Source: Candidatus Saccharimonadota bacterium (GTDB lineage Bacteria; Bacillota_I; Bacilli_A; Mycoplasmatales; Hepatoplasmataceae). From it: a stretch of DNA of 32,000 nt. The notes under the pieces were generated by a model. The model did not search any database. It saw only the letters and a program-made list of their open reading frames with translations, and was not told where the DNA came from. Below, piece by piece: positions 1-32,000 of the stretch. The DNA is taken from positions 1 to 32,000 of the forward strand of contig NZ_CP006932.1 of the NCBI RefSeq assembly GCF_000582535.1, in the 5' to 3' direction. The translations under genes were made by a program, and so were the position numbers. The number at the start of each line of letters is the position of its first letter. Position 1 is the first letter of the stretch.

Positions 1-1368
1 ATGGATGTAAATAATTTAATTAAAACCTGGAAAGACATTTATTCCTCTACTAATATAAATGAAGATTGAAGATATAATTTTTTTAAACTTATTGAAAGTA
101 GTTCGAAATTAGCAGAAATAGATCAAAAAAACAATTGTATTTTTGTAACTGTAAATGCTACCTTTGAAAAACATATTATAAATGATAATTTTTATAGTTT
201 TTTGGCCGATAGCACAAAAAGAAAATTAGGAGAAAATTATAAATTAAAAATAATTACTGAACAAGAATATGAAGAAATAAAAGAAATAGAGGAAAAACAA
301 GAAAAAATTGAAATAGAAATTAAGTCTGATTCTCTTAATAAAAGATTTACATTTGATACATTTATTGTTTCTGATAAAAATGTATTATTATATAAAGCAG
401 CAATGGCTATTGCATTATCTAATGATAGCAGTAATTTAAATTGAAATCCTTTTTTTCTTCATGGTAAAAGTGGATTAGGAAAAACACATATTCTTCATTC
501 AATTGGAAACGAAATAAAAAAAAACTTTCCTGAAAAAAGAATTAAATATGCAGAAGCAAAAGATTTTGGTGATATTGTAATGCGTGCCTTTGAATCTGAT
601 GATATAAATAAAAATATTCAAAATATATTTAATGAATATGCAAAATATGATTGTCTTTTAATTGATGATGTTCAATTTATTCAATCTCGTAAGAAAACAA
701 AAGAAGTTTTTTTTAATATTTTTAATTTTTTTATAAATAATAATAAACAAATTGTTGTTACTTCTGATCAAGATCCAAAAGAATTAAAGGATTTTGAAGA
801 AAGATTTATTACAAGATTTAAAGGGGGATTAACAGTAAGAATTTATCCTCCTGATCAAAAAACAACAGAGGAAATCTTAAAACTTAAAATAAGAAAAAAC
901 GAGAAATTAGATATTAATAAATTTACAAATGAATCAATTAAATGAATTGCAAATAATTTTGGTGAAAATGTAAGATTTTTAGAAGGAGCTTTAAATAGAT
1001 TAATATTATATGTAATTAATAGTAAAAATGATGAAAAAATAAATGTAAATTTTATTTCAGAGGTATTTGAAGATCTAGATATTGAAGAAAAATCTTCTTT
1101 TGATTCTATAATTAACCTTGTTGCAAAAAAATATGGAATAAATCAAAAAGATATTCTAAGTAAATCAAGAAAAAAAGATATCATAATTGCAAGAAACATT
1201 GCAATTTTCCTTACAAGAGAAATTTTACATTACTCATTAAATGATATTGGAAGAAAATTTAATAAAGATCATTCTACAATTATGTATGCTATTAATAAAA
1301 TAGATAAAAATTTAAATGAAAATGAAGAATTTAAAGAAGTAATTGATGATCTTAAATTAAAGCTATAA
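1..1368 (+). CDS. dnaA: Chromosomal replication initiator protein DnaA (455 aa)
   Basis: Frame 1 is open from ATG 1 to TAA 1366-1368 when TGA at 67, 442 and 943 is read as Trp. This joins track ORFs 202..444 and 580..945. Motifs: Walker A 'GKSGLGKTH', Walker B 'LLIDDVQF', and domain IV 'DHSTIMYA'. Confidence 0.95.
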
Positions 1369-1530
1369 GTTTTTAGTAAACTTATCAACATCTTATTAAC
1401 AATTATTTATTTAAAAATATCAAGAAAAATAAAGCTTTTTATCTAATTTTTTTAGTTTTAAACATTTCCACATTATTAATAATAATAATTAAAAAAATAA
1501 ATATAATATATTTATATATTAAGGACAAAA
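1369..1530. promoter_or_regulatory. dnaA-dnaN intergenic region with DnaA-box-like 9-mers and an AT-rich stretch (oriC-type element)
   Basis: TTATCAACA at 1382-1390 has one mismatch to TTATCCACA. ATTTCCACA at 1464-1472 has two mismatches. An almost pure A/T stretch follows at 1473-1520, ahead of the dnaN RBS 'aagga' at 1521-1525. Confidence 0.45.
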
Positions 1531-2658
1531 ATGAAATTCAAAATAGATGGTTTAACTCTTAAAAAAATATCAAGAATATTTTCAAATATTTCATACAACA
1601 ATAATTATTTAGTAGAAATGAATGGAATTTTATTTGAAATAACAAAGAATAATATATTTATTGAAGCTAAAAACACATATATAAGTTTAAAATATAATTT
1701 AAATAATAATATCGAAATATTAAAAGAAGGTATTTTTTTAATAAAAGCAAAATTATTGAATGAAGTAATTTCAAAATTAGAAAATAATGAAATAGTAATA
1801 TTTAATAAAATAGAAGATAATTTAATTACAATTAAATCAAAAAATTCTTATTATGAAATAAATTTAATGAATGATAAAAAATATAAAAAAGAAAAATTTA
1901 TTTCTGATCAAAATTATAAAGAATTAATAATTAATAATTTATATTTCAAAAAATTAATAGAATCAGTTGTTTTTGCTGGTGATGAAAGATCTAATAGAAA
2001 AATATTACAAGGAATTAATTTAAAAATTGATCAAAATAGCATTAAATTAATCGCATCAGATAATATAAGAATCGCTTTTAATAAACAAAAAATTAATTAT
2101 CAAAAAGATTTAATTAATGTAATTATTCCAATTAAAGCAATAAAGGAATATTTAAAACTAATAAATGATTCTCAAAAAATTAAATTAAGATTTTTCGAAA
2201 ACAAATTATTAATAATTGATGATAACCTATTAACACAAATTAATTTAATAGAAGGAGTATTTCCTGATTTGGAAAGAGCATTTTTAGGAGAAAATAACCA
2301 AAAGCTTGTAATTAAAAAAGAATTAATGCTTACACTTTTAGATCGTGCTCTTCCCCTTGTATTAAATAAGGAATCTGCAAGTACGATTGTTACTCTTAAA
2401 ATATTTGATCAAATTTTAATGATTGAATCAAATGAAAGTGAAACAGGAACATCTAAAATTGAAACGAAAGATTTTACTTTTGAAGGAGGAAATGAATTTG
2501 TAATTTATTTTAATCCTAGATTATTAAAAGAAGCAATAAATAAACTAGAGAACCCTAATATTACTTTAGATTTTAATTCTCCTGAACAACCATTTATAAT
2601 GAAAGATAATACAGATGAAAATAAATTTCGTTGTTTAATCCTTCCTTTTAAAATATAA
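1531..2658 (+). CDS. dnaN: DNA polymerase III beta subunit (sliding clamp), 375 aa
   Basis: Uninterrupted ORF directly after dnaA with a size typical of the clamp. It contains 'LIEGVFPDLERAF', which resembles the conserved DnaN 'fPdy' segment. An RBS lies upstream. Confidence 0.9.
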   Translation: MKFKIDGLTLKKISRIFSNISYNNNYLVEMNGILFEITKNNIFIEAKNTYISLKYNLNNNIEILKEGIFLIKAKLLNEVISKLENNEIVIFNKIEDNLITIKSKNSYYEINLMNDKKYKKEKFISDQNYKELIINNLYFKKLIESVVFAGDERSNRKILQGINLKIDQNSIKLIASDNIRIAFNKQKINYQKDLINVIIPIKAIKEYLKLINDSQKIKLRFFENKLLIIDDNLLTQINLIEGVFPDLERAFLGENNQKLVIKKELMLTLLDRALPLVLNKESASTIVTLKIFDQILMIESNESETGTSKIETKDFTFEGGNEFVIYFNPRLLKEAINKLENPNITLDFNSPEQPFIMKDNTDENKFRCLILPFKI

Positions 2659-2660
2659 AT

Positions 2661-3473
2661 TTATAATTGACTAATTTTTAAATCTCTAATTTTTGTTTTA
2701 AAATCCGAATTTAAATCTCCGCTTATTTCAATTATCATTTCTCTTTTGATTTGATTTAATCATTCTTCTACTTCTTGCTCAATTTTTTTTCTTAATTTAT
2801 TAATTTTTTGATCACAATCAGCAAGAATTAAATTATCATCATTAATTTTTAATTTTAATTTCTTTGCTTCTGTAGTTAAAAAATTAAAACGATTAATATA
2901 TTTTTCAAATCCATCAAAATCTACTTTTATTATAGGAAAGATTTTAATTCTTTGATGAAATTTTTCAAATTCATCAATAAATTGATTTTTATTTTCTCTA
3001 AATTCACTTGTAATTTCTTTTAAATCATTTTTATTTTCAGCAATTTTCTTTTCCTTTGTAATAAATCCAATTTTTTTTCTTTTATTAAAGATATCATTTA
3101 AATTTAATTTTCGAAGTTTATTTATTAAGCTATCAAAAGAAACATTAATTTCTTTTAATTTTTCTTGATAATTATATTTATTTTCAATTTCTTTTTTTAC
3201 TTTAAAAATATTTTCATTTATTACATTAACTTCTTCGTTGTATTTATTTAATAAATTATATTCTTGGATAATTTTATTATTTAAAAAATTTCGATCTTTT
3301 AATAATCTTTCATTTTCTTGTAAACTATTATTTAAAATTTTAAATAATAGTTTTAATTCCTTATTATTAGGAAATTGTAAATTACTTAAAATATTTTGAA
3401 CACTAGCAGTTGAAATTATTGTTTGTTTTTTATTCTTTACTGATGTTTTATTTTGTGTTAGTTCTTTTTTCAC
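2661..3473 (-). CDS. Hypothetical coiled-coil-rich protein (270 aa)
   Basis: Track ORF 2760..3473 ends at a TGA. Reading it as Trp extends the frame to TAA (plus-strand 'tta' at 2661-2663). The protein is Lys/Glu/Asn-rich with a heptad-like composition. I recognised no signal peptide or known motif. Confidence 0.6.
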
Positions 3474-3570
3474 TTTGATCCCTTTTTGTTGTTCTACAAA
3501 TTAATTATATTATTTTAAAAAAATTAATAATTAATGTAAGATAAAATAATTTTTTTTTATTTTTATAAAT

Positions 3571-3598
3571 ATCATTTACTTTTGTAAATGATTTTTTT
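3571..3598 (+). terminator. Terminator-like hairpin in the region upstream of the PTS/nag operon
   Basis: Perfect 9-bp stem atcatttac (3571-3579) / gtaaatgat (3584-3592) with a 4-nt loop, followed by TTTTTT at 3593-3598. It lies between divergent genes, about 60 nt upstream of the PTS start codon. Confidence 0.3.
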
Positions 3599-3616
3599 AA
3601 TTTAATATCAAAATCT

Positions 3617-3643
3617 TATAATTATTTTGATTAGGGGTAGGAG
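3617..3643 (+). promoter_or_regulatory. Putative -10 box and Shine-Dalgarno of the nag operon
   Basis: TATAAT at 3617-3622 and 'ggtaggag' at 3635-3643, 12 nt before ATG 3656. Confidence 0.35.
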
Positions 3644-3655
3644 AAAAAAATTGAG

Positions 3656-5527
3656 ATGGAAGAAAAAAAGTTAGTTCAAAATAAATCTAACGAAAAAACT
3701 ATAATAAAAGAAAAAAAGCAAAAAGAAAAATTCTCTTTTCTTTCTTTTTTACAGAAAATAGGTAAATCATTAGTATATCCAATTGCTGTTCTTCCTGCTG
3801 CAGCATTAGCATTAAGAATAGGGGATGCTATTAGTGGAGCAGGAGATATGTATTCTGGAATTTGATGATTTGGATGAATTATTGAAACTCCGGGTGCTAT
3901 TATTTTTGACAATTTAGCAATGATTTTTGGAGTTGGTGTTGCTTTTGGATTAGCAAAAGATCATCGTGGAGAGGCTGCCTTAGTTGGCCTTATCGGATAT
4001 CTTGGACTTGTTGCTTTAGTTCAAAATGAACACTCTCTTACATCACTTATATATGATAATGTACTTACAAAAGATGGATATTCTCAACTTCTATATTATG
4101 TTACAGAAGTTACAAATCCAGATGGCACTACTACTATTTATGCGACTTGATTATTAAATCTTGGAGTTTTTGGGGGAATAGCAATGGGGATTCTTGCGGC
4201 TTGACTTTATAACAAATTTTCTGATATTCAATTACCAAAAGCTTTAGGATTTTTTAGTGGAAGAAGATTTGTACCAATGGTAATGCTTTTAGCTACTTTG
4301 CTATTTTCCTTTTTGATGGCTATTATTTGGCCTTGATTTCAATTAGCTCTAGTTGAATTAGCTTATGGATTATTATATATTCCCTGATTAGGAGGAGGAG
4401 TTTATATTGCTATTAATCGTTTATTAATACCAACAGGTTTACATCAAGTTTTAAATGTTTTCTTCTGATTTCAAATGCCTATTACTTGAGAAGGAAATCA
4501 AATTTTTATTCAAGATACAACAGGAACATTTGTTCCGATGTTTGGTGATATTAATGCCTTTTTAGAATCTGGATCTAATGTTGTAATTGCAATTCCAGAA
4601 ATTGGGGTAGTTGCAAATAGTGATATTGCTTATGATATTAATACTGGAACAGAAATACCTGATCGAACAGCCTTTACTTATTTACAAGAAGCAAATGTTG
4701 GAGCTTTTCAAGTTGGATTTTTTCCAATTATGATGTTTGGACTTCCTGCAGTTGGATTAGCAATTGCTAGTCAGGCAGATAAAGAGTATCGTAAAAGTGT
4801 TTATGCATTTATGATTACTGCTGCAGCAGTATCATTTTTAACAGGAATTACAGAGCCTCTTGAATTTTCATTTATGTTTGTATCTCCTTTGCTTTATCTT
4901 GCTTATGCCTTACTTTCGGGAGTTGTAGGAGCAATAACAATTGCAACAGGAGCTTCATTTGGATTTGGATTTTCAGCAGGAGCAATAGATTTTGGATTAT
5001 CTGTTCCTAATTCTCTTAATTTATCACATGGAATAAGTAGTTATGCAAATGGTTGAGGGGGATTTATTAATGTTCTTTTAATTGGAATTATTGTTTTTCC
5101 TATTTATTACCTGATGTCAATTCTTATTATTAAAAAATTTAATCTAGCAACACCAGGAAGAGGAGGAAACATTTCAGGAATAATTGAATTAGGAGAAGAT
5201 GAAAAAAATGGTATCAATTCAAAAGATGATAAATATTTCAAAATGACAATTGAAACAATTAAATTAGTAGGAAAAGATAATATCACAGATATTGATAATT
5301 GTATTACAAGATTAAGATTATCTGTAAAAGATAATTCTAATCTTAAAAAAGAAGATGCAATAAAAATTGGTTATACTGGACTTATTTCACCAGGGACAAA
5401 ATCTCTTCAATTTATTATAGGCCCAGAATCAGAAATAATTGCAAAAAATATGAAAGAAATATTTGATAATTGAGAAAATTATCAAGATTACTTTAAATAT
5501 TACGATGATAAAGTAAAAGAAAAATAA
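3656..5527 (+). CDS. nagE: PTS glucose/N-acetylglucosamine-family EIICB component (623 aa), with no EIIA domain
   Basis: Track ORFs 3656, 3920, 4538 and 5114 share frame 2 and are joined by TGA=Trp codons. EIIC motifs: 'FSGRRFVPM', 'NRLLIPTGLHQ', 'GITEPLEFSFMFVSPLLY'. EIIB phospho-cysteine motif: 'DNCITRLRL'. GlcNAc specificity is inferred only from the adjacent nagA and nagB. Confidence 0.8.
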
Positions 5528-5565
5528 ATTCAAGATGTTAAAAAAGTTTATGAAAGGGTTAAATA

Positions 5566-6681
5566 ATGATTAAAATAAGAGGCTATAATAAAGATTTAAA
5601 AAAAATTGAAATAATTTTAGAAGCAGGAAAAATTTTAAATGTTAAAGTTTTAGATCAGAAAGAAATTGTCGAAAAACAATATATAATTCCAGGTTTTATT
5701 GAAATACATTCACATGGGGGATATAATTTTGATTTTGTGTTAGCAGATCAAAAAAAATTATTATTTTTTTTAAATAAGATGGCTTTAAATGAAGGAGTAA
5801 CATCTATTTTAGGAACAACAATTACTACAGACTTACAGAAAACAAGGAAAACTTTTAAAAATCTTAGTCCTTTTATTAATAAAAAATTAAATGGAGCAAA
5901 TTTTATTGGTTGGCATATGGAAGGTCCTTTTATAAGTAAAATAAAAAAGGGAGCTCATCCAATTTCAGAAATTACCGAACCAATAATTAAAAATATAAAT
6001 AAATATATTGATGGTTATTTTAATAACATTAAATTAATTACTGTTGCTCCTGAAATTATTAATAAAGAATCATTAATTTATCTTAATAAAAAAAATATAA
6101 TTATTTCTGCTGGCCATATGAATGCAAATAAAAAGCAATTCATTGCAAAAGAAAAATATGGAATAAAATCAATTACTCATTTTAATAATGCAATGCAAAA
6201 AAATGATGATCTAAATGATAATAGTTTATCGGAATATATTATAAAAAATGATAATCTTTATATTGAATTTATAAATGATAGAATTCATAATTCAAAAGAA
6301 TTAGCAGATAAAATTTATAAAATTAAAGCAAAAGATAAAATTATGCTTGTTACTGACTCTTTACAAATAAAAGGATTAAAAGATGGAATTTACCCTGGTC
6401 CTAATGGGAATATTTATAAAAGAGATGGAGCGGCATGATTTGAAAACAAAATTTTAAATGGTTCTTGTTATACTATGTATCAAGGATTTAAAGATTGAAT
6501 TAAATATCAAAAAGCTTCTATTAGTGAAGCAGTGGCTGTAACTTCTACAAATCAAGCAAATCTTTTAAATTTAAAAAAAGGTAAAATCGAAAAAGATTAT
6601 GATGCTGATGTTTTAATTTTAGATTTTAATTTTAAAATTAAAGATGTATATGTAATGGGAAATAAAATATTGGAGAAATAA
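5566..6681 (+). CDS. nagA: N-acetylglucosamine-6-phosphate deacetylase (371 aa)
   Basis: Track ORF 5566..6438 was extended through two TGA codons (6436, 6496) to TAA 6679-6681, with every codon checked. It has the metal-binding 'GFIEIHSHGG', and its size and context fit NagA. Confidence 0.85.
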
Positions 6682-7361
6682 TGAAGATTATAAGTGGATC
6701 TAAAGAAAAATTAGAGCAATCAATTGCAGATAATATAAAAGATATTATCAATTATAAAAGTAATGCAAAACTTTTATTAGCAACAGGAAATTCACCAGTA
6801 GGGATTTATCAAAAATTAATTAATTTTTATCAAGAAAAAAAAATATCATTCAAAAATGTAATCACTTTTAATTTAGATGAATATTTAGAAAAAGATAAAT
6901 ATTTTGCTGATTCATTTCTTAATTTTATGAATCAAAAATTATTCAATGAAATTGATATAAATAAAGAAAATACATTTTTTCCAGAAAATCCTGATGAATA
7001 TAATAAAAAATTAGATAAAATTAATTTTTTTGATATTACTATTTTAGGAGTTGGAGAAAATGGACATATTGCTTTTAATGAACCAGGAAGTAAAATTACG
7101 GATCGTACAAAAATTATTGAATTAACTGATTCCACAATTAAAACAAATTTTAAAAATCGTACAAATTATCCAAAAAAAGCAATTACAATCGGAGTAAAAG
7201 ATATTCTTGAGAAATCTCAATTAATTTATATAATTGCTTGAGGAGAAAAAAAACGTAAAGCAATTGAAAAAATACTAGCAAAAAAAATTGATTCAAATTG
7301 ACCTGTTACTTATCTTTTAAATCATAAAAATGTAATTTTATTTACAGATCTTGATATTTAG
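6681..7361 (+). CDS. nagB: Glucosamine-6-phosphate deaminase (226 aa)
   Basis: The ATG overlaps the nagA stop (TAATG). It carries 'GVGENGHIAFNEPGS', the hallmark NagB motif. The frame extends through TGA 7239 and 7308 to TAG 7359-7361. Confidence 0.9.
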
Positions 7362-7458
7362 TATTTAATTTTCAGAATTTTAAAAATAATTATTTTATTG
7401 AAAATATTTTTTATTTAATTAAATTACAAAATTAAATTTTTTTAGTTTTAAGATTTTT

Positions 7459-7482
7459 TATAATTTGTTTATGAAAAGGAGG
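7459..7482 (+). promoter_or_regulatory. Own -10 box and strong Shine-Dalgarno of the DUF262 gene
   Basis: TATAAT at 7459-7464 and AAGGAGG at 7476-7482, 8 nt before ATG 7491. Confidence 0.45.
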
Positions 7483-7490
7483 CGATAATT

Positions 7491-9992
7491 ATGTTTAAAA
7501 CCTCAAATTTTAATAAATTTGATGATTATTTAAATATAAATAATCCTAAATATAATATTGATAGTGGTGCGATTTATATTTTAAATGAAAGTATAAATAG
7601 AATCGAAGAATATGTATCACAAATTGAAGAAGAAATATTAAAAAATGAAGGAAATATTGCAAAATCACTAAGAGATTTTTTAGAAAATTTTTTAGAACAT
7701 TTTATTCCCGAAAAAATTAAAATAAATAATCTTTATAGAGATTTTGATTATCAAAAATATTTCAATTTTCAAAGCAGTTATGAAAAAATTACTGAATTAG
7801 ATGATTGAAATATAATTAATAAAGATATAAAAGATGCTTTGTATTTTATTAAAAATATATCAAACAATAGTTCTCATAGCAAAAATCAAAAAAATAATTT
7901 TGAAATCAATAAATCAAAAATTGTAATGTGTTTAGATTATATTTACAATATTTTATATTGATTTTATGATTTAAATTCAAGTCGTGATTTTAAATCAGAT
8001 CGATATTATAAACCAAATGAAAAAGAACCTAAAGCAGATATTAAAATAAAGCAAATTTTTTATCATGAACCTTATAAAACAATTGTAATAAATGATGATA
8101 AAATTTTAAATGTTTTATTTGATGAAGGCAAAAAGTTTTTTATTCCAATTTATCAAAGAAATTTCTCTTGAACAACAAGTGAAATCGATGAACTATTTCT
8201 TGATTTGGAAAAAAGAATAATAGATCAAAAAAATCATTTTTTTGGATTGGTTACTTTAAGTAATACTAATAATTTTCGTAAATCTGCTAACAAAAAAATT
8301 TATTTATTAAAAATTGTTGATGGTCAACAAAGATTTACAACAATTGCTTTATTTGTAAAAGCTTTGTATATTAATTATTTAAAAGAATTAAAACACGAAG
8401 ACAAAATTGATAATAAGTTAGCAAAATTTATTAACAATAAAAATTTACCAATTGACAGATTTGATGATAAAAAATCAATTGAAGCTTTTAGAATTATATG
8501 AGAAAAAGATAAAAAATTATTAAAATCAAATAAAAATTATCTTAAAGGAAACAATATTTATGAAATATATAAATATTTATTAAAAAAAATTTCTGATTTT
8601 AAAAAACCTAAAAATGAAGAAGAATCAATAATTGGAAATTTAGATAAACTATACCAAAGTTTAAAAAAATTAGTAATTGGAATAAATTGAACAAAAGATT
8701 ATGATGAATTTGAGCTTTTTGAATCAATAAATTCTAAAGGAGTTTTACTTACTAATTTTAATATTTTTAAAAACTATATAATATCTCTTGTTTCTAATCA
8801 AGAAGAAGATCAAATAGGAGAAATAGGTTTAATTTTTAATGATGATAAATCAAAGCAAATAACAACTTTATTTGATTATTATATTGTTGAAAAATTAAAT
8901 TTATGATTAGGAAATAATAAAGAAAAAGATTTTGAAAAAATAACAAATAATTTTTTCAATTCTTATATTAATTTTTATAGTAATAGTAAAACAAATGAAA
9001 AAAGATTATTTTCCCAATTTAAATCATTATTTTCCAATCAATTAAAACAAAAATATAATAAGATCGATAATTTTTCCTTACAAGAATTTGAAAATATTTT
9101 AAAGGATTTATCAGTATTTTTAAATACTTATTTATTTTTAAATATAGGAACATATCAAATTTGAAGTAAAAGTTCAATCTTATCTGATTATTATAAATAT
9201 TTTTATTCATTAGCAGGAACAAGTTTTGTAAATATTTTAATTCCTTATTTAATTAGTGAAGAAAATATTGTATTCTCAGATAAAGGAGCTATTATAAGAA
9301 TTAAAAATCCTTCAGAATTTATTGATATTCTTAAATTTATTCAAAATTGAAGAATAAGACTAGGAGCTGTAAATTCAAAAGAAAATTATGGAATTAAAAT
9401 TTTAAATTTTTCTAAAAAATTTAATCAAATCTTAGAAATTAATAAAAAAAATGGATTATTAATAGAACCTTTTTTAAATTTATTAAAAAAAGCTATTTCA
9501 AATGAAGATAATTTATTAAAATTTCCAGATGATCAAAAATTTTATAATGTTCTTGCAAATGAACCAATTTATAATGCTCAAATTTTAAAAGATATTATTT
9601 TTAAAATTGTACATCAAAATAATTATTCAATTGATGAACAAAAATTTAGTAAATATGATGTTTATCCTATTGTTGAAAAAGAAGCAAAAAAACGTAGCGA
9701 GGAATGAAATAGATTTTTACAAAAATTTAATAATATCACAGAGGAATCTTGTTTAAGATTAGGCAATTATTTTTTTCATAAAATAAATAAATTAATTAAA
9801 AAAAATGAAAAAGATAGTTTTGATTCTTTAATTAAAAATATAGAATATGATAATTTTACAATAAATAATAATAGTAATTTTGAGATTTTAGCATTAAAAG
9901 ATCTGAAAAATTATTATGGAAAAAACATAAACGATTATTTTATAGAGAGATCAAAATATTTTGCAATAAAAGCAAAAGAAATATTTAAATAA
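7491..9992 (+). CDS. DUF262 (GmrS/ParB-like NTPase) protein of the GmrSD type IV restriction family (833 aa), with an extra N-terminal domain and a divergent DUF1524-like C-terminus
   Basis: Frame 3 was checked codon by codon from 8460 to TAA 9990-9992. It contains only TGA interruptions and joins track ORFs 7491..7808 and 8205..8501. DUF262 motifs: 'FIPIYQRNFSW', 'IVDGQQRFTTIALF' (DGQQR at 8319-8333), 'FELFESINSKGVLLTNFNIFKNY'. C-terminal segments: 'DVYPIVEKE', 'LGNYFFHKINK', 'INDYFIERSKYFAIKAKEIF'. Confidence 0.75.
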
Positions 9993-9994
9993 AT

Positions 9995-10024
9995 AAAAAA
10001 ACATGTTTTAAAACATGTTTTTTT
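9995..10024. terminator. Bidirectional rho-independent terminator between convergent genes
   Basis: Perfect 11-bp stem aaaaaaacatg (9995-10005) / catgttttttt (10014-10024) around the loop ttttaaaa. The arms supply the A-run and T-run, so it reads as hairpin plus U-tract on both strands. It lies between stop 9992 (+) and stop 10047 (-). Confidence 0.7.
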
Positions 10025-10046
10025 ATTTTGTTTTTTATCTAAATTA

Positions 10047-12857
10047 TTAGATAGAATCAGTTCTTACTGTTGTAGGAGTAATAGATTGATAATAATCTTC
10101 ATAATTTATTGTACTTATTTCTATAAAGGTATATTCTGTATTAGGAATTAAATTATTTACTTTAAAAGTAAATTGATATTTTTCTGTTCCTTCGATACTT
10201 CCTTTTCCTATATATATTGCAGAATTTTCAATATAATCAGATTGATAATATTTATTTGAATCATCTTTTAAAAAAATTCCATTATAAGGATTGAAATTAT
10301 TAAAAGTAGGATTATTAATATTAGAATTATCTTTTAATTTTAAATTATCAATTTGAATTGAAAATTCAAAAGAATTTGAAGTAATTGAATTTTCAAATAT
10401 AACAAAAGAATCTGTAATTAATGAAATTTCACTATTTTCTGATGATTCAACTGTAATAGGTTCATCAAAATAAACTATTTCAGGGTTTTCTGTATAAAAT
10501 GGATTATCTAGAGATAAACCAGTAAAAATATATGTATTATTATTTTCTAAATTTAAACCATTTTGTTGGAAGATAAATTCATAATCATAATATCCAGCAA
10601 TACTACTATATCCAATTAAATTACTATCTAAATAAGTAGAATTGTAATAATTATTATTTTGATCAATTAATCAAATTCCATTATTTACATCATAATTTTC
10701 AAAACCTGTTTCATCAGCATTTGGTTTTAAATTATCAATTTCAACAGAATAATTAAAAGAATTATTTGTAATAGAATAATTAATTACACCAAATGAATTA
10801 GCAATTATTGAGGGATTTTGTGATTTTGTTATAAAAGTCATAGGATCTTGTTCTATTTTATATTTATAACTTCCATCTTCATAAAAATATTGAATTGAAG
10901 TAATTTGATAATTTGTATCTATACTTAAATTATTTAATTTGATTTTATAAGAATCATCTAAAGTTACTTTTTTATGATAAGTTGTATTTAAATCAAGATT
11001 TGTATAATTTATTTTTACTTGTCTTTGATCATTTGTATAATTATTAATATCAAAAGCTTCACCATTTTGTGTTAAATTTAAACTAATTGTTGCATCTGTA
11101 CTATTAATTATGCTTACTCAATAATCAGAAATTATGTAATCTGTTAAAATGGAATAATCTTCAATATTAATTTCATATCCATCAATAATTATTGAATCAA
11201 TTGTATATTCTTCTCCTCTTATAAAATCACCATCAATTCGATAATAATATGAATCTTCTTCAATATTTGATCTACCATCAATAAATGTAGTATTATAAAT
11301 TTTTCCATTATTATCTTTTATTTTAATTGACGGAATATCATTAATTACATTTAAAGCATCATTTAAATTTAATTGAACAAATAATTTATTATTTAAATAA
11401 TAAAATTGATAATTATTTAAAATATTAGGAATTGTAGAAAAAATTGCTTCAAATTCTAATAAATTATCATCGCTTGCATTTCCACCATTTCCTAATTGCC
11501 CATAAGCATCATTTCCTGCCATATACAATGTATCAGCAATACTGTCATTATTATAATCAATTAATATTCCTGAATGTCCATTTCCTAAACTGATATCAGT
11601 AATTTTTCCTTGTCATTGATCATTTTTAGGAGTTATCATAGTCGGGGTTAATAAATTTGTTATTGTTCCATTACCAAGTTGTCCATATTGATTATTTCCT
11701 CACATATAAAGTGTATCTGCATATTGTTCATTAATTTCTTCATTTGAATTTACAACAACTGATGAATAATTTCCACCTAATGATACATCATAAATGCTTC
11801 CTCCTCAATCATTATTTTCTGGTGTTATTATAGTTGGTGTAGAAACATCAATTTCTGTTCCATTTCCAATTTGTCCATATTGATTATTTCCTCACATATA
11901 AAGTGTATTATTTGTTCTAGCTGGATCTTCTAAATTTTCATTAATTAATAAACTAGAATCATCACCATTTAATTCAAAATCTATAAATGTTCCATTTCAA
12001 GTACCACTTTGTGGAACAACAATTATTGGAGTAGTAGAAAAACCACCTGTTGTTTCATTTCCGATTTGTCCATTACTGTTATTTCCTCACATATAAAGAA
12101 CATTACCATAACCATCATTTATAGAATCGGTGTCAATAGTAACTCCTGTATGATTGTATCCTAAATCAAGATCAACAATATTTCCACCTCAAGTACCACT
12201 TTCTGGATTTATAATTTGTGGACTTGGATAATAACCTGTTCCTGTTGTTCCGTTATTACCAATTTGACCATATTGGTTGCTTCCTCACATATAAAGTGTA
12301 TCTGCATATCCATCTAAATTTGTATCAATAGTAACTCCAGTATGATTATATCCCAAATCAAAATCAATAATATTTCCGCCTCAATTTGTTTGGTCTGTTG
12401 GAGTTATTATTTTTGGAGTAGTAGTATTTTTAATCGTTCCATCTCCAATTTCACCTTTAGAGTTATTTCCTCACATATATAGTGTATCTGCATATCCATC
12501 TAAATTAGTATCTACAGTTAAACCACTAGTGAGTCCATTTAATGAAAAATCAATAATATTTCCACCCCAATCATTTTGATTTTGTGGTAGTATTTTTATC
12601 GGATAAAATTGATTTATAGCTGTTGCATTTCCAATTTGTCCTTTATCATTTCTTCCTCACATATAAAGTGTATCTGCATATCCATTTTCATCTGTATCAA
12701 TTGTTATACCACTATGGAAATCTCCTGCTTCAAAATCTTTTAAAACAATTTTCTCTCCTAATTTTACATTTTCATTTAAATCTTTATAATTAGAACTATT
12801 ATATCCAAAAGCAATAACTATTGGAATAATAGTAATAGCACTAATAATTTTTTTCAT
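10047..12857 (-). CDS. Signal-anchored RCC1-like seven-bladed beta-propeller protein with C-terminal FN3-like beta-sandwich modules (936 aa), paralog A
   Basis: The minus frame was checked triplet by triplet. It has no TAA/TAG between ATG (12855-12857) and TAA (plus-strand tta 10047-10049), and many TGA=Trp codons. This joins track ORFs 12657..12857 and 11118..11528. N-terminus: 'MKKIISAITIIPIVIAFGYN'. Seven repeats carry 'YMWGxNxxGQ(I/L)GxG'. C-terminus: 'NSFEFSIQIDNLK...NNLIPNTEYTF'. Confidence 0.85.
11481..12752 (-). repeat. Seven in-frame tandem repeats of about 183-195 nt (RCC1-like blades) in paralog A
   Basis: The core 'cctcacatata[at]a[ag]tgtatctgcatatcc' (encoding GYADTLYMWG) recurs near 12654, 12470 and 12284. 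Degenerate copies lie near 12086, 11890, 11699 and 11520. Confidence 0.85.
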
Positions 12858-12868
12858 ATTCTTGATTT

Positions 12869-12922
12869 AAAAATTCTCTCTTTCTCAATTTTATTTAATC
12901 TTACATCCAAAAAAATTATATT
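12869..12922 (-). promoter_or_regulatory. Conserved promoter/5' leader of paralog A, duplicated upstream of paralog B
   Basis: On the minus strand it reads AATATAATTTTTTTGGATGTAAGATTAAATAAAATTGAGAAAGAGAGAATTTTT. It has a TATAAT (plus coordinates 12915-12920) and a purine-rich SD-like 'GAGAAAGAGAG'. Apart from one extra T it is identical to 15743-15796. Confidence 0.45.
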
Positions 12923-12937
12923 ACTTTTTTTTTAAGA

Positions 12938-15721
12938 TTACATTAATGTTTTTACTATTACATCATCTATATTTGTATAGTTATTATTAGTAACTATTTT
13001 AGCTTCTGTAAATGTATAAGTTGTGTTTGAATTTAAGCCATTAATTTGAAAAGTAAATTGATATTTTGATGTTCCTGTTGTTGTTCCGTTTCCAAGATAA
13101 ATTTCACTTTCTAAAATATAATCTGATCTAAATATTTGCCCCAAATTATTTTTTAAATATAATCCATTTTTTGGATTAAAATTACTAAAAATTGGATCAT
13201 TTAAATTAGATCCATTTTCTAATTTCAAATTATCAATTTGGATTACATAATTAAATGAATTAGAAGTAATTGAATTCTCAATTACTGAAATAGAATTAGC
13301 AATAATTAATGGTTCTTGTTCTCCAACTCCTGTTGTTGTTACAGAAATTAAGGAATTAAAATTATAAATTGTTGGATTTAATGTTTGTTCTAAATTATCA
13401 AGTGTGATACCAGTAAATAAATATGTAGTATTTGAATTTAATCCACTTTGATTAAAGACAAATTGGTAATTATAATATCCTTGATATTCACTATATCCAA
13501 TTTGTTGATAATCTAAATAAGTAGAATTATAAATATTATCATCATTATCAATTAATCAAATTCCATTATTTACATCATAATTTTCAAAACCTGTTTTATC
13601 AGCATTTGGTTTTAAATTATCGATTTCAACAGTATAATTAAAAGAATTATCATTAATTGAATAATCAATTACAGTAAAAGAATTAGATATTATTTTAGGA
13701 ATTGCTTCATTTGTTTTAAAATTTAAAGAATCTTGTTCTACCTTATATTTATAACTTCCATTTTCATAAAAATATTGGATTGAAGTAATTTGATAATTTG
13801 TATCTATATTTAAATTATTTAATTTAATTTTATAAGAATCATCTAAAGTTACTTTTTTATGATAAGTTGTATTTAAATCAAGATTTGTATAATTTATTTT
13901 TATTTGTCTTTGATCTTCGGTATATTTATCAAGAGAAAAATTCTCTCCGTTATTATTTAAATTTAAGCTAACGGTAGCTTCTGAAGAATTTACATTTGTT
14001 ATTTTAAAATCTGAAATTAAGTAATCAGTAGTAAATTGATAATTATTTATATTAAATTGATTTCCATTAATTATTAATGTATCAAATATATAAGTTTGTC
14101 CACGATCAAAATCATAATCTATTCGATAATAATATGAATCTTCTTCAATATTTGATCTACCATCAATAAAAGTTGTATTATAAATATTTCCATCTGAATC
14201 TATGATTTTTACTTCTATTGTTTCATCAATTGTTTCTAATACATCATTAAATTTCAATTCAATAAATATTTTTCCATTAATAGAATAAAATTGAAATGTA
14301 TTTAGTAAATTAGGAATAGTAGAAGCTATTGGAATAAAATAGATTTTCTTTGAATCTTTTGAATTGCCCCCATTTCCTAATTGTCCATAATTATCACTTC
14401 CACACATATATAATGTATCTGCAAAATTATCTTTATTATTATCAATAAGAACTCCAGTAAAATTTTGACCTGAAGAGACATCAATTATATTTCCATTTCA
14501 ATCCGATTCATTTTCCGGTGTAATAATTTTTGGATTTAAAATATTATTTTGAGTTCCATCACCAAGCTGTCCGTTATTATTGCCTCCTCACATATACAAT
14601 GTATCTGCAAAATTATCCTTATTATTATCTATGATAACGCTGCTATTATAATGTCCTAATGATAAATCAACAATATTTCCATTTCAATTCTCTTGATTTT
14701 GTGGAGTAATTGTAGTTGGATATCAAACATTTGGTCCTATTGTTCCATTTCCAATTTGTCCATTACCATTTGCTCCTCACATATATAATGTATTATAATT
14801 TTCACCTGAATTATTATCCACTACGATTCCGGTATGATTTCTTCCTAATGATAAATCAATAATATTTCCATCTCAATCATCTTGATTTTGTTGTCTTATA
14901 ATTGTAGGATAATATTTATCATTACTTGTACCATCACCAAGTTGTCCATACTGATTATCTCCTCACATATATAATGTATCTGCATATCCATCATAATTAG
15001 AATCTATAGTTGCTCCACTATGATAGATTCCAAAAGAGATATCATAAATTGCTCCATTCCAATTACCATTTTCTGGGGTTATTATTGTTGGATTTAAAAT
15101 ATTAGATCCACTTGATCCATTTCCAATTTGTCCACTATTATTATATCCTCACATATATAATGTATCTGCATAACCGTCATAATTAGTATCAATACTAACT
15201 CCACTATAATTATTACCTGCATCTAAATCTATAATATTTCCATTTCAATTATTTTGATTATTGGGTGTAATTTTTTTTGGTATATATGTATCCTTTGTTG
15301 TTCCATCACCAATTTCTCCATTTGAATTTCTTCCTCACATATATAATGTATCTGCATAACCATCATAATTAGTATCAACAGTAATTCCACTATGATCTCC
15401 ATTTAAAGAAATATCAATAATATTTCCATTTCAATTATCTTGTCCTTTTGGTGTAATTTTTATTGGATAATATTTGTTTATTGTTGTTCCATCACCTATC
15501 TGACCTTGATTATTATATCCTCACATATATAATGTATCTGCATAACCATCAAAATTTGTATCAATAGTTATACCACTATGATAATCTCCTACTTCAAAAT
15601 CCTTTAGAACAATTTTTTCTTCTATTTCTTTATTTTTATTTAATTTTTTATAATTTGAATTATTATATCCAAAAGCAAAAACTATTGGAATAATCGCAAT
15701 AGCGCTAATAATTTTTTTCAT
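12938..15721 (-). CDS. Signal-anchored RCC1-like seven-bladed beta-propeller protein with C-terminal FN3-like modules (927 aa), paralog B
   Basis: The minus frame was checked triplet by triplet from ATG (15719-15721) to TAA (plus-strand tta 12938-12940). This joins track ORFs 15521..15721, 13556..14407 and 12938..13228 through TGA=Trp. N-terminus: 'MKKIISAIAIIPIVFAFGYN'. It has seven 'YMWGxNxxGQ(I/L)GxG' blades, the last reading 'YMCGSDNYGQLGNGG'. Confidence 0.85.
14362..15616 (-). repeat. Seven in-frame tandem repeats (RCC1-like blades) in paralog B
   Basis: The core 'cctcacatatataatgtatctgcata' starts at 15518, 15333, 15147 and 14961, with variants at 14775, 14586 and 14402. The first four copies are nearly identical over about 46 nt. 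Confidence 0.85.
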
Positions 15722-15742
15722 TTTTTCTAATTTTTATAAATT

Positions 15743-15796
15743 AAAAATTTTCTCTTTCTCAATTTTATTTAATCTTACATCCAAAAAAATTATATT
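15743..15796 (-). promoter_or_regulatory. Conserved promoter/5' leader of paralog B
   Basis: Same sequence as 12869-12922. TATAAT lies at plus coordinates 15789-15794 on the minus strand. Confidence 0.45.
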
Positions 15797-15915
15797 CCTT
15801 TTAAATTTAAAATTTAAAATGTTTTAACTAGAATAAATTATTTATATTTTTAAAATATTATTAATTATTTTAATTTTATTTTTTAGAAAAAAATTATCTA
15901 AATTTTCCCTTTATA

Positions 15916-15945
15916 AATATATAATACTTTCAAGTATTATATATT
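15916..15945. promoter_or_regulatory. 13-bp perfect inverted repeat overlapping the putative -10 of the rsmA operon
   Basis: aatatataatact (15916-15928), loop ttca, agtattatatatt (15933-15945). It contains TATAAT at 15920-15925 and ends 20 nt before the TTG start at 15966. RBS 'gaggt' lies at 15955-15959. Confidence 0.3.
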
Positions 15946-15965
15946 GAATTTAATGAGGTAATCTA

Positions 15966-16766
15966 TTGCTAAAACCAAAAAAAAATCTTGGGCAAAACTT
16001 CTTGGTTGATAAAAATAAAATAAATGAAATTATTAATATTCTTCCAAATTTAAAAAACAAAACAGTAATTGAAATTGGTCCGGGAACAGGAAATCTTACA
16101 AATAAATTATTAGAAAATTCAAATAAAGTAATTGCAATTGAAATTGATGAGGATATGATTAATTTAATAAAAAATAATCAAATAATAAACAAAAGAAATT
16201 TAATTTTAATTCATAGCGATATTTTAAAAATTAATTTAAATAAATTAATTGTAAATGAAAATGATGTTTACTTAATTTCAAATCTACCTTATTATATTTC
16301 AACTAAGATAATATTTGAAATGTTTAAGTATCCTAAAATATCAATTTTTGCAATTATGTTACAAAAGGAATTGGTTGATCGAATATTTGCAAATTCTAAT
16401 ACAAAAAAATATGGAAGATTAACTATTGCAATAGGAAGTTTATTTTCACTTGAAAAAAAAATAAATGTTCCTAAAGAATGTTTTAAACCAATTCCGAAAG
16501 TAGATTCAGGATTCATTATTTTAAAAAGAAAAAAAATAAATTTTGATTATAATTTATTTCTTTTATTTATTAAAGATTGTTTTGCAAAAAAAAGGAAAAC
16601 TTTACTTAATTCTTTAAAAATTACAGAAAATCCTTATTTTGAATTTGTTAAACTATATTTAATTAGAAACAAATTTAAATTAAATATAAGAGCAGAACAA
16701 ATATTAATTGAAGATTATTTAAAAATATGGAAAGAAATTGAAAATGCAAAATTCAAAAATAAATAA
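15966..16766 (+). CDS. rsmA: 16S rRNA (adenine1518/1519-N6)-dimethyltransferase (266 aa)
   Basis: TTG start preceded by GAGGT. Motifs: N-terminal 'LGQNFLVD', SAM-binding 'EIGPGTGNLT', and 'SNLPYYIST'. Confidence 0.9.
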   Translation: MLKPKKNLGQNFLVDKNKINEIINILPNLKNKTVIEIGPGTGNLTNKLLENSNKVIAIEIDEDMINLIKNNQIINKRNLILIHSDILKINLNKLIVNENDVYLISNLPYYISTKIIFEMFKYPKISIFAIMLQKELVDRIFANSNTKKYGRLTIAIGSLFSLEKKINVPKECFKPIPKVDSGFIILKRKKINFDYNLFLLFIKDCFAKKRKTLLNSLKITENPYFEFVKLYLIRNKFKLNIRAEQILIEDYLKIWKEIENAKFKNK

Positions 16767-17730
16767 TTCAATCATTTTTGGATTATCAACATTAAAAAAA
16801 ATAGCAGAAGAAGTATCGGTAAAGACAAAAATAAAACTAGGAGATTCTGAAATTAAACATTTTAAGGATGGTGAAATTTATTTCGAATTAGAGACATCTG
16901 TACGAAATAAAAGAACATTTATTATTCAATCAACTTCGAATCCTGTAAATGAAAATTTAATGGAATTATTAATTTTTATTGATACATTAAGAAGATCATC
17001 AGCAAAAGAAATAAACTTAATTATTCCTTATTATGGTTACGCTAGACAAGATCGAAAAAATAATGGAAGACAACCAATTACTGCAGCACTTGTTGCTAGA
17101 CTTTTAGAAGAGGCTGGTGCTAGCAGAGTTATTTGCTTTGATTTACATTCTCCACAAATTCAAGGTTTTTTTAGAATTCCTGTTGATGATTTAAGAGCTT
17201 ATGGACTTTTAGCAAGGGAAATAAAAAAAGAAAAAATAGAAAATTTAATTATTATTTCTCCTGATCATGGGGGAGTTTCTCGAGCAAGAAGTCTTGCTAA
17301 AATTCTTGATTCTGAAATAGCAATTATAGATAAAAGAAGAATAAAAGCAAATGAAGCTATTGTTGGTAATTTAATAGGAAATGTAAAAGGTAAAAATTGT
17401 GTAATTGTAGATGATATTATAGATACTGGAGGAACAATTATAGAAGGTATTAAAATTCTTAAAAAAAACGGAGCAAATAATATTTATGTTGCTGCTACAC
17501 ATAGTTTATTTTCTAGATCAAAAGATGAAGATTATGATATTGTTTGAAAAAAAATAAAAGAAGCAGGAGCAAAAATGATTATTACAACAAATTCAATAAA
17601 TAATCATTCAAAAGATAAATTTTTAAAAATAATAAATCTTGCAACTCCAATTGCAGATGTTATTTTAAAACATATTAATGATCAATCAATTATTGATCAT
17701 TTTATTAAGAAATATAATACTGTTATTTAA
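16744..17730 (+). CDS. prs: Ribose-phosphate pyrophosphokinase (328 aa)
   Basis: 'YYGYARQDRK', 'DLHSPQIQGFF' and the PRPP loop 'VDDIIDTGGT'. The frame extends through TGA 17545 to TAA 17728-17730. I preferred ATG 16744 to the track's TTG 16738. It overlaps the end of rsmA by 23 nt. Confidence 0.9.
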
Positions 17731-17743
17731 TTATTTTATAAAT

Positions 17744-18319
17744 ATGAAATTAATTGTTGGGTTAGGTAATCCAGGAAGTAAATATAAAAATACAAGGCAT
17801 AATCTTGGATTTATGATTATAGATTATTTTTTAGAAAAAAATAATCTTATTCTTGATAAAAAAAAATTTAATGGTTGTTATTTAATTTCTAATTTTAATA
17901 ATGAAAAATATATAATTGCAAAACCGCAAACTTATATGAATTTATCAGGAGAATTTGTAACCAAAATATCTTCTTATTATAAAATTAAACCAGAAGATAT
18001 TTTGGTTATTTCAGATGACAAAGATCAAAATTTAGCGAATTTTAAACTTAAAAATAATGGTTCTTCAGGTGGACATAATGGCATTAAAAATATTATTTTA
18101 AATTTAAATACAGAAAATTTTAATCGCTTGAAAATAGGAATTGGTCCTTTTTTAAAAGAATATAATCTTATAAATTATGTTCTAGGAAATTTTTCTTTAA
18201 AAGAATTAGAAATTTTAAAAGAAAAATTTTCTTTATATTTAAAAATAATAGAAGATTATTTAAAAATTGATTTTAAGGAATTACAAGAAAAATATAATGG
18301 TAAAAAATATCAAAAATAA
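17744..18319 (+). CDS. pth: Peptidyl-tRNA hydrolase (191 aa)
   Basis: ATG 17744 gives the canonical N-terminus 'MKLIVGLGNPG...TRHNLGF'. The track start at 17678 is an alternative codon inside prs. Confidence 0.9.
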   Translation: MKLIVGLGNPGSKYKNTRHNLGFMIIDYFLEKNNLILDKKKFNGCYLISNFNNEKYIIAKPQTYMNLSGEFVTKISSYYKIKPEDILVISDDKDQNLANFKLKNNGSSGGHNGIKNIILNLNTENFNRLKIGIGPFLKEYNLINYVLGNFSLKELEILKEKFSLYLKIIEDYLKIDFKELQEKYNGKKYQK

Positions 18320-19235
18320 AAATATTATTGTTGCTGTTTCGGGAGGACCTGATTCAATTTTTTTGTTATCTAAATTAGTAAAAAAAAAATACAAAATAAT
18401 TGTAGCTCATGTTAATTATCATTTTCGCAAAGAATCAAATCAAGAAGAAGAATTAGTAAAAAAGATTTGTAATGAGAATTCATTTATTTTTGAAAGATTA
18501 TCTGTTGATAAAAAAATTGAAAAAATTTATTCAAAAATTAATAATAATCAAGAAGCTTATGCAAGATTAATTAGATATGATTTTTTTAAAGAAATTGCTA
18601 AAAAATACCAAACTAATTATTTATTTTTAGGACATCATAAAGATGATTTTTTGGAGACAGCAATAATGCAAGAAAAAAGATCAAATAAATATCTCTTTTA
18701 TGGAATTAATAAAAAAAATTATTATCAAAACCTAATTTTAATTAGACCGTTTATTAATAAATATTGAAAAGAAGAAATTATTGAGAAATTAAACAAAGCA
18801 AAAATTGATTATAAAATTGATAAATCAAATTTTAGTGATAAATATTTAAGAAATCAGATTAGAAAAAAATTATTTTTATTAAATTTAAAAGAAAAAGAAA
18901 AAATGCTTGATTATTATAAAAAAATAAATTCAGCAAATGAAAGAAAAAGAAAAAAAATTGATAAGATTTTTAAAAATTGAAGAATTAAAGATTATGACGT
19001 TGATTTTTTTAATAATCAAAAAGATTTATTAAAAGAAAATTTAATTTATAAATATCTTTCAACACAATTTATTGATGAAAATATATCAATCAATAATAAT
19101 AAAATAAAAGCAATAATTTTATTTATTAAAAATAAAAGAGGAAATAAAAATTATCGATTAAAAGAAAATTTATTTTTAAAAATAAAAAACCAAAAATTAA
19201 TTTTTTTGAAAGATAATTTTAAAATTAATAATTAA
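18297..19235 (+). CDS. tilS: tRNA(Ile)-lysidine synthase (312 aa)
   Basis: PP-loop 'VAVSGGPDS' and 'LGHHKDDFLET'. The frame was checked through TGA 18765 and 18978 to TAA 19233-19235. It overlaps the end of pth by 23 nt. Confidence 0.85.
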
Positions 19236-19284
19236 TTTAATATAATTAATTTTATATTTACTATAAATTGTATACATTTTAAAT

Positions 19285-19836
19285 ATGGGAACTGAGAATA
19301 ATTACTTATTAAAAACAATAAAAACAGATCAAGAAATAAATAAAGCAGTTTCAAATTTAGCAAAAATATTGAATAATCGTTTTAATAATGAAAAAGTTGT
19401 TTTTATTATTATAATGAAAGGCGGATTGTATTTAGGATTAGATCTTGCAAGAAAATGTAAATTTGATATTGCATTTGATTTTATTTATTCTAATTCTTAT
19501 TATTTAAATAAAAAGTTAAATAAACCTAAAATAACATATAAGAAAACAATTGATCTAAAAAACGAAAACATTATTATTATTGATGATTTAATTGATAGTG
19601 GGGAAACAATTTTTAAAATTATTAAAATTTTAAAAAAACAGAAACCGTTATCTATTTCTGTTATTGCACTTTATAATAAAAGAAGAAATAATGAATTTTT
19701 AAAAGATATTAAAAAATATATTTGTTTTTCTGAAATTCCTCCTGGTTTCTTATTGGGATATGGTTTAGATTATGATGAGAAATACAGAAATTTAAATTAT
19801 CTTGGTATAATTAAATCTAATAATATAAAGGAATAA
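19285..19836 (+). CDS. hpt: Hypoxanthine phosphoribosyltransferase (183 aa)
   Basis: PRPP motif 'IIIIDDLIDSGET' and 'LLGYGLDYDEKYRNL'. The tilS-hpt-ftsH order is typical of Firmicutes and Mollicutes. Confidence 0.85.
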   Translation: MGTENNYLLKTIKTDQEINKAVSNLAKILNNRFNNEKVVFIIIMKGGLYLGLDLARKCKFDIAFDFIYSNSYYLNKKLNKPKITYKKTIDLKNENIIIIDDLIDSGETIFKIIKILKKQKPLSISVIALYNKRRNNEFLKDIKKYICFSEIPPGFLLGYGLDYDEKYRNLNYLGIIKSNNIKE

Positions 19837-19837
19837 A

Positions 19838-21994
19838 ATGTTTTTAAACGATTCAAGTATCAAAGAACAAGATTTATTATCTCTTAGAGGCGAAGATCCA
19901 AATTCAAAAAATAATAATTCTGAATCTAATTCTGAAGTTGAAAAAGATAAGAAATCTAATTCAAAAGAGAATGAAAAAAATCAGGATAATAAATCTAAAC
20001 AAAATACAGATTTAAATAATCCTAGTCCTAAAACAGAAAAAAAACCGGTTGGTCCAATACCTCCCAAAAAGAAAAAATCATCATTATCAACAATTTTATG
20101 ATTATTATTCTTTTTCTTTCTGATTTTAATTCTTTTTGCTTTAATTTTTAATGTAAATTATACTTATCTTACACCAACTGAATTAGCAGATCAAATTAAT
20201 TCTGCTGTTATTGGAACATCTATTGATATTAATGGTCTTGTTATTCAAGATTCAGATCAACTTGTTCAAGTAACTGTTATTATTGATGCCCCGAGTGGAT
20301 ATGAATATTATTATACTTATTTTGCTAATGTTGATGATTATCAAACCTGATTAGAAGATAGTATATTAGCAAGTAATCCAAATATTTTAAATATAGATTA
20401 CTCACTTTCTTATCAAACAACATCAGTCTTTTGAAGTTTAGTTGCATTTTTACTTCCTCTTATAATAATTGTTGGAATTACTGTTTGAATATTTAAAAAA
20501 ATTATTCAAAGTCAATCAAACATTGGTAAAGCTTCTAAAAAAACTTTACTTCCACAGATTTCAAATGTTAGATTTTCTGATGTTCAAGGTTACGAAGAAA
20601 TTAAACAAGAATTATATGAAATAGTTGATTTTTTAAAACAACCAGATAAATATTCTAAATTTGGAGCAAGGACTCCAAAAGGTGTAATGTTATCAGGTCC
20701 TCCCGGAACAGGAAAAACTTTATTTGCAAAAGCAATTGCAGGAGAAGCAACAATTCCATTTTATTCAATTTCTGGTTCAGATTTTGTTGAAATGTTTGTT
20801 GGAGTAGGTGCTTCAAGAGTAAGATCTCTTTTTGAACAAGCAAAAAAAACTTCTCCTTCTCTTATTTTTATTGATGAATTAGATGCTGTTGGTCGAAGAA
20901 GAGGTGCTGGTCCTGGTGGTAATGATGAGCGTGAACAAACTTTAAATCAATTATTAGTTGAAATGGATGGATTTTCACCTAATTCAGGAATTATTGTAAT
21001 TGCTGCAACAAATCGTCCAGATGTATTAGATCCAGCTCTTAAACGTCCAGGTAGATTTGATAGATTAATTGATATTAGACTACCCGATGTAAAAGAAAGA
21101 GAAGCAATTTTAAGATTACATGGTTCTAAAGGAAATAAAAAATTCTCAAAAGATGTAAATTGAATAAATATTTCAATGCGAACTCCAGGATTTTCTGGAG
21201 CAGAACTTGAAAATGTTATTAATGAAGCAGCCATCTTAGCAGTAAGAGAAAAATTAAATGAAATTACACTAGATACTATTGATGAAGCAATAGATCGTGT
21301 AATTGGAGGACCTGCAAAAGCAAATAATGCAATGTCACAAGAAGAAAAAATTTTAATTGCTCATCACGAAGCAGGACATGCTTTAATTGGACTTATTCTA
21401 AAAGATGCAGAAAGAGTACAAAAAATTTCAATTGTTCCTAGGGGGTCTGCTGGTGGATATGTTTTAATGACACCCAAAAAAGAAAAAATTATTCAAACAA
21501 AAGCAGAACTTAATGCAAAAATTATTTCATATCTTGGAGGTCGTGTTTCAGAAGAAATTTTCTTTGGAAAAGACGAAATTACAACTGGTGCATATTCAGA
21601 TATTCAAGAAGCAACAAAAATTGCTCGAAGAATGATTATGGATTTTGGAATGAGTGAAAATTTAGGAGCAATCCAATGAAATTCACAAGAAGTTAATTCA
21701 TATGGAATGTATGAAAAAAATTCAGTAAGTGAAAAAGTTTCGGAATTAATTGATAAAGAAATCCGTGAATTAATTAATAAATCATATGTAAAAGCTCATG
21801 AAATTATTTCAAATAATAAACCAATGATTGAACTTTTTGCAAAAGCCTTACTTATTAAAGAAATCTTAAATACAGAAGATATTGATTATATTTATAAAAA
21901 TAAAAAATTAACTAATGAAATGATTGAACTTGAAAAAAAGGAAAATCTTAATTCAAAAAAAACAAAAGAAAATAATAAAACTGATAAAAAATAA
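19838..21994 (+). CDS. ftsH: ATP-dependent zinc metalloprotease FtsH (718 aa)
   Basis: Four track ORFs (19838, 20687, 21176, 21707) share frame 2 and are joined by TGA=Trp. Motifs: Walker A 'GPPGTGKT', SRH '[19 protein letters not shown]', zinc site 'HEAGHA'. A low-complexity Asn/Lys/Ser-rich tail of about 85 aa precedes TM1. Confidence 0.95.
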
Positions 21995-22135
21995 TTATCA
22001 ATTATTAGGGAAATTAAATTATTAAATATTGTGGAATATTTGCTTTTAGTAATAAAAATATTGATCTATATTTTTTCGATAATTGGAGTACTAATATTAC
22101 TTTACTTTTTCTTTAATTTTTGAAAAACTAGACAG

Positions 22136-25100
22136 ATGAATAAATCTGTATCAAAAGATGTTTTCAAAGGTAAATTATCAATTGTTATCTTACTACTTTT
22201 TTATCTTTCCTCATTTGGTTTAATAGGTGGACTTACAACCTACAATGACAAAGAAAAAGATGCTGCTAATAAATTAGTAGTAACTGAAAGAAATATTGGA
22301 CAAGGATATCTTGTTCCTGGTGAAATTTCTTTGCAAAATTATTCTGATTATAAGGGTGAATTTAATGAAGATATTAAAAATAGAGAATGAGAAAATCTCT
22401 ATTTTTCTTTTTTTAATACAATTAATAATCAGGATGTATTTTACGAAGAATTAATTGAACCTTTAATTTTAGATTCTTCAAATTATGATTATCTTTTTAA
22501 TGATCTTACATTTAATGAATATGTAAAAACATATTATTATTATTGATATCAATATTATTATCAAAATAATCTTTTTCCAGAAATAACAGATTTTGAATCA
22601 TTAAATGCATTAGCTAATGATTTTTGAGAAACAAGCTATATTGGTGCTGATTTTTTCGGTAATATTGAAAATGTAATAGGAATATATTTATTTTATAAAA
22701 ATATAATAAATGAAAATTATAATGGAAAAACTGATGAAGAAAATAATTCAGATCCAGATCAAGAATTAAATAATATTTATAATCTATTTGGAACTATTGA
22801 TTATGATATTCAATTACAATATACATATTCAAATCCTTTTTCTGAAAATAATGATCAAGAAGGATCTTCCCAATCTTATTTATTTTTAGGCTACAATAGT
22901 ACAGAAGAAAGCAATAGCGTTTTAAATTCTCATTTAAGATCTCAATATGGAATTTATTCACAAAAACTAGATGTTCCTATAATAAACGAAAATTTTACTA
23001 ATTATTCAGATCAAGATTTACTAAATGAAGTATTTGGTGCAGATTATGATTCTAGTACTGATTCTATTTATGGAAATGGAACATCTCAAAATCCATATAA
23101 AGTTTTAATGCTAGATGATTATTATCAAGCAAATAAAAATTTTTTTGAAACTAATGATAATAAATATATGATAGGTCCTTATTATTTTGAAGTGGTTGCA
23201 ACTGGATGATTTCCAAATGTTTCTTATCCTGTTCATAATCTAGATAATATTCTTACTGATGTTAAAAATGAACAAACATTAATGATTAATAATTATGCAT
23301 TAGCTAATATTGCAAACGGAAACCAAGATTTTGTAATTTATTATGGTTCTGAAGAAATATATAATCAAATTAATGATTATTCTGATATTATTTCTGGATC
23401 AATTTCAGATGATATTGAGGAGCAAGCTTGATATATTACTAAATATGCAGAAGGAAATTATCAGAATGGATATTTAAGAGATGATGGATATTATGATTAT
23501 TCTCAACATAATGAAATTAATGATGATTCAGGCGATTTAATTGCAGCAAGAGCAGATTCATTACTACTTGAAGCAGAAGGAGATGAGGCATTTATTTCTG
23601 TTTTTCGCTTCATATTTTTGTTAGTTGTTATTATTATTTTGATTTTACTAATTCAAAAAAGAATTAATGATAGTAGCAAAAATCTTGGAACTTTAAAAGC
23701 TTTAGGAATGAGTAATTTGAAAATTTCATCTTCTTATATTATTTATCCTATTATTATTACAACAATTGGTTCATTTATTGCTTTATTATTAGCAATACCA
23801 GTAGGAATGTATTTTGTTGGTTTAATGACGCAATATTTTGCAATTCCAATTTCTACTGTTCCCATTTTTACATTTAATTCTTTTTTAGTTGTATATATTT
23901 CTCCTTTATTAATTGCCTGTGGAGTTTCTTTTTTAATTTCTTATTATGTTTTAAGTAAACCAACTCTTAAATTATTACAAGGAGCTCATAAAAATAAACC
24001 AGGAATAATTACAATTTATTTAGGAAAATTAATTCCTAGTTCATTTTCTTTTTCTTCAAGTTATAAGATTAAAAGCTTATTTAGATCTACAGGAAAATCA
24101 TTTATTTTATTTTTTTCAATGATCTTTTCGACATTTTTAATAGCACTTTCATTTTCCGGAACAACAATGGTTAATAATGTAATTGATGGGGCAGAAGAAG
24201 AGTTAAATTATCAATCCGTCTCTTCTTTAAATTCAGATTTAAATTATCTTCCAATTAATTATAATGATGATTTTGATAATTGATATCAAAATGTCGATAA
24301 TAATCAATTAAATTATAATTTTGAGTATTCACCAATAGTGTGAGATTTTTCAACAATTACTTCAACAACAGGAGAAGAAAAATATCAAGAAATGGGAGAT
24401 ATTATTTTAAATTCACCTTTAATTTATAGTTATGATGAATTAAATAATCAATATGATATTTCATATCTCTCAGCAGAAGGATTATTAAATTATTTTTACT
24501 TTTTATTTAATAATCCAGATGTAATTAATTACACAAATCAAAATTTTGAAGATACAAATATTAGTGGCTCTGATTTATTGGTAATTGATTTTTCTTTCTG
24601 ACAATATTCCTATCTTAATTACTTAAATTATGTAAATCAAACTAGTGCAAATAAATTGTCAGCTTTACAATTTATAGAAGAAACACTTATAAATTATAAT
24701 CCTGCACTTGGATTAGAATCATTATCAGGAATTTTTGTTGATGATAATTTAGGAATTGACTATTATCAAGATATATATGTAGATATAAATTTTGGTAATT
24801 ATTTTTATAATTCTGATCAACAATCCATTATTTTTTCAGATCAAATTGAATTTGAAACAGAAGATGATAATGAGAGTTTTTCTTTACTATCATTAAATGA
24901 TATTGAAGAAATAGAAAATAATATGTTTCATAATATTCCTGATTTAACAAAAGCAATAGATAATTTTGAAGCATATCAACAAAATGAAGTTGATCAAAAT
25001 GGAAATTATTATTTACCTATAATCACTTCCCAATATTACTATAATCAAATTAAAGAAATAGCAAATTATGAAGGAGAAAGTCAAGGTCATGAAACTTATA

Positions 25101-25867
25101 GTGGAGAAATTCGTTATAAAGATCAATCAGGAAATCGAAAATCAAAAGAAATAACTTTTGTAATTGTAGGAACATATGGATCTTATGTTTCAAATGCAAT
25201 TTATACAACAAGAGATGCTATTTCCAAATCTGTAAATGATCAATTATCATATATACCTTACATTATTTATTCAAATGATTTTTATAAACAAGTATATTCT
25301 TTTGCTTTTTCTTATTCTTTAATCCAACAAATTTTGATAAATAATGGTGATTACGATGTATCGATTGAAGAAATTTTAAATAATAATTATTCAATAATTG
25401 AGCAAGCCACTTTAGATAATGATATTGTATTTCGTCAAATAGATTCTGCTTATAGTTTAATTAGTGGATTATTACTTATAATTTGTGCTTTCGCTTTCTT
25501 TGTTGCTTTTGTTTTAATTTCAATTACAATTAAAGTTGTGGCCGATAATTCATTAAATGAAGTTTCAATGCTTAAGGTTTTTGGATATACAAATTGAAAA
25601 GCAACTTCACTTGTAATGACTTCATATATAATAATTCTTGCACTATCATTTATTTTATCAGTATCTTTAATATTTGCTTTTTTACTAGGGTTAAGTACAC
25701 TTCTTACAAATTTAACAGGAACCACTTATAAATTTACGCTTACAGGATTTCAATTAGGAATATTAATTGCTTTAATTTTAGTAATGATTATAATTTTACT
25801 TATTTTTGTTTACATTACATTTGCAAAACAAAATCCACTTGATGCCTTGAAAGAAACAATTGAATAA
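22136..25867 (+). CDS. ABC transporter permease, MacB/FtsX-type with two FtsX modules and two large extracytoplasmic domains (1243 aa)
   Basis: Track ORFs 22136, 23618, 24392, 24656 and 25616 are all in frame 2. The gap at 22390-23617 was checked codon by codon and contains only TGA. FtsX-like segments: 'LGTLKALGMSNLKISSSY' and 'EVSMLKVFGYTNWKATSL', each followed by hydrophobic helices. An alternative GTG start at 22031 would add one more hydrophobic helix. Confidence 0.75.
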
Positions 25868-25880
25868 TAGGAAAACAAAC

Positions 25881-26819
25881 ATGAAAGAAACAGAAATTAA
25901 AAATCAAATATCAAATAATAAAAATAATAAAGAGGAAGCTCGAAAATTACACAATCTTATAAAAACAAGAATTAAAAATGAAAAAAAAGAATATAGAAAT
26001 AAGATTAAAGAAGCAAAAAATGAACTAGAAAAAAAAGAACTTAAAAAAGAAGCAAAAAATCTTTTTAAAAAAGGATTATTAAAAGAAGGAACTTTTAATA
26101 ATAAATATATTATTGAATTAAAAAATGTACAAAAATATTATTTCATTTCTAAAAATAATTATGAGCATGTTCTTAAAGGAATTAATTTGAAAATTAAAGA
26201 GGGAGAAGTTGTAATTATTTTAGGAATGAGTGGTTCAGGAAAAACAACTTTACTTAATATTATTTCTGGTCTTACTAATTTTAATGAAGGAAGTACAAGA
26301 GTTTTAAATTGTGATTTATTTTATTTAAATGAAAATAAAAAAACAAAATTTCGTGCTAATCATATTTCTTTTGTTTTTCAATCTTACAATTTAATTCAAT
26401 CACTTACAGTAAATGAAAATATAAAAATTGGAGAAAATTTAAGACCAAAACAAAAAGAAAAAATTGAAATAAATCAAATTTTAGAATCACTTGATCTTTT
26501 AGATCAAAAAAATAAATATCCTTTTCAACTTTCGGGAGGACAACAACAAAGAGTTTCAATTGGAAGAGCTTTAGCAAAAAATCCAACAATTCTTTTTGCG
26601 GATGAACCAACAGGAGCATTGGATGAGGAAAAAGGAAAAGATGCAATGAAAATAATTTTAAATATTAATAAAATATTTAAAACTACTTTAATAATTGTAA
26701 CTCACAATCCTAATTTTGCTAAAATTGGTGATCATATAATTAGAATCAAAAATGGAGAAATTGCAGAAGATTCTTATAATAAGCAAAAAATTTCAATAGA
26801 TCAAATTAAATGAACTTAG
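25881..26819 (+). CDS. ABC transporter ATP-binding protein (312 aa) with a Lys/Glu-rich N-terminal extension of about 80 aa
   Basis: Walker A 'GMSGSGKTT', signature 'LSGGQQQRV', Walker B 'ILFADEPT', H-loop 'VTHN'. ATG 25881 follows 'aggaaa'. The frame extends through TGA 26811 to TAG 26817-26819. Confidence 0.9.
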
Positions 26820-26894
26820 GATTTAATATTTTTAATATATACTTATATATAAGAATTAAGAATATAAATAGGATAGTTAAAAATTCAATTTAAT

Positions 26895-28388
26895 ATGAAA
26901 GATCGAAAATTTCAAGAACAAGAAATAATAAGAAGAGATAAACAAAAAAAACTAATCAAATTAGGAATTTATCCTCCTAGAAAACTTTATAGACAAAATT
27001 TTAATTTAAATGATTTAAAAAATAAATATCAATCATTAGAAAAAGAAAAGATTTCAGAATTAAATATTAAAAATTTAAAATTAACTGGTCGAATTATAAT
27101 GATAAGAGATCAAGGGAAAGCGATTTTTATTTTAATAAATCAACAATCTGGAAAAATGCAAGCTTATTTAAGAAAAGATAAACTTAGTGAAATTGATTTT
27201 GAAGCAGCAAAATTAATTGACATTGGTGATATTGTTTTTGTTGATGGTGATTTATTTAAAACTAATACAAATGAATTAACAATTAGAGCTAATAAATTTG
27301 TTATTTTAACAAAAGGATTAAAACCACTTCCTGAAAAATATCATGGTTTAAAAAATGTAGAGGATCGCTATCGTAAGAGATACCTAGATCTTATTGCAAA
27401 TGATGAAGTAAAAGATATTTTTATTGTTCGTAGTAAAATAATTTCTGAAATCAGAAAAGTTTTAAATCAAAAAAATTATTTAGAAGTGGAGACTCCAATA
27501 TTACAATCTTTAGTAACAGGAGCGGCTGCAAAACCTTTTAAAACATTTCATAATTCATTAAAACAAGAATTTAATTTAAGAATAGCAACAGAGCTTCCTC
27601 TTAAGAGATTACTAGTTGGAGGATATAATAAAGTTTATGAAATTGGAAGAGTTTTTCGTAATGAAGGAATTTCAATAAAACATAATCCTGAATTTACATC
27701 ATTAGAACTTTATGAAGCATATAGTAATTTAGAAAGAATGATTGATATTACAGAAGATATTATTTTTGCTTTAAATAATAAATTAAATCAAGGAAAAGAT
27801 CTAATTTACCAAAAATATAAATTAAGTTTTAAAAAACCATTTAGAAGAATCGAGATGATTGATTTAATTAAAGAAGTAACAAAAGTAGATTTTAAAAAAA
27901 TAATAGATTTTAAAGATGCGAAAAAATTTGCTAAGATCCATAATGTTGAATTAAAATCTCACCATAATTCAATTGGCCATATAATTAATGAGTTTTTTGA
28001 ACAAAAATGTGAAAAATCATTAATTCAACCAACTTTTGTTTTAAATTATCCTGTAGAAGTATCTCCTCTTGCAAAAAGAATTGAAAATAATCCTAATTTT
28101 ACTTATCGATTTGAACTTTTTATTCATGCAAGAGAATACGCAAATGCATTTTCTGAATTAAATGATCCGGATGATCAATATCAAAGATTTTTAGAACAAA
28201 TTGAACAAAAAAACGCAGGAAACGATGAAGCAAATGAGATGGATTTAGATTATGTAGAAGCCCTAGAATATGGTATGCCTCCCGCAGGAGGAATGGGATT
28301 AGGAATTGATCGAATTATAATGCTATTTACAAATCAAAAATCAATTCGTGATGTTATTTTATTTCCTCATCAAAAAAATAAAAATTAA
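26895..28388 (+). CDS. lysS: Lysine--tRNA ligase, class II (497 aa)
   Basis: Uninterrupted ORF with 'FRNEGIS.KHNPEFT' (motif 2) and 'PPAGGMGLGIDRI' (motif 3). Confidence 0.95.
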   Translation: MKDRKFQEQEIIRRDKQKKLIKLGIYPPRKLYRQNFNLNDLKNKYQSLEKEKISELNIKNLKLTGRIIMIRDQGKAIFILINQQSGKMQAYLRKDKLSEIDFEAAKLIDIGDIVFVDGDLFKTNTNELTIRANKFVILTKGLKPLPEKYHGLKNVEDRYRKRYLDLIANDEVKDIFIVRSKIISEIRKVLNQKNYLEVETPILQSLVTGAAAKPFKTFHNSLKQEFNLRIATELPLKRLLVGGYNKVYEIGRVFRNEGISIKHNPEFTSLELYEAYSNLERMIDITEDIIFALNNKLNQGKDLIYQKYKLSFKKPFRRIEMIDLIKEVTKVDFKKIIDFKDAKKFAKIHNVELKSHHNSIGHIINEFFEQKCEKSLIQPTFVLNYPVEVSPLAKRIENNPNFTYRFELFIHAREYANAFSELNDPDDQYQRFLEQIEQKNAGNDEANEMDLDYVEALEYGMPPAGGMGLGIDRIIMLFTNQKSIRDVILFPHQKNKN

Positions 28389-28406
28389 GTTTTATAAAAT
28401 TTATAA

Positions 28407-29378
28407 ATGAAAAAAATAAAAATTAATTATTTAAATCAATTTTCAGAATTAGAAATTCAATATTTAATAAATTTTTTGGAAACAAAAATTATTGAACTTT
28501 TTTATGAAAAATTTGATCTTCATTATATTCGTAAACCGCTTTTTTCTACTGAAAAAGTAATTGATCAAATAAGTGAGCTTAATAATCTTAGAACAATAAG
28601 TTTTGATACAATAAATGACTATCAAATTTATAATCTCTATAATTCTTATGATCTTTTTTTTATTAAAAAATTATCAGATTTAAATTTAGAAAACAATCAT
28701 GGATTATTTTCTAAATTAAATTATATTGTAAGAGATAGTGAAATAGATACTAATAATAGTTTAGAAAAAAATATTTTATTTATTGAAATGAGATCTGATA
28801 ATAAAGAAAATTTTGTTGAAAAAATGCAAATTTTAGGAATACAAATTTATCAATTAATATATGATTTATTTTTTGAAATGCATCTTGTGAATCGGAAAAT
28901 CAAAATAGATATCCCAAAAGCAAATAAAGTAGCTTTTTTAGATAAGATTGAATATGAAAAAACAAATCAAAATTATAAATCATTTATAAATCAAATTACT
29001 TTAAAGCATGGTGTTGTGAGTGTATTGGAAGAATTAGAAGATAATGAGGAAAATTTTTTAAATATTAAAGAAAAATTTTCTTTTTATTATTTTTCAAAAT
29101 ATATAAAGGAGAATTTAAAATTTTTTGAAATTTGTAAAAGAAAAAAACAATCAGAAATTTTACTTAAAATGCAAAAAAATATTAAAAATAAATTAGAATT
29201 AGAAAATTTAAGTAAAATAATTGCAGATTTTAAATATCAAACAATAAATATAAAAATAAATCTTGATTACTTAATTTTGATGGTTTTAAATATTGCTTCT
29301 GTTTTTGAAATTCAATCAAATAAAAATAATAAAGAAGTAAATGAATTTATTGATAGATCTAAATTAAATACTTTTTAA
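28407..29378 (+). CDS. Hypothetical protein (323 aa), possibly a degenerate aspartate-ammonia ligase (AsnA)-like / class II aaRS-like fold
   Basis: Uninterrupted ORF. Its length and several segments resemble E. coli AsnA as I remember it: 'YIVRDSEID' vs 'ALRPDEDR', 'ELENLSKIIADFKYQTINIKINLDYLILMVLNIASVFEIQ' vs '[40 protein letters not shown]'. The Gly-rich and Arg catalytic positions are not conserved. The confidence value applies to the functional call; the ORF itself is solid. Confidence 0.4.
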   Translation: MKKIKINYLNQFSELEIQYLINFLETKIIELFYEKFDLHYIRKPLFSTEKVIDQISELNNLRTISFDTINDYQIYNLYNSYDLFFIKKLSDLNLENNHGLFSKLNYIVRDSEIDTNNSLEKNILFIEMRSDNKENFVEKMQILGIQIYQLIYDLFFEMHLVNRKIKIDIPKANKVAFLDKIEYEKTNQNYKSFINQITLKHGVVSVLEELEDNEENFLNIKEKFSFYYFSKYIKENLKFFEICKRKKQSEILLKMQKNIKNKLELENLSKIIADFKYQTINIKINLDYLILMVLNIASVFEIQSNKNNKEVNEFIDRSKLNTF

Positions 29379-29518
29379 ATAATTTAATTTAAATTATTTC
29401 CTTTCTTATAGTTTAATAATAATATGTTAAAATTACTTTGGGTTTATTAAAAAATCCTTGTTTATAAATTAAAAAAAAGATTATAAACTTTTATCCAAAA
29501 GGAAAGAATTTAAGAAAT

Positions 29519-29917
29519 ATGAAATATGAAATTTTAATTATGATGCTTCCTAATTTAAAAGATGATAAGCGTCAAGAATTAATTTTAAAAATTGAAAAAA
29601 TTTTAGATGGAAAAATAGTAAAAAAAGAGGATTGAGGATTAAAAAATTTGGCTTATAAAATTAAGCATCAAGAACAAGCATATTATCTTCTTTATTATTT
29701 AGAAGCAGAAATTGATAATTTAAACAAATTTAAAAAGATGAGTGCGATAAATAAAGATATTATGCGAACTTTTATTTTAAAACATGATAAAAAATGACCT
29801 TTTGAAATGAAAACAACAAAAGATCTTAAATTCCCTGAAAGAAGACAACCAAGAAAAGACGGAAAAAATCAGGGAAGTAATTTAGAGAAAAGACCAATAA
29901 AAGCGAGTTATAAATAA
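29519..29917 (+). CDS. rpsF: 30S ribosomal protein S6 (132 aa)
   Basis: 'MKYEILIMMLPNL...WGLKNLAYKIKHQEQAYY' is the typical S6 pattern. Two TGA=Trp codons explain its absence from the ORF track. RBS 'aaaggaaag' lies upstream. The rpsF-ssb-rpsR order is conserved. Confidence 0.85.
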
Positions 29918-30426
29918 TGTTAAATAAAGTCATATTAATTGGAAGAATAACAAATGATATTGAGCTTAGACAAACTAGTGAAGGAACACCTTTAACTTAT
30001 TTTACAATTGCTGTAAATAGAAGAGTTCGTAGCAATAATAATAATAATCAACAACAGCAGACAGATTTTATTGATTGTAAAGCATGAAGAGGAACAGCGG
30101 AAACAATGAGCAATTATTTACATAAAGGTTCACTTATTGCAATTGAAGGAAGATTAGAAGTTTTTAATTCACAATTAGAAAATGGACAATATAATCGTAG
30201 AGTTAGTGTTGTTGTTGATCAATTTAGTTTCTTAGAATCTAAAGGGGCAAGAACATTAGAATTAGAAACAAATGATTATAATCAAACTCCAAATAATAAT
30301 GAAAATTTTTCAGAAGATAATAATAATTTTTCAGATTCAAAAGAAAATATAAATTTTGCTTCTGAAAGTAAATTAAAAGAAAGTGATGATTTTGATGAAA
30401 TCAATTTTGATGAAATCAATTTCTAA
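29917..30426 (+). CDS. ssb: Single-stranded DNA-binding protein (169 aa)
   Basis: The ATG overlaps the rpsF stop (TAATG). OB-fold N-terminus 'MLNKVILIGRITNDIELRQT', then 'CKAWRGTAE' (TGA=Trp at 30085), and an acidic C-terminal tip '...DDFDEINFDEINF'. Confidence 0.9.
30391..30420 (+). repeat. Perfect 15-nt tandem duplication encoding the SSB C-terminal tip (FDEIN x2, then F-stop)
   Basis: tttgatgaaatcaat at 30391-30405 is repeated exactly at 30406-30420. Confidence 0.9.
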
Positions 30427-30442
30427 ATAAAGAGAGGTTATA

Positions 30443-30703
30443 ATGCCAAGAACAGCAAAAGGTCGCAGAAAACCAATTAAAAAACAATATAAAGTAATTC
30501 GTAAAAAATGTTTATTTACACAACAAAATATCGAATATATTGATTATAAAGATATAGAAGTTTTAAAAAAATTTATTTCGTCTGTAAATGGAAAAATTTT
30601 GCCTAGAAGGATTACAGGGACTTCAGCAAAATATCAAAGAAAATTAGCAAAAGCTATTAAGCAATCACGTGAAGTTGGATTATTACCATTTGTTGCAAAA
30701 TAA
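30443..30703 (+). CDS. rpsR: 30S ribosomal protein S18 (86 aa)
   Basis: '[42 protein letters not shown]' is the canonical S18 core. Confidence 0.95.
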
Positions 30704-30740
30704 ATAAAATTAATTTAAAAGGGAATTTAAAATTTATATT

Positions 30741-32000
30741 ATGAAAAAGCAAAAGTATTTAGAATGATTAAATATCATTGGTTTAGTTTTAATCTTAATT
30801 CTAGTAATTATAATGATAGCTTTACAGGATTATATAGTTATTCTATTATCAATTGCTTTTTTAATTTTATTTATTTTTTTTATTGTTGACATAATTTATT
30901 ATTTTTATACTGGATTTATCAATGAACAAAAAATCAGTAAATTAATTCCAGATATTGAAAGTCAAATTGAAAGAAATTTTAAATATGGTTATTTAATATA
31001 TGATGAAAATGATCGAATAATTTTTATTAGTAATTATTTATCTCTAGTGGGTTTTAATCGTTTATTAGGAAAAAGAATTACTGATTTAAAATTAAATGAA
31101 AAACAACAAGCAAAATCAGAATTTTTATTTGATAATAAAAATTACGAAACAATTAAATTAATTAAAAAAAGAATAATTCTTTTTAGAGATATTTCGGAAA
31201 TATCAGCATATCGCGAGCAAATTAATAGTAATTGAATTTCTGTATTTTATATTGATAAATATTATGATCAGAAAATGGCAGAAGATGAATTAAAAAGAAT
31301 TTCAATTGATGTTAAAATTAATTCCTTTTTAAGAGAATGAATTTTGAAGAATAGAGGAATTTTTAAAATTGAAGGAGCAAATGATAAAAATGTACTTTTA
31401 ATTTCCAAATGAAAATATTTACATGAAGATATTTTAAATGAAAAACTTTTAAATGATCTTATTAAAATTATGAATGAAGAAGAACGAAAAAATGTTTCAA
31501 TTTCAATTGGTTGTTCTTATGGTAATTTTGAATTAAATAAATTATCAGAAAGAGCAAAAAAATCTTTAGAACTTTCAAAAATGCGTGGAGGTAATCAAAT
31601 TACAATTTTCCATGCAGATAATCGTTTGGAAAATGTCGGTGAAAAATCAACAAATGTAACTGAACAAAATATTCGAAATCTAACAATATTTGCTGAAAAT
31701 TTAAACAATAATTTAAATAAATATTCTAATTTTATTATTATTTCCCACGATAATGCTGATATTGATGCTGTTGTTTCTTCAATTGCAATTGCAAGATATA
31801 TAAATCATTTTTCAATTAAAGCAGAAATTTTAATTTATAATTTTGATAATTCTGCAAGTAAATTATTTGCTAATCTTTCAGAAAATTTAAAAAGATTATT
31901 TATTGATCCAAGAGAACTTAAAAATCGTTTAAATAATAAAACAGGAATTTTTATTATGGATGTTTCAAATACAGTTTTAATTAAAGAATGAAATGAAATT
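30741..32000 (+). CDS. gdpP: GdpP-like DHH-family c-di-AMP phosphodiesterase, 5' partial (runs off the window end)
   Basis: Track ORFs 30813 and 31470 are in frame 3 and are joined by TGA=Trp from ATG 30741. It has two N-terminal TM helices, a degenerate GGDEF-like 'MRGGNQITIF', and DHH motif I 'IISHDNADIDAVVSSIA'. Its position after rpsR matches the Firmicutes yybT/gdpP locus. Confidence 0.8.

Follow-up and report, generated by a model that had tools for sequence, protein, structure and literature searches.

The gene X271_00007 of Candidatus Hepatoplasma crinochetorum Av (AHK22130.1, WP_025208427.1), an isopod-gut symbiont with a 657 kb genome, carries the existing annotation of merely "DUF262 domain-containing". 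GmrSD, BrxU and SspE, to which it bears a likeness, are understood as single chains that combine an NTPase sensor with a His-Me nuclease. The question raised by this locus is whether its product is a DNA-cutting enzyme of the same kind and, if not, what its output might be. A sequence-only reading of the window (the whole stretch of DNA analysed, 32,000 nucleotides, to which all coordinates refer) had proposed a variant type IV restriction or BrxU-like module. The Av genome is 94% coding, with 4 pseudogenes and without mobile elements (PMC3942034), and the defence genes previously listed for the symbiont comprise CRISPR-Cas9 and R-M only (PMC10928387).

Gene and domain architecture

Under genetic code 4 (table 4), X271_00007 is one unbroken open reading frame of 833 amino acids at 7491..9992 on the forward strand, as originally proposed, with 9 in-frame TGA (UGA-Trp) codons that break it into fragments under table 11. 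It lies 7.5 kb from the dnaA start in the company of dnaA, dnaN, PTS, nagA, nagB, RCC1-repeat proteins, ksgA and prs, its immediate neighbours being housekeeping genes with no defence island. The 129 nt gap that separates it from nagB holds an AAGGAGG ribosome-binding site (7476..7482, forward strand), 8 nt before the ATG, and a -10-like hexamer, TATAAT (7459..7464, forward strand). Both signals ascribed to the gene are thus in place, but the hexamer is statistically indistinct in AT-rich DNA of ~18% GC, where a sigma-70 promoter scan was uninformative (36 sites vs 31.8 expected). The gene does have its own terminator, a 17-bp perfect hairpin with a U-tract between convergent genes (9991..10028; dG -14.8 kcal/mol, z = -5.5; 0/200 shuffles equally stable), which is likely a bidirectional intrinsic terminator; a scan for GC-rich terminators gave no match, although this AT-rich hairpin is clearly there. 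The NCBIfam scan of the protein likewise gave no match.

The DUF262 / GmrSD_N ParB-like NTPase domain, described beforehand as "unmistakable", proved to be so, with residues 207-430 (8109..8780, forward strand) matching Pfam PF03235 at E 1.3e-27. On the same strand, the domain contains the YQR motif at 8151-8159, the DGQQR motif at 8319-8333 (residues 277-281) and the EFELFESINSKG motif at 8706-8741, and the longer forms IPIYQRNFSW, DGQQRFTT and FELFESINSKGVLL are all found in the protein. YQR, DGQQR and EFELFES-N-KG are intact here and invariant in 16/16 long forms. The domain is followed by a helical middle domain (residues 441-700; 8811..9590, forward strand) that hhalign and PADLOC comparisons relate to the middle region of GmrSD and SspE, for which a DNA-binding role is described (PMC12065111). 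The best PADLOC matches, the Orf5 and HEC-06 profiles, align from residue ~205 to ~775-780, and SspE matches are confined to the DUF262 region. Constraint on X271_00007 is strongest in these two intact parts, the DUF262 NTPase and the DNA-binding helical middle.

For the C-terminal domain (residues 701-833; 9591..9989, forward strand) a DUF1524-type layout had been suggested. Pfam PF07510 (DUF1524) matched 0/12 family members, even at E <= 10. Profile-profile alignment by hhalign of these 12 members against 36 canonical DUF262+DUF1524 proteins, on the other hand, gave a probability of 100% (E 4e-47) over residues 199-813, and the AF2 model places strands at 722-726 and 760-764 and a helix at 767-772, which together form a beta-beta-alpha core. 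By profile and model, the C-terminus is genuinely homologous to DUF1524, with the scaffold and the structural Asn kept and the general-base His lost. The structural "GN" of the His-Me finger is represented by G758-N759 (9762..9767, forward strand), N759 being invariant in 48/48 aligned sequences.

The segments "DVYP" and "LGNYFFHKINK", from which an altered nuclease had been suspected, are both present in this domain. The suspicion was justified as regards the missing His, but its register was off by three. The lost His corresponds to Pro726 and not to Asp723, because hhalign and MAFFT independently place the canonical E-H-I-x-P on Y725-P726-I727-V728-E729 (9663..9677, forward strand). The catalytic His is present in 36/36 canonical proteins vs 0/12 family members, and in 0/15 of the extended family (members reaching the C-terminal region); a correct alignment with the His conserved, which had been named beforehand as grounds for giving up the proposal, is thus not seen. 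The distal Asn is present in 36/36 canonical proteins vs 5/12 family members. From these alignments the DNA-cutting site is judged dead since the origin of the subfamily. Mutation of the His abolishes defence in BrxU and in HEC-06 (H472A), where DGQQR is also essential (Q79A, R80A) (10.1101/2024.01.29.577857); in DndI, the same consequences follow from R87A and N541A. Since the His missing here is essential in BrxU and HEC-06, the proposed label, a type IV restriction variant or BrxU-like module, breaks down on a defining feature.

The N-terminal region (residues 1-175; 7491..8015, forward strand) had been compared with DUF4145-type modules on account of the segment IKDALYFIKNISNNSSHS, which is present, and the resemblance is real. 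The domain is all-helical and is assigned to a divergent DUF4145 / HEPN-superfamily type by AF2, Foldseek, profile searches and hhalign. The Pfam DUF4145 model (PF13643) scores X271_00007 at 17.3 bits, under the 23.1 cutoff, and gives sub-threshold matches in 7/12 family members (best E 3.4e-4). In a reciprocal search of 1.84 billion sequences, the N-domain profile picks up three proteins scoring above the DUF4145 cutoff, and hhalign of the N-domain against these bona fide DUF4145 proteins gives 98.3% (E 1.7e-14). According to these comparisons the N-terminus is a divergent DUF4145 homologue, short of curated-threshold membership. With plain Pfam failing or sub-threshold, the DUF1524 and DUF4145 homologies are carried solely by profile-profile and reciprocal searches; all three parts of the architecture, HEPN/DUF4145, DUF262 and DUF1524, are supported.

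DUF4145 is a HEPN-superfamily (RNase-type) domain (PMC3710099), and its presence alters the likely output of X271_00007. The AF2 model of the N-domain (pLDDT 87, pTM 0.86), built from a substring of protein P0001 that is 99.6% identical to X271_00007, has a four-helix HEPN fold (helices 25-42, 53-78, 111-124 and 141-158) with an insert, 87-105, between helices 2 and 3. The top 14 Foldseek matches in the PDB are all HEPN toxins, each of them weak (E 0.12-0.6, TM 0.4-0.55), and a PDB sequence-profile search with the N-domain returned nothing meaningful, with a GCN4 coiled coil at E 4.8. The segment K121-N125-H129 (7851..7877, forward strand) is in register with the DUF4145 motif R-x3-N-x3-H and agrees in position with the HEPN Arg...His motif at the end of helix 3 (PMC3710099). 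N125 and H129 are thus present, and Lys121 occupies the Arg position, where 6 of the 16 long forms have R, 7 have K and 3 have lost the residue, leaving an R/K-N-H motif in 13/16. RNase activity of X271_00007 is uncertain, because PrrC and the KEN domain depend on the conserved Arg that Lys replaces here (PMC3710099).

Family, selection and partner gene

The family is rare, with 16 matches among 1.84 billion proteins, all of them long forms from Hepatoplasmataceae-like Mollicutes. Its members extend down to ~29% identity and include separate paralogues, the loss of the His being common to all. X271_00007 is kept under purifying selection. Comparison with the H. scabrum orthologue gives an overall dN/dS of 0.28 (neighbours 0.115-0.30), with 0.17 in DUF262, the lowest of the protein, and 0.43 in the C-domain. 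This copy (A) is intact in at least 5 genomes, having diverged to 69-71% identity. Paralogue B, located between a PTS gene and secA and adjoined by truncated stand-alone N-domain genes, has a dN/dS of 0.63, rising to ~0.85 in the terminal domains, and its HEPN motif is decayed; under such relaxed selection, loss of function may be under way in one copy or more. Copy number varies across the family, with paralogues and fragments. When phages and plasmids were searched for the long form, the DUF262 core alone gave matches.

The gene slot is identical in Av, HCTKY, Ps and H. scabrum. Synteny is limited to the crinochetorum/scabrum lineage and is absent in H. vulgare, where the gene lies between recU and recA, or beyond; a shared housekeeping position in all related Mollicutes, which had been raised as a counter-indication, is thus not seen. 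The gene is near the origin, as the sequence-only reading stressed, but this proximity is incidental, the H. vulgare copy lying elsewhere. Both a tie to the replication origin and a part in ParB-like partitioning were rejected, the near-dnaA position being confined to the crinochetorum/scabrum lineage. A contig search with the family patterns DGQQR[FL]TTI and [DN]EFELFES found canonical GmrSD loci, with no Hepatoplasma among the matches listed; swamped by such loci, it is uninformative for synteny.

Every distant family member adjoins a short gene of a GmrSD subfamily (loci L005, L086, L088 and L089), a pairing that lies beyond the reach of a reading confined to the window. The short partner, of 605-652 aa, carries DGLQR and DH[ILV]xP, its nuclease motif being intact; one such protein (P0061) matches PD-T4-2_A weakly (1.4e-10, ~75 residues). 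In Tyloplasma a stand-alone N-domain adjoins a short GmrSD, and the loci of relatives are sometimes found in defence islands. The short partner is absent from Hepatoplasma, with no remnants near the Hepatoplasma genes, and X271_00007 is stand-alone in the Av genome, as had been stated.

Function and competing explanations

In line with the sequence-only proposal, X271_00007 might even now cut DNA as a type IV restriction enzyme, with either a re-wired C-domain site (E729, R735, K770, N788, N792) or a ParB/Srx-fold DUF262 domain that itself cleaves. Such an enzyme would suit the retention of the beta-beta-alpha scaffold, GN, W739 and R820, the several C-domain residues invariant across the family and the C-domain dN/dS of 0.43, and the GmrS/ParB-fold domain may itself be a nuclease, like Osa (Machnicka et al., 2015, PMC4619093). 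It is nonetheless quite unlikely, given that the general-base His is found in no member, the distal Asn is not conserved, no Pfam DUF1524 signal is left, and HNH mutation in BrxU, HEC-06 and DndI kills nuclease and/or defence despite an intact DUF262. The intactness of copy A in so many genomes, its constraint overall and in DUF262, its own strong ribosome-binding site and terminator, and a host genome with so few pseudogenes make it highly improbable that the gene is a functionless relic, that is, an orphaned regulatory subunit decaying after loss of the short partner, even though the partner is missing from Hepatoplasma without remnants and paralogue B has relaxed selection, a decayed HEPN motif and truncated N-domain genes beside it.

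Domestication as a non-defence DNA-binding NTPase, either a DndB-like regulator or a ParB-like chromosome/nucleoid factor, with both HEPN and His-Me sites inactive and serving for binding or scaffolding only, draws on a wider set of observations. The slot is fixed among housekeeping genes in four genomes, dN/dS is close to that of these neighbours, there are no mobile elements in the genome to defend against, and neither the catalytic His nor the HEPN Arg is kept, the latter having become Lys. DUF262 systems often turn dead enzyme domains into binding modules (PMC12065111), and the DUF262 proteins include DndB, whose role is regulatory. This explanation is considered unlikely, since the family is limited to one small Mollicute clade, other Mollicutes being without it, its position is not kept in H. 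vulgare, and relatives occur in defence islands, paired with a nuclease. In addition, a dead HEPN would not be expected to conserve K/R-N-H in most long forms, PADLOC yields no DndB match, and variable copy number with paralogues and fragments is typical of defence genes.

As the best explanation, X271_00007 is reasonably likely to be a diverged, defence-derived member of the GmrSD/BrxU/SspE lineage, and it is very probably a sensor NTPase with its own nuclease dead. Its output is probably not DNA cleavage, because the NTP-driven sensor has been kept, the cutting His lost and a HEPN domain added. That the specific output is a HEPN RNase is a tentative proposal. A current defence role in Av is unproven, since neither phages nor mobile elements are detectable in its genome.

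Mechanistically, a defence-derived sensor of this type would dimerise on the GmrSD scaffold, like BrxU, SspE and DndI, and its NTP binding and hydrolysis would serve DNA sensing, perhaps of modified or foreign DNA. The signal would then pass to another output, bypassing the protein's own His-Me finger. For the ancestral long form this output may have been the partner nuclease; for the orphaned Hepatoplasma copy, paired HEPN domains acting as an RNase, leading to abortive infection or growth arrest, would be the most plausible. Taken as a whole, an "effector swap" within the GmrSD family is possible but rather doubtful: a HEPN RNase would have been gained and the protein's own His-Me DNase lost, originally in a heteromer with the short nuclease-active paralogue, the Hepatoplasma orphan being a single-protein, NTP-gated HEPN RNase defence or abortive-infection module. 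If this were true, the ancestor would have been a two-subunit, dual DNA/RNA-targeting type IV-like system.

The family shows that the scaffold can persist over long evolutionary time with its nuclease site destroyed, and this persistence is tied to two conditions, a fused HEPN and, in relatives, an adjoining nuclease-intact paralogue. These conditions suggest that GmrSD-type systems may act as active/inactive heteromers and that the DUF262 sensor may, as in PD-T4-2, have acquired an RNase as its output. X271_00007 thus represents a retained defence-related candidate in a streamlined gut symbiont free of mobile elements. The practical value is modest, refining the annotation from "DUF262 protein" to "HEPN-DUF262-inactive DUF1524", with the caution that domain content alone is insufficient to name such proteins type IV restriction enzymes.

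Comparison with known systems

With GmrSD, BrxU and HEC-06 the protein has end-to-end homology over residues ~199-813, the same order of DUF262, helical middle and DUF1524 scaffold, and the intact NTPase motifs YQR, DGQQR and FES-N-G. It differs from them in having Pro726 at the His of (D/E)HIxP and in a distal Asn that is not conserved within its family, and from GmrSD in the additional ~175-aa N-terminal HEPN/DUF4145 domain; the catalogued accessory domains of GmrSD are DUF4268, DUF4357 and DNA_binding_1, HEPN/DUF4145 not being among them (PMC4619093).

The best structural matches are SspE and DndI, with a TM of ~0.43 normalised to the target (Foldseek: SspE, 7drs, 1.9e-9; DndI, 9jfl, 5e-8; BrxU, 2.6e-3). 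Both are phosphorothioate-sensing DUF262-DUF1524 NTPase/nickases and form dimers, and the common logic is that of a conformational switch, driven by the NTPase, that acts on an effector domain. DndI N541A and the SspE nuclease mutants lose function, whereas the HNH of X271_00007 is itself dead by alignment, and neither SspE nor DndI is reported with a HEPN domain. No sspABCD or dndBCDE modification genes adjoin X271_00007.

PD-T4-2, Menshen and Dazbog, which have DUF262 without DUF1524 and of which PD-T4-2 joins DUF262 with HEPN (PMC10952713), follow the same proposed principle of a DUF262 sensor NTPase with an effector other than His-Me. In contrast to PD-T4-2, the HEPN of X271_00007 is an N-terminal fusion of the DUF4145 family and the degenerate DUF1524 is still there. 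The PADLOC PD-T4-2_A/B profiles gave no match for X271_00007, its N-domain or protein P0055 (E <= 1-10). Membership of PD-T4-2, DndB or genuine SspE was rejected, there being no PADLOC or gene-context support.

DUF4145 at the N-termini of restriction and defence NTPases is recurrent, occurring in HsdR and DndF as in X271_00007; protein P0060 is a DndF with an N-terminal DUF4145 that also matches a type I REase profile. Fusion of HEPN to "ParB (DUF262) with HNH" is itself already recorded, e.g., in VNG7073 (Anantharaman et al., 2013, PMC3710099). By its description, VNG7073 stands apart, its HEPN being assigned elsewhere among the HEPN families, with a motif given as "active", and its HNH not being described as inactive, whereas in the Hepatoplasma family many members replace the Arg by Lys and the HNH, by alignment, is uniformly dead.

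Domain architecture of X271_00007

The gene at 7491-9992(+) encodes a protein of the GmrSD lineage whose NTPase sensor core is intact, and its architecture is HEPN(DUF4145)-DUF262-inactive DUF1524. An exact-sequence look-up matched it to AHK22130.1 / WP_025208427.1, X271_00007 of Candidatus Hepatoplasma crinochetorum Av (genome size 657,101 bp), so far annotated as 'hypothetical' or 'DUF262 domain-containing'. The window has a GC content of ~18-22%, with in-frame TGA codons within its long genes; table 4 yields one 833-aa ORF containing 9 UGA-Trp codons, and under table 11 the same region falls into fragments. Public gene calls in the standard bacterial code stop such a gene at its first UGA (7491-7808 in the window), P0051 (105 aa) and P0087 (98 aa, JGI) being fragments of this kind, so code-11 pipelines under-report the family sharing this three-part architecture, here termed the long form. 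The expression signals claimed in the sequence-only reading were all located, namely AAGGAGG at 7476-7482 (8 nt 5' of the ATG), a TATAAT hexamer at 7459-7464, consensus promoter scans being without discriminating power in DNA this AT-rich, and a 17-bp perfect hairpin with a U-tract at 9991-10028 (dG -14.8 kcal/mol, z = -5.5).

The central domain is matched by Pfam GmrSD_N (PF03235) at residues 207-430 (E 1.3e-27), and none of the 16 full-length family members collected departs from its motifs YQR, DGQQR and EFELFES-N-KG. PADLOC profiles for Orf5 and HEC-06 (GmrSD-like) align from about residue 205 to about 775, with SspE profiles weaker. A PDB profile search recovered the DUF262 part only, in SspE, DndI, BrxU and newer DUF262 entries, and in sequenced phages and plasmids relatives were found by the DUF262 core only.

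Pfam PF07510 finds nothing in any of 12 long-form members, even at E <= 10. Comparison of the 12-member family profile with 36 canonical DUF262+DUF1524 proteins nevertheless aligns residues 199-813 end to end (hhalign probability 100%, E 4e-47), and the AlphaFold2 model (pLDDT 84.4) contains the expected beta-beta-alpha unit (strands 722-726 and 760-764, helix 767-772), with Foldseek matches to SspE (1.9e-9), DndI (5e-8) and BrxU (2.6e-3). On these alignments the C-domain (residues 701-833) is a DUF1524 homologue, a His-Me finger lacking its catalytic His across the whole subfamily. The canonical E-H-I-x-P aligns with Y725-P726-I727-V728-E729 in hhalign and, independently, in MAFFT, three residues from the DVYP proposed earlier as the HxxP equivalent; that register was mistaken, while the absence of the His was correctly seen. 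The His is present in 36/36 canonical proteins and 0/12 family members (P, S, Q or E instead), or 0/15 once more distant members are included. The distal Asn falls from 36/36 to 5/12 (N766 in X271_00007), whereas the structural GN (N759; canonical 36/36) is kept in 12/12, the usual Trp (W739) in 10/12 and the nearly invariant Arg (R820) in 12/12.

For the N-terminus, Pfam alone is sub-threshold (DUF4145, 17.3 bits vs a cutoff of 23.1), the same hit recurring in 7 of 12 family members (best E 3.4e-4). Modelled alone, residues 1-180 fold with confidence (pLDDT 87, pTM 0.86) into a helical bundle whose second and third core helices are separated by an insert. Its 14 best Foldseek PDB matches are all HEPN toxins (HepT, SO_3166), followed by the HEPN entries 1wol, 1o3u, 2q00, 8xeh and MtlR, each match being individually weak (E 0.12-0.6, TM 0.4-0.55). 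When 1.84 billion representative proteins were searched exhaustively by HMM, the N-domain profile returned only 16 proteins. Pfam classes the weakest three (P0058-P0060; library-wide E 1e-4 to 9e-4) as genuine DUF4145 proteins (47.8, 37.9 and 41.5 bits), and their DUF4145 domains align with the N-domain at 98.3% probability (hhalign, E 1.7e-14). DUF4145 belongs to the HEPN families (PMC3710099), and the N-terminus of X271_00007 is a divergent domain of this type; the sequence-only reading had noted its resemblance to DUF4145. In the alignment K121, N125 and H129 correspond to Arg, Asn and His of DUF4145, and in the model K121...H129 occupy the HEPN motif position described in PMC3710099, according to which PrrC and the KEN domain both need the Arg. 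Of 16 long forms, six have Arg at the basic position, seven have Lys (X271_00007 included) and three have lost it, these being P0008 and paralogue B, the diverged second Hepatoplasma copy; Asn and His show the same pattern. One of the proteins found, P0060 (758 aa), is a DndF (PADLOC E 4e-183) and represents another case of a DUF4145/HEPN module ahead of a defence NTPase.

Genomic settings and the short partner gene

Long forms are rare, making up about 10 clusters at 50% identity, and every one comes from a low-GC, code-4 contig of a Hepatoplasmataceae-like Mollicute. X271_00007, or copy A, occupies a nagB, gene, ksgA, prs slot in strain Av, strain Ps (L092) and H. scabrum (L001), and the locus tag HCTKY_0070 points to this slot in strain HCTKY. 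The single copy of H. vulgare (44% identity) is placed between recU and recA. Two H. crinochetorum genomes carry paralogue B (~40% identity), flanked by a PTS EIIABC gene and secA; proximity to the origin is therefore incidental. Directly 3' of paralogue B is a stand-alone N-domain of 171 aa (P0057; L003 10542-11057, L004 10540-11055) with a decayed HEPN catalytic motif, which could be left over from a tandem duplicate or constitute a small subunit of its own.

Upstream of copy A in the window are dnaA (1-1368), dnaN, a PTS EIICB gene, nagA and nagB; between dnaN and the PTS gene, a 270-aa Lys/Asn/Glu-rich ORF (2661-3473(-)) without a Pfam match keeps its position in H. scabrum and strain Ps. 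At three independent long-form loci, genes for PTS sugar uptake or amino-sugar catabolism stand directly ahead of the long form (PTS-nagA-nagB at 3656-7361 of the window; manA and PTS EIIABC at about 4189-7898 of L003 and L004; two PTS EIICB genes at 1-4053 of L005), which may be a coincidence of PTS-rich reduced genomes. Downstream, before ksgA/rsmA and prs, are two convergent, paralogous RCC1-repeat proteins of ~930 aa (10047-12857(-) and 12938-15721(-); Pfam RCC1 E 7.7e-48), each with an N-terminal hydrophobic leader. They are absent from the equivalent slot of H. scabrum and strain Ps, so these putative surface proteins mark an insertion or expansion specific to the lineage.

Each distant long form, at four loci, adjoins a short GmrSD-subfamily gene of 605-652 aa, all four with DGLQR and an intact DH[ILV]xP...N motif; DH[ILV]xP is kept in 10 of 11 sequences of the short-gene family. 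The short gene is upstream of P0011 with a 1-nt gap (619 aa, L005), upstream of and overlapping P0053 (633 aa, L089), downstream of P0054 (605 aa, L088) and convergent with P0055 (652 aa, L086). This last pair (L086 9421-16406, Mollicute contig) lies beside Fic, UvrD-type helicase and AAA_15/OLD-TOPRIM ATPase genes, the latter two forming a Gabija-like pair. Ca. Tyloplasma litorale has a free-standing N-domain of 174 aa (K-N-H intact) directly 5' of the short partner TYPL_1900, within a defence island (L090, AP027078, 1-8890) that also includes a KAP NTPase, two C5 methyltransferases and two further genes with both GmrSD_N and GmrSD_C (720 and 819 aa); PMC10928387 does not list these GmrSD genes among its tabulated defence genes. 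In Hepatoplasma, neither a protein of the short-partner family nor, near the long forms, any remnant of one was found.

Selection and functional reading

The loss of the HNH site weighs heavily, as mutants of the equivalent motif in HEC-06 (E471A and H472A in EHICP) and BrxU (DHIYP) lose phage resistance, as do DGQQR mutants (10.1101/2024.01.29.577857); in DndI, N541A abolishes nicking and defence, and R87A abolishes ATPase activity and defence (PMC11662687). X271_00007 alone therefore probably cannot work as a GmrSD/BrxU-type DNA endonuclease, and a re-wired DNase is disfavoured by the requirement for the HNH motif in characterised homologues. The earlier proposal of a type IV restriction enzyme falls with the catalytic His, a defining feature of that class; its observations stood and its interpretation survives in part.

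A decaying relic is contradicted for copy A by its intactness and by selection. Against the H. scabrum orthologue (Nei-Gojobori, code 4; dS around 0.7, the method being approximate in genomes of such biased composition), dN/dS is 0.28 for the whole gene, 0.34 for the N-domain, 0.33 for the middle region, 0.43 for the C-domain and lowest, 0.17, for DUF262. Eight flanking housekeeping genes give 0.115 to 0.30, so copy A is a constrained gene, in a genome that is 94% coding, with four pseudogenes and no mobile elements detected (PMC3942034). Decay is plausible for paralogue B, which is relaxed (0.63 overall, about 0.85 in both terminal domains). Domestication as a DNA-binding NTPase outside defence, a less likely reading, would suit the housekeeping neighbourhood and the lack of mobile elements.

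We favour a reading in which the ancestral long form would have cooperated with the adjacent short GmrSD, where the nuclease site is intact; such a heteromer is plausible because BrxU, SspE and DndI are dimers. With the partner gone in Hepatoplasma, the conserved K/R-N-H HEPN site would be the only candidate left for a catalytic output. Two motifs must be brought side by side in HEPN RNases, and NTP-controlled dimerisation of the GmrSD scaffold could be a natural switch. HEPN fusions to 'ParB (DUF262) with HNH' have been on record since 2013 (PMC3710099), and PD-T4-2 couples a DUF262 sensor to a non-DUF1524 effector, a HEPN domain, with Menshen and Dazbog being further DUF262 sensors coupled to non-DUF1524 effectors (PMC10952713).

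Follow-up and report, generated by a model that had tools for sequence, protein, structure and literature searches.

Genes A and B, which lie side by side in a 32,000-nucleotide window of Candidatus Hepatoplasma crinochetorum strain Av (the whole stretch of DNA analyzed), are a tandem-duplicated pair within a Hepatoplasmataceae family of exported proteins that carry an RCC1 propeller on an FN3/Ig-like stalk. We favor, with a probability of about 0.6, a reading in which the exported propeller head binds a ligand of the host or of neighboring cells and is not a GEF, the blade hairpins hold Ca2+, the proteins are released or tethered by their N-termini, and gene conversion acts between the two genes. 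The exported propeller-stalk architecture proposed in the initial annotation is correct, but not new, as the family has been both annotated and published. In GenBank, AHK22131.1 and AHK22132.1 are each entered as "RCC1 repeat protein", and Kawato et al. (2024; PMC10928387) described an RCC1 family in H. crinochetorum with a seven-bladed propeller and four Ig-like folds, for which they proposed a role in host-symbiont interaction. The novelty suggested in the initial annotation is not supported. The genome paper of strain Av, which dates from 2014 (Leclercq et al.; PMC3942034), does not mention the A and B proteins.

In the digestive glands of woodlice, Hepatoplasma is the dominant symbiont and may be beneficial. 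As an ectosymbiont, it lives on the brush border of the isopod hepatopancreas (PMC10928387). The RCC1-propeller family occupies ∼25 kb of a 0.64–0.66 Mb genome, with at least nine genes in a sister strain; A and B are therefore not the isolated large investment that two copies had seemed to represent, and a family of this size is among the few candidate host-contact systems. The present analysis adds two overlooked family members, an apparent split between anchored and anchorless forms, and a candidate Ca2+ dependence. The view of RCC1 domains in bacteria is unchanged by A and B.

Gene pair and reading frame

10047..12857, minus strand: gene A, a 936-residue protein with an RCC1 propeller and four β-sandwich domains (table 4 ORF; exact match to AHK22131.1 / WP_025208428.1)
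12938..15721, minus strand: gene B, a 927-residue paralog of A (table 4 ORF; exact match to AHK22132.1 / WP_025208429.1)

The two proteins are 59% identical. The span first assigned to the pair, 10047–15800, is accurate at its start, while its end lies ∼80 nt beyond the start codon of gene B. Both genes are intact minus-strand ORFs under table 4; under table 11 the region falls into fragments, with ORFs of 148–313 residues. Each gene has 13 in-frame TGA codons and a single TGG, and in each the tryptophan of all six LYMWG motifs (6/6), precisely the RCC1-signature tryptophan, is encoded by TGA. TGA is therefore read as tryptophan, in agreement with the original translation, and the housekeeping genes of the window likewise require table 4.

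Orthologs of the pair in Tokyo2021, HCTKY_0080 and HCTKY_0090, differ from the strain Av proteins by one residue (B) and five residues (A). Compared with a soil-metagenome copy, pN/pS is 0.33 for A and 0.19 for B with zero frameshifts, although these ratios are based on small counts (6–12 synonymous changes). Purifying selection acts on A and B, and both genes are intact across independent samples: in two or three separate genomes, pN/pS stays far below 1.

The propeller

11439..12746, minus strand: seven-bladed RCC1 propeller of gene A, residues 38–473 (AF2 strands, Foldseek, blade alignment)
14324..15610, minus strand: seven-bladed RCC1 propeller of gene B, residues 38–466, with D-[TS]-N-[FY]-D-G-Y-A-D hairpin loops in blades 1–4 (AF2, Foldseek, motif counts)

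A and B belong to the RCC1/RCC1-like domain proteins, both by profile scores above curated cut-offs and by a seven-bladed repeat fold. The highly symmetric propeller consists of seven repeats of 61–66 residues anchored on LYM[WAC]G, with 50–56% identity from blade to blade. The profile search that had been proposed as a check returned Pfam RCC1 (PF00415) in 6–7 stretches with E-values of 7.7e-48 (A) and 6.7e-57 (B) (161 and 190 bits, cut-off 21.7), the RLD profile PF25390 (158 and 211 bits, above the gathering score of 150), and PF13540 (49 and 42 bits, cut-off 22). The NCBIfam search gave zero matches for A and B.

AF2 models were available for orthologs of B (one residue different; pLDDT 86.3) and A (eight residues different; pLDDT 84.2). 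Each contains 27 strands plus one closing strand (residues 458–466 in B and 465–473 in A), which therefore form seven four-stranded blades with a 3+1 velcro closure, as had been anticipated from the repeats. The models align with UVR8 with a TM-score of 0.92 and an rmsd of 2.4 Å for B, and TM-scores of 0.89–0.93 for A. Eukaryotic RLDs in general (RCC1, UVR8, the HERC2 RLD, RPGR) share the Pfam signature and the seven-bladed velcro fold (TM 0.7–0.92, rmsd 2.4–3.7 Å). However, these proteins are only ∼20% identical to A and B and are intracellular, whereas A and B have an export-type signal, a stalk and blades with an extra acidic nine-residue hairpin. A GEF or chromatin function is not expected.

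The stalk

10062..11420, minus strand: stalk of gene A, four β-sandwich (FN3/Ig-like) domains, residues 480–932 (AF2, Foldseek to FN3 arrays 1fnf/3t1w, D3~D4 homology)
12950..14305, minus strand: stalk of gene B, four β-sandwich domains, residues 473–924 (AF2, Foldseek 1fnf E 4e-10, phmmer)

In the predicted models, the stalk is a tandem array of FN3/Ig-like β-sandwiches, as judged by alignment of the whole array. The four sandwich domains of gene B comprise residues 473–565, 571–670, 683–795 and 812–924. The C-terminal 480 residues align with FN3 domains 7–10 of fibronectin (1fnf, E 4e-10; 3t1w), and the FN3 ectodomains of Sevenless and ROS1 also align with the stalk. The last two modules do repeat each other, D3 and D4 being homologous with a phmmer E-value of 2e-16. 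The FN3-like assignment is thus sustained at the level of fold, but not at that of sequence profiles: Pfam fn3 (PF00041) has no match at E≤1 in A or B, and the sole related Pfam match, to the FN3-like Pur_ac_phosph_N, is at E 0.024 (15.6 bits, cut-off 30). An exhaustive HMMER search of 1.84 billion representatives with a D3/D4 profile retrieved only the Hepatoplasma family and two spurious repeat proteins.

N-terminus and export

12801..12857, minus strand: signal-like N-terminus of gene A, residues 1–19, MKK followed by a 15-residue hydrophobic core and A-F-G (sequence, Kyte-Doolittle peak, AF2)
15665..15721, minus strand: signal-like N-terminus of gene B, residues 1–19 (sequence, Kyte-Doolittle, AF2)

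Both proteins begin with MKKIISAI(T/A)IIPIV(I/F)AFGYN. The arrangement MKK / IISAIAIIPIVFAF / A-F-G corresponds, by eye only, to the n-region, h-region and small −3/−1 residues of a signal peptide. The AF2 model of gene A has a helix at residues 2–17 with low pLDDT, after which a disordered linker extends to residue 37. Both proteins carry a Sec-type signal-like segment followed by a 20-residue disordered linker. Cysteine is absent from the first 40 residues of both, and with it the lipobox of Mollicute lipoproteins, just as had been noted at the outset. The published peptidase table for Hepatoplasmataceae genomes has no entry for signal peptidase I or II, which makes cleavage of the signal and release of A and B uncertain.

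Neither protein has a second hydrophobic segment, and both end right after domain 4. They thus lack the C-terminal TM helix and basic tail of a type I membrane-anchored adhesin. By contrast, 13 of the 19 family members in the alignment, like the majority of family ORFs from related genomes, have a signal followed by the same ectodomain, with a TM helix at the C-terminus and a basic tail after it. This layout is consistent with the positive-inside rule and places the ectodomain outside the cell. Without the C-terminal membrane anchor, A and B are probably either released or tethered by the N-terminus. The initial annotation had described the pair as surface-directed; the export-type N-terminus agrees with this, while display on the membrane is open to doubt, since the anchor of the paralogs is missing and the proteins may be released. 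An N-terminus retained as an anchor would bring the propeller close to the membrane, opposite to the arrangement in the anchored paralogs.

Acidic hairpin loops

A D-x-[DN]-x-[DN]-G-x-x-D motif is found in four blades of B and three of A, with degenerate versions of it in the remaining blades. In the AF2 model of B, the acidic loop sits between two strands as a hairpin, and the Asp positions of the loop belong to the small number of columns that are invariant across 19 paralogs. Proteins of the Hepatoplasma clade contain 4–7 copies of the motif each, and ∼95 bacterial RCC1 proteins from outside it contain none. Within this comparison, the integrin-like D-x-N-x-D-G-x-x-D blade hairpin is specific to this Mollicute clade.

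Hairpins of the type D-x-[DN]-x-D-G-x-x-D bind Ca2+ in the propellers of integrin α and FG-GAP proteins. A and B resemble these in the nine-residue motif, its location in a β-hairpin, its presence in several blades, and the seven-bladed extracellular propeller, which for A and B is predicted. They differ in that their blades are of the RCC1 family, and Ca2+ binding is suggested by the motif; Pfam FG-GAP has no match in A or B. The conserved hairpins may bind Ca2+ and stiffen the propeller head outside the cell.

Relationship to other RCC1 proteins

A and B are 39–49% identical to P0004, P0005, P0011 and P0013 over 87–98% coverage, and the stalk domains D1–D4 are matched in order among members of the Hepatoplasmataceae RCC1-propeller family. 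By sequence homology over both propeller and stalk, they belong to this family, whose published members are given in Table S5 of Kawato et al. (2024). RCC1-repeat proteins of the type of HCTKY_2170 (BDV02923.1) share with A and B the species, the predicted architecture and the proposed host role, but end in a TM helix and a tail, both of which are missing from A and B. Table S5 of PMC10928387 omits the A and B orthologs HCTKY_0080 and HCTKY_0090, and the similarity to RCC1 is called "slight" there, in contrast to Pfam E-values of 1e-48 to 1e-57 for A and B.

The suggestion in the initial annotation that RCC1 domains are sporadic in bacteria is contradicted by the number of matches: 6583 of 8000 scored candidates match RCC1 at E≤1e-3, many of them fused to InlB B-repeats, T9SS, dockerin or FN3. 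The nearest relatives of A and B outside the family are bacterial surface proteins. Extracellular RCC1 proteins occur in abundance among bacteria. In the bee gut, Bifidobacterium asteroides PRL2011 has 19 extracellular RCC1 proteins of bacterial rather than eukaryotic origin, with no assigned function (Bottacini et al. 2012; PMC3447821). It resembles Hepatoplasma in being an arthropod gut symbiont with an expanded family of exported RCC1 propellers. Its proteins carry an LPXTG/sortase anchor and Listeria-Bacteroides (InlB B) repeats, whereas A and B have FN3-like orphan domains. The Bifidobacterium matches (P0030, P0112) are 26–34% identical to A and B over the propeller only, and P0030 is without the acidic hairpin loop.

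Shared leader, gene conversion and neighboring genes

12877..12922, minus strand: leader/promoter block of 46 nt ahead of gene A, which contains TATAAT and GAGAAAGAGA and matches the block of gene B exactly
15751..15796, minus strand: leader/promoter block of 46 nt ahead of gene B, identical to that of A (sequence comparison)
10888..11036, minus strand, with its partner in B at ∼13773–13921: tract within stalk domain 2 that is nearly identical between the two genes, 96–98% nucleotide identity (sliding identity)
9991..10028, minus strand: AT-rich hairpin and U-run past gene A, common to a convergent GmrSD-like gene (fold energy)

The tract in stalk domain 2 includes an exact run of 76 nt, compared with a background identity of 71%. 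Together, the identical leaders and the near-identical tracts suggest gene conversion between A and B. Segmental conversion of this kind would maintain identity in parts of the pair while the propeller blades diverge. The RNA structure of the shared leader is not significant (z +0.9 and −1.2). A promoter scan found 61 sites where 68 were expected, and is uninformative at 22% GC; the Rfam and tRNA searches of the window gave zero matches. Four short-read contigs end at the gene B leader (15751..15796).

The hairpin at 9991..10028 has a folding energy of −16.3 kcal/mol (z −5.9), matched by 0 of 200 shuffles, and is likely a bidirectional terminator. PADLOC, run for anti-phage defence in view of the GmrSD-like neighbor, had no match for A or B. 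Genes for a PTS EIICB, nagA and nagB are located 3–6 kb from the pair. The nag genes are on the opposite strand, with the GmrSD-like gene and the hairpin in between. The loci compared, which carry paralogs in H. scabrum, the Ps strain and further Hepatoplasmataceae, have no homologs of the flanking genes of the window, including nag, ksgA and GmrSD.

Proposed function

The A and B proteins would cross the single membrane by means of the N-terminal signal-like segment, and would act either as soluble, released forms of an adhesin-like family or as proteins tethered through an uncleaved N-terminal signal-anchor only. The propeller may then serve as the ligand-binding head for a component of the host brush border, the matrix or neighboring cells, rather than as a nucleotide-exchange factor. 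The preference for extracytoplasmic ligand binding over a GEF role, already expressed when the pair was first noticed, gains from the signal, TM anchor and basic tail predicted in the paralogs; a cytosolic role is disfavored because of the export signal and these TM-anchored relatives.

A more far-reaching version of the ligand-binding reading is tentative, and we regard it as rather doubtful in its entirety. The Hepatoplasmataceae propellers would constitute a distinct Ca2+-dependent subclass of the RCC1 fold, in which every blade gained an integrin-like hairpin and as many as seven metal sites form a ring. A and B, which are anchorless and close to oriC, would represent the soluble, secreted branch of a family of adhesins that are otherwise bound to the membrane, coating or cross-linking the brush border and symbiont cells, with gene conversion keeping the pair partly identical and one duplicated promoter-leader driving both genes.

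The absence of a C-terminal anchor would also suit a secreted inhibitor, freed into the gut lumen, whose propeller face blocks an enzyme of the host or of a competitor. RCC1-like propellers bind proteins, and enzyme inhibition is one of the superfamily functions given in PMC10928387. The bacterial precedent is BLIP-II of Streptomyces exfoliatus, a secreted RCC1-like propeller that inhibits β-lactamase through protein-protein binding (cited in PMC3447821). BLIP-II is, like A and B, a secreted bacterial seven-bladed RCC1-like propeller, but it is a single domain with neither stalk nor acidic loops. The 450-residue, four-domain stalk that A and B have in common with the anchored paralogs favors display or reach, and BLIP-II is absent both from the PDB sequence matches at E≤0.01 and from the best 50 fold matches of A and B. 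We consider an inhibitor role improbable.

We give equally little credence to a cohesion factor, in which released propeller-stalk proteins would link Hepatoplasma cells or cover the epithelium, building a lining or mat. Hepatoplasmataceae do form brush-border linings or thick mats (PMC10928387), A and B are anchorless with two ends that could bind, and the Ca2+-type loops would be typical of matrix proteins. In Vibrio cholerae, the biofilm adhesins Bap1 and RbmC contain propellers and provide a precedent (PMC10102183). A and B have no homology to either protein, and the case is one of analogy.

The proximity of the PTS EIICB, nagA and nagB genes, together with the chitinous host, raises the prospect of a glycan- or chitin-binding scavenger tied to N-acetylglucosamine uptake and catabolism. 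β-Propeller lectins exist. However, the strand and position of the nag genes beyond the likely terminator, the lack of homologous neighbors at the paralog loci, and the lack of any lectin or CBM profile match in A and B make this role less likely still.

A eukaryote-like RCC1 effector with GEF activity toward small GTPases of the host, in the manner of Legionella LegG1 and possibly host-derived, is very unlikely. The RCC1 profile matches and the eukaryotic identity of the best solved-structure relatives (UVR8, HERC2, RPGR, RCC1) are in its favor. Against it are the ectosymbiotic lifestyle of the organism, in which no translocation system is known, the signal sequence and FN3-like stalk together with the TM anchor found in paralogs, the closer kinship with bacterial surface proteins, and the low identity to eukaryotic RLDs; Kawato et al. 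also argue against a recent eukaryotic transfer (PMC10928387). Finally, fragmented pseudogenes with TGA as a stop, which the short ORFs of table 11 would imply, are ruled out by the TGA codons at each conserved WG-motif tryptophan, by the need of the housekeeping genes for table 4, and by frames that remain intact with low pN/pS in independent genomes.

Gene pair and genetic code

The window has a GC content of ∼22% and begins with dnaA and dnaN. Translation table 4 is required, and two adjacent paralogs, genes A and B, are intact under this code:

10047–12857, minus strand: gene A, 936 residues
12938–15721, minus strand: gene B, 927 residues

Each gene contains 13 in-frame TGA codons and a single TGG codon. 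The Trp of the LYMWG strand, which is the blade strand carrying the RCC1 signature, is specified by TGA at six of six positions in gene A and gene B alike. Since the signature Trp is invariant, TGA is read as Trp in these genes. The table 4 reading of the initial annotation is thus borne out, and a pseudogene reading, in which TGA would be a stop, is refuted and has a negligible probability.

The two proteins are 59% identical and correspond by exact-sequence look-up to AHK22131.1/WP_025208428.1 (A) and AHK22132.1/WP_025208429.1 (B). The sister strain Tokyo2021 (AP027132.1), which shares an ANI of 98.4% with strain Av (PMC10928387), encodes orthologs that differ by one residue (HCTKY_0090) and five residues (HCTKY_0080). 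The same locus occurs at ∼99% identity in a soil-metagenome contig. Compared with this copy, pN/pS is 0.33 for gene A and 0.19 for gene B, values similar to those of neighboring genes (0.08–0.27); by these small counts, both genes are under purifying selection.

Structure of the propeller and stalk

Profile searches match both proteins to RCC1 (PF00415; 6–7 repeats; E = 7.7e-48 for A and 6.7e-57 for B), to the RLD model (PF25390, above its gathering score) and to RCC1_2. No NCBIfam model matches either protein. The C-terminal ∼450 residues have no significant profile match, the best being the FN3-like Pur_ac_phosph_N, whose E-value of 0.024 does not reach the cut-off.

Structure models, with an alignment of 19 family members as input, were obtained for P0001 (one residue different from B; pLDDT 86.3) and P0002 (eight residues different from A; pLDDT 84.2). 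In both, a low-confidence N-terminal helix (residues 2–17/18) is followed by a disordered linker up to residue 37. The propeller consists of 27 β-strands and one closing strand (residues 458–466 in B, 465–473 in A), which corresponds to seven four-stranded blades, the last strand completing the first blade. Four β-sandwich domains (D1–D4, the stalk) lie C-terminal to the propeller. The closest PDB structure identified by Foldseek is UVR8 (TM 0.92, rmsd 2.4 Å, E = 9e-30 for B; TM 0.89–0.93 for A), followed by HERC2, RPGR, WBSCR16, RCC2, and RCC1. The stalk aligns with fibronectin FN3 repeats 7–10 and the Sevenless/ROS1 FN3 ectodomains (Foldseek, E about 1e-10), and D3 is homologous to D4 (phmmer, 2e-16). 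The initial annotation had described a seven-bladed RCC1 propeller with velcro closure and an FN3-like C-terminal half whose last two modules are alike. Its observation was correct: the PF00415 matches, the modeled strands and the FN3 and D3/D4 alignments confirm every structural particular, and its structural interpretation holds.

An exhaustive HMMER search of 1.84 billion representative proteins with a profile of D3–D4 matched only Hepatoplasma family members (P0004, P0010, and fragments P0127 and P0128) and two spurious repeat proteins. The stalk is lineage-specific, being FN3/Ig-like in fold and an orphan in sequence.

An acidic hairpin in the blades

The blades within one protein are unusually alike (50–56% identity). 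Before the LYMWG strand, each blade has a hairpin with the sequence D-[TS]-N-x-D-G-Y-A-D, intact in four blades of B and three of A; the other blades carry degenerate versions, for example D-N-N-K-D-N-F-A-D. In the P0001 model this motif covers the loop between two strands. Few columns are invariant in the alignment of 19 paralogs, and positions 1, 5, and 9 of the motif are among them. When scored directly before an [LIVF][YFW]x[WAC]G strand, a relaxed form of the motif occurs 4–7 times per protein in Hepatoplasma proteins and in the related P0025, P0031, P0035, P0051, and P0056, and is absent from the ∼95 other RCC1 proteins retrieved from bacteria.

The pattern D-x-[DN]-x-D-G-x-x-D is the Ca2+-binding hairpin of integrin α/FG-GAP propellers, and the blade motif of A and B is equal to it. 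The FG-GAP profile does not match either protein, so this likeness is one of analogy, not membership. By that analogy, the blade hairpins could be structural Ca2+ sites, which would suit an extracellular protein.

Two other loop types were observed. The blades of Mycoplasma sp. Bg1 have NNGDHLYTWG in place of the acidic D-x-N-x-D-G-x-x-D loop. In P0058, P0060, and P0072, from Mollicute-like contigs within large NCBI assemblies (e.g. GCA_040777385.1), another hairpin, the one following the P-x-x-I strand, bears an acidic loop with the sequence D-[VI]-D-G-D-G-x-x-G-[ND]-E. Different lineages may thus have gained acidic loops of the Ca2+ type independently, at two positions of the blade.

Paralog family, topology and export

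Many paralogs (36–50% identity) are present in Hepatoplasma genomes. Related Hepatoplasmataceae (strain Ps, H. scabrum, the MAGs GLR43 and DT_51, and Mycoplasma sp. Bg1) have family members as well, and several architectures occur.

Architectures in the propeller family (approximate lengths)
Signal, propeller: 455–463 residues
Signal, propeller, TM helix: ∼510 residues
Signal, propeller, two sandwiches: ∼660 residues
Signal, propeller, four sandwiches, TM helix, basic tail: ∼870–990 residues
Signal, propeller, four sandwiches, TM helix, long K/E-rich tail: ∼1140–1250 residues

The recurrent layout is an N-terminal signal and a C-terminal TM helix with Lys/Arg directly after it, which puts both propeller and stalk on the cell exterior; this topology is the strongest support for the surface direction proposed initially. 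Genes A and B are exceptions in the family: they encode a complete ectodomain that ends directly after D4, without a second hydrophobic segment. No coding remnant is found downstream in the gaps between A and the convergent gene (54 nt) or between B and A (80 nt). By appearance, their N-termini (MKK, a hydrophobic core of 14–15 residues including Pro, then A-F-G) resemble cleavable signal peptides more than anchors of 20 residues. In anchored paralogs the homologous signal is best understood as one that is removed, and we therefore lean towards release of A and B over N-terminal tethering. The peptidase table for four Hepatoplasmataceae genomes contains neither signal peptidase I nor signal peptidase II/lipoprotein signal peptidase (PMC10928387, Supplementary Table 4).

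In the longest paralogs (1140–1250 residues; P0008, P0009, and P0010, and the genes at L003 9848–13711 and L004 3176–6622), the TM segment is rich in Cys and Trp, as in DCCFPLWWWVALIIILL. The K/E-rich tail of ∼200 residues that follows it, with the repeated motif 'EITELSKIV..I..ENK.IKKDIKEISKKKK', is possibly a cytoplasmic coiled coil. Mycoplasma sp. Bg1, a stomach symbiont of Bathynomus, has six signal and RCC1 propeller genes in tandem on one strand (LSMX01000003.1, locus L012, 9914–23718); five have a C-terminal TM helix, and the last runs past the end of the fetched locus.

In a search of Hepatoplasmataceae MAGs for eukaryote-like proteins, Kawato et al. 2024 counted seven proteins with RCC1 repeats for H. 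crinochetorum Tokyo2021 and ten for H. scabrum; HCTKY_2170 was predicted to combine a seven-bladed propeller and four Ig-like folds (PMC10928387). They considered transfer from eukaryotes unlikely and proposed that the proteins take part in host-symbiont interaction (PMC10928387). HCTKY_0080 and HCTKY_0090 are absent from their list of seven (Table S5), which brings the family in Tokyo2021 to at least nine. The paper on the Av genome contains no discussion of the A and B proteins (Leclercq et al. 2014, PMC3942034). Bifidobacterium asteroides, a bee-gut symbiont, has 19 extracellular RCC1 proteins (Bottacini et al. 2012, PMC3447821), and our homology search found thousands of RCC1 proteins in bacteria, with InlB B-repeats, T9SS sorting domains, dockerins, and FN3 domains as fusion partners. 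The premise that bacterial RCC1 proteins are sporadic and unknown in Mollicutes is thus out of date. This kind of protein, the Hepatoplasma RCC1 family, and genes A and B themselves were already known from public records and the literature; our additions are incremental, namely two members that had been overlooked, their lack of a membrane anchor, an acidic hairpin specific to the clade, the duplicated leader, and probable conversion tracts.

Duplication, leader and probable terminator

DNA identity between genes A and B is 71% overall and mosaic. It is lowest (50–60%) in blades 4–6 and D4, and reaches 96–98% at nt 1822–1970 and 2092–2150 of gene A (D2 and D3). Exact runs measure 76, 50, 50, and 46 nt, the 46-nt run being the leader listed below. 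Because synonymous positions are identical within the near-identical tracts, gene conversion is their likeliest cause. Three elements flank the genes:

12877–12922, minus strand: 46-nt exact-repeat leader upstream of A, TATAAT box and purine-rich stretch
15751–15796, minus strand: the same leader upstream of B
9991–10028, after gene A: AT hairpin and U-run, −16.3 kcal/mol, z −5.9

The repeat precedes both start codons, so each gene has its own promoter-leader copy; no significant RNA structure was found in it. The hairpin is strong and probably serves as terminator for gene A as well as for the convergent gene. Short-read contigs (Logan) with the adjacent genes were found in four independent SRA runs (SRR17180998, SRR3458570, SRR35255167, and SRR4046665; loci L016, L017, L020–L022). 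All break exactly 199 nt upstream of ksgA (window 15767 region), inside the duplicated leader, so the gene pair is present in those four samples. The 46-nt repeat breaks assemblies.

Genomic context and possible function

The following genes are found in the same window:

2661–3500, minus strand: ORF of 270 residues between dnaN and the PTS gene, no Pfam match on record
3641–7361, plus strand: PTS EIICB, nagA (amidohydrolase), and nagB (glucosamine-6-P isomerase), consecutive, just after dnaA/dnaN
7491–9992, plus strand: GmrSD-like gene, 833 residues, GmrSD_N/DUF262 domain (PF03235)
22136–25864, plus strand: FtsX-domain permease, 1242 residues
25878–26816, plus strand: ABC ATPase following the permease

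We favor, with a probability of about 0.6, a family of exported proteins in which the propeller would be the ligand-binding part, carried on the stalk, and would make contact with the brush border of the host, with matrix or with other cells; A and B would be its anchorless members. A secreted BLIP-II-like inhibitor is an unlikely alternative, and a cohesion or matrix factor is equally so. Somewhat less likely still is a scavenger of glycans linked to the PTS-nagA-nagB genes nearby, which form a cluster for the uptake and catabolism of N-acetylglucosamine in a symbiont whose host is chitinous. However, the nag genes are on the strand opposite to A and B, one gene and a probable terminator intervene, and the loci with paralogs that were fetched from related genomes contain no nag homologs. 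A LegG1-like GEF effector is highly improbable.

The GmrSD-like protein, a predicted type IV restriction-like enzyme, is encoded convergently with gene A, and the two genes have the terminator hairpin in common. PADLOC shows no link between it and A or B. At 1242 residues, the FtsX-domain protein is very large for an ABC-transporter permease of a 0.66-Mb genome.
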